Of a stretch of DNA of 34,356 nt, positions 1 through 34,356 are shown piece after piece. Positions within the stretch are counted from its first letter, which is position 1, and the number at the start of each line of letters is the position of its first letter. The DNA is from a virus (taxonomy: Duplodnaviria > Heunggongvirae > Uroviricota > Caudoviricetes). Location: IMG/VR virus record IMGVR_UViG_2684622669_000020. One strand, 5' to 3'. The notes below the pieces were generated by a model that was not told the origin of the DNA, ran no database searches, and saw nothing but the letters and a program-made list of their open reading frames with translations. Position numbers and translations under genes: made by a program.

Positions 1-669
1 ACCTTTAGGACCCTGTTCACCCCGTGGCCCTTGCTCGCCCTGAGGGCCGGTGGGTCCTGGTGTTTTTGCAATTTCCTTCGCTTCTTCCAGCGCTGTCAGT
101 GCACCGGACTCGTGCAACTCCGCGTTTTTTGCTGCCTGTTCTGCACGATCTGCATCCAGTGAAACCGAAGACACAATTTGTTCCACGTGCTTTTTATCTT
201 CGGCAACGGCTTCTGCATTCTGCTGTACGTTATCCGCCAGCGTCTGACAGTCTGCCTTTATCTTCTGCGCATCAGCGACGTGTTGCCCGGCCTGTTGTTC
301 GCTTTTCGCTGCAGCTTCCGCGCTCTGCTGCGCCTGCGCCACCATTTCCTCGAAGCGTTTCACCACGTCGGGTTTGAGGTCGCCTTCATTGGGGGCGGTC
401 AGAAAATCATTCAGTGTGCCGGGCTTTGAGTCATCGTATACAGCGATATCACCCACGCAGCACTTGGGGCCGTTCTTTTGCTTGATGTGTACGGTGTATT
501 TGCCTTTTTGCGCTTCAAAGGCATACTGTCCCGCCGCATCGGTTTCAATAACCGCGAATGATTCAGTGACCACCTCACTGGTATTAACCAGTGCATCTAA
601 ATAAATTTTGCATTCCGCCATCGGAACGCCAGCGCCATTAATAAGCGCGCCTGAGATTAATACAGACAT
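1..669 (-). CDS. Side tail fibre protein, N-terminal part (gene continues beyond window start)
   Basis: Uninterrupted minus-strand frame from ATG 669-667 to position 1 (my own translation; absent from the ORF track because no stop lies in the window). AGAGG precedes the ATG. N-terminus MSVLISGALINGAG...VYDDSKPGTLNDFL resembles the prophage side-tail-fibre N-terminal domain as I recall it. Gly-X-Y collagen-like repeats GPTGPQGEQGPRGEQGPKG at 1-57. Confidence 0.7.
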   Translation of the reverse strand, partial: MSVLISGALINGAGVPMAECKIYLDALVNTSEVVTESFAVIETDAAGQYAFEAQKGKYTVHIKQKNGPKCCVGDIAVYDDSKPGTLNDFLTAPNEGDLKPDVVKRFEEMVAQAQQSAEAAAKSEQQAGQHVADAQKIKADCQTLADNVQQNAEAVAEDKKHVEQIVSSVSLDADRAEQAAKNAELHESGALTALEEAKEIAKTPGPTGPQGEQGPRGEQGPKG

Positions 670-683
670 AAAACCTCTGAATG

Positions 684-706
684 ATAAAAAGCCGCCTGCG
701 GGCGGC
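684..706 (-). terminator. Intrinsic terminator after the fibre assembly gene
   Basis: GC stem GCCGCC (691-696) / GGCGGC (701-706) with 4-nt loop, followed on the minus strand by TTTTTAT (690-684); begins 8 nt after the stop at 715-717. Confidence 0.6.
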
Positions 707-714
707 TGTCTGAT

Positions 715-1290
715 TTATTCAAAGTCTGACCAGTCAATATCTGGCGCGTTTTCCGGTTGAATGCGATTTAACTTTATTCGTAATTTCCTGAGGGCTGTCA
801 GCTGTTCCTGTTCTTCTGGCGTCGCTTCACCAAAATCAACGGCATCCTGTAAAACGGCGATTTGCTCTCCCATCTGTTTAAGCAGACCCACTTTCTTCTC
901 TGCCGCCTGATTTATCAGCGCATTACGCCTGGCTTCTTCATCTGTCACCCACTGACTGCCATTCCAGCGTTGGTATTCGCCATCAGGAGAAACAGAAGTC
1001 ACATTTTCAGGAAGGCTTCCCAGTTCAGACACTGTTACAGCTACTCCGGTTTCTGTTGAATAAACCGTTTTCCCTCGGTGGTCTTCCATCAGATGCCATT
1101 TCATTTCATCAGCATTAAACACGGCAGCAAAACCCGCCGGAATATCAGGAGGCGCAATATCTGTTGAATTAGCTGGCAGACCTGTATGAGGTGGAATATA
1201 TGCGTCGCTTTCGCCAATAAATTCATTTGTGCCATCGAGATAATTAAATACACGAATGGTTTGTGCTTCTGCACTCATTTTGAAAGTCAT
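715..1290 (-). CDS. Tail fibre assembly protein (Mu U / Tfa-like)
   Basis: 191-aa ORF directly downstream of the fibre gene with start overlapping its stop (TAATG); size, position and sequence typical of fibre assembly chaperones. Confidence 0.75.
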
Positions 1291-2273
1291 TATGCCAGCC
1301 TCACAATATAGTTATATGCAATGTTTTTGACGGTGTTTTCGGTATTGCCTGTTGGATTTACCGTGATGGTGTGCCCGTGCGCACCCAATGCCACAGTGTG
1401 TGCATGGGCACCAATACCTACGGTGTGGTTATGCTGACCAATATCGACAGTATGAGCATGTGCTCCGGCAGTACTGGAAATCTGATTCCTCCCTGACGCC
1501 TGCACACGTTGTTTTCCGCCGACAGAGTCGCCGCCATAAACACCACCGACACTGTGCGTATGATTTCCTGTGTTATTTGTTGATTTTGTGCCGTGGTTAA
1601 ACGTGCTGACTGTCTTGGTGCCGTAGTCAAATGAACTTGTCGTTTTCGTTCCTAAATCGGTATTTGACGCACTGGCACTGTGGGTATGCGACTTGATGCC
1701 ATCCTGTTCCTGAGACAATACGGCACGACCACTGGCAGGCTTACCCTTGATAGTCCAGCCGCGCATATCAGGAATAACCCCGGACGGATAGGCAACCGCA
1801 AGTTTAGGGTAAGAGCCTTTATCAAAACTTTGCCCCTGCATTAAGGCATAACCGGATGGCACAGAATCAGATGGCCACGGGATTGGTGTCCCGACCGGTA
1901 AAGCCGTACCCTGTAAATCAGCAATTTTTTTTGCTAACGCCTTTATTGCCTTTGGGGTGGCAGCCAGTTCTTCTGAATCACTGTCTGTTGCACTACTGAG
2001 CTGAACGATACCCTTCTTCGTTAATGATGCGTCAGGAACTTTTTTCCCGACATATAAGGCCAGCGCCTCAACCAGTTGATTCTGTTTTTTCGGATCCGGG
2101 GTTACGCCAGCCTCTTTAAGGACGTTAATCACCTCCTGCTGCAAATCGCGCGTTGCCGCCTGATGATTATTCATATATTCGGCGTAAACGATGGTTCCCT
2201 CAATTCCCTGAGTGGGGTCACCATCATGAAATAACTTATCCGGCGTATTCACCGGGGGCATTAAATTCTGCAT
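1290..2273 (-). CDS. Tail fibre protein (Mu S-like) with His-X-His repeat tip
   Basis: 327 aa; N-terminal region [25 protein letters not shown] typical of Mu/P2-type fibres; C-terminal repeats [21 protein letters not shown]. Confidence 0.8.
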
Positions 2274-2845
2274 TATTCCTCCACCTCATACGTGAAATAA
2301 CAGTCTGTAAAAGCCGGTTTAAGGTCTTTAAACGTGTTTTCTAAAATGGATTCACCAAAGGCCGTCAGCGGTTCGCCGGTTGCCGATGCGCCCGTTCTGA
2401 ACCGGTAGACAGGTGTTTTTGTCCCGATAACATTGACCTGCCACGCCCAGCGGATTTCCGGTATCAGCAGACGGTCACCACAGCGGTTTATCCCCACCCG
2501 GAACGGTCGCGGCTCCGTAATGGTGATGGTATAGCCCAGACTGGCGGCAAGGCTTTTGAAGTAAGGGATTGACAGACCACCCGTGGCAGCCATTTTTACC
2601 AGTATGTTTTGCCGCCGCTCCTGTTGTGTTGCCCCTTCACGGGGGACAACACCGTACACGCGCTCCCAGTCGGACAGCGTCATCGATGCCTGCAACGGGG
2701 TGATTTGTGCCAGAACGCGCGCTGCTGACGCCTTCACGGCTTCCATGACGTCAGCCTCGGCTGTCAGTTCTGCGGAAATATATTTCCCGTTCAGGTCATA
2801 ACTGACAGGTGGCAGCATGGCGCGAAATAAATCGACCATATTCAT
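2273..2845 (-). CDS. Baseplate/tail protein (Mu gp48-like)
   Basis: ORF between baseplate J-like gene and fibre gene; start moved to ATG 2845 (MNMVDLF), which has a GAGG upstream and sits 4 nt after the upstream stop. Confidence 0.6.
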
Positions 2846-2849
2846 AAAA

Positions 2850-3929
2850 TCACCCCTCACGTGGAAAAGGCTGAATATCAATATTTCCCGGGCGCAGCCA
2901 TTCCCACGTTGACGCGTTAATAATGGCTTTTACGTTGTCTGCTGGCGTAATGATTCGCCGGTCACTGACACCGGAAATTAATGAAATCTGGGTTTCCAGT
3001 TGTGAAATAATTAATTCTTGCCCCGGCTCCAGTCGGTTCATAAAATCCGTGATAACGTCAGTTATCTGCGGTTTTATCTGCTCAACGGTCAGGCCGCTGG
3101 TTTTTACCCGGACAACGAAATCAACGGCTTTTTTCGTCGGGGCCAGCACCATCGTGTCCTTCGCCGTCACCGGGCGAACTTCCTCAATATGTGCCAGCAC
3201 GGCATTAATCAGTTCCTGCGAGGGGAGGTCATTGGCTGACGTAATGGCCACATCAACCGTTCCCAGTCCACGACGCAATGGCTCCACATATGCCGAGGTA
3301 ACGCCATCCACTTCCAGCGCCCAGCGTTTGTAATCATATTTGTTACCGCCAGCGGGTGGCCTGCGCAGAATATCCAGATAACGCGCCAGCAGGTCGGCGT
3401 CACTTTCCCTGTCCGTTCCGCCAGTCAGGGATTTAATCGTCACCGTGCTGTTGATGCCTTCCGGCGGACTGACCAGCGTTGCCGTCTGCGTTGTGGATAC
3501 GTTCGTCTGTGCGCCCGTGGTGGTGCTTTTTACCGTCACCTCCGCGCTGCCTTCATCACCGATGGTGCAGTCTGCGGTGGTGGCCACGCTGACACCTTCA
3601 CCGCGAATTTCCGCACCGGCTGGCAGCATCTTACCGGGGGTACCGGTAATCACCACCGGACCGGATGAGGCTGTTGCTTTTTTACGAAAAACATTGCGCG
3701 TGCGGCAGTGCAGCTCCAGATATTCAGGGTCTGCCGTGTCAGGAAACACCTGACGGAGGATCCACCCCTGATGCATATAAAGCCCGTCCGCCACGCCGGA
3801 TACGGCATTGGCACGAATGCGGTAATCGCTGTCAGCGCCGGTGTCGATGGTTTCTCCCGGCAGGGCGTTAGCGATATCACGTAGCTGGCGTTCTGTGTTT
3901 TCAGCAACGCCCGGAACAGGAAACGGCAT
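2850..3929 (-). CDS. Baseplate J-like protein (Mu gp47-like)
   Basis: 359-aa ORF in conserved baseplate position; start overlaps upstream stop. Confidence 0.75.
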   Translation of the reverse strand: MPFPVPGVAENTERQLRDIANALPGETIDTGADSDYRIRANAVSGVADGLYMHQGWILRQVFPDTADPEYLELHCRTRNVFRKKATASSGPVVITGTPGKMLPAGAEIRGEGVSVATTADCTIGDEGSAEVTVKSTTTGAQTNVSTTQTATLVSPPEGINSTVTIKSLTGGTDRESDADLLARYLDILRRPPAGGNKYDYKRWALEVDGVTSAYVEPLRRGLGTVDVAITSANDLPSQELINAVLAHIEEVRPVTAKDTMVLAPTKKAVDFVVRVKTSGLTVEQIKPQITDVITDFMNRLEPGQELIISQLETQISLISGVSDRRIITPADNVKAIINASTWEWLRPGNIDIQPFPREG

Positions 3930-4279
3930 TACATAATCCTCACAGGGTGTTCAAACGTCTGCGGTGTGCCCGCGTTATCCGTGACGGTGATTAGCAGCAA
4001 CAACCAGCCGCGCTGCCCCGTTTTTGTGTCAACGGTAATTGCTGTCGCCCGCCCGTCATCGAGCAGGGGCTGAAGTGCCTGGCTGGCATACTGCGCCGCC
4101 AGCCTGTGGACACGGGAAACGTCTTTTTCCCGCTTCAGTTCGTGCAGGCGTGACCCCAGCGACGCATCCGCCCAGTAACTGCCAAGCGGCGTCGCCAGTC
4201 GCAGATAAACCGCGTTATGAAGTGTATAAATCCGGCGGCGTTCGTAGTCGCCGGTTGCAGGTGAAATCGTCTGGTCCAT
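3929..4279 (-). CDS. Baseplate protein (Mu gp46-like)
   Basis: 116-aa ORF, ATG at 4279-4277 (MDQTIS); conserved position between spike and J-like genes. Confidence 0.6.
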   Translation of the reverse strand: MDQTISPATGDYERRRIYTLHNAVYLRLATPLGSYWADASLGSRLHELKREKDVSRVHRLAAQYASQALQPLLDDGRATAITVDTKTGQRGWLLLLITVTDNAGTPQTFEHPVRIM

Positions 4280-4317
4280 GCCGCCAGTCTGGCAGCATGG
4301 ACAGGTCAGAATCAGGT

Positions 4318-4332
4318 GAGGGTGTTCAGCAC
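4318..4332 (-). promoter_or_regulatory. Copy C of repeated late-promoter-like element
   Basis: GAGGGTGTTCAGCAC matches the core of the elements at 16205-16237 and 23629-23662; lies in the 53-bp gap between the gp45-like stop (4333) and gp46-like start (4279). Confidence 0.35.
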
Positions 4333-4986
4333 TTAATTATGCGGCAGGCCGGATATGCCGTGAGGGGTATCGTGTTTGTGTGTTCCGATTTTAACGCCAT
4401 TAATGGTGACGTCAACGGAGGTAATCACACCACCCACATGGTTGATGTTGCCTTCAAAAGTGGCGGCGTATTCCTTGCCTCCACGGATGGCCATGCCACC
4501 GTTGCCGGTGATTTTACCTTCCACCGTCAGCTTATCGCTGGCCGTCAGTAACGGTGTCGTGAATGCGGCGTTCTCCTCTGCCTCAACCTCATAGCGTTTG
4601 CATTTCACCCGGTAAATGTCACATTCTGTTTCAATAATCCGCCCGCGCTTCAGCACAATTTTCGCGCCTTCGTCGGTATACAGGGCCACCTCGCCGGGTT
4701 TCAGTTCCGTCAGGCGATATGCGCCGTGCTCGGTGGCCACGACGACGGTATGGGAGGTATTACCGTTCAGCGGAACGGCAATACCCATTGAGCCGGGCGG
4801 CGGGGATGTGGTGAGGCCGTAATGCTGAAAATACTCCGCACCGTCCAGCTGTTCGCCTGCCAGCCCGTTCAGCTGAAGCAACTGCACTTTGGTCGAACTG
4901 TCCACCGTACCGGTCACCACCCTGAATGCCTGGCGAACGGCGGCCAGTGCCTGCTGTATGCGCTGATTAACCTTGTCCCACATCAT
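4333..4986 (-). CDS. Baseplate spike / gpV-like protein (Mu gp45-like)
   Basis: 217-aa ORF downstream of the baseplate hub gene; beta-rich sequence typical of spike proteins. Confidence 0.65.
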   Translation of the reverse strand: MMWDKVNQRIQQALAAVRQAFRVVTGTVDSSTKVQLLQLNGLAGEQLDGAEYFQHYGLTTSPPPGSMGIAVPLNGNTSHTVVVATEHGAYRLTELKPGEVALYTDEGAKIVLKRGRIIETECDIYRVKCKRYEVEAEENAAFTTPLLTASDKLTVEGKITGNGGMAIRGGKEYAATFEGNINHVGGVITSVDVTINGVKIGTHKHDTPHGISGLPHN

Positions 4987-6194
4987 TTCTCCCAGACCTT
5001 AACAATGGCAACCTCTTTTTTCTTTTTGCCCCTGCGGTGATGGCGTTTCTTCTCGCGCGGGAAGGCGTCAGGTATCCACACGCCGTCCTCCTTAAAGCGG
5101 AGCCGGGTTGTCTGCCCGTTGCGGCCTCCGCTGAACTCACGCCCCATCAGAAAAAAGATGGCATCGATGCCGTGGGGTTCGCTGACAATCCGCACACGCT
5201 GGCCGGGCTGCCACAGGACACCGTCCGCCGTGCGATGGCCTGCAACCAGTGCGACGATATCCAGCCCCGACAGGCGGGCATCACTCATCATTTTTTTTGC
5301 GCGCCAGTTCACCTGCTCCATGTTACCGGTGTCGCCCTGGGTGATTATCTGCGGGCGGTAATAATCCACAGTGGGGTCGGTGGCCACGGCTTTCATGTTA
5401 TGAATACCTGTCTGGCCATTGTCAGTATTACCGCCGTCCCGCCCGGATAACGTGCGCACGCTGCCGTCCTCGTTCCAGATATCCAGTGGCACCACGGCCA
5501 GTTGTTTTTTGCTGTCTGCGCGGCGGGCGTGGCTTTGAGCCAGTACCGTAAGTTCGGAGAAGCAGCCGTTAATGGACCGGGTATCGTCCAGCTCCATCAC
5601 GTTGTTCCCGGTGCCGTCCAGCTTCATAATCAGCGTGTCCACTGGCGTGGTGGTGTAGTCAGGGCCACCCACAACCAGCGTCCCGTCAGGCTCAAACCAC
5701 GGCCATAAGCCGCGACCGGCGGCAGCTTTAGCCAGTGCATCCCACGCACGCATCCCCGGCTCTATAACAACCTTGTCATTACGTGACACACCGGACGCCT
5801 GAATACGGATGCGCTGTATCCCCAGCGGTCTGACAATCCTGTCGATGACCTCGTCCAGTGTCAGCTGGTTGGCGCTGAACACCGGCGCGGCACAGTCCAC
5901 CAGGATGGCGGCATCATCACGCCCGGACAGAGTCAGCGTGCAGCTCTGACGGGATACACTGCGGCGCACGCTGTCCACGCGACCACTGAGGACCGTCTCG
6001 TCTCCCACCTGCAAACGGACCGGCGCACCCCGGACGATATCCGCCGGGAACACCTTTTCAGGCAGTCCCAGCTGAAGCTGCCACCCGTCGGCGGCTTTCA
6101 GGAAATCGCTGTCAATACGATAACTGCTCCAGTCAGAATGCGACCTTCCGGCAATGACCAGGCTGATTTTGTCGTCGTTATTTTGCATAGGCAT
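4983..6194 (-). CDS. Tail protein P / baseplate hub (Mu gp44-like)
   Basis: 403-aa ORF in conserved position after the DNA circulation gene; start overlaps upstream stop. Confidence 0.7.
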   Translation of the reverse strand: MPMQNNDDKISLVIAGRSHSDWSSYRIDSDFLKAADGWQLQLGLPEKVFPADIVRGAPVRLQVGDETVLSGRVDSVRRSVSRQSCTLTLSGRDDAAILVDCAAPVFSANQLTLDEVIDRIVRPLGIQRIRIQASGVSRNDKVVIEPGMRAWDALAKAAAGRGLWPWFEPDGTLVVGGPDYTTTPVDTLIMKLDGTGNNVMELDDTRSINGCFSELTVLAQSHARRADSKKQLAVVPLDIWNEDGSVRTLSGRDGGNTDNGQTGIHNMKAVATDPTVDYYRPQIITQGDTGNMEQVNWRAKKMMSDARLSGLDIVALVAGHRTADGVLWQPGQRVRIVSEPHGIDAIFFLMGREFSGGRNGQTTRLRFKEDGVWIPDAFPREKKRHHRRGKKKKEVAIVKVWEK

Positions 6195-7527
6195 TAATTA
6201 CCATCCCGGCGGTTATGTTGTTCGGGTCACGCAGCTGCGGGTTCAGGCGTTGCAGCTCTGCCGCACGGCTGTAGTCCCCGTACCACTGCCACGCCAGCAA
6301 CAGCAGACAGCTGTCCGCCTGCACCTGCTTCTGTGTCAGCGGTGGGCGGCGTGACAGAACCAGCAGGCCGACATCCTGCACGGATGCCGCCACGTTCTTC
6401 ATGCTCTGAATGATTTCCGGGTACATCAGCCCCAGTGGTGATGCGGTTTCGGTTATCCGTTCGCGTTCGCCTTCATAGCGTTCACGGAACAGCGTGATGG
6501 CGGCCTGTAAGCGGGTGCGCACATCCCCGACCAGTCGCCCGATATCCGCCGGTATAAGCTGTTCTGACTGGGCTTCATCGGACAGTATCACCGTCGCCAC
6601 GCTGGCCAGCTCTGAGGCCGCCAGAACCGCATAAGCCGCTTTCACGTCCTGCACGTCTTCCACGGACGCATCCGGCGGAAGTGCCACAGACGGCGTTTTA
6701 TCACCGCTGACCAGTGCGACCGGCAGCGCGACCAGCTCATCCATATCTGCCATCACCTCATTCCAGCAGGTCATCACGGTCGCAGAACTGGCGACGCGGT
6801 TTTCTCCGGTCAGTCCGGTCGTGGTGGCGGAATCAGTACGCTCCAGCACCGGCACCGCGTGCCCGACATCTGACGTGTGGATTTCCAGCACCTCTGCCAG
6901 CCCGCCGATGAACTTTCCGGGTTCGCTGGCCAGTGACATCATATTGTCGATGGATGAGAGAAAATCGCTTTTGAACGTCAGCAGGGTATTTACCAGCGTG
7001 GCACGCACCGCCTGGATTTTTTTAATCACGCTGTTAATGGTCTTTAAAGGGGCCGTAACAGCGTCAAATAATTCGCTTAACTGTGCCAGTAACTTATCCA
7101 GTTCATCAAATAACTGTTGTGCGAACAGCTCCGGTAACGGGGTGCTGAACAACGCGCTGCCGGTGCGGTTCTCCAGAAAACTCATGTCGATGGTGCAGCT
7201 GTCCGGGCTTTCTGCGTCATGGCGGATGCTGTAGCCGGTCACAATCACCGACGGTACGGAGCCATAAACCGGGTGAATCAGCTCACCATCGCCGCCTTCG
7301 TCCAGGGCGGCGATCAGCTTTTCAAGTTTATATTCGTAATACTCCCCCCACAGGAACGCCGTCATGCGAAACGGTCGCGCCTTGCGTCCGAGGTCGTGCA
7401 AATCCGCCCCGTCAACAAACGGGTATTCATAGACCGCATGGTCGCGGCTGATTTGTTCATCCGTGTTCAGTACATCAAACTGCACGCCACGAAAGGAGGC
7501 GTTTTGCAGGTTTTCAGCCCAGCCCAT
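6178..7527 (-). CDS. DNA circulation protein (Mu N / gp43-like)
   Basis: 449 aa; N-terminus MGWAENLQNASFRGVQFDV typical of the Mu DNA circulation N-terminal domain; follows tape measure. Confidence 0.75.
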   Translation of the reverse strand: MGWAENLQNASFRGVQFDVLNTDEQISRDHAVYEYPFVDGADLHDLGRKARPFRMTAFLWGEYYEYKLEKLIAALDEGGDGELIHPVYGSVPSVIVTGYSIRHDAESPDSCTIDMSFLENRTGSALFSTPLPELFAQQLFDELDKLLAQLSELFDAVTAPLKTINSVIKKIQAVRATLVNTLLTFKSDFLSSIDNMMSLASEPGKFIGGLAEVLEIHTSDVGHAVPVLERTDSATTTGLTGENRVASSATVMTCWNEVMADMDELVALPVALVSGDKTPSVALPPDASVEDVQDVKAAYAVLAASELASVATVILSDEAQSEQLIPADIGRLVGDVRTRLQAAITLFRERYEGERERITETASPLGLMYPEIIQSMKNVAASVQDVGLLVLSRRPPLTQKQVQADSCLLLLAWQWYGDYSRAAELQRLNPQLRDPNNITAGMVINAYAK

Positions 7528-9764
7528 CAGTAAGTTCCTCCCGTACCTCTGTTGCCGTCCTGAAGGTTGTATTTATTCACCGCTTCCGCCACGACCTGAC
7601 CATCGAGCACCAGTTGTGTGGTGAAATTTATGGGGCTGGCAGGTGGTCCCCAGTGCGTGAGGTATTCCGGCTGGGTGATGCGTCCGGGTTGCTTTGATGC
7701 TGATTCAGGCGTTGTGTTTCCAGCGGCTTTGTTCACCTGCTCCGGTGATGGCAGAGCATCAGCTGCGGCTTTCAGCTCATTATCCCGTTTAAGCATTCCT
7801 TCACGGGTAAAGAACAAGGAGCCATCGTCTGCAAAAAACAAACCATGATTATCTGTAAAGTTCTTGATGGTATCGCCAACAACAGCCCCATAAAGTTCTT
7901 CTGCGGCCTCATAGCCTGCGTAAATGGTTACAATTTTTCCGGCTGCGCCCATTATTTTCCCCAGACGTCCCTGATTGCCGGAAGCGACTTCACTGATATC
8001 TTTTACTTTGGATGCCGTATCCCCAATATCATCGGGTTTATCTGCTTCTCCAGACGTTTCATTACCAGTAATAAATTTCAGCCCGGCAAAAGTGACAGCG
8101 GCAGCGGTCATCGCTTTAATGGCGGTGGTGGCAGTTACCACGGATGTGGTTAGTCCTGGAAACTCTTTTCCCGCCCAGGTGATCGCATCAGCTACTGTCC
8201 CGGATGCATCAGCCAGTTTTTTCACACCATCCATTTGTGAAAATTCAATGGTGTTTTTAGCCTGCCCGGTTTTAAAATCATTCGTGTCTGATATGAATTT
8301 AAAATCCACATCACCCGCGCGCTGACCTTCCGGCAGGGTGCGCTGCTGATTAATCGCGTCTTCAACCTTTTTCCGGTATTCCGGGTTGTTACGGTAGGCT
8401 AACAACGCCATCAACGCCTGACGGTCTGCAACCAGCTTTCCGACACCAAAGCCTTCAAGGAGTGTTGTCATCGAATCATAAACAGCCGTCTGCTCGCCTT
8501 TGTCCCGGGCGGATGCCAGTTTCTTTTGCAGCTCCTGATAGCGTTTATCGCTGGCAACAATTTTGTCTATCAGGCTGGACAGCGCGTCTATCGGATTAAG
8601 TCCATTCTCGCGCGCTTCAGTCAGTGTGCCGGAAAAGTCGATTCCCTTACCGTTGTAATTTATCCCCGCAGCCGCTGTTTCAATATCCTTACTGGTCAGT
8701 TTTGCCAGCAAGTTAACCACGTTATTTCCGGCCTCATCACTGCTGCCCGCCGTGATGGCGGCAGCTTCATTCAGCGCCAGAATCTTGACGAAATCATCTT
8801 TGCCTTTCATCCCCGCAGCTGACGCAGCGCCCATTTGCTGGGATAACCAGCGGGCCATGTCGTTCAGTTCAAAGCTGCCTTCTTTGCCCGCTGCAATCGC
8901 CATATTCAGAACGGTGGAAATATCTTCATCCCTGAATCCAAAGGTCTTTTTACCCTTAATCATCACCTTAGCCAGGTCTGTCGCTGATGCACCGGAAGCC
9001 GTGGCGTATTTCATCAGTTCAGGTAGCCACTTACTGGCTGTTTCAAATGAAATGCCATCTTTCAGCAGGGCATCCAGCGTTTCGGCTGCATCCTCTTTCG
9101 TGCCACCACCATAGGTCACCGCGTTACGGATGCTGCTTTTCATCTGCTCAAGACCAGCCCTGCGCCCCTCCAGCCCACCATCACTGAAGGCGGTATTGGC
9201 CATCATTGCCAGCTGGCGTTCGTAGCTCATCTGTCTTTTGACTGGCTGCGCCATAATGGCAGCACCTGCTGCAATACCACCGCCTATTGTCACGGCATTT
9301 CCGCCAAATGCAGCCGCACGGGCAAAGCGCCCCCGTTCAGGGATAACAGGCGTTTTCGCCATCTTCATCTGAGCCTGAGTAACGCCATCCAGTTCACGCT
9401 TGAGTGCCCGGGCTTTTTCCCGGGTGGCCTGCATGGCGCGTTCCTGCTCCTGCGCAGATTCAAAACCGGCGCGGGCCAGACGGTTATAACTGGCAACCGT
9501 CAGATAAATTTCACGCCGGATCTCGCGTTCTGCACGAATACCGAGCGTTTCCCGGGCACGGGCGGCACGCTGTATCTCTTTTGCGGCCTTTTTCGTGCTG
9601 TTAATGCTTTCCTGCTCGGTACGCTTCTGCTCTGCGCCTGCTTTCCGGGTTGCCTTTGTTACACCTTCGGTGGCTTTGATAACCTGTTTTTGTCCCTTTT
9701 CCAGGACCTGCGAGGCTTCGTCCTTCGCAGTCAGGGTCATGCCAACTTTGAAATTACCGGCCAT
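7527..9764 (-). CDS. Tail tape measure protein
   Basis: 745 aa, Ala/Gly-rich, helical, downstream of tube and chaperone; ATG at 9764-9762. Confidence 0.8.
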   Translation of the reverse strand: MAGNFKVGMTLTAKDEASQVLEKGQKQVIKATEGVTKATRKAGAEQKRTEQESINSTKKAAKEIQRAARARETLGIRAEREIRREIYLTVASYNRLARAGFESAQEQERAMQATREKARALKRELDGVTQAQMKMAKTPVIPERGRFARAAAFGGNAVTIGGGIAAGAAIMAQPVKRQMSYERQLAMMANTAFSDGGLEGRRAGLEQMKSSIRNAVTYGGGTKEDAAETLDALLKDGISFETASKWLPELMKYATASGASATDLAKVMIKGKKTFGFRDEDISTVLNMAIAAGKEGSFELNDMARWLSQQMGAASAAGMKGKDDFVKILALNEAAAITAGSSDEAGNNVVNLLAKLTSKDIETAAAGINYNGKGIDFSGTLTEARENGLNPIDALSSLIDKIVASDKRYQELQKKLASARDKGEQTAVYDSMTTLLEGFGVGKLVADRQALMALLAYRNNPEYRKKVEDAINQQRTLPEGQRAGDVDFKFISDTNDFKTGQAKNTIEFSQMDGVKKLADASGTVADAITWAGKEFPGLTTSVVTATTAIKAMTAAAVTFAGLKFITGNETSGEADKPDDIGDTASKVKDISEVASGNQGRLGKIMGAAGKIVTIYAGYEAAEELYGAVVGDTIKNFTDNHGLFFADDGSLFFTREGMLKRDNELKAAADALPSPEQVNKAAGNTTPESASKQPGRITQPEYLTHWGPPASPINFTTQLVLDGQVVAEAVNKYNLQDGNRGTGGTY

Positions 9765-9912
9765 TTTTCTGCTTACCTTTTCTGCGTTTCTTTCTGAGGG
9801 ATTTAAATGACTGGCGGGTGGTCTGTGAGGTGTCCTTCCTTCCTGAGCCGCCGCCGTTCAGCCTGTCAACGGCGGCAAGCCAGCCGTCCAGCTCGGGACG
9901 GCTCATGGTCAT
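9754..9912 (-). CDS. Small ORF in the -1 frame between tail chaperone and tape measure (possible frameshift extension)
   Basis: ATG 9912 to TAA 9756-9754 encodes 52 aa (MTMSRPELDGW...). The same frame is open back to 10032, overlapping the last ~35 codons of the chaperone. Confidence 0.3.
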   Translation of the reverse strand: MTMSRPELDGWLAAVDRLNGGGSGRKDTSQTTRQSFKSLRKKRRKGKQKNGR

Positions 9913-9926
9913 GATTTGCTCTTCGG

Positions 9927-10310
9927 TTATTCCGTAGCGCCCGAGGATGAGGACTGCGAGCCGGAGTCCGGCGAGCCGGGATTCCCGCCGTTCCGCTTTA
10001 CCTTCAGGACGTTGCGTGATGCCAGCAGAATATTAAAATCGTCCGGCGTCATGTTGTCGTGTAACAGCTCCGCCGTCAGTTCTTCCTGCGGAATATCCCC
10101 CAGACGGACCAGCGTTGCCGCCATCACCGCACAGCGGTAGTAATAATCCGCCGCGAAGCCATCCACCGTCTGAAAGCGTTCTTCAGTTTCTTCCAGTGCC
10201 TGCCCGTTATCACGCATGACCGGCAGACGCAGCTCAAAGTTTTTATGAACGGCGCCGTTAAACACCACGCCATCAGACAGCTCGCCGGTCTGTGTATTAA
10301 TCAAAGTCAT
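9927..10310 (-). CDS. Tail assembly chaperone (Mu gp41-like)
   Basis: 127-aa ORF between tube and tape measure; Ser/Gly-rich acidic C-terminus. Confidence 0.6.
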   Translation of the reverse strand: MTLINTQTGELSDGVVFNGAVHKNFELRLPVMRDNGQALEETEERFQTVDGFAADYYYRCAVMAATLVRLGDIPQEELTAELLHDNMTPDDFNILLASRNVLKVKRNGGNPGSPDSGSQSSSSGATE

Positions 10311-10681
10311 CCCGTCACCTTCCTGAGTGCAGCCATTTTGATATCAATTTTCGCTTCACTGTCGACGGTGTATTTCTCACCAACTTCAACAGTAAAGCAG
10401 TCCAGATAGGAGGTGCGCTTACCGCTGTTACTGAGCGGATAAATTGAGATTTTCACACCTTCCAGATTTTCCCAGTCCGGCTCGTTGGTATCAGGGATAA
10501 CCGCCGAAACAGAAATATCGTAGGTGGCAATGCCACGGGCAAAGCCTTTGGCCCTGCCGGTTTTGTTCATGGTCTTGACCAGCTTTCGCCCGGTGTTGAT
10601 CTGAACATCAAAGTCGGTGATCTCGATTTCCTGGCTGTCCACCTCCAGCACAATCGAGCCGACATATTCTTTAATGGACAT
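10307..10681 (-). CDS. Tail tube protein (Mu M-like)
   Basis: 124-aa ORF immediately downstream of the sheath gene. Confidence 0.7.
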   Translation of the reverse strand: MSIKEYVGSIVLEVDSQEIEITDFDVQINTGRKLVKTMNKTGRAKGFARGIATYDISVSAVIPDTNEPDWENLEGVKISIYPLSNSGKRTSYLDCFTVEVGEKYTVDSEAKIDIKMAALRKVTG

Positions 10682-10693
10682 TTACCGCGCTCC

Positions 10694-12115
10694 TTACAAA
10701 ATCATGTCGATGCGACCGGCAAACACATGCAGGCCGTTAACCACATCCGCCGGAACCACGCAGTCGAGACGGTTTGCATCTTTCCCGTTTCGTTGAACGC
10801 GCAGCTTTGCTTTGTTCGCTTCCACGTTCTCCAGAATTTCCGCTTCCTCCAGCTTGATCAGCACGTCATACAGTTCGCTTTCCACTTTTGCGATAGTGCG
10901 GGTGCTGAGTTTTTCGCGCGGGAAGCGAAGGCTGATGCGTTCGCGGCACGCCTTGCGGGTGTAGTCCAGCGTTCTGATGGACGTGATATCCAGTAACGAG
11001 ACGTCAGTCACGCCCTGTGCGTTTACCGTGTACGTACTGACCGCACGCACAATCTGCACCGTGTTACCCGGGCCAACCTCAACCGGCGTCAGGCCGTTAT
11101 GCAGGGCGTTTTCCTGCTCGTTACGGCTTTCACGCTGTGACATTGCGACCACATCCAGCCCGGACAGCGCCAGCGAGTTCAGCGGACGTGCCGGGTCTTC
11201 CTCGCCCGCCATCACAGCGCCGTAGATGGCAGCCAGCACCGCTGGCAGCTTCACGGAGCCGCGATACCAGGGGACGGACACGCGCCCGCTGTTCACACCG
11301 GCGGCCAGGGTGATCCCGTTTCCGAGACTCCCCGTCCAGCCCGCACAGCCAATCGCGCCACGCTGTTCCATCGCGTTCCCGGTTTTCTCCAGGTGCTGCT
11401 TCAGGGCGGCAAGGGCTGGCGCGGTACTGAACGGACAAATCAGAATGTTGTGACCGGCGGCAAAGACCGCATCCAGTGCGGGCTGAATATCCGGGTCCAT
11501 TTCACCGTTCGCCATCGGCGTGGCGCTCACGGTCAGACCACCTGCCGTGGTGGATGCTGACAGGGTGATGTCATTCCCCCAGGCACCTTTGGTCCGGGTG
11601 GTGACCGTCAGCTGAGAGGCTTCCGATTGGTATTCCCCCGTAACCAGAAGCGAAGGCGTCTGCGTCATTGCTTCCACCAATGCCGGAATGATTTTCGACG
11701 GTCCATCACCGGTTTCCACATCCACCGAAACCTGCTCACCGGCAACCCATACCGACAGTGTTCCGCTGCTGATTGCCGTACCGTTGACGGTAACTGCGCC
11801 GGTTGCTGCCTTTCCTGCGCCACTGTCTGCAATACCAATAACATCCAGTTGCAGATAGCTGTTGGCATTAATGGCCGCGCGCGCCATTGCAGCGGCCAGC
11901 GAACCGGCCCCGAAATACAAATCCGCTTCGTCTTCGGAATACACGGAAACGGCATTCAGGGGCGTGGCGGTGCCGCCTGACAGCATCGGGCCAATCACCA
12001 GAACACGCTGTTCGTTACCCGGCAGCGTGTTAACGGCCAGCCGGGTATTAAACTCAAAATGCACACCGGGCTTACGGATGCCGCCCGAAATGGTGTCAAA
12101 CTGAATTTCACTCAT
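10694..12115 (-). CDS. Contractile tail sheath protein (Mu L-like)
   Basis: 473-aa ORF of typical sheath size and position upstream of the tube gene. Confidence 0.8.
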   Translation of the reverse strand: MSEIQFDTISGGIRKPGVHFEFNTRLAVNTLPGNEQRVLVIGPMLSGGTATPLNAVSVYSEDEADLYFGAGSLAAAMARAAINANSYLQLDVIGIADSGAGKAATGAVTVNGTAISSGTLSVWVAGEQVSVDVETGDGPSKIIPALVEAMTQTPSLLVTGEYQSEASQLTVTTRTKGAWGNDITLSASTTAGGLTVSATPMANGEMDPDIQPALDAVFAAGHNILICPFSTAPALAALKQHLEKTGNAMEQRGAIGCAGWTGSLGNGITLAAGVNSGRVSVPWYRGSVKLPAVLAAIYGAVMAGEEDPARPLNSLALSGLDVVAMSQRESRNEQENALHNGLTPVEVGPGNTVQIVRAVSTYTVNAQGVTDVSLLDITSIRTLDYTRKACRERISLRFPREKLSTRTIAKVESELYDVLIKLEEAEILENVEANKAKLRVQRNGKDANRLDCVVPADVVNGLHVFAGRIDMIL

Positions 12116-12350
12116 CGGAATCCACCTGTTTCTCTCTCTTCGCCTTCGCTTTTACCTGCACGGCGTCCTGTTCAGCCGTCACGGTGGTTTCAGGCTCATC
12201 CTTCACCAGAATCAGGTCACCGTCCTGAACGGCGCGCCGGTAATAAGCGGTGTTCTCAACGGTCACCGCTTCCGTGGTGATGTATTTCCGGGCGTTATCC
12301 TCCATCGGGAACTTCATCCCGGGAGCCGCCTTAACCTTCATTTTGTTCAT
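12108..12350 (-). CDS. Small conserved protein (Mu gp38-like)
   Basis: 80-aa ORF directly upstream of the sheath gene. Confidence 0.55.
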   Translation of the reverse strand: MNKMKVKAAPGMKFPMEDNARKYITTEAVTVENTAYYRRAVQDGDLILVKDEPETTVTAEQDAVQVKAKAKREKQVDSDE

Positions 12351-12912
12351 GCTGTTGCTCTCTTAATTCATCCAGACCACAGATATCTGCGCCGTATTGC
12401 GTACCAATTCGCAGTAAATCCGGGTCAGGGTCTGACAGCCTGCCGTGGTAGCGGTTGAAGAGGCGATCCGCTTCTGCGCCACGCTCCGGCCATTTGCCGT
12501 TCTCCAGCGCGTGCTCCACCCAGCGGGCATCGAACTCACAGGCAAACACGGACATTGCCCGTTCTGCCACGCCGGTGTTAAACAGCGTCCTGACCCGCCC
12601 GGGTTCGAAATAATCAATCTCCAGCCCCAAATCCTGACCGGTCAGCAGGCGACGGACGGATTCAACCAGCTGGTTTGTCCCGACTTCATCCCGGACAGTG
12701 CCTCCCTGTCTGGCGCTCTGTTCGCTGCGGGTGTTGTAATCACCCACCACAACCACAAAGCGTCCGGTGGCAATGTATTTCCGGCGTGACGTGGAATAGC
12801 GTTCGGTTTTCACGATGCCGCCGAACGTCACCCAGGCTGCCGGAAGGCTGCGAACAATCCGGCCCGGGTCTTCATCCAGTTCACCGGCATAGGTGCGGAC
12901 ATCCTGCACCAT
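12331..12912 (-). CDS. Mu gp37-like protein (head-tail joining region)
   Basis: 193-aa ORF between the gp36-like and gp38-like genes. Confidence 0.6.
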   Translation of the reverse strand: MVQDVRTYAGELDEDPGRIVRSLPAAWVTFGGIVKTERYSTSRRKYIATGRFVVVVGDYNTRSEQSARQGGTVRDEVGTNQLVESVRRLLTGQDLGLEIDYFEPGRVRTLFNTGVAERAMSVFACEFDARWVEHALENGKWPERGAEADRLFNRYHGRLSDPDPDLLRIGTQYGADICGLDELREQQHEQNEG

Positions 12913-12965
12913 ATGCCCCAGACCACAGCGCAGACGCTCAACCAGCGCCCGTTCAATGTCAGTAA

Positions 12966-13397
12966 TCAGAATGCACCTCCCCGCGTGGACTCACGCCCGA
13001 ACTGACGGGAGCCGGAGCGGATACGCACCTGTGACGATGACTGGATCACGCTGCCGGACGTATCCCGTCCGAGGTTGATTTGTCCTGCCGCGACTTTCTC
13101 CAGAAAGCGGATGGCATCCCGGTAGCGCATCTGAATTTCTTCTGAGCAGATACGGTAATCGGTCGCCAGGTTATAACGGGCGATATCGCAGCAGTAACCC
13201 ACCAGAATCCCCGGGCTGTCAGGCCACGGGGTCCGGTAACGCCCCACCAGATAGCCATCAATCTGGGCACTGGCACGCGCAAGCGCGGAGGCCAGCTTTT
13301 CTTCGTCGATGAATCCTGTCATGTCTTCATCCGTCAGTGTGCGTGCCTCGCGTTCACTGAACGCCCTGATGAACTGTTCCGGTGTGGCGTAAGACAT
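12966..13397 (-). CDS. Mu gp36-like protein (DUF1320-type)
   Basis: 143-aa ORF, MSYATPEQFIRAF..., in the conserved position after the major head gene. Confidence 0.6.
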   Translation of the reverse strand: MSYATPEQFIRAFSEREARTLTDEDMTGFIDEEKLASALARASAQIDGYLVGRYRTPWPDSPGILVGYCCDIARYNLATDYRICSEEIQMRYRDAIRFLEKVAAGQINLGRDTSGSVIQSSSQVRIRSGSRQFGRESTRGGAF

Positions 13398-13400
13398 GGG

Positions 13401-13742
13401 TTACTTCTCCTTTTTGTCCGCTTTTTGTGTTTTCTGTGCGGCGTTCAGCTGTGCGGTCAGTTCACTGACTTTCTGGCGTTCTTCTTCCAGCTGCGCCGTC
13501 AGTTCGCTGACTTTCTGGCGTTCGGCATCCAGCTGTGCGACCAGCTCATCACCCCGGGCCGCGTCGTTCTGGCCGGACGCTTTATCACGCTCCACCACAA
13601 TCAGCATGGGGTCCGCCTTCAGCACCGCCAGCTGTTCCGGGGTGAACGCATCCGCAGGCCATTCCTTCGTGGTTGCGCTGTGTGCCACACCGCAGCGGCG
13701 AAAACCCTCACGGCGGGCGGTAATTTCAATCACCTTTTCCAT
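13401..13742 (-). CDS. Head-region protein with coiled-coil tandem repeat
   Basis: 113-aa ORF containing DAERQKVSELTAQL / EEERQKVSELTAQL, encoded by a 42-bp tandem repeat. Confidence 0.6.
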   Translation of the reverse strand: MEKVIEITARREGFRRCGVAHSATTKEWPADAFTPEQLAVLKADPMLIVVERDKASGQNDAARGDELVAQLDAERQKVSELTAQLEEERQKVSELTAQLNAAQKTQKADKKEK

Positions 13743-13745
13743 GCA

Positions 13746-14696
13746 TTACTCCGTCGTACCATCAGAACCAAATGCCATCTGCCAGAAGCCGTAACCGCCG
13801 TTACAGCGCGCTTCGGCACCAAACCGGAACTTCTTACGCATGAATACGTTGTCGCTGTTGTAGTCCGTCTGCTCCACAAAAACCGGTTTCTTACGCTGCT
13901 GGAAGATCAGCGGCTTGACCGAGCGGGAGGTGTCGAACAGGAACCACGCAGAATCCGATGTCAGCTCCGGCATCACCAGTACTTCGGCGGTATTGCGGTA
14001 CGGGTTCGGTGTGCCGCCCGGGAACTTCTCGGCGGTCATCAGGTAGTTCGCATCATCCTCCAGCGCCGGTGGCACAACCAGCAGATTCGGGCGGATTCTG
14101 AGAGACGCGCCTTCGTCATCTTTCAGGCTGCGCATGGCCGTACGGGCGGCACCGTAGGAGGCTTTCGCTTCAGCAAGCGACCCCACTTTGAGTTTTTTGG
14201 TGCCTTTGTTGGACACCGATTTACCGGCGACCAGGTGGTCGGTATCAAAGAACATCTGGCCGTCGTAACAGGGACTGGTAAAACCGTTATTGATAAGGGA
14301 TGCCACAATATCTGCCGGGAGTTCTGCCGCTGACTGGCCCGCGTCTCTGGCCTGAAGGGCATAACCCATAATCTGGTCGTCCTCGATGTCGTTACGATCG
14401 ACTTCAACCGTGGCTTCCCAGTCCTTGTTGCGGATGGTGTAGTTGAAGGCTTCCAGAGATTTAACGTTTTTATCACCGACCCACTCGCGCATTTTCGGGA
14501 AACGACTCAACCAGCTGTAGTCGTTCTCCTTGCTGCCTGATGGCACTTCCATTGCCACTTTTTGCCAGTCAGTGGGAGTCTGGTCGAAGGCTTTCTGATA
14601 GGTGGTCTTCAGATTAATAAAAATCTGGTTGAGGTTTTTAGCGTTGACTATCACGTTTCGCTCCTTAACTGAAATGAACCCAGACGCCATCGCCAC
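13746..14696 (-). CDS. Major head subunit (Mu T-like)
   Basis: 316 aa; N-terminal and central regions (PLIFQQRKKP..., CNGGYGFWQ) resemble Mu major capsid protein T as I recall it; follows the I gene block. Confidence 0.8.
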   Translation of the reverse strand: MAMASGFISVKERNVIVNAKNLNQIFINLKTTYQKAFDQTPTDWQKVAMEVPSGSKENDYSWLSRFPKMREWVGDKNVKSLEAFNYTIRNKDWEATVEVDRNDIEDDQIMGYALQARDAGQSAAELPADIVASLINNGFTSPCYDGQMFFDTDHLVAGKSVSNKGTKKLKVGSLAEAKASYGAARTAMRSLKDDEGASLRIRPNLLVVPPALEDDANYLMTAEKFPGGTPNPYRNTAEVLVMPELTSDSAWFLFDTSRSVKPLIFQQRKKPVFVEQTDYNSDNVFMRKKFRFGAEARCNGGYGFWQMAFGSDGTTE

Positions 14697-15060
14697 AGAT
14701 GCCGATCACTTTCCCGGCGACAGGACGGGCGCTGCTGTTGTCGGTTTTTGCCACGGTCACGCTGTCTTCCACGTAGCACAGCTTGCCGACCTGCGATTGT
14801 GTGACCGGGTCTGAGGTGCTGTTCGCCATCAGAAAGGCTTTGCCGCAACGCACCAGAACGGTGACATCACCATCGCTGCCGGTGCTGTTATCCGCCCAGC
14901 CATCAGACACGCCCAGCGTAATCTGTGAGGCCGTGGCACTGGCCGGAACGGCATAACCGGATGCGTTAACGGCCACCATATGACCGCCAAAAATTTCGGT
15001 TGCAGCGGCAACCGGCACCGGGTTCAGCTCGCCGTCACGGTAGGGGGTATTGCGATCCAT
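14665..15060 (-). CDS. DUF2190-like protein (possible head decoration/accessory)
   Basis: 131-aa ORF starting right after the I gene stop (ATG at 15060). Confidence 0.55.
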   Translation of the reverse strand: MDRNTPYRDGELNPVPVAAATEIFGGHMVAVNASGYAVPASATASQITLGVSDGWADNSTGSDGDVTVLVRCGKAFLMANSTSDPVTQSQVGKLCYVEDSVTVAKTDNSSARPVAGKVIGICGDGVWVHFS

Positions 15061-16185
15061 TTATTTGTCTCCTGCGTAACGGGCGACATCCTCTGGATCA
15101 ACGCCCATCATTGAACAAATGGCGATATCGACATCGACGTCATCGCCGGTTTTAATCTGCGCCGGAGCCGGTGACGGCGTTTTGGGTGGTTTGCCGCCGG
15201 TCTGGGTGCTGCTGAGTGCGGCAAGCGGGGTGGTTTTATCCAGCCAGGTTTTAAAACCGTTAATATCGCGACGAGCGTAATCTTTCGCCCAGTCTTCCAG
15301 CGTCGGAAGCAGTCGCCCGTCAGACAGCGCCGCCTGAATCAGTGCCCCGGCTTCGGCCTCACCGGACTGTTGCGCCAGTACGGCATAACGTCCCTGAAGT
15401 TCTTCATATGCCGTCAGAGGGATATGCTTCGTCGGGTCATAGGCATTTGCTGACAGGCTGGCGATTTGCTCGTCTTTCTGATTCAGCAGGGCCAGCAGGC
15501 CAACAGAAGCCGCTGCCGTTCCTTTGCCACCGGAAATAGCATCAATAATTTTTTGCAGTTCATTTTTAATGTCTTCCGGCGTTGAGGTTGCCGGGAGGTT
15601 CAGCGTCCAGCGCAGACTGGACAGCAAATCGCTTAACAGTTCTTCATCCACTGTTGTGGTCTCCGTTTCAGTTGACAGACTCGCCAGACGGCTGGCCGCA
15701 GCCAGCATGACCGCGTCCATACCGTCGAGCGCCGGGGTATTGGTCAGCGCAGCATGTAACAGCTCCAGCACTTCGCCGCGCTTGTTGTAGGCAAAAACAG
15801 GGGAAATAAATTTGTACTCACCGGCGGCAATCATGGCCGCCGCGTTCTCCGTCCACTCCACACCAGTGGCATACAGGCCCGCACCTTCTCGCCATTCCAC
15901 CTGGCTGAACCAGCCCGCCGCCGGGGCGGGCTTGCCGTTGTTTACGGCGCGCAGCGTCTGATGTTCGTAATCAATGACAAATGGCGTGGTACGGGCTGCC
16001 ACCTGGGCGACAAGCTGCGCGGCCAGTTCAGCGGTCAGCACCCATTTACCGCTTTCGACTTCATCGGTATGTGGGCGACCATCCACCGCGCTGAACTCGC
16101 CCGCCGGAAACAGCTGGATTTCGCTGTGGGTTGCTTTGGTAATTTCGAGGCTTAATGCCGCAATGTTCATTTTCATACGCGGCAT
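15061..16185 (-). CDS. Head maturation protease/scaffold (Mu I-like)
   Basis: Family resemblance to Mu I. The track start at 16230 is GTG and overlaps the promoter-like motif, so start moved to the first ATG (16185); ATGs at 16176 and 16170 are also possible and none has a clear SD. Confidence 0.75.
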   Translation of the reverse strand: MPRMKMNIAALSLEITKATHSEIQLFPAGEFSAVDGRPHTDEVESGKWVLTAELAAQLVAQVAARTTPFVIDYEHQTLRAVNNGKPAPAAGWFSQVEWREGAGLYATGVEWTENAAAMIAAGEYKFISPVFAYNKRGEVLELLHAALTNTPALDGMDAVMLAAASRLASLSTETETTTVDEELLSDLLSSLRWTLNLPATSTPEDIKNELQKIIDAISGGKGTAAASVGLLALLNQKDEQIASLSANAYDPTKHIPLTAYEELQGRYAVLAQQSGEAEAGALIQAALSDGRLLPTLEDWAKDYARRDINGFKTWLDKTTPLAALSSTQTGGKPPKTPSPAPAQIKTGDDVDVDIAICSMMGVDPEDVARYAGDK

Positions 16186-16204
16186 GATGACGGAAGGGGA
16201 ACAC

Positions 16205-16237
16205 GGGGTACTGTTGAGGGTGTTCAGCACCCCGCCA
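16205..16237 (-). promoter_or_regulatory. Copy A of repeated late-promoter-like element (upstream of I)
   Basis: GGGGTACTGTTGAGGGTGTTCAGCACCCCGCCA; nearly identical to 23629-23662 and sharing a 15-bp core with 4318-4332; ends about 20 nt upstream of the first ATG of the I-like gene. Confidence 0.45.
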
Positions 16238-16268
16238 TAACGCGAAAGGATAAAAGGGGAAATAAAAC

Positions 16269-16293
16269 CGTTTTTAAAACCCTTTTAAAAACG
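16269..16293 (-). terminator. AT-rich perfect palindrome in the G-I intergenic region (possible terminator)
   Basis: CGTTTTTAAAA-CCC-TTTTAAAAACG, 11-bp perfect arms; on the minus strand it is followed by GGTTTTATTT and precedes the promoter-like motif. Confidence 0.4.
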
Positions 16294-16385
16294 ATTCTGG
16301 CGGTATTTATGGGGTGCGGTGCTGTAATGCCTCATCCGTGAGGCGTTTATGTCGTCAGAGTCGATTACAGCGCGTTTGTGGTCAT

Positions 16386-16937
16386 TCAGTCAATCACACG
16401 CGCAAAATAGCGGTTTGCGGTGTTCTCCAGCTCGTCGATGTCGTCCTGCACAAGCTGAAGGAAGGGGCGCGCGGGCATGTTGACTGTATACGCTCCCACT
16501 GTTGCGCTCTGCACAAAATTACTGTTGCGCTTTTTCACAAAGCGGGTGCTGACGCTGCCGTTTTTGTACTGTTTAAAATACAGGTTCTGCGTCCGTGCCT
16601 GATGGCGGATTTCGCCGCCTTCGTTGTGGATACGGGCGTAACGGACGTTTGTCCCGACCGCGGCCTCGTTATTGTTAACCGCAGAGCGGATACTGGCAGC
16701 CAGTCGCCCGGACTTCTGAAGGATTTGCCCGGGGCCGCGTCGCTTCGCATAAGCCGGACTCCAGCCCATCCATTTCGGGCGACCCTGTTGTTCAAAGTTA
16801 GTCTCAACCGCATCCAGCATGGAACCCGCAAGCGCCGTCATCAGGTCGCGCCGGTCCTTCACGGAACGAATCAGTTTCCCCAGCGTGGTGTTATACGCGC
16901 TTAAATCAATCTTAATATCCAGTTTACCGCTGCTCAT
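16386..16937 (-). CDS. Virion morphogenesis protein (Mu G-like)
   Basis: 183-aa ORF directly after the F-like gene, start overlapping its stop. Confidence 0.7.
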   Translation of the reverse strand: MSSGKLDIKIDLSAYNTTLGKLIRSVKDRRDLMTALAGSMLDAVETNFEQQGRPKWMGWSPAYAKRRGPGQILQKSGRLAASIRSAVNNNEAAVGTNVRYARIHNEGGEIRHQARTQNLYFKQYKNGSVSTRFVKKRNSNFVQSATVGAYTVNMPARPFLQLVQDDIDELENTANRYFARVID

Positions 16938-18100
16938 GATGCCTCCGGGGTGTCCTGCATAACCCAGTCTGTCAGCACGTCATCCTCAACCGTCGCCACT
17001 GACCAGCGGTCGCCCGACTGTAACGCATACCGCCACGCGTTGCCGTCCTGCGTGACATGCTCCGCCCGTTCGATGGTCTGCTGCATCAGCACATAGTCGG
17101 CGGCGGTCGGGGGCGTGTCTGTTGCACTGAGGCGCTTCATAACGTCAGCCGTAAGGTTTACCGTCTGCCGTGCAGCGCCTGTGGCGGCGACCTGTTCCGG
17201 TGAACGGATGGCCAGCGGATATCGCTGGCGCGCATCCAGTTCGCTGACGTTCGCCAGTCCCCGGGCAAAATCCGGCCCGGTCAGGGTGCCGGTAACATAC
17301 TGGCGGGCGCTGTGGTAATCGTATTTTTCCAGTTCCGGCTGCCATGCCACTTTGCCGGGGTTAAAACCGAAGCCCGGGTCGGCGGTATACACGGAGCCGT
17401 CCGGCATCTTCAGCCCCATTGTTCTGATGGTCTGGCCCGGCTGACCATATTCCTGTTCAACCTCAACCAGTCGCCCATCGCTGCTCTGCACCGTCAGGCC
17501 ATATTTCTCCACATCAGACGCCGAACGCGCCCGGATACGGCAGCGGCATCCGTACCCGTCCGGCGCGTAGAAATACTCCCAGACCGGGTCATCCGCCCGG
17601 GCGGTAAAACCGTTCATGGCGGCGTGTTTCGGGCGGGTGTGAAGGTCCATCACCGCCACGCGCTCAAAATAAGGCCGGTCGGCCACGTTCGCCATCTGTT
17701 GCTGATAACGCCCGGCGTTATATGACGACTGAATGTTGGTATCAAATATCGTGCGCAACCGGCGCGGCGTCAGTTGTCTGCCGTGCAGTTCGCCGGTGTC
17801 CTCGTCCACAATCAGTTTTTTACCCAGCCAGCCTTTTGACTCCAGCAGTGGTTCCAGTTGTGCAGCAAACTCCCGGAACGTCCCGCCGTCAGCCAGTGCC
17901 GCCGTCAGGCCATCACGGATATCCTTCAGCACATCCAGTTTCAGCACGCCCGCCACCGTGAACGCCCGGGCGTTGGCGATGTCCTTCACATCGTGCCAGC
18001 GGAAGCCGATAACGTATCCCTTGCTTTCGAAATACTTAATCGCTTCTTCCGGTTTCAGGGTGTACGCATACCCCAGGTCAACATCGTCAGCTTTCGGCAT
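16934..18100 (-). CDS. Head morphogenesis protein (Mu F-like)
   Basis: 388-aa ORF after the portal gene; contains the CRCR motif region. Confidence 0.75.
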   Translation of the reverse strand: MPKADDVDLGYAYTLKPEEAIKYFESKGYVIGFRWHDVKDIANARAFTVAGVLKLDVLKDIRDGLTAALADGGTFREFAAQLEPLLESKGWLGKKLIVDEDTGELHGRQLTPRRLRTIFDTNIQSSYNAGRYQQQMANVADRPYFERVAVMDLHTRPKHAAMNGFTARADDPVWEYFYAPDGYGCRCRIRARSASDVEKYGLTVQSSDGRLVEVEQEYGQPGQTIRTMGLKMPDGSVYTADPGFGFNPGKVAWQPELEKYDYHSARQYVTGTLTGPDFARGLANVSELDARQRYPLAIRSPEQVAATGAARQTVNLTADVMKRLSATDTPPTAADYVLMQQTIERAEHVTQDGNAWRYALQSGDRWSVATVEDDVLTDWVMQDTPEAS

Positions 18101-19682
18101 TCAGTCGCCCCCAGATATCCGCCACAAAGAATGCCTGTGTCAGCAACTGCCGCAGCGTTTCATCCGGCAGCTCCGGCCATGCTTCCGCCAGTACGTTCAT
18201 GGCCTCGTCTGCATCCCGGCCTTCCTGTATGGCCTGCACCAGTGGGGCCACCAGTTCATTCATCCCCTGCGCGATGGCCTCTGCCGGAAGCTCTGCCCGG
18301 TCGATGGCGCGCTGTGCCGGGTCGTCCTCCCCGTTGTCCTGCTGACTGAGCGCGGCAACATTCAGCCGCTCACGCAGCTGGCTGAGGCCCGCCTGCACAG
18401 GGAGATGCTGTGCCACCGGCACCAGTACCTCTTCGCCGTCTTTCGGGGTGGGGATACCGGTTTTTTTGCGTACCCACGACACAGGGATATCCTTCATCCC
18501 CACATTGTTGACCAGCACGTTGACGGCTTCCGCCACGCCCTTAATGTCGGCTTCCTGCTGCACATCAAACACCAGACGCGGCAGACGGCGTGGCGGGATA
18601 TCCTGCCAGCCGTTCAGGCTGGCCATCATCTGTATCAGGCTGCTGAACATGCCGGACAGCTGGCGAGCATCGGCGGCCAGAATGTCGTGCCGGACCTCGT
18701 TATGCACATTACCCAGCGCATTGGTGGAGGTTTTACCGTCAGCCTGGCTGGTCAGCGTACTGCCCAGAATCACTTTTGAGGTGGTACGCTCCGCCCATTC
18801 CACCATCGACATGAACGCCTCCGGTCCGCCGGAGGCGGCCTCCTTGAATTCAATCTCGTTACCCTGCGGCAGGGCTGCCACCGCTTCATGACCCAGATTG
18901 ACCAGCGCCTCAAGAATGTTGTCCCGGTCCTCGTCACTGGTGCCCTGTGCATAGTAAGCAATGCGCGCCGGAAGGCCGTAAATCTCCAGAAATTCTGCCA
19001 TATCACGCAGCGCAAAGTTTTTGAACAGATACGGCCAGACCAGTACGCGGAACAGGCCGGATGAACCCAGGAACCCCGACCGGGCGTTGTAACGGTGAAC
19101 CAGCCAGCCGAACGGCCACAGCGCGGAGCCGTCTTTACCATCTTCCCCACGATTGCCGTCATCCAGACGGAGTTCGTCATTGTGTTCCGGCAGGGTAATG
19201 AACCAGTTATGCGGGCGCAGCGTCACCGCATCCGGTAACCACGTTTTATCCACGAACGCCCAGCTGATTTCCTGACAACTGAAACCGTAACCGACACTGC
19301 TCATCCCGTTGAGGATGATGTCCTCCATGTCCGGGATACCGTGCAGCCAGTCATCCACGGCGGCGGCCAGCTCCTTTTCTGCCTTCGAGGCATTGCGGGG
19401 CGGCTCCACCGACCAGTCCAGCGTCAGCAATGCTTTTTTGCGCTTTTCCATCTCGGCGAACAGATGGCCATCACGTTCTTCCATATCCGCAAACAGCATC
19501 GCCTGCGCCGGAAGATAACCGCGTTCGGCAGCTTCCAGAATGCGCGGCAGTTTTCTGATGTTCAGGCCACGGGACGGGTGGTCGGGATAAATGCGCAGCC
19601 GTTCCGCCACTCTGACCGACTGCGTGGTTTTGAGAGCCTCACGTTTCAGCGGGCGTCCGTAAATATCAACAAGCTGTGCCAT
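18087..19682 (-). CDS. Portal protein (Mu H / gp29-like)
   Basis: 531-aa ORF, ATG at 19682-19680, 4 nt after the terminase large subunit stop. Confidence 0.8.
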   Translation of the reverse strand: MAQLVDIYGRPLKREALKTTQSVRVAERLRIYPDHPSRGLNIRKLPRILEAAERGYLPAQAMLFADMEERDGHLFAEMEKRKKALLTLDWSVEPPRNASKAEKELAAAVDDWLHGIPDMEDIILNGMSSVGYGFSCQEISWAFVDKTWLPDAVTLRPHNWFITLPEHNDELRLDDGNRGEDGKDGSALWPFGWLVHRYNARSGFLGSSGLFRVLVWPYLFKNFALRDMAEFLEIYGLPARIAYYAQGTSDEDRDNILEALVNLGHEAVAALPQGNEIEFKEAASGGPEAFMSMVEWAERTTSKVILGSTLTSQADGKTSTNALGNVHNEVRHDILAADARQLSGMFSSLIQMMASLNGWQDIPPRRLPRLVFDVQQEADIKGVAEAVNVLVNNVGMKDIPVSWVRKKTGIPTPKDGEEVLVPVAQHLPVQAGLSQLRERLNVAALSQQDNGEDDPAQRAIDRAELPAEAIAQGMNELVAPLVQAIQEGRDADEAMNVLAEAWPELPDETLRQLLTQAFFVADIWGRLNAES

Positions 19683-19685
19683 TAA

Positions 19686-21326
19686 TTACCATCCTCCTGA
19701 ACCAAAACGCCCGCCACGGTCACGCCCGGTGCTGCGTGGGGTGTGAATCTGAAATTTTGCGCTGCGCGATACCGCCAGCGTCCACAGCATGTGCAGACAG
19801 TCCGGGCCATCATCGTGGTCGGCTTTGGGGTAGTGGCGCAGCTGGTCAATCAGTGTCTGATGTGTGTGACTGATGCGGATCAGGCCGTTGGCCATATGCG
19901 GCTGAAGGGATTCGATACGCAGCGCCTTATCCTCCAGCGGGATGACCGGCAGCGCCGGAACCGGCACACCCAGCGCCGCCGAACGCTCAACCAGCACGGT
20001 ACGCAGAAACTCCTGAAACTGGACGGACTCAAACGACCAGCACAGGCAGTGATATTCACGCTGATACTTGATCACGTCTTCGATAAGTTTATTCGGCAGA
20101 CGTCGGCGGATATCGGCTTCAACCACATCCAGAATGCCGGTAAAGCGGTTAAAGCCCCCCACGAGAATGGCCGACGGGTCGCGGTTTTTGTTTTTCTTCC
20201 CGAGACTGGGGTCAACAGCACCATAAAACACCCATTCATCAAGACGGTTAACCCAGAATTTAATGCAGCCCGCAAACAGCGCATCTTCACCGCTGACCGG
20301 GTCGTTCTGGTATTCAGAATCAAAGGTGTCGTGACCATCACGGACACGGATTTTCATCAGCGCCAGCAGGGGACGCGCCGCCCATGACACCACCGACCCG
20401 GCGAGCATCTCAGCCTCGTTCTGTCGGTAAAGTGCCTCCGCTGCTTCCGGCTGTTTGTTGCGGATGAGTTCTTCCCACTCGTCCCACAGCTTCATATTGG
20501 CAGGCCACTGAATAACGGCCTTAAAGCGGGCTGTTTTCCACATCGGGTTATTGAGTGTGCGCGACAGTACGGAGTCGTAATGCAGGATGGTCCCGATATA
20601 AATAATATCGGTTTTACCGCCAGCCTCGCCCAGCGGCATCACGGTTTTGGTAAGCCAGTCATGCAGCTTGTCGCGCTGCTCCGGGTTACGCACCATCTCG
20701 TCATTCTCGATGTCGTCGAGGATAACCAGGTCAGGACGGTACGGACCGTGGCGCAGACCACGCAGTTTTTTACCACTACCGGCGACGGTCACCTTGATAT
20801 TGTTGGCCGTGACGATAGTCCCCATACGCCAGACGCGACCCTGCCCGCACACCTCCGGGAAATCGTTTTTTAAACGGGGGTTAAACTCCAGTTCAGCCTT
20901 GATGGCTTCCAGCATCGGATAAGCCTGGTCGATACTGTCCATAATGATGACCGGATAATGTTTAATGGCCCGGATAATGGTCCACAGGGTAAACAGCTGC
21001 GTCACCAGCGTGGATTTTGCTTCGCCACGGGGCGCGGCGATGGCGTCGTTCTCCGGGGCCGGGCTTGCCACAACCTGTGGCAGACGGGTGAACAGGTATT
21101 TATGCAGCTCGCTTTTTGCCGGGTTGCGGACGTAGTGCGGGAAATAGTTTTCGACAAAATAATCGTAGCCCGTCACCGGGTCGCAGACTGCCGCCCGGCG
21201 GGCCTGTGTGGCCTGCGGGTTAACATCGAACCCCAGACATTCAGCCTCGATGGTCTGGCGGAGGTTGGCGATGTACTCCTGCAGGCTTCTCTGAAACTCT
21301 TTAATGGAAAGTTTACGTTTTGCCAC
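19686..21326 (-). CDS. Terminase large subunit (Mu gp28-like)
   Basis: About 546 aa with ATPase and nuclease-like regions; track start at 21344 is TTG, so start moved to GTG 21326, which has AGGTG 5 nt upstream. Confidence 0.8.
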   Translation of the reverse strand: MAKRKLSIKEFQRSLQEYIANLRQTIEAECLGFDVNPQATQARRAAVCDPVTGYDYFVENYFPHYVRNPAKSELHKYLFTRLPQVVASPAPENDAIAAPRGEAKSTLVTQLFTLWTIIRAIKHYPVIIMDSIDQAYPMLEAIKAELEFNPRLKNDFPEVCGQGRVWRMGTIVTANNIKVTVAGSGKKLRGLRHGPYRPDLVILDDIENDEMVRNPEQRDKLHDWLTKTVMPLGEAGGKTDIIYIGTILHYDSVLSRTLNNPMWKTARFKAVIQWPANMKLWDEWEELIRNKQPEAAEALYRQNEAEMLAGSVVSWAARPLLALMKIRVRDGHDTFDSEYQNDPVSGEDALFAGCIKFWVNRLDEWVFYGAVDPSLGKKNKNRDPSAILVGGFNRFTGILDVVEADIRRRLPNKLIEDVIKYQREYHCLCWSFESVQFQEFLRTVLVERSAALGVPVPALPVIPLEDKALRIESLQPHMANGLIRISHTHQTLIDQLRHYPKADHDDGPDCLHMLWTLAVSRSAKFQIHTPRSTGRDRGGRFGSGGW

Positions 21327-21352
21327 GTCACACCTGGTATACAAATATCAGA

Positions 21353-21372
21353 CGGCCCGGAAAACCGGGCCG
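21353..21372 (-). other. 8-bp perfect GC hairpin between terminase small and large subunit genes
   Basis: CGGCCCGG-aaaa-CCGGGCCG, 6 nt after the small subunit stop; no clean T-run follows on either strand. Confidence 0.4.
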
Positions 21373-21378
21373 CTGTGG

Positions 21379-21879
21379 TTAACTGAAATTATCCTCAAGC
21401 TCTTTAGCGAAGCCTTCGAGCACCTCAAGAAACGGGGCATACTGTGCCGGGTGACGCTCCTTGATGAACGCGCCGAGCCGCTGCACCACTTCCAGTGCCG
21501 TGGCGAGCCGGTCGGTTTCCGGCAGGATTTTTTTACTGCTGGCCACCGCCTTACTGAGACTGTCGGACAGACTCGCCAGCAGTTCGACGGACTCCTGCGG
21601 CGGGATGTCCGGGTTCTGGTTCAGCCGTTCAAGCGTCGTCTGACACTTCACCACCAGACTGATAAGCACGGTGCGGGCGACACTTTCCAGCCCGTCACCG
21701 GCGAGCGCGTGCGCGGCCCGCAGCTTGTCCCAGTCGTCGCCGTTCTTCATCGCCTGCGTTTTCCAGCGCCGCGCGGTGTCGTGCGGCACGGCGTATTTCA
21801 TGGCGACGATATCCAGCGGAAGCTGGTCAAAGATGTACCCGTTACGGACTTTGTCCCTGATATCCTGTGACCACGCCAT
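21379..21879 (-). CDS. Terminase small subunit-like protein (Mu gp27-like)
   Basis: 166 aa; N-terminus MAWSQDIRDKVRNGYIFDQLPLD...TARRWK...GDDWDK matches my recollection of Mu gp27-family proteins. Confidence 0.65.
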   Translation of the reverse strand: MAWSQDIRDKVRNGYIFDQLPLDIVAMKYAVPHDTARRWKTQAMKNGDDWDKLRAAHALAGDGLESVARTVLISLVVKCQTTLERLNQNPDIPPQESVELLASLSDSLSKAVASSKKILPETDRLATALEVVQRLGAFIKERHPAQYAPFLEVLEGFAKELEDNFS

Positions 21880-22085
21880 TAAGTGTCCTTCTGAGCCTGT
21901 TCAATCAGGCATTTAACTTCGTCGGGATTTTCAAGAACATACACGTTTTTCCCGGTATCCAGCTCAATGATCGTGCCACCATATGCACCGCACTGACGGT
22001 AAAAATGGGTGATGCGTTCAGCGACTACCATGACAGCGCTGGTGCTCCCTGAGCCTGCGCATTCTGTAAATCTGATAATGCTCAC
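21879..22085 (-). CDS. Hypothetical small protein
   Basis: 68-aa ORF between lysis cassette and terminase, start overlapping the next gene. Confidence 0.45.
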   Translation of the reverse strand: MSIIRFTECAGSGSTSAVMVVAERITHFYRQCGAYGGTIIELDTGKNVYVLENPDEVKCLIEQAQKDT

Positions 22086-22105
22086 TGTGTCAGACCTTCA
22101 AAAAA

Positions 22106-22291
22106 TCAGTTCTGTGATGAACACTGCCGGATGCCGTCAATAATCCGGCAGACCTGCGCCGCCGCGTCAAACAGCTGGCCCGCTCTGTTAATGTCTGTGC
22201 ATCCCACCGGAAGCAACATCACCAGAAACAGGGCCAGAACACAGCGCGCGGCTTTACGTGGCGTTCTGTGTGTCCAGTGCTGACGCGTCAT
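22106..22291 (-). CDS. Small lipoprotein (possible o-spanin-like lysis component)
   Basis: 61 aa with lipobox LLPVGC after a hydrophobic stretch; ATG overlaps the endolysin stop (ATGA). Confidence 0.5.
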   Translation of the reverse strand: MTRQHWTHRTPRKAARCVLALFLVMLLPVGCTDINRAGQLFDAAAQVCRIIDGIRQCSSQN

Positions 22292-22833
22292 ACCGCCACG
22301 CGCTCCTTCAGCCAGCCATAAACAAACGATTCGTTAGCCTCGCGTTTCTCTGCCAGTTCCAGATAGCGGTCACCCTGCGTGCAGTTCAGGGCTGTCAGCA
22401 TCACCCGTTCACCGTCCTGACCGCGATTATTCAGGAAGGCACGCAATGCACTGATGGTACGAGGCCCGATGCGTCCGTCTGCGTCCATATCCGGGTACAG
22501 CCTGCCGCGCAGATTGAACACATTCAGCCAGCGCTGAAGCATTCTGGACGCCACGGTTGGCCCCATATTCACACCGGTATCACACAGCTCTGCGGCAATA
22601 TCAGGGGATAATGCGGCGACCTGGTCAAATCGCGGGCCATACCAGTAATCAGCTTCAAGGATGTCCAGCGCCTGTTCACGGGTTAAATCGCGCATATCGC
22701 CACGGTATCCGTGGGCGCGGGCGACTTTTTCCGTAATGCCCCATTTGGTCGGGCCGCCCTTATCATCCGGGTGATTGACGTAACCGCCTTCTTTGCCCAG
22801 AACTTCATCAAAAATTTCATCTTTTGATTTCAT
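22288..22833 (-). CDS. Endolysin, GH108-type muramidase with peptidoglycan-binding domain
   Basis: N-terminal EGGYVNHPDDKGGPTKWGIT matches the GH108 hallmark as I recall it; no signal peptide or N-terminal TM segment visible. Confidence 0.75.
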   Translation of the reverse strand: MKSKDEIFDEVLGKEGGYVNHPDDKGGPTKWGITEKVARAHGYRGDMRDLTREQALDILEADYWYGPRFDQVAALSPDIAAELCDTGVNMGPTVASRMLQRWLNVFNLRGRLYPDMDADGRIGPRTISALRAFLNNRGQDGERVMLTALNCTQGDRYLELAEKREANESFVYGWLKERVAV

Positions 22834-23113
22834 GTGGATGCCTCAGTAACGAAAGAATTTTTGACAAATTCCCGTGCGCCCACACGATAAGCGCACAGAA
22901 AACCAGATTCAGCGCCACAACCAGCCAGCTGGAGTGCGTGTATGTACCGGACAGCCAGCGGAACGGGATGATGATGTATCCGAGCATCAGCCAGTACGCC
23001 AGCCAGGTAATCAGCGGTTTATGCGCCGCACCGTGGCGGCGATATACAAACAACCCCAGCACAATAGCGAGACACAGCCAGACGTTCACGATACCGGCAA
23101 GGCTACTTTCCAT
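22817..23113 (-). CDS. Membrane protein, holin/antiholin-like
   Basis: 98 aa with three hydrophobic segments; overlaps both neighbours in the lysis cassette. Confidence 0.55.
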   Translation of the reverse strand: MESSLAGIVNVWLCLAIVLGLFVYRRHGAAHKPLITWLAYWLMLGYIIIPFRWLSGTYTHSSWLVVALNLVFCALIVWAHGNLSKILSLLRHPHEIKR

Positions 23114-23495
23114 TTCCCCCCCCTCCGCCGCGCAGTCTGGAAAACAGGCCGAACAGCGATGAAATTTCCTGTTGATAAAGAAAAGTCAGTATCTTGATGG
23201 ATAAAGCAGAGACACCGACCGCACACAATGCATCGAGCGGTTTGTCGTTGTAGTGGGTCAGCCACTGCATCAGTGACGCAGCCACGCCAGCCCCCAGAAC
23301 GCCAACCACAAACGCGACGAGCAGGTGGATGGCCATTCGCCAGACCGGGATTTCTTTCTGCTGCGTGACAACAAAAAGCGCCCCGGCAAACGCGCCCACC
23401 ACGACTCCGAAATCGGTATTGGTGAGAAGACCAAACACACTGGCACCACCGATGGTGACTGCCACAGCTCCGCCGCCTGATAAGGGTTCAGACAT
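23103..23495 (-). CDS. Membrane protein, putative holin
   Basis: Start moved to ATG 23495 (MSEPLSGGG...), which has AGGAGA 6 nt upstream; Gly/Ala-rich hydrophobic segments; first gene after the promoter-like motif. Confidence 0.55.
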   Translation of the reverse strand: MSEPLSGGGAVAVTIGGASVFGLLTNTDFGVVVGAFAGALFVVTQQKEIPVWRMAIHLLVAFVVGVLGAGVAASLMQWLTHYNDKPLDALCAVGVSALSIKILTFLYQQEISSLFGLFSRLRGGGGGNGK

Positions 23496-23628
23496 GAGTT
23501 TCTCCTGTAAATCTGAGCCACTGACGGCCCGTAAATAACACCCTGTCAAAGGCACAGAAGCCTTTTGCAGGGCGCTATCCCTTAAGGTGCCTTGTGGTCT
23601 GAGTGGACAGGGTAAATGGTCTGGTGTG

Positions 23629-23672
23629 GTGGGTACTGCTGGGGGTGTTCAGCACCCCGCCACGGCGGGGTG
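23629..23672 (-). promoter_or_regulatory. Copy B of repeated late-promoter-like element (upstream of lysis cassette) with embedded inverted repeat
   Basis: TGGGTACTGCTGGGGGTGTTCAGCACCCCGCCA (23629-23662), two mismatches from copy A; includes perfect inverted repeat CACCCCGCC-ac-GGCGGGGTG at 23653-23672. Confidence 0.45.
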
Positions 23673-23677
23673 ATAAA

Positions 23678-23956
23678 TCAGAAGCGGGAAAGGGAATCCG
23701 GCGTAATAAGAGGTTTATTGCAAAGCGGAGCAGAGGCGTTAGCCTTTTCCATCGCTGCGCGCATCTCGTTTTCGCTGGCGATGATGTCAGCAATGGCACA
23801 CTGCAACGCTTCTTCCTGAACAACCATATCCGGTTGTTCGGCCATTCGGTTTAGCTGGCTGGCCAGATTTTTCATATAAGCGAAGCGGCGTCCGGCAGCA
23901 TCCCGGGCCTGCTCTGAGTAGGCCGTATACTCGCCAAGTGCCGTATAGTTGGTCAT
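23678..23956 (-). CDS. Hypothetical protein between activator gene and lysis promoter
   Basis: 92-aa ORF with AGGAG 6 nt upstream of ATG 23956; lies downstream of the terminator overlapping the activator gene. Confidence 0.6.
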   Translation of the reverse strand: MTNYTALGEYTAYSEQARDAAGRRFAYMKNLASQLNRMAEQPDMVVQEEALQCAIADIIASENEMRAAMEKANASAPLCNKPLITPDSLSRF

Positions 23957-23980
23957 AAGTGTCTCCTTTTTTGAGGCCCA

Positions 23981-24448
23981 TTAATCAAAAAGCCCCACCT
24001 GGGTGGGGCTTTTCAGCGAAGTCTGTTTTTGTCGTCGGTGTATCAGCTGCCATGCATACCTGTCTGAAATCCCGTAACGGGGACAGAGCAGTGCCAGCGC
24101 CTGCCGGTGTGAGCATCCGTCTTTTACATGCTGCTGTAAATCAGCCATAAAACGGGTGTTACGCAGGGCACGTAACGCATGATCGCAACGGGGAATGTAA
24201 AACGGAGCACCGCCAAGAAAGCGGATCAGTTTGTTGATTTCGTCTTCGGTCAGCACATCATGTAACAGGGCATGGACGCCGCCGGTGCGTTCAGCGTGTG
24301 CGCCGGTTTTACCGCTTAACGTCACGCCACCAAAAGAACGGATTAACCGGGTCAGGGCGGGGAAGCCAATCACGCTAATCAGTTGTTGCACGGAGTCGGG
24401 CAGCAGTGCCTGCGCATCGCGAAGATCTGTTTCACTGAAGGTCTGCAT
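23981..24448 (-). CDS. Mor/C-family transcriptional activator (probable late-gene activator)
   Basis: 155 aa; C-terminal region GGAPFYIPRCDHALRALRNTRF...GISDRYAWQLIHRRQ fits the Mor/C-family DNA-binding region; sits between early genes and the lysis/late block. Confidence 0.75.
   Translation of the reverse strand: MQTFSETDLRDAQALLPDSVQQLISVIGFPALTRLIRSFGGVTLSGKTGAHAERTGGVHALLHDVLTEDEINKLIRFLGGAPFYIPRCDHALRALRNTRFMADLQQHVKDGCSHRQALALLCPRYGISDRYAWQLIHRRQKQTSLKSPTQVGLFD
23992..24013 (-). terminator. Intrinsic terminator overlapping the 3-prime end of the activator gene
   Basis: Minus strand GCCCCACC-ca-GGTGGGGC followed by TTTTTGATTAA; the stem and T-run encode the last residues SPTQVGLFD and the stop. 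Confidence 0.6.
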
Positions 24449-24490
24449 GATGGCGTCTCCGGTAGTAACTTACTGTTATTATAGCCATAC
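24449..24490 (-). promoter_or_regulatory. Candidate promoter for the activator gene (consensus -10, poor -35)
   Basis: Minus-strand TATAAT at 24483-24478, about 29 nt upstream of ATG 24448, with GGAG between; no good TTGACA at the -35 position. Confidence 0.4.
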
Positions 24491-24510
24491 ATGATCGCCT
24501 GTACAGACCA

Positions 24511-24536
24511 CAAAAAAGCCCCTGCAAGGCAGAGGC
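24511..24536 (-). terminator. Intrinsic terminator after the GemA-like gene
   Basis: Minus strand GCCTCTGC-ctt-GCAGGGGC (one G-U pair) followed by TTTTTTG, a few nt after the stop at 24544-24546. Confidence 0.55.
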
Positions 24537-24543
24537 TGATTCT

Positions 24544-24957
24544 TTATTGTTTACGTGCTGCTCTGGCTCGTTTTCTGGCGTCTTTTGTCAGCGCCACCAT
24601 CACCCCGAACAGTTGATCATCTGTCAGCCATTCGATCACATGTTGCTTATACATGTGAGATGCCAGTCCTTCCGCATACGCCCAGGAACGACCGGCATCA
24701 GCCAGCAACGCTTCAATTTTGGATAATACTGATTTTCTGCTCATTGCAACACGGGGGCGGCGACCTTGACCGGCGGGTGCCTTGCGCGGAAATCCCTGTT
24801 CGTGCATGTATTCCCGGATGATGCGCAGTTCATCGAGGTTGCAGCGTGTGGTGCTGGTTTTACCGGTCAGGCGGGCCAGCGTCTGGCGATAAAGGACATC
24901 ATCCCACCCCAGATACGCCTGACCGGTTTTAATGGCTCTGATCATCTTTTTCAGCAT
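24544..24957 (-). CDS. gemA: GemA-like early regulatory protein (Mu gp16 family)
   Basis: Start moved to ATG 24957 (GAGGAT upstream); MLKKMIRAIKTGQAYLGWDDVLYRQTLARLTGKTSTTRCNLDELRIIREYMHEQGF matches the GemA-family pattern as I recall it. Confidence 0.65.
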   Translation of the reverse strand: MLKKMIRAIKTGQAYLGWDDVLYRQTLARLTGKTSTTRCNLDELRIIREYMHEQGFPRKAPAGQGRRPRVAMSRKSVLSKIEALLADAGRSWAYAEGLASHMYKQHVIEWLTDDQLFGVMVALTKDARKRARAARKQ

Positions 24958-25243
24958 GTTTGTTATCCTCAAAACGCACGGTAAAACGTGAAACGCCAAT
25001 CCCTGACAGGAACGCAGCGGCACGGTCAAGAGACAGCCACGTCTTGTAATCGCCACGGCGTTCCTGTAGAAAATAGGACACCCCGGCGCGACGATTCACA
25101 GCAAAGAGGTGATACACACCACCGAACCGCTGCACGACGAACTCATCCACGCCACCGCTTTCAGCCTGTTGCCTGAAAGCTGCCATTCCGATTTGTTCAA
25201 TCTTCATAATGACCAAAACATCACTTTTGGCAGACCAAAACAC
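24929..25243 (-). CDS. Hypothetical protein
   Basis: 104-aa ORF; track start is GTG, first ATG is 25207, neither has a clear SD. Confidence 0.4.
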   Translation of the reverse strand: MFWSAKSDVLVIMKIEQIGMAAFRQQAESGGVDEFVVQRFGGVYHLFAVNRRAGVSYFLQERRGDYKTWLSLDRAAAFLSGIGVSRFTVRFEDNKHAEKDDQSH

Positions 25244-25274
25244 ATGTTTTGGTCTGCGTTTGATTACTGTTCAA

Positions 25275-25460
25275 TCAACCCGCGTAATCGGGGCCGTGTT
25301 CCCATCTGGCATCGAGTATTTCCGTTCCATCTGTCCGGCATGGGTTATCAAGTGCCATTTTTCCGCACTCCCCATACTCGACATCGACAAAATCAGCAAT
25401 ATCATTGTCCGTTGCGTTATCAGGAACGTCGATTTCAACCGTTACGGTGATAGTTTTCAT
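25275..25460 (-). CDS. Hypothetical small acidic protein
   Basis: Start moved to ATG 25460 (MKTITVTVEID...) with GGAG upstream; 61 aa. Confidence 0.45.
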   Translation of the reverse strand: MKTITVTVEIDVPDNATDNDIADFVDVEYGECGKMALDNPCRTDGTEILDARWEHGPDYAG

Positions 25461-25501
25461 CAGGTTGTTACTCCGTGATTCAGAAAATTTCATGCCGGGA
25501 C

Positions 25502-25912
25502 TCAGTATGTGAAATAGACAGTTGCCACACCGTTATAGTGGTCAAACGACACAGCGTTTACCTCATAACTGGCCGGGAGCTTCGAGCCAAGAACGTATCC
25601 GGGCCACGTTTTCCATGGAATTTCTCTGCTCTCACTGTCGCCATATACCGTACATCCCAGTGAGCCTACAGCTTCATAAGAACGCTTACCGCACGTTATG
25701 AACCCCAGATGTTGCTTACTGCCCTTAACAGAAATCGGGAGAGCACTGGCTGATGCGTTAGCAGCGTCCCGCTCCTGTTGGCTTGCGATATTCGCAGAGT
25801 TTGCAGCAGCTACAGCAGCTGTGGTCGCAGCGGTAGATGCCACAATAACTGCTGAAGCCTGCGCCTGTTGGGTAATTGTCAGCAATGCCGCCACAAAAAT
25901 CATTTTCTTCAC
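25502..25912 (-). CDS. Secreted protein with signal peptide (moron-like)
   Basis: GTG start at 25912 with AAGGAGGT 6 nt upstream; N-terminus MKKMIFVAALLTITQQAQA-SA is a typical Sec signal; Ala/Thr-rich linker then a two-Cys C-terminal domain. Confidence 0.65.
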   Translation of the reverse strand: MKKMIFVAALLTITQQAQASAVIVASTAATTAAVAAANSANIASQQERDAANASASALPISVKGSKQHLGFITCGKRSYEAVGSLGCTVYGDSESREIPWKTWPGYVLGSKLPASYEVNAVSFDHYNGVATVYFTY

Positions 25913-25924
25913 CTGGCACCTCCT

Positions 25925-26101
25925 TTACATACCGTGATTTTTCCTGCGGTTTTGCGCCGCGCTGGGCTTTTTGCAACAACTGTGCCCCATAACCCCTAAA
26001 AACCCTGTCAACCTCAACCGTCTGTTACTAATCCTCACCCACCGCCAGACATCAAAGCCGTTTCTGCGAGCTAACAGAATTTTTGCCTTACGGTTTTTCA
26101 T
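25925..26101 (-). CDS. Small basic ORF, paralog 1 (MKNRKAK...)
   Basis: 58 codons; ATG overlaps the upstream stop (ATGA); N- and C-termini shared with the adjacent ORF at 26098-26274. Confidence 0.35.
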   Translation of the reverse strand: MKNRKAKILLARRNGFDVWRWVRISNRRLRLTGFLGVMGHSCCKKPSAAQNRRKNHGM

Positions 26102-26274
26102 CGTACTGCGTACCCTTTATTCCGCCTGTTCTGTGACGCAGTAGGCTTACGCTTTGCGGCAAAAGCCACCTGACCAAATGGATGGAGTACCGCTATCTTA
26201 TGGTTGCTAATAACCAGCTCCACCACACGCACAGGTCGCTGTAAAAGAAGGCGTTTTGCTTTACGGTTTTTCAT
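26098..26274 (-). CDS. Small basic ORF, paralog 2 (MKNRKAK...)
   Basis: 58 codons; ATG at 26274, 1 nt after the upstream stop; same start context GATGAAAAACCGTAA(A/G)GCAAAA as paralog 1. Confidence 0.4.
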   Translation of the reverse strand: MKNRKAKRLLLQRPVRVVELVISNHKIAVLHPFGQVAFAAKRKPTASQNRRNKGYAVR

Positions 26275-26275
26275 C

Positions 26276-26467
26276 TCATCCTTCCTCGCTTTTTGCAGTT
26301 TCAAACCACGCATCCTGCCCCACAACATCATCACCACATGGTGGTTCAGATTCTGAATAGCGACCGGCCCACCAGTATTTACCATTACGATGCTTTGCTG
26401 TGCCGCAACGCTGGCATATGAAAATTGACCCATCACGCTGATAATGATGGATGTGCTCGTTACTCAT
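26276..26467 (-). CDS. Hypothetical small protein with Cys motif
   Basis: 63-aa ORF containing CQRCG and a second Cys pair; start overlaps upstream stop. Confidence 0.45.
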   Translation of the reverse strand: MSNEHIHHYQRDGSIFICQRCGTAKHRNGKYWWAGRYSESEPPCGDDVVGQDAWFETAKSEEG

Positions 26468-26688
26468 TGTGCAGCCTCCTGTTTTGCCACTTTAAACGCC
26501 CGTAACATCGGAACCGTTTTACCGGTGATAACGGTTTTCATTAAAAGGCCGCCGCCACTCTGGTGGCGCACTTCAGGAGCAACAAACAGCGCCGCATCCA
26601 CAACCCGACAATAGCGACGGAACTCCCAGAACCAGCAGGTAACAATGATTTTTGCGGTGACTCCGTAGTCATAAAATTCAATATTCAT
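26464..26688 (-). CDS. Hypothetical small protein
   Basis: 74-aa ORF; ATG overlaps upstream stop (ATGA). Confidence 0.45.
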   Translation of the reverse strand: MNIEFYDYGVTAKIIVTCWFWEFRRYCRVVDAALFVAPEVRHQSGGGLLMKTVITGKTVPMLRAFKVAKQEAAQ

Positions 26689-26912
26689 TTGCAGTTAAAC
26701 CTTCTTTTGTGACGTTCTACAGCGGCTTTCATGGCGTTGTGCACGGTTCTTTTAATAATCCGGCGTCCCGCACTGTCATAGAACCGCCACCGGGAAGCCT
26801 CCGGATATTTAGGGAACTCAACCGCCGCGCTACCGTCATTCATCCTGTATTCGTGGCGTTCTCCGGGCGGCTGGTATATTGCTTCGGTAACACTGAGAAG
26901 TTTAAAAGCCAT
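26685..26912 (-). CDS. Hypothetical small protein
   Basis: 75-aa ORF with GGGGAGGG upstream of ATG 26912, 2 nt after the upstream stop. Confidence 0.5.
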   Translation of the reverse strand: MAFKLLSVTEAIYQPPGERHEYRMNDGSAAVEFPKYPEASRWRFYDSAGRRIIKRTVHNAMKAAVERHKRRFNCK

Positions 26913-26914
26913 CG

Positions 26915-27625
26915 TTACACCCTCCCCAGTGCCAGCGGTCTGTTGCTCTGACCATTAACTCCCTGATGCAGCCTGGCGTTTTTTCCGGCGATAAAACCGG
27001 CAGTAGCGGCAAACTCTGCACCCCGGCACGCTTTAGCCGTACGCATATCCCCGTCGCGCAGTCCTTTAGTGCTGTGCAGATTCTTTCTGTAAAGCTCAAG
27101 GCGGCTTTTTTCTTCCGGGGAGACGTCATACACCGCAATGACATCACGGGCACCAAAGACCCAGCCTTCGCAGAACTGGTCGCCACGGGCCACCCGCGTG
27201 GACGGGCCGCAACGTTTGCAGTGTTTATCCTGATATTTCTTGCGCTCTGCCATCATCTGACGGGAAAGCACATCAAACGCGTAAGCCGCGATTTCCGGGC
27301 GGCTGTCAGAGCCATAAAAACGCACGTGACGTTTGAGTGAACCAGAAGCCCGGTACTCACCGGAGATGTAACACTCGACGCCGAAGGCTTTACAGACCAG
27401 GTCACACAGGATGTGCATATAACGCGGCGGCGTACTGGCATCACTCGGCGCACCCGCGCTGGCAGCTTCCTGAATGTCGAACAATTCAGCGTCGTTTTCG
27501 CTGATGCCATGCTGGCGCATATAAGCCTGGGCTTTTGCAATAGCGTTAGCGGCTTCTTCCGGGCTTGATGTTCCTCTGGCAAGGTGTAACAGCTTTTTAA
27601 TTTTGGCGATGTATTTATCTTTCAT
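26915..27625 (-). CDS. DUF2786-like early protein
   Basis: 236 aa; N-terminus MKDKYIAKIKKLLHLARGTSSPEEAANAIAKAQAYMRQHGI matches the DUF2786-type N-terminal signature as I recall it; Cys-rich C-terminus. Confidence 0.6.
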   Translation of the reverse strand: MKDKYIAKIKKLLHLARGTSSPEEAANAIAKAQAYMRQHGISENDAELFDIQEAASAGAPSDASTPPRYMHILCDLVCKAFGVECYISGEYRASGSLKRHVRFYGSDSRPEIAAYAFDVLSRQMMAERKKYQDKHCKRCGPSTRVARGDQFCEGWVFGARDVIAVYDVSPEEKSRLELYRKNLHSTKGLRDGDMRTAKACRGAEFAATAGFIAGKNARLHQGVNGQSNRPLALGRV

Positions 27626-27638
27626 GGTCGTCTGAACC

Positions 27639-27821
27639 TCAGCATCCTGAATTCTGAATTACGCAACTTCCGGCACGGCCTTCAGGAACGTGGGGAGTTC
27701 GTTCTGGCTGCGGCGCTGGATGATCATCTGCTGTCGATTGAGAACTGGTCGCAAGACGATTAAAACAAACGATTGTCAGATTAATTTCGCGGGAGAATTT
27801 TTTTTGCTTAGCGATATTCAT
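27639..27821 (-). CDS. Possible small ORF in AT-rich spacer
   Basis: 60 codons with GAGGAAG upstream of ATG 27821; low-complexity sequence, so uncertain. Confidence 0.3.
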   Translation of the reverse strand: MNIAKQKKFSREINLTIVCFNRLATSSQSTADDHPAPQPERTPHVPEGRAGSCVIQNSGC

Positions 27822-27875
27822 AAATAAACTTCCTCAGAATCAGGCGCAGACCTGTTTACCTGCGCCATAAAAAAA

Positions 27876-28274
27876 TCAGAAATCAGAATCGAAATCGAAA
27901 ACGTCAGTTAATTCCCGCTTCAGTGAAACGCGCTCAGAATAAAAGCCATTGCTCTCACTGCACCATCTGACGGTCACACAGCCTTTTGATGTACCGAACT
28001 TAAAGAAACTCCATGTCTGATGACCTTCCCCGACATCACATTCTTCTGTAACCACTTCAGCCTCTGTTAGCGGTTCGCCTTGCAGGTCGTCAAGGTTTCC
28101 GACGATGTCCTCAATCCAGACTTTTTCGCAGCAGTCCTGAAAGTGAAAAAACGTAAACACGGTCCCCCATACTCCGCAGGAATAATCACCACGAAAAACA
28201 AGTTCATCGTTTTCATTCTTAAATACTTCTTTAAATGTACGCCCAAGCATTTCATTGATAACGGTAACGCTCAT
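27876..28274 (-). CDS. Acidic hypothetical protein (moron-like)
   Basis: 132 aa, GGAGAA SD; about 26 Asp/Glu versus about 10 Lys/Arg by eye; AT-rich gene flanked by AT-rich spacers with hairpins. Confidence 0.6.
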   Translation of the reverse strand: MSVTVINEMLGRTFKEVFKNENDELVFRGDYSCGVWGTVFTFFHFQDCCEKVWIEDIVGNLDDLQGEPLTEAEVVTEECDVGEGHQTWSFFKFGTSKGCVTVRWCSESNGFYSERVSLKRELTDVFDFDSDF

Positions 28275-28354
28275 TTCTGTTTCTCCAGATTCAGGCGTAA
28301 GCCAGCCCCGACGGGTTTACGCCTGTTTTAAATAACAATTAAAAACAAATTAAA

Positions 28355-28546
28355 TTAATGCGGTGCTTTCAGTGTTTCGACTTTAACGAAATAAGGCTCG
28401 ACATTAATTTCAACCACACAACCACATTTAAAATCTCTGGCAGGTGAAACGGTTTTCACCACACGACCACCACGCAACGCCGGATGTGCAGTGTGCATGA
28501 AGCGAGTCCCTACTGGATACTGCTTATTAAAGTTCTTCGCATTCAT
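28355..28546 (-). CDS. Hypothetical small protein
   Basis: 63-aa ORF with GGAGG upstream of ATG 28546. Confidence 0.5.
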   Translation of the reverse strand: MNAKNFNKQYPVGTRFMHTAHPALRGGRVVKTVSPARDFKCGCVVEINVEPYFVKVETLKAPH

Positions 28547-28760
28547 GGCGTGGCCTCCAGCCCTTCAGGTGAGCGTTAGCGCAGAACTCCGCACGATGTT
28601 CAGCCCAGATGCGGCGCAGGGTGCTACACGGGCTTTGCGCTGCCTTGCGCCACAGTTTTTCTGCCTCGTCATAATCGCCGCGTTGTTCTGCTCTGGACGC
28701 GCCCAGCGAGTACGCCGCGCAACGATTTCCGGCTCTGTACTCTTTGATATCCTGATGCAT
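28527..28760 (-). CDS. Hypothetical small helical protein
   Basis: Track ORF trimmed to ATG 28760 (MHQDIKEYRAG...), 1 nt after the upstream stop; 77 aa; weak resemblance to small TPR-like regulators. Confidence 0.45.
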   Translation of the reverse strand: MHQDIKEYRAGNRCAAYSLGASRAEQRGDYDEAEKLWRKAAQSPCSTLRRIWAEHRAEFCANAHLKGWRPRHECEEL

Positions 28761-28761
28761 G

Positions 28762-29406
28762 TTAAACTCCTGCAATATCCAGCGGGATTGCGCGGTATTC
28801 ATCAGAATCACCGACGCGCTCATACACGCGGATATAGCTTCTGCTGCCAACCACCTGGACGGCTTCACCAATCAGTTTCATGGCGTTATCCCAGCGTTCC
28901 TCCGTAATATCGAGACGACGCAGAGCCAGAACGCGCCCGGTGTTAATGTTGCCTTCCTTGTCCGTGCTGAATGCCTCACTGATGATGGCTTTAATTTCAG
29001 GGCGCGCTCCTTCCGTCCAGTCAGCCAGGCAGTCATCAATCAGTGCCTTCGCGGTCTGAATGCGTTCATCAAGCGCGATACGGTCCTGCATAGCGCGCTG
29101 AATCTTGTAACGCCCGTCAAAGCTGTAAAGCGTGATATTGCCTTTTTTGCCGCCTTTCACAGCGCCGTATTTCTCCGCCGACAGGTCAATAAACGCCTGA
29201 ATATCACCAAACGCACGCAGTTTCAGTTCACGCAGTGAGGCAGAGGCAGCAATCACCATCTCCACAAGCTCACCGACCAGCTGCTCACGGTCGCGGTCAA
29301 TATCTTTGATAAGGCTTTCAGGTGTCATTACGCCACGGGCATCCACCCAGTAACCTTCAGGCGCTTGAGTTTTCGTGTATTGCTTAACTTTATTTTCAGT
29401 CGTCAT
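28762..29406 (-). CDS. Conserved Mu-like early-region protein (possibly DUF3164 family)
   Basis: 214-aa ORF with GAGGTAAT SD upstream of ATG 29406; no similarity to Mu Gam as I recall it. Confidence 0.6.
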   Translation of the reverse strand: MTTENKVKQYTKTQAPEGYWVDARGVMTPESLIKDIDRDREQLVGELVEMVIAASASLRELKLRAFGDIQAFIDLSAEKYGAVKGGKKGNITLYSFDGRYKIQRAMQDRIALDERIQTAKALIDDCLADWTEGARPEIKAIISEAFSTDKEGNINTGRVLALRRLDITEERWDNAMKLIGEAVQVVGSRSYIRVYERVGDSDEYRAIPLDIAGV

Positions 29407-29435
29407 AATTAAATTACCTCAGTAATATTTACAGA

Positions 29436-29672
29436 TTAATTTGTGTTATGTGCGCAAGGCGCAACGTTTTCAGAAAAAAGATTCACGCCGTTATAGTCAT
29501 TTCTGAGCGTTTCCTTGATAACATCATGTAATCTTGTTGCCACCTGAAACTCCTTTTCGGAAGCTCCGTCCTCCGAATAACTCCCCGTGGTCTGGGTTAA
29601 AACACAGCCTTTTTCATCGGTATAGATAATTACTTCTAACTTAACCGCCATGTTTTTCTCCTTTAAAATCAA
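29436..29672 (-). CDS. Hypothetical small protein
   Basis: 78-aa ORF (alternative ATG at 29651) in the early-gene array. Confidence 0.4.
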   Translation of the reverse strand: MILKEKNMAVKLEVIIYTDEKGCVLTQTTGSYSEDGASEKEFQVATRLHDVIKETLRNDYNGVNLFSENVAPCAHNTN

Positions 29673-29832
29673 ATGATTTAAAAATAATTTCGTTCATAAA
29701 ACAGTGAGTTTTTATGATAATGTCGGAAACCTGCTCTCCCGTGACATCAGGCGGCAACTGATACGTCGCGACGGTTTTCTCCGGTTTACCTGGCCTGTCC
29801 AGGCTGAAAGTTAATTCAAGCTCCAGTGACAT
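29641..29832 (-). CDS. Hypothetical small protein
   Basis: 63-aa ORF in the early-gene array. Confidence 0.4.
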   Translation of the reverse strand: MSLELELTFSLDRPGKPEKTVATYQLPPDVTGEQVSDIIIKTHCFMNEIIFKSFDFKGEKHGG

Positions 29833-29842
29833 TTTTCACCTC

Positions 29843-30094
29843 TCAATGCATTTGTGTCTCTTGAGGAATATACGGACATCCCTGTGCCAGTTGTTTCACG
29901 TAGTCATGGTAGATTTGCAGATCAAGCCGTTCATTTCCGTGTTTCTCCTTCAGAACCGTACAAATAGCACCGACAGTCCCCAGAGTTCTTGCTGCTTCTT
30001 CGAGTGTGGCATTGTCGCCATTTTCCACCCGAATAAGGTTATGGCACTGGTTATTACCCAGGTCGGTAAATACTATTGTTAATTTCACGCTCAC
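29843..30094 (-). CDS. Hypothetical small protein
   Basis: 83-aa ORF, GTG start with GAGGAA 8 nt upstream. Confidence 0.45.
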   Translation of the reverse strand: MSVKLTIVFTDLGNNQCHNLIRVENGDNATLEEAARTLGTVGAICTVLKEKHGNERLDLQIYHDYVKQLAQGCPYIPQETQMH

Positions 30095-30109
30095 TTTTAA
30101 TTCCTCGTT

Positions 30110-30349
30110 TTATTGCCATACGACGGTGCAGCCGTCGATACAGGACGTTTTAACCACGCGGCGCAGGCCGCTGAATCTCTGGATGATTTCCGTTACCGGC
30201 CATACAGGACCCCCCACGGGCGGGCAGGCATAAACCACAGGTAAACGGTGATGCTGTCCCGTTACACGGCCACCGGTGGTGTGGATGGCCACACGGGCAC
30301 GGGAACGGACGGCGTTAATGGTCTGCTTGTCCATCGTCTTGTTCTCCAT
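30110..30349 (-). CDS. Hypothetical small protein downstream of B
   Basis: 79-aa ORF; ATG overlaps the B stop (ATGA). Confidence 0.45.
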   Translation of the reverse strand: MENKTMDKQTINAVRSRARVAIHTTGGRVTGQHHRLPVVYACPPVGGPVWPVTEIIQRFSGLRRVVKTSCIDGCTVVWQ

Positions 30350-31242
30350 CAGTGAATTAACATTTCTGCGAAATCATCAATAGCCTGCACACTGACCGGC
30401 GCATCGCTGATATCACAAATCCGGTAGACCCCACGCACAAGTTTAAACAGGCGTCGGGCATTGCCCCGTGAGCGTGTGTAAAGTGCTTCACAGATTTCAG
30501 GCGCTGCTGCTTCCGGCATCAGTTCGGCGGCTATCTGGATGAAATCCTTCTGCGCCAGCGTATCGCCGAGGTCCAGCGAAAGAGCCACCCGACTGTATAG
30601 CTGCGCGAACTCCCCACGATTGCCTTTAAGATTAATCAACAGGCGCGGCATACCAGCCAGGGCAACACCGACGCCCGCCTTGTCATGCAGACGACGCAGA
30701 ACTTCCAGCGCACGATAGGGGAGCAGTTCGGCTTCATCCACCATCAGCAGGCGACCGGAGTCACGCAATTCGTGTACGCAGGCATTAATCAGTTCGTGAA
30801 TATTGCCGCGAACCTTTACCCCCAACTGGCGGCACAGTTCCTCCAGCAGTGTCCTGGCTGTATAGCCCGGGTCAGCCTCAATCAGTATTGCGTCCCGGTT
30901 TCTGGCGGCGTATTCGCGCAAAATCATTGTTTTGCCAAGACCTGCCGCGCCATACAACACGCTAATTTCACACTCCAGATGAGCATAGGCCAGCGCCTCC
31001 AGCCCTTTGGCGGCCATACCTGTAGTCACAAAACTTGCTTTTACACGCCGGTTGTTTTCTTTTTCCCGTTCACGGCTGACAAAGGCAGAAATTCGCTCTT
31101 CGATATCAGTGATATCGCCCTGATATTTACCCTGCAAATACTGGTTGATAACGGCGCTGCTACGACCAATAGCACGGGCAACGTGGGTCTGCGTATAGCC
31201 GCGACGGGCCATTACGTCATTTAATTGCGTAATTAAACTCAT
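30349..31242 (-). CDS. B: Transposition ATPase B (MuB-like)
   Basis: 297 aa; N-terminal HTH then Walker A GAAGLGKT and D-E motif MVDEAE; directly downstream of the transposase. Confidence 0.85.
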   Translation of the reverse strand: MSLITQLNDVMARRGYTQTHVARAIGRSSAVINQYLQGKYQGDITDIEERISAFVSREREKENNRRVKASFVTTGMAAKGLEALAYAHLECEISVLYGAAGLGKTMILREYAARNRDAILIEADPGYTARTLLEELCRQLGVKVRGNIHELINACVHELRDSGRLLMVDEAELLPYRALEVLRRLHDKAGVGVALAGMPRLLINLKGNRGEFAQLYSRVALSLDLGDTLAQKDFIQIAAELMPEAAAPEICEALYTRSRGNARRLFKLVRGVYRICDISDAPVSVQAIDDFAEMLIH

Positions 31243-31259
31243 ATTAAATACCTTTTAAA

Positions 31260-33335
31260 TTAACGGTTGTTTGTGCCGTCTTTCTTTAAATTGCGGTCAC
31301 GCTCGGATGCAAAGAAATAAAGTTCTTCTTTTTTCTTTTCCTCCTTACGCTCCAGACCAAATCCAAAATTAAAGTCAGGTCTCTGCGTAATAGCCGGGGT
31401 AAGCTCGCGTTTAGCCTCTTCGATTTTCTGCGTGGCCCGTGCAATGCGGCCTCTGGCGCGTTTCTCCTGCTGCTGTTCGATAACAGCTTTCGGGAACGCA
31501 TCAACCTTATTACCGTTCCAGATGGCATCGCAGATATAAGAACCGTCCATCCGCCTGACAATCACGCTGTTTGCGTCGTGAATGTCGTAACAAACCCTGA
31601 CTTCATTTCCGTGCTCTGCTGCCAGTTCTGTGGAGAAATAGATGTTTCTGAATAACACCACTTCACCGCGTCGCACCGTGCAGATGCTTTCCGGTCGGAA
31701 CATTTCATGCAGTTCTTCCGGCGACAGCATGTCGATTTCAGCCTTTTGCTCTTTTATCAGTTTCCGGCGATACGCTGCCGGGCTGTAATGTTCGCCATCC
31801 TCTTTGCGGGGAAGGCTGCTGTGTGGCCGGTTGTTATACCGTTTCACCTCCAGCTCTATTGCGGCCATCAGTTGCTCAAAAGTGGGGACTTCTCCCATCG
31901 CTTTAACCTGCCGCTTTGTCAGCTCTTTCCCTTTGTGGGTGGCCTTAATGGCTGACTGTGTGATGCGTTGCTGCATCATCACCGTTTCCTTGTCTGCATT
32001 TTTTGAGCAGTACGTCTGGAAACTCAGGGCCACATCTTTGGGTATTCCTTTGTTTGCCCGTTCTATTACCCCGCGCCCCTGCGGGTTACCAGGTATCCCC
32101 GTGTGATGCTCCACACCCAGCCGGGGCAGAATCCCGGTAATATCGGCATCAAGCACCCGGTTTTTTTCACCGCCCCCGTTATCGGAGTAATAAATCAGCG
32201 GTATTCCGTGTTGTGACATGCCATGACGCAATGCATCAGCAACGGCTATCACGTTCTCCGACAGGGACAGCGACCAGCCCACAATAAAGCGTTGCCCCGC
32301 ATCCATAACCAGCGTCACTTCTGGCCGGAATGTATTCCCGGTGGCAGGGTTGAATGCCATCAGTTTCATACAGTGACCATCCCCGACCCATACCGCATTA
32401 ACCGGTAATGTGCTCCAGTCGCGCCGCACAAAGGGATTGAGCGAACGCCAGGCTGAGCCGGTGGAGCGGAAACGCTCCTTAACAATCACCGGGACGTTGC
32501 TTAACACCCGTCTTACTGCGTGAACTGAAGGCAGTGCTGCCAGCATTCCCGCATCGTTCGCGTGTTTTTCATGCCACCAGGCTGAAAACTCGCGATACGC
32601 ATATTCAACGGTCGGGCGCTTCCATGAGCGATAGAACATAAAGAAATCGCTCAACCACCAGACCTGCTCCCACGGTGTTCCCTTATGATGACCGGGAGCC
32701 AGTAACGCCAGTAACTGATTGGCATCACCGCGCGCCATCAGCCAGGCGGAATACCATTCCTGTAAACTCCCTGTACTGACGCCAGTTCGCTTACCCTGTC
32801 GGGCATTGGCGGTATTACCGGCCACAATAACGCGCTCGGGCAAAGCCCCCTGGCGGATACCATCAACGATGTGTTTTATCGCTGCTGTCCTGGACATTCC
32901 TGCGTATTCACGCAGTTTATGCACTTCGGTAGCCAGCAATATCCGCGCATCAGCGATGGCCTTTTGCTTGTCGGTCAGTGCCTGAACTTCGCGTAATGCC
33001 AGTTCCGGGCATTTGACCATCACTTCCAGTTCATCGCGAATGGTGACGTTCTTAACTGCCTTCTGCTCAACCACGGCGGGCAGTTGCGCATCTTCCAGAA
33101 CCTGATGGGTCAGGCGTTGACGTAAAACCTTCTGAACATCTTTAGGTAAACTGGATATATGGTACTCATATATTTTCCCCTGAACTCCAGACTTCCTTCT
33201 TCTTGTCCAGTTCGCTCGTTTAGCTTTTTGAGTGATCCCCTGTACAGTTTTCGGTAGCCCTTGAAGCCCTGTTAGTTCATTCAACGTAAACCATTCAGGT
33301 TCGAACTTGACTTCATAGTCGTTGTTCTTATTCAT
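31260..33335 (-). CDS. A: DDE transposase (MuA-like)
   Basis: 691 aa; N-terminal domain resembles the repressor N-terminus (LxGLxGLPxTxQGIxQKAKRxxW); central integrase-like catalytic region; followed by B. Confidence 0.9.
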   Translation of the reverse strand: MNKNNDYEVKFEPEWFTLNELTGLQGLPKTVQGITQKAKRANWTRRRKSGVQGKIYEYHISSLPKDVQKVLRQRLTHQVLEDAQLPAVVEQKAVKNVTIRDELEVMVKCPELALREVQALTDKQKAIADARILLATEVHKLREYAGMSRTAAIKHIVDGIRQGALPERVIVAGNTANARQGKRTGVSTGSLQEWYSAWLMARGDANQLLALLAPGHHKGTPWEQVWWLSDFFMFYRSWKRPTVEYAYREFSAWWHEKHANDAGMLAALPSVHAVRRVLSNVPVIVKERFRSTGSAWRSLNPFVRRDWSTLPVNAVWVGDGHCMKLMAFNPATGNTFRPEVTLVMDAGQRFIVGWSLSLSENVIAVADALRHGMSQHGIPLIYYSDNGGGEKNRVLDADITGILPRLGVEHHTGIPGNPQGRGVIERANKGIPKDVALSFQTYCSKNADKETVMMQQRITQSAIKATHKGKELTKRQVKAMGEVPTFEQLMAAIELEVKRYNNRPHSSLPRKEDGEHYSPAAYRRKLIKEQKAEIDMLSPEELHEMFRPESICTVRRGEVVLFRNIYFSTELAAEHGNEVRVCYDIHDANSVIVRRMDGSYICDAIWNGNKVDAFPKAVIEQQQEKRARGRIARATQKIEEAKRELTPAITQRPDFNFGFGLERKEEKKKEELYFFASERDRNLKKDGTNNR

Positions 33336-33531
33336 AACGTGATGGCCAAATTTCTTCTGGCTTTTTACCGATCACACTAGCGACAATCATTTCTGCTTTG
33401 GGCCATTTTGTACGTAGAACATTACCCAAACTTCTTGATTTCATTCCATGCTCTCGTGAAAGCCGACTAAAGTTTGTTCCTTTCTTTTCTAGTTCCGCCT
33501 TGATATCTGACGGATGCATATCTTGTCTCAC
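33328..33531 (-). CDS. ner: Ner-like DNA-binding protein
   Basis: 67 aa; C-terminal KWPKAEMIVASVIGKKPEEIWPSRYE closely matches the Mu Ner C-terminus; GTG start with GAGGTAGAG upstream (alternative ATG at 33519); overlaps the transposase start. Confidence 0.8.
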   Translation of the reverse strand: MRQDMHPSDIKAELEKKGTNFSRLSREHGMKSRSLGNVLRTKWPKAEMIVASVIGKKPEEIWPSRYE

Positions 33532-33777
33532 GTCTCTACCTCTTCACATAAATCAACAGATATGAGATCTTGAGTGATTACTCGCATGTGTACGCGATTG
33601 AGTTACTCACCTGCGTGAAGAATACTAGATTTAAACAATGTTTAAGTCAACATGTTTAAATCTATATTTAAAACATTTTAGTAAGCAGGTGGCTTATCAT
33701 TTTGTTTTTGAAGTAATTTTTGTGTTTTAAACAAAAGCTCTGTTTCATGCTCTTTTGTTTAAATCTAAGGGGTTAGA
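33532..33777. promoter_or_regulatory. Divergent c/ner operator-promoter region with repeated TGTTTAAA sites
   Basis: AT-rich 246-bp spacer between divergent c and ner; at least six copies of TGTTTAAA / TTTAAACA, including the near-palindrome TTTAAACAATGTTTAAG. Confidence 0.5.
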
Positions 33778-34356
33778 ATGAAACAAGAATGGGTTGCCGC
33801 AAAAGACCTGGTAGGGCTTCATGGTTTACCTGCCACAATTCAGGGAATTCACCAAAAAGCCAAAAGGGGCGGATGGCGCAAAGAGAAAAGAATTACACCT
33901 GGTGTGAAGGGACATCAGGTATACTTCTACTTGCCTGATTTGCCTGAAAAAATACGCTGCTCCTTGGTGTCGAAAGACAGAGAAACTCCAGTGAGGAATG
34001 ATTTAAACAAAGGGTTGATATCAATACTGGAAATGACATCCGCAGAAGATCAATTCAATCTTTTTCGCGCTTTGTGTGAATTTGGCATCAAAGGAGTCCT
34101 AGAACACCTACAACAACCCACCAGGCAAGCTACGCAGGCCGACAGCGACCAGGACGAACAGGAGAATGCCATCAGAAGTCTAAACATCAGGGAATCGCTT
34201 AAAGACGTTATATGTATGGCTCTAGATGGTAATGAAGAAACCGACAAAGAGATTTTGCGACGCATCGAATCTCGTGCACGGGCTGGGTCGCCAGGTGGTC
34301 AGACCGTTGCCACGCCGGAGCAAGAAACGAAGCCTGTAAGCAAAAAATCAGCATGA
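33778..34356 (+). CDS. c: Mu-type repressor c
   Basis: 192 aa; N-terminal domain similar to the transposase N-terminus; divergent from ner; AGGGG SD; stop codon is the last 3 nt of the window. Confidence 0.8.
   Translation: MKQEWVAAKDLVGLHGLPATIQGIHQKAKRGGWRKEKRITPGVKGHQVYFYLPDLPEKIRCSLVSKDRETPVRNDLNKGLISILEMTSAEDQFNLFRALCEFGIKGVLEHLQQPTRQATQADSDQDEQENAIRSLNIRESLKDVICMALDGNEETDKEILRRIESRARAGSPGGQTVATPEQETKPVSKKSA

What the first reader, a model, noticed from the sequence alone, without database searches (positions are those of the whole stretch)
33100..34356. Immunity module (c, ner, transposase N-terminal domain) is AT-richer than the rest
By eye, c, ner and the first ~80 codons of A are clearly lower in GC than the transposase core and structural genes. 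The repressor and transposase N-termini share the DNA-binding motif LxGLxGLPxTxQGIxQKAKRxxW. Mu and D108 differ precisely in this c-ner-A-N-terminus block, so this looks like an exchanged immunity and end-recognition cassette.
Basis: partly seen in the sequence, partly recalled or inferred. Interest (0 to 1): 0.5.

Follow-up and report, generated by a model that had tools for sequence, protein, structure and literature searches.

The report
Swapped immunity cassette in Mu-like prophage
The AT-rich end of this Mu-like E. coli prophage is a swappable block (repressor DNA-binding domain, operators, ner, first 67 transposase codons) that sets which related phages the lysogen is immune to; phages Mu and D108 showed the same pattern in 1986, so it is a clean but ordinary example.

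Summary
GC is 0.420 in 33100-34356 against 0.545 for the rest of the window. No other 1257-bp window falls below 0.458. The stated motif is present letter for letter in both proteins, which share 40% identity over 60 aa (E 4e-15).

The exchange reading is confirmed. Six E. coli relatives are 89-98% identical through B and A. All six lose homology at exactly 33134/33135 (A codon 67/68, the end of the N-terminal winged helix). Homology returns inside c at about 34069-34181. Conversely, two IMG/VR contigs carry the same cassette at 99-100% identity on backbones only 81-95% identical. Mu and D108 break at the equivalent A codon (~64).

Three corrections are needed.
- The exchanged block is 33135 to about 34068. 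The C-terminal half of c (GC 0.50) belongs to the shared backbone.
- AT-richness is generic to this control region. It also occurs in Mu, D108 and the alternative cassettes, so it is not evidence of exchange on its own.
- The swapped transposase domain corresponds to MuA I-alpha, which binds the operator/enhancer, not the phage ends. The left terminus is invariant across cassette types.

This cassette type is rare: 3 of 5426 complete E. coli genomes. Verdict: a new member of a known kind, of modest interest.

The parts
31260..33134 (-). Transposase A, codons 68-691. This is conserved backbone: the presumed end-binding region, the DDE core and the Mu-transposase C-terminal domain.
   Evidence: 88.8-98.0% DNA identity to six relatives carrying other cassettes, ending exactly at 33134. 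Pfam rve and Mu-transpos_C. GC 0.529, GC3 0.574.
33135..33335 (-). Transposase A, codons 1-67. This is the N-terminal winged-helix domain (counterpart of MuA I-alpha) and forms the left edge of the exchanged cassette.
   Evidence: No DNA homology to six relatives. All types converge at CAGAAGGTTTTACGT, which is codon Q68. phmmer hit to PDB 1TNS MuA 1-76 at E 9e-8, aa 15-73. Pfam PF02316. GC 0.403. 100% identical in L013 and L014, where the adjacent A core is 91-95% identical.
33328..33531 (-). ner (67 aa, GTG start), the Cro-like early regulator. It overlaps the A start by 8 nt.
   Evidence: Pfam HTH_35 at E 1.7e-25. 43% aa identity to the ner of the T2 cassette and to Mu Ner, 89% to the Salmonella relative. 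GC3 0.294.
33578..33616 (.). Two direct repeats 25 bp apart: TTACTCGCATGTGT and TTACTCACCTGCGT. They are candidate Ner-binding sites.
   Evidence: the repeat finder family D2. The T2 cassette has two different palindromes 26 bp apart at the equivalent place next to its own ner. Binding is inferred, not shown.
33622..33650 (-). Early-promoter-like site (Pe analogue) reading toward ner-A-B: -35 TTGACT, 17-nt spacer, -10 TAGTAT.
   Evidence: Consensus scan, 9 of 12 matches. It is the only such site in 33400-33900 and is overlapped by operator repeats. This is a consensus match only.
33626..33675 (.). ner-proximal operator cluster of TAGATTTAAACA / TGTTTAAA-type repeats, overlapping the Pe-like promoter.
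   Evidence: The 12-mer has 3 exact copies and 7 copies at <=2 mismatches in the window, against 1.55 expected; 6 of the 7 lie in 33626-34009. The repeats are conserved in the Salmonella relative while the spacers diverge.
33718..33785 (.). c-proximal operator cluster (TGTTTTAAACAA, TTGTTTAAATCTA, TAGAATGAAACA), overlapping the c ribosome-binding site and start codon.
   Evidence: TTTAAACA exact: 7 in the window against 0.94 expected. Conserved in the Salmonella L006 alignment.
33778..34068 (+). Repressor c, codons 1-97: winged-helix DNA-binding domain (aa 4-69) plus linker. This is the right part of the exchanged cassette.
   Evidence: Pfam PF02316 at 30.7 bits, cutoff 23.3. PDB 1TNS at E 5e-6 and Mu repressor 1G4D at E 5e-5. 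Relatives carry CI-type or XRE-type HTH domains here instead.
34069..34356 (+). Repressor c, codons 98-192: C-terminal domain shared with all cassette types, ending ...KPVSKKSA. The window ends on the stop codon.
   Evidence: 75-94% DNA identity to relatives, resuming at 34069 (three relatives), 34082/34084 (two) and 34181 (one). 68 of 72 database homologues share only this half, joined to other N-terminal domains. GC 0.500.

Best explanation
The window is a Mu-like transposable prophage of E. coli. Its right end carries the lysogeny/transposition control region in the Mu arrangement: c reads one way and ner-A-B the other.

Positions 33135 to about 34068 form a self-contained specificity cassette that homologous recombination has exchanged between related prophages. 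It holds four elements that must match each other:
- the repressor's winged-helix DNA-binding domain (c aa 1-97);
- the repeated TTTAAACA-type operators in the 246-bp intergenic region;
- ner, with its own probable sites;
- the transposase N-terminal winged helix (A aa 1-67), a paralogue of the repressor domain.

Proposed mechanism, inferred by analogy with Mu:
- The repressor binds the two operator clusters and shuts off the early promoter.
- On induction, Ner limits c and early transcription.
- The transposase N-terminal domain binds the same operator clusters, using them as a transpositional enhancer. Repressor therefore blocks both transcription and transpososome assembly.

Because these parts co-specify one another, they travel together. 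Viable recombination joints fall in inter-domain linkers: A codon 67/68 and c codon ~97.

The low GC has two sources. One is the generic AT-richness of this regulatory region. The other is the cassette's separate history, since its coding GC3 (0.29-0.41) differs from both the backbone and the alternative cassette's A N-terminus (GC 0.571).

What is shown: the composition step, the paralogy of the two N-termini, the sharp common breakpoint, the same cassette on diverged backbones, operator repeats enriched and conserved, and invariant phage ends. What is inferred: DNA-binding specificities, enhancer function, and the heteroimmunity phenotype.
For: Same backbone, different cassette. L002 is 98.0% identical over 30001-33134, shows nothing until 34084, then 75.5%. 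L003, L009, L010, L011 and L012 behave the same way, and all six break at 33134.

Same cassette, different backbone. In IMG/VR contigs L013 and L014, A N-terminus is 100% identical, ner 100% and c 99-100%. Their B is 81-83%, A 3' half 90% and A 5' core 91-95%. L014 also carries the other type of attL terminus.

At least four cassette types sit on this backbone. Frequencies in 5426 complete E. coli genomes: T1 (this one) 3, T2 55, T3 1, T4 16. The backbone occurs in 126 genomes.

The GC change point at 33122 coincides with the break.

The two N-termini are paralogous: 40% identity, E 4e-15. Both hit MuA I-alpha (1TNS) and the Mu repressor DNA-binding domain (1G4D) and Pfam PF02316.

Operator repeats are enriched, overlap a promoter-like site, and are conserved against a 72%-identical Salmonella relative.

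Mu against D108: 98.2% identity from Mu 1519 (A codon ~64) onward, and no homology over 360-1518.

Literature. I-alpha is a winged HTH that binds the enhancer; I-beta and I-gamma bind the ends; the linker aa 65-89 tolerates insertions (PMC3362531). The enhancer overlaps O1-O3 (PMC3145075).

One strain (STEC316) carries two family members with different cassettes, as expected if the cassettes confer different immunities.
Against: No binding, immunity or transposition data exist for this element, so every functional step rests on analogy with Mu. A is only about 26% identical to MuA overall.

The direction of exchange is unresolved. The Salmonella relative has a T1-like cassette and an A core that have diverged to about the same degree (about 70% aa each). 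T1 could therefore be the old resident, and the common E. coli types the incomers.

No donor closer than about 70% was found outside this cassette's own carriers.

AT-richness is shared by the alternative cassettes and by Mu and D108, so composition alone does not discriminate.

No IHF consensus lies between the operator clusters, unlike Mu. The promoter call is a 9/12 consensus match, at a count no higher than shuffles give.
Confidence: 0.85

Rival explanations
1. The low GC is purely functional. Control regions need AT-rich promoters, operators and sites for nucleoid proteins. Small DNA-binding proteins rich in Lys, Asn and Ile also pull GC down. On this view the composition says nothing about exchange.
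For: The intergenic region is the lowest part (0.317). The same region is AT-rich in Mu (c 0.408, intergenic 0.266), in D108, in the alternative cassettes (0.436-0.444) and in the Salmonella relative.
Against: GC3, which is largely free of protein-composition effects, is 0.29-0.41 in the cassette genes against 0.574 in the A core. The homologous A N-terminus of the T2 cassette has GC 0.571, so low GC is not required for that domain. The composition step coincides with a recombination joint. This rival accounts for part of the composition signal but does not remove the exchange, which is shown independently.
Confidence: 0.3
2. There was no exchange. The region diverged in place by rapid diversifying selection on immunity specificity.
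For: Immunity determinants are under diversifying selection in temperate phages generally. The spacer between the operator clusters is hypervariable even between near-identical cassettes (intergenic 89% against 97-99.5% in flanking coding sequence, window versus E423).
Against: Identity falls from 98% to undetectable within a few bases. The relatives' repressor N-termini belong to different Pfam families (PF07022 or PF01381 against PF02316). An identical cassette sits on backbones 5-19% diverged.
Confidence: 0.03
3. The direction is reversed. The winged-helix (T1) cassette is the ancestral partner of this transposase lineage, and the common E. coli cassettes with CI-type or XRE-type repressors are the acquired ones. 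The window would then be the unexchanged form.
For: The Salmonella relative L006 is collinear with the window across cassette and A, with similar divergence throughout: A aa 1-67 70%, A core 71.5%, c N-terminus 69%. Paralogy of the c and A N-termini is the Mu/D108 condition.
Against: The window's backbone is 98% identical to a T2 carrier (L002), while T2 carriers differ from each other by up to about 8-11%. The T1 carriers therefore nest within T2 diversity. The T1 cassette is 99-100% identical on backbones that are 81-95% identical, which indicates recent movement of T1 itself.
Confidence: 0.25

Closest known systems
Mu versus D108 control region (heteroimmune Muvirus pair; Mizuuchi, Weisberg & Mizuuchi 1986, NAR 14:3813, cited in PMC3820752 ref 52)
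   Same: Same gene order (c, then divergent ner-A-B). The repressor and transposase N-termini are paralogous winged helices. The non-homologous block covers c, ner and the first ~64 codons of A (Mu 360-1518). Here the break is at A codon 67/68. The region is AT-rich in both.
   Different: This is a different phage lineage: A is about 26% and B about 30% aa identical to Mu, with no DNA similarity to Mu. Here the c-side joint lies inside c at the domain boundary, so the C-terminal domain is shared, whereas in Mu/D108 essentially all of c differs. The operator repeat (TTTAAACA type) and ner sites are different. No IHF consensus was found.
SfMu of Shigella flexneri (PMC4406740)
   Same: A Mu-family backbone carrying the immunity genes of another member: c 89% and Ner 98% identical to D108, but 24% and 47% to Mu. 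This is natural reassortment of the same cassette.
   Different: SfMu is a true Muvirus. The paper reports protein identities only and does not map the joint inside A.
Immunity (imm) regions of lambdoid phages (lambda, 434, 21, P22 hybrids)
   Same: A repressor, operators and a Cro-like gene are exchanged as a unit between otherwise homologous genomes and define heteroimmunity. Joints lie at gene or domain boundaries. (Established knowledge.)
   Different: No transposase domain is involved in lambdoid phages. Here the cassette must also carry the transposase's enhancer-binding domain.
Pseudomonas D3112/DMS3-type transposable phages
   Same: The transposase N-terminus is a PF02316-like winged helix. 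The window's c N-terminus hits their A N-termini at 37-39% aa identity. By my own recollection their repressors are CI-like, as in the T2-T4 cassettes of this family; this was not checked here.
   Different: Unrelated backbone and host. Not the source of this cassette (<42% identity).

Membership tests
Mu/D108-type immunity-plus-enhancer-specificity cassette | c transcribed divergently from ner-A-B, with ner immediately upstream of and coupled to A | tested here: met
   ORF map. ner 33328-33531 overlaps the A start at 33335 by 8 nt. B follows at 31242, then kil (phrog_2679).
Mu/D108-type immunity-plus-enhancer-specificity cassette | Repressor and transposase N-termini are homologous winged-helix DNA-binding domains | tested here: met
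   BLASTP 40% over 60 aa, E 4e-15. Both match PDB 1TNS and 1G4D and Pfam PF02316 above the gathering score.
Mu/D108-type immunity-plus-enhancer-specificity cassette | Between heteroimmune relatives, homology breaks inside A at the I-alpha/I-beta linker | tested here: met
   Six of six relatives break at 33134, A codon 67/68. Mu/D108 break at codon ~64. The linker aa 65-89 is insertion-tolerant in MuA (PMC3362531).
Mu/D108-type immunity-plus-enhancer-specificity cassette | Clusters of repeated operator sites between c and ner that overlap the early promoter | tested here: met
   The repeats are enriched over shuffles, form two clusters, overlap a promoter-like site and are conserved in a 72%-identical relative. 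This is sequence-level evidence only.
Mu/D108-type immunity-plus-enhancer-specificity cassette | The transposase N-terminal domain binds the operator region as a transpositional enhancer, in competition with repressor | not testable with these tools
   Inferred from paralogy and from Mu (PMC3362531, PMC3145075). Needs footprinting and transposition assays.
Mu/D108-type immunity-plus-enhancer-specificity cassette | The cassette determines superinfection immunity (heteroimmunity between types) | not testable with these tools
   Indirect only: strain STEC316 carries two family members with different cassettes.
Mu/D108-type immunity-plus-enhancer-specificity cassette | IHF site between the two operator clusters | tested here: not met
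   No WATCAANNNNTTR match with <=1 mismatch in 33532-33800. This is a feature of Mu's enhancer, not necessarily a defining one.
Genus Muvirus (Mu, D108, SfMu) | Nucleotide-level relatedness to Mu across the genome | tested here: not met
   Sensitive blastn of 30300-34356 against 50,697 phage records returned no Mu or D108 hit. A is 25.6% and B 29.9% aa identical to Mu. The element is Mu-like in organisation but not a Muvirus.
Ner/HTH_35 family (PF13693) | Profile match above the gathering score over the whole small protein | tested here: met
   E 1.7e-25, 89.2 bits against a cutoff of 25, aa 4-67.
   The terminal ~24 bp CCAGAATTGATCACTACCCCACA is essentially invariant in T1-T4 and in the Salmonella relative. 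L014 has the T1 cassette with the other attL variant.

The most novel reading that the evidence does not exclude
In this prophage family one conserved repressor C-terminal domain is joined to at least three unrelated kinds of DNA-binding domain: the Mu winged helix PF02316, the CI-type PF07022 and the XRE-type PF01381. The transposase always keeps a winged-helix N-terminus. Only the rare cassette in this window keeps the Mu arrangement, where repressor and transposase share a paralogous domain and probably the same sites.

If the common CI-type cassettes have uncoupled operator from enhancer, then repressor-transposase competition at the enhancer is optional rather than intrinsic to transposable phages. 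This window and L002, 98% identical outside the cassette, would form a natural isogenic pair for testing what that coupling contributes.
Probability: 0.3. Interest if true: 0.5.

Novelty: new member of a known kind. Interest (0 to 1): 0.3.

Why it matters
It gives a base-pair-resolution example, outside the Mu/D108 pair, that transposable phages reassort immunity together with the transposase's enhancer-binding domain. The recombination joints sit in domain linkers: A codon 67/68, and the start of the repressor's C-terminal domain. It also corrects a tempting over-reading, because AT-richness is a property of the region and does not prove transfer.

In practice it means that prophage typing or immunity prediction for this E. 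coli family should use the c N-terminus, ner and A N-terminus block rather than the transposase core. It also identifies near-isogenic natural pairs for testing how repressor-transposase competition at the enhancer works.

Tried and rejected
- A scan of one genome per species (185,579 genomes) with the c N-terminal domain found no relative. The tool relies on exact peptide words, so this is weak negative evidence. No donor lineage could be named.
- In the phage collection, no record has a c N-terminus more than 42% identical. Most hits are transposase N-termini of Pseudomonas phages.
- A protein search with A aa 1-171 returned only partial fragments and did not help count A N-terminus types. 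I used fetched loci instead.
- An IHF consensus between the operator clusters was not found, so no IHF claim is made.
- A c promoter: only 8/12 consensus candidates were found, and these are not asserted.
- The original D108 control-region paper (PMC339817) is not held. It is cited only through the reference list of PMC3820752.
- In-place divergence without recombination was considered and rejected.
- No structure prediction was run. Sequence matches to solved MuA I-alpha and Mu repressor domains, plus Pfam above threshold, were judged sufficient.
Full report
**What is at the coordinates**

The window is a Mu-like transposable prophage whose genes lie mostly on the minus strand. At its right end lie:
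- B, 30349-31242 (-), 297 aa;
- A, 31260-33335 (-), 691 aa;
- ner, 33328-33531 (-), 67 aa, GTG start, overlapping the A start by 8 nt;
- a 246-bp intergenic region, 33532-33777;
- c, 33778-34356 (+), 192 aa.

The window ends on the c stop codon.

Pfam gives:
- c aa 10-69: HTH_Tnp_Mu_1 (PF02316), 30.7 bits against a cutoff of 23.3;
- A aa 20-152: the same family (E 4e-17), plus rve and Mu-transpos_C;
- ner: HTH_35 (E 1.7e-25);
- B: an AAA_22/TniB-like ATPase.

kil follows B (phrog_2679).

**Checking the observation**

Overall GC:
- GC of 33100-34356 is 0.420, against 0.545 for the rest.
- Other 1257-bp windows have mean 0.545 and sd 0.038. The lowest is 0.458, so no other window reaches the observed value.

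GC by part:

| Part | GC |
|---|---|
| A codons 1-67 | 0.403 |
| ner | 0.402 |
| intergenic | 0.317 |
| c codons 1-97 | 0.433 |
| c codons 98-192 | 0.500 |
| A core | 0.529 |
| B | 0.534 |

Third-position GC:

| Part | GC3 |
|---|---|
| A N-terminus | 0.403 |
| ner | 0.294 |
| c N-terminus | 0.412 |
| A core | 0.574 |
| late genes | 0.55-0.76 |

The drop is therefore not just an effect of amino-acid composition. A likelihood change point inside A falls at 33122 (GC 0.530 to 0.399).

The motif LxGLxGLPxTxQGIxQKAKRxxW is present exactly in both proteins. The two N-termini are 40% identical over 60 aa, E 4e-15. Both match the solved MuA I-alpha domain (1TNS) and the Mu repressor DNA-binding domain (1G4D).

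- The low-GC part of A is 67 codons, not about 80.
- The C-terminal half of c is not AT-rich.
- Smaller low-GC islands exist in the tail-fibre genes and among the small early genes.

**Is it an exchanged cassette? Same backbone, different cassette**

The backbone occurs in 126 of 5426 complete E. coli genomes. The segment 33135-34068 occurs in only 3, all from poultry.

Six relatives were fetched: L002, L003, L009, L010, L011 and L012.
- They are 88.8-98.0% identical to the window through B and A.
- All six lose homology at exactly 33134.
- Homology resumes inside c at 34069 (three relatives), 34082/34084 (two) or 34181 (one).
- At the nucleotide level all cassette types converge at CAGAAGGTTTTACGT, which is A codon Q68.

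The relatives carry at least three other cassette types. Each has its own A N-terminus and its own ner. Their repressor N-termini are CI-type (PF07022) or XRE-type (PF01381) helix-turn-helix domains, not the Mu winged helix.

Frequencies of the types in complete E. coli genomes are 3 (this type), 55, 1 and 16.

**Is it an exchanged cassette? Same cassette, different backbone**

Two IMG/VR contigs (L013, L014) carry this cassette. Identity to the window by segment:

| Segment | Identity |
|---|---|
| A N-terminus | 100% |
| ner | 100% |
| c | 99-100% |
| A 5' core | 91-95% |
| A 3' half | 90% |
| B | 81-83% |

L014 also has the other variant of the left-end sequence.

The two observations together show recombinational exchange. 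They exclude in-place divergence.

**Comparison with Mu and D108**

I fetched both genomes. Mu and D108 are 98.2% identical from Mu 1519 onward, which is A codon ~64. They show no detectable homology over 360-1518. They are 79.6% identical over 1-359, which covers the left end and the last few codons of c.

The difference is on the c side. In this family the joint lies at the start of the repressor's C-terminal domain, so that domain is shared by all cassette types. Of 72 database homologues of c, only three share the N-terminal domain (P0001, P0002 and P0010). Nearly all the others match only the C-terminal half.

This element is Mu-like but not a Muvirus. A is 25.6% and B 29.9% identical to Mu, and there is no DNA match to Mu.

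**What the composition does and does not show**

The alternative cassettes are also AT-richer than their backbones (0.436-0.444 against 0.52-0.53). So are Mu (c 0.408, intergenic 0.266), D108 and the Salmonella relative. AT-richness is thus a general property of this control region.

There is also a cassette-specific component. The T2 cassette's A N-terminus has GC 0.571, against 0.403 here. The GC step in A also coincides with the recombination joint. Composition was a good pointer but is not proof on its own.

**'End recognition' is not supported**

The exchanged A segment corresponds to MuA subdomain I-alpha. In Mu this is a winged helix that binds the transpositional enhancer. [quoted passage not shown] The enhancer overlaps the repressor operators O1-O3 (PMC3145075).

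The left end lies about 300 bp beyond the window. In all ten loci examined it ends in ...CCAGAATTGATCACTACCCCACA, followed by unrelated host DNA, whatever the cassette type. The cassette is therefore an immunity and enhancer-specificity module, not an end-recognition module.

**Anatomy of the control region**

- The 12-mer TAGATTTAAACA occurs three times exactly (33626, 33653 and 33756). It occurs seven times at <=2 mismatches, against 1.55 expected, and six of those seven lie in 33626-34009.
- The core TTTAAACA occurs 7 times in the window against 0.94 expected, and four of these lie in 33630-33763.
- The repeats form two clusters, 33626-33675 and 33718-33785. The first overlaps the only sigma-70-like site found, on the minus strand: -35 at 33650-33645 and -10 at 33627-33622. 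The second overlaps the c ribosome-binding site and start codon.
- In an alignment with a Salmonella relative (72% DNA identity, identical repressor recognition segment TIQGIHQKAKR), the repeats are conserved while the spacers are not.
- Next to ner lie two direct repeats 25 bp apart (33578-33591 and 33603-33616). The T2 cassette has two different palindromes 26 bp apart in the same place. These are probably Ner sites that co-vary with the ner type.
- No IHF consensus was found.

**Mechanism**

The steps below are inferred by analogy with Mu.
- The repressor's winged helix binds the operator clusters and silences the early promoter.
- Its conserved C-terminal domain probably mediates oligomerisation and controls stability, as in Mu. 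Its tail ...KKSA resembles ...KKAV in Mu and D108. The role of this domain is from my own knowledge of Mu.
- Ner acts as the Cro-like counter-regulator.
- The transposase N-terminal domain binds the same clusters as an enhancer.

Because the repressor domain, the operators, ner with its sites, and A I-alpha co-specify each other, they are inherited as one block. Only joints in the domain linkers give viable hybrids.

The direction of exchange is open. The T1 carriers nest within T2 backbone diversity (98% identity to L002, against about 89-92% among T2 carriers). T1 is also near-identical on diverged backbones. Both facts favour recent movement of T1. However, the Salmonella relative shows T1-like sequence and A core diverged to the same degree, so T1 may be an old partner of this transposase lineage.

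**Verdict**

It is a textbook-type phenomenon, known from Mu/D108 since 1986 and from lambdoid imm regions, here seen in a different Mu-like lineage. I rate it a new member of a known kind.

The more interesting residue is that most family members pair a CI-type or XRE-type repressor domain with a winged-helix transposase N-terminus. The Mu-style sharing of sites between repressor and transposase may therefore be optional. This window and L002 form a near-isogenic natural pair for testing that.

Noticed in passing
window 34356 (end) and L001 6458-6757: The window stops on the c stop codon. The prophage left end lies about 300 bp further on. It ends ...CCAGAATTGATCACTACCCCACA and has three CCAGAWT-containing repeats, which are probable transposase-binding sites.
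   Followed up: partly
window 1-670 (- strand): The window starts inside an ORF with collagen-like GPxG repeats at its truncated C-terminal end (MSVLISGALING...). It lies beyond the tail-fibre and tail-fibre-assembly genes (715-2273). The right end of the prophage is therefore also missing from the window.
   Followed up: no
window 715-2273; 27500-28300; 29250-30100: There are other low-GC islands. The tail fibre and assembly chaperone have GC3 0.36-0.47. Several small early genes of unknown function have GC 0.40-0.45. These are also classic mosaic modules.
   Followed up: partly
L001 2099-2449 versus window about 30349: The 99.5%-identical relative Z1323CEC0011 has an extra 333-nt hypothetical gene between kil and B that the window lacks.
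   Followed up: no
L006 2527-5556 (Salmonella CP019189.1): The Salmonella relative's A is 71% aa identical to the window's, but its B is only 42% identical. This points to another mosaic joint between A and B.
   Followed up: no
NZ_CP041431.1 (STEC316) 610256-614212 and 2025306-2025866: One E. coli strain carries two members of this prophage family with different control cassettes (T2 and T4). This is as expected if the cassettes confer different immunities.
   Followed up: partly
L012 4235-4411 (B1172): The T4 cassette's A N-terminus is itself a hybrid. Its 3' half is T2-like and its 5' half is unique, so a further joint lies inside the winged-helix domain. RefSeq annotates a shortened A start there.
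   Followed up: no
L001-L003, L008-L012 flanks: Every relative is inserted at a different chromosomal site: yigF/corA, scpB, yjiL, alx, agaF, phnJ, inside another prophage's tail genes, and ydiT. This fits random transposition.
   Followed up: partly
window 33676-33717: The spacer between the two operator clusters is hypervariable even between near-identical cassettes. Against E423 the intergenic region is 89% identical, while the flanking genes are 97-99.5% identical.
   Followed up: no
L002 5656-5697 versus window 33578-33616: Paired sites next to ner differ by cassette type but keep a 25-26 bp spacing. They are probably Ner operators that co-vary with ner.
   Followed up: partly

Follow-up and report, generated by a model that had tools for sequence, protein, structure and literature searches.

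D108 is heteroimmune with Mu, whose operator and enhancer include IHF as an integral component. The Mu/D108 immunity region reportedly includes the N-terminus of A, as Mizuuchi, Weisberg and Craigie are said to have described in 1986 (Nucleic Acids Res). In Mu, the control region lies between the leftward c and the rightward ner-A-B, about 1 kb from the left end, and comprises two clusters of short-repeat repressor sites some 90-95 bp apart, one covering the early promoter, the second located at or beside the start of c, with Ner sites annotated in the Mu record adjoining ner. The k-mer approach used for the locus described here also detects CTTTTC-type sites in Mu, with three copies in 891-927 and three in 982-1009, flanking a perfect IHF consensus at 947-959. 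The repressor and transposase of Mu, whose N-termini are homologous winged helices, share binding sites (PMC3145075), and the Mu transposition enhancer, ~1 kb from the left end, overlaps the operators (PMC3145075; PMC3820752); our comparison with Mu rests on these two papers, the Mu record and the k-mer analysis.

Two further systems are relevant. The D108-like Escherichia phage PhiR68_1 has a motif of its own, TGAATACA, in two clusters, together with separate AGCTAC repeats adjoining ner; in the D108 type, the block formed by c, ner, the operators and the transposase N-terminus is distinct from that of Mu, and both c and A carry the recognition helix SISRKA. CI/XRE-type repressors are found in other E. 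coli Mu-like prophages (for example STEC316, locus L003, and E2348/69), which have the same backbone and the same B as the locus described here, and a c C-terminal domain 75-85% identical to its own. In L003 (189-3286), the repressor is of CI type and lacks similarity to the N-terminus of its own transposase, paired palindromes adjoin ner, and AAGAAAG repeats lie near c.

We analysed a window of 34,356 nucleotides (IMG/VR record IMGVR_UViG_2684622669_000020) that carries a Mu-like prophage of E. coli. As in Mu, the region between the divergent c and ner-A-B genes contains two clusters of a short repeat, one over the predicted early promoter and one beside the start of c; candidate Ner sites adjoin ner, the N-termini of repressor and transposase are homologous winged helices, and the left end of the prophage is ~950 bp from the centre of the region. 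As in the D108 type, c, ner, the putative operators and the transposase N-terminus differ from Mu as a block, and c and A have a recognition helix in common. The specificity, however, is different. Whereas Mu has CTTTTC-type sites, the window motif is TGTTTAAA(T/A)C; the relationship to Mu is only distant, with 29% identity between the DNA-binding domains of the two c proteins and 22% between A and MuA; the perfect IHF consensus found between the clusters in Mu is absent; and the window has an additional high-scoring motif copy inside c. The D108-like phage likewise has a different motif, c DNA-binding domains ~40% identical to that of the window, and a different phage backbone, while L003 differs in its whole immunity cassette, with a Ner 45% identical, no TGTTTAAA sites and a perfect IHF consensus. 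We think it likely that the spacer is a lysis/lysogeny control region that follows the Mu plan but has a DNA specificity of its own, and in which the motif clusters would most likely also act as a transposition enhancer.

The prophage and the genes flanking the spacer

Prophage genes run right to left across the window, in Mu-like fashion, and the last base of the window is the end of the c stop codon. The same prophage is present in three of 5426 complete E. coli genomes at differing chromosomal sites, as expected of a transposable phage; depending on the strain, it adjoins yigF or lies inside alx. The diverging flanks of two insertions place its left end 300 bp past the c stop. A nucleotide search of isolated phages with 33200-34356 returned no match, and the backbone gave only partial matches (66-70%) to Klebsiella and Pseudomonas transposable phages, the Klebsiella relative having an unrelated repressor.

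The flanking genes are those of the initial annotation, c and ner (Table 1). The Ner protein matches Pfam HTH_35 (E=1.7e-25) and, among PDB structures, Mu Ner (1NEQ, E=4e-14) and EnrR (7F9H). The N-terminus of the repressor (aa 1-65) is a Mu-type winged helix: it matches PF02316 (HTH_Tnp_Mu_1) with 30.7 bits against a cut-off of 23.3 bits, the MuA enhancer-binding domain 1TNS (E=5e-6), and the Mu repressor DNA-binding domain 1G4D/1QPM (E=5e-5), 1G4D being a Mu repressor-DNA complex. A Shine-Dalgarno sequence, AAGGGG (33767-33772), precedes c. The control region has a GC content of 25-31%. No terminators were found in 33300-34000, and a search of Rfam identified no family, its sole match (RAGATH-15, at 17 bits below the gathering score of 199.5) being noise. 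A 30-aa ORF at 33638-33730 (+), beginning MFKSTCLNLYLKHFSK, was judged probably spurious because it is composed of operator repeats.

Table 1. Positions of genes, predicted promoters and candidate binding sites in and around the c/ner spacer (window coordinates)
Feature	Position	Strand	Description
B	30349-31242	-	ORF list; Pfam AAA_22
Transposase A	31260-33335	-	ORF list; Pfam HTH_Tnp_Mu_1, rve, Mu-transpos_C
Immunity cassette	33135..34068		A codons 1 to ~67 (I-alpha winged helix), ner, spacer, c codons 1 to ~97
ner	33328-33531	-	67 aa, GTG start; first gene of early operon; overlaps start of A
c/ner spacer	33532-33777		246 bp, between divergent c and ner-A-B operon
Candidate repressor promoter, version 1	33543..33571	+	TTCACA-17-GATCTT, TGn extension; weak
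Candidate Ner operator N1	33577..33594		ATTAC-N8-GTACG
Candidate repressor promoter, version 2	33598..33626	+	TTGAGT-17-AATACT; -10 overlaps Pe -10
Candidate Ner operator N2	33602..33619		GTTAC-N8-GTGAA; covers predicted Pe start
Predicted early promoter Pe	33622..33650	-	-35 TTGACT (33650..33645), 17-nt spacer, -10 TAGTAT (33627..33622)
Putative operator cluster 1 (Mu O2 analogue)	33627..33675		S1-S4; 17.5-19.7 bits each
S1	33627-33640	-	
S2	33636-33649	+	
S3	33650-33663	+	
S4	33662-33675	+	
Variable AT-rich spacer between clusters	33676..33719		where Mu has its IHF site
Putative operator cluster 2 (Mu O1 analogue)	33720..33766		S5 and S6; 19.7 and 19.5 bits
S5	33723-33736	-	palindromic TGTTTTAAACA; overlapping + copy 33720-33733
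S6	33753-33766	+	abuts c ribosome-binding site
c repressor gene	33778-34356 (ATG 33778)	+	divergent from ner-A-B; with Shine-Dalgarno 33767..34356
S8	33999-34012	-	seventh motif copy, CTTTGTTTAAATCA; c codons 75-78; 20.5 bits

Motif copies and their selective conservation

The spacer contains four exact copies of TGTTTAAA, at 33630-33637(-), 33653-33660(+), 33726-33733(-) and 33756-33763(+), out of seven in the 34-kb window (1.08 expected), and four copies with one mismatch, at 33639(+), 33665(+), 33668(-) and 33723(+). Two of the latter overlap palindromic sites, and six distinct sites (S1-S6) therefore remain. At least six repeats had initially been annotated here, a count that holds when one-mismatch copies are included and falls to four for exact copies; the two stretches assigned to them (33630-33674 and 33726-33764) are correct, and the near-palindrome described among them is present, with arms GATTTAAACA and TGTTTAAGTC 1 nt apart. 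When the AT-rich spacer itself was shuffled 5000 times with its dinucleotides preserved, none of the shuffled sequences matched the observed four exact copies or eight copies at <=1 mismatch (shuffle means 0.06 and 1.16), and, in an unbiased test, at least four copies of any 8-mer arose in 14 of 2000 shuffles. The spacer also holds perfect 12-13-nt repeats, TTGTTTAAATCTA three times and CTTTTGTTTAAA twice. Sites were scored with a position matrix trained on 12 sites from the window and its Salmonella relative. Together, S1 and S2 form a 21-bp palindrome across the spacer and -35 element of the predicted early promoter.

Weaker copies, TGTTTCAT, were left out of the site count, the one at 33741-33751 because it is unconserved and the one at 33775-33785 because it lies within coding sequence. 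Elsewhere, in the early region, the matrix gave two moderate matches, one within 28275-28354 (15.7 bits) and one at 29674-29687 (15.5 bits), which may be chance; the former lies in an 80-bp AT-rich gap between ORFs, directly after a GC-rich hairpin (GGCGTAAGCC...TTACGCC).

Relatives with this type of c DNA-binding domain comprise the prophage of E. coli E423, a Salmonella enterica prophage (CP019189, locus L012) and, with a 45-bp upstream fragment, a contig of SRR8048115. The Salmonella proteins are 59% (c), 89% (Ner) and 71% (A) identical to those of the window, and all six sites are found there at aligned positions, while the intervening sequence has diverged. Between window and Salmonella the motif cores are identical at 49 of 51 positions (96%), compared with 50 of 94 (53%) for the rest of 33622-33766 (Fisher p=2e-8) and 31 of 65 third codon positions of the c N-terminus. 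Even against E423, which is 96% identical overall, the cores match at 50 of 51 positions and the remainder at 71 of 94 (Fisher p=3e-4). The cluster 1 block is 88% identical to Salmonella and its flanks 56% and 45%. In cluster 2, S5 and S6 are kept in both E423 and Salmonella, and S6 is found in the SRR8048115 contig as well, a lineage whose c is 51% identical and which retains TGTTTAAATC directly upstream of the c ribosome-binding site. S3 and S4 show a reciprocal G/A exchange: they read TGTTTAAA and TATTTAAA in the window (33653-33672), TATTTAAA and TGTTTAAA in Salmonella (L012 3377-3396), and both are TGTTTAAA in E423.

A matrix scan of Mu, heteroimmune E. coli L003 and the further loci L007-L011, all of which have repressors with different DNA-binding domains, detected no motif cluster. 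As to additional relatives, genome contigs scanned with c and with the N-terminal alignment yielded none, viral and metagenome scans returned near-identical copies only, and a profile search with the 65-aa alignment gave no match. The DNA-binding domain is thus represented by only three independent lineages, and the comparative depth is small.

The seventh copy, S8, lies within c. It outscores all of the sites used to train the matrix, although it was itself outside the training set, and none of 20000 shuffles of the c gene reached 20 bits. S8 is present in all E. coli-type loci; in Salmonella a weaker site (L012 3722-3735, 13.4 bits) occupies the identical offset, +221 from the ATG, and in Mu and the D108-like phage only one-mismatch matches turned up, none of them a clear counterpart. 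S8 is possibly an auxiliary operator or a looping site.

Promoters, candidate Ner sites and the inter-cluster spacer

The initial annotation pointed out that this region of Mu holds early and repressor promoters. Promoter prediction on both strands yielded a strong match on the minus strand, Pe, which is predicted to transcribe ner-A-B, and on the plus strand only weak candidates of 6.4-6.9 bits, one of them unconserved. Pe is the only consensus promoter match in 33300-34000 and has by far the best PWM score, at the same aligned position, in the window (10.4 bits), E423 (10.4) and Salmonella (11.4; TTGACT-17-TAGCAT), with a start predicted at ~33615. S1 covers the Pe spacer and S2 its -35 element, so that bound repressor would be expected to exclude RNA polymerase, following the same logic as O2 and Pe of Mu. 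For the repressor promoter there are two candidates. The first (6.4 bits) has equivalents in E423 (6.4) and Salmonella (5.8); it would be convergent with Pe, giving transcripts that overlap by ~35 nt, a geometry resembling that of a second promoter annotated beside ner in the Mu record. The second has the top plus-strand score in both the window and E423 (6.9 bits) and is the one unconserved in Salmonella.

N1 and N2, of the form TTAC-N8-GTA, are likely Ner operators. In the window they constitute a direct repeat, TTACTCGCATGTGT and TTACTCACCTGCGT, 25 bp apart, and as palindromes they are degenerate, with clear palindromes only in Salmonella, where two clean GTTAC-N8-GTAAC sites, 26 bp from one another, occupy the corresponding place. 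Two GTTAT-N8-ATAAC sites are likewise found there in heteroimmune L003, and in E423 all three substitutions near N2 fall outside the half-sites. The paired sites beside ner in Salmonella, L003 and the D108-like phage support the view that Ner acts at the sites beside its gene and c at TGTTTAAA. Ner, however, is 89% identical to its Salmonella counterpart, yet the proposed Ner-site region is only 56% identical, which makes the assignment to Ner weaker than that of the c sites.

The AT-rich stretch between the two clusters is variable (45% identical to Salmonella). We detected no match at <=1 mismatch to the IHF consensus WATCAANNNNTTR between the clusters of the window; the best IHF-like match, AAACAAAATGATA at 33695-33707(-), has two mismatches. 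One-mismatch matches lie at the aligned place in E423 and Salmonella, and L003, like Mu, has a perfect consensus (2611-2623).

A shared recognition helix, an exchanged cassette and their interpretation

The N-termini of repressor and transposase show 40% identity across 60 aa (E=2e-12). When six sequences are aligned, both proteins of the window and both of Salmonella carry the helix QG(I/V)xQKAKR, whereas Mu c and MuA have AGVxYxA in its place. Similarity to other E. coli Mu-like prophages breaks off at two places: in A, the 91-96% similarity to 56 other E. coli genomes ends at window position 33134, and it resumes in 30 E. coli prophages only at ~34069, inside c. The L003 transposase follows the same pattern, being nearly identical beyond ~aa 70 (91% over the whole alignment) and diverged before. 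These boundaries indicate that Mu-like prophages of E. coli exchange a single cassette comprising the first ~67 codons of A, ner, the spacer and the first ~97 codons of c. Dozens of such prophages are 91-97% identical to the window outside the cassette, in the remainder of A, in B and in the C-terminal domain of c. The repressor is chimeric, its C-terminal half (34069-34356) being 75-85% identical to repressors with a CI-type (PF07022) or XRE-type HTH at the N-terminus.

The divergent c/ner-A-B context, the selective conservation of the motif cores, the absence of the motif from heteroimmune relatives and from Mu, and its overlap with Pe together argue for the Mu-style operator region that had been proposed from the sequence at the outset, and the six conserved TGTTTAAA copies are very probably repressor operators. 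The proposal that the region holds a transposition enhancer also gains ground. Since the transposase N-terminal domain is homologous to that of the repressor, with the same recognition helix, the clusters are most likely an enhancer as well; the homology, the lineage-specific helix, the co-swapped cassette and the position ~950 bp from the prophage end fit the picture known from Mu, and the six copies probably serve in both capacities.

As to which protein binds each site, and to looping, competition and enhancer activity, we infer the following scheme. The N-terminal winged helix of c would bind the (A/T)TGTTTAAA(T/A)C copies of the two clusters, ~95 bp apart. Repressor on cluster 1, over the Pe -35 and spacer, would block access of RNA polymerase to ner-A-B and so maintain lysogeny, while repressor multimers probably bridge the clusters, and perhaps S8 too, looping out the variable AT-rich spacer. 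During lytic growth, Ner bound to the TTAC-N8-GTA pair directly beyond the Pe start would damp early transcription, and it probably also lowers transcription of c. Repressor and transposase would compete at the motif clusters.

Two other readings concern the identity of the binding protein at the TGTTTAAA copies. That they are sites for host nucleoid proteins (IHF, Fis or H-NS), or simply AT-rich promoter or UP-element sequence, might be suggested by the low GC content of the region (25-31%) and by its TTTAAA-rich DNA, which is flexible and typical of nucleoid-associated protein sites. We nevertheless consider this highly improbable: the counts were never reached in local dinucleotide shuffles, in heteroimmune relatives from the same host, control regions that are just as AT-rich lack the motif, conservation is confined to cores of 8-11 bp, and these cores do not fit the IHF consensus. 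It is also very unlikely, in our judgement, that the copies are operators of Ner, acting in a Cro-like manner, with c binding elsewhere. Cluster 1 does overlap Pe, the expected target of Ner repression, and ner rides the same swapped cassette, so co-inheritance alone cannot tell Ner from c; nor does any E. coli prophage pair a window-type ner with another c, which means that natural recombinants cannot separate the Ner sites from the c sites. However, a separate TTAC-N8-GTA pair is situated directly beside ner, where Salmonella, L003 and the D108-like phage have paired palindromes of differing sequence and where the Ner sites of Mu are annotated. The number of TGTTTAAA sites, their mixed orientations and their two-cluster layout match the c/MuA sites of Mu (PMC3145075), and both S6, at c, and S8, inside c, are distant from Pe.

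A different question is whether repressor and transposase do share the sites, or whether the motif is bound solely by the transposase N-terminal domain, as a pure enhancer, or solely by c, as a pure operator. The two proteins are only 40% identical in the winged-helix domain, and the CI-type HTH of the L003 type is unrelated to the transposase N-terminus, indicating that site sharing is not obligatory in this group. Nevertheless, within this lineage c and A have almost the same recognition-helix segment, which differs from that of Mu, and shared binding is documented in Mu (PMC3145075); an exclusive use by either protein therefore seems unlikely to us.

With the TGTTTAAA copies read as operators for c that A probably also recognises, the locus would represent a third sequence-distinct immunity type on the Mu plan, beside Mu and D108. 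It may offer a readable recognition code, pairing the helix QGIxQKAKR with TGTTTAAA(T/A)C, and a natural experiment on how an operator evolves together with the repressor and transposase domains and is exchanged with them as a unit; orthogonal repressor/operator pairs or mini-Mu enhancer pairs are a possible use. The known picture of transposable phage regulation is unchanged, since the switch is of the ordinary Mu style and only its DNA specificity is new. More speculatively, the stretch 33135-34068 (~0.93 kb), which here couples a Mu-type winged helix with a C-terminal domain elsewhere paired with a CI/XRE-type HTH, might be a self-contained, transplantable specificity module in which S8 provides a third anchor ~240 bp away, giving a three-point loop formed by the repressor and possibly by the transposase. 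We know of no description of such a three-point arrangement for Mu.

Finally, the prophage left end lies outside the window (L001 4290-4457) and terminates in ...GATCACTACCCCACA. It carries three TCCAGA(A/T)TNGA-type repeats that are likely transposase end-binding sites, and these end repeats (TCCAGAATTGATC type) differ in motif from the putative operator sites.
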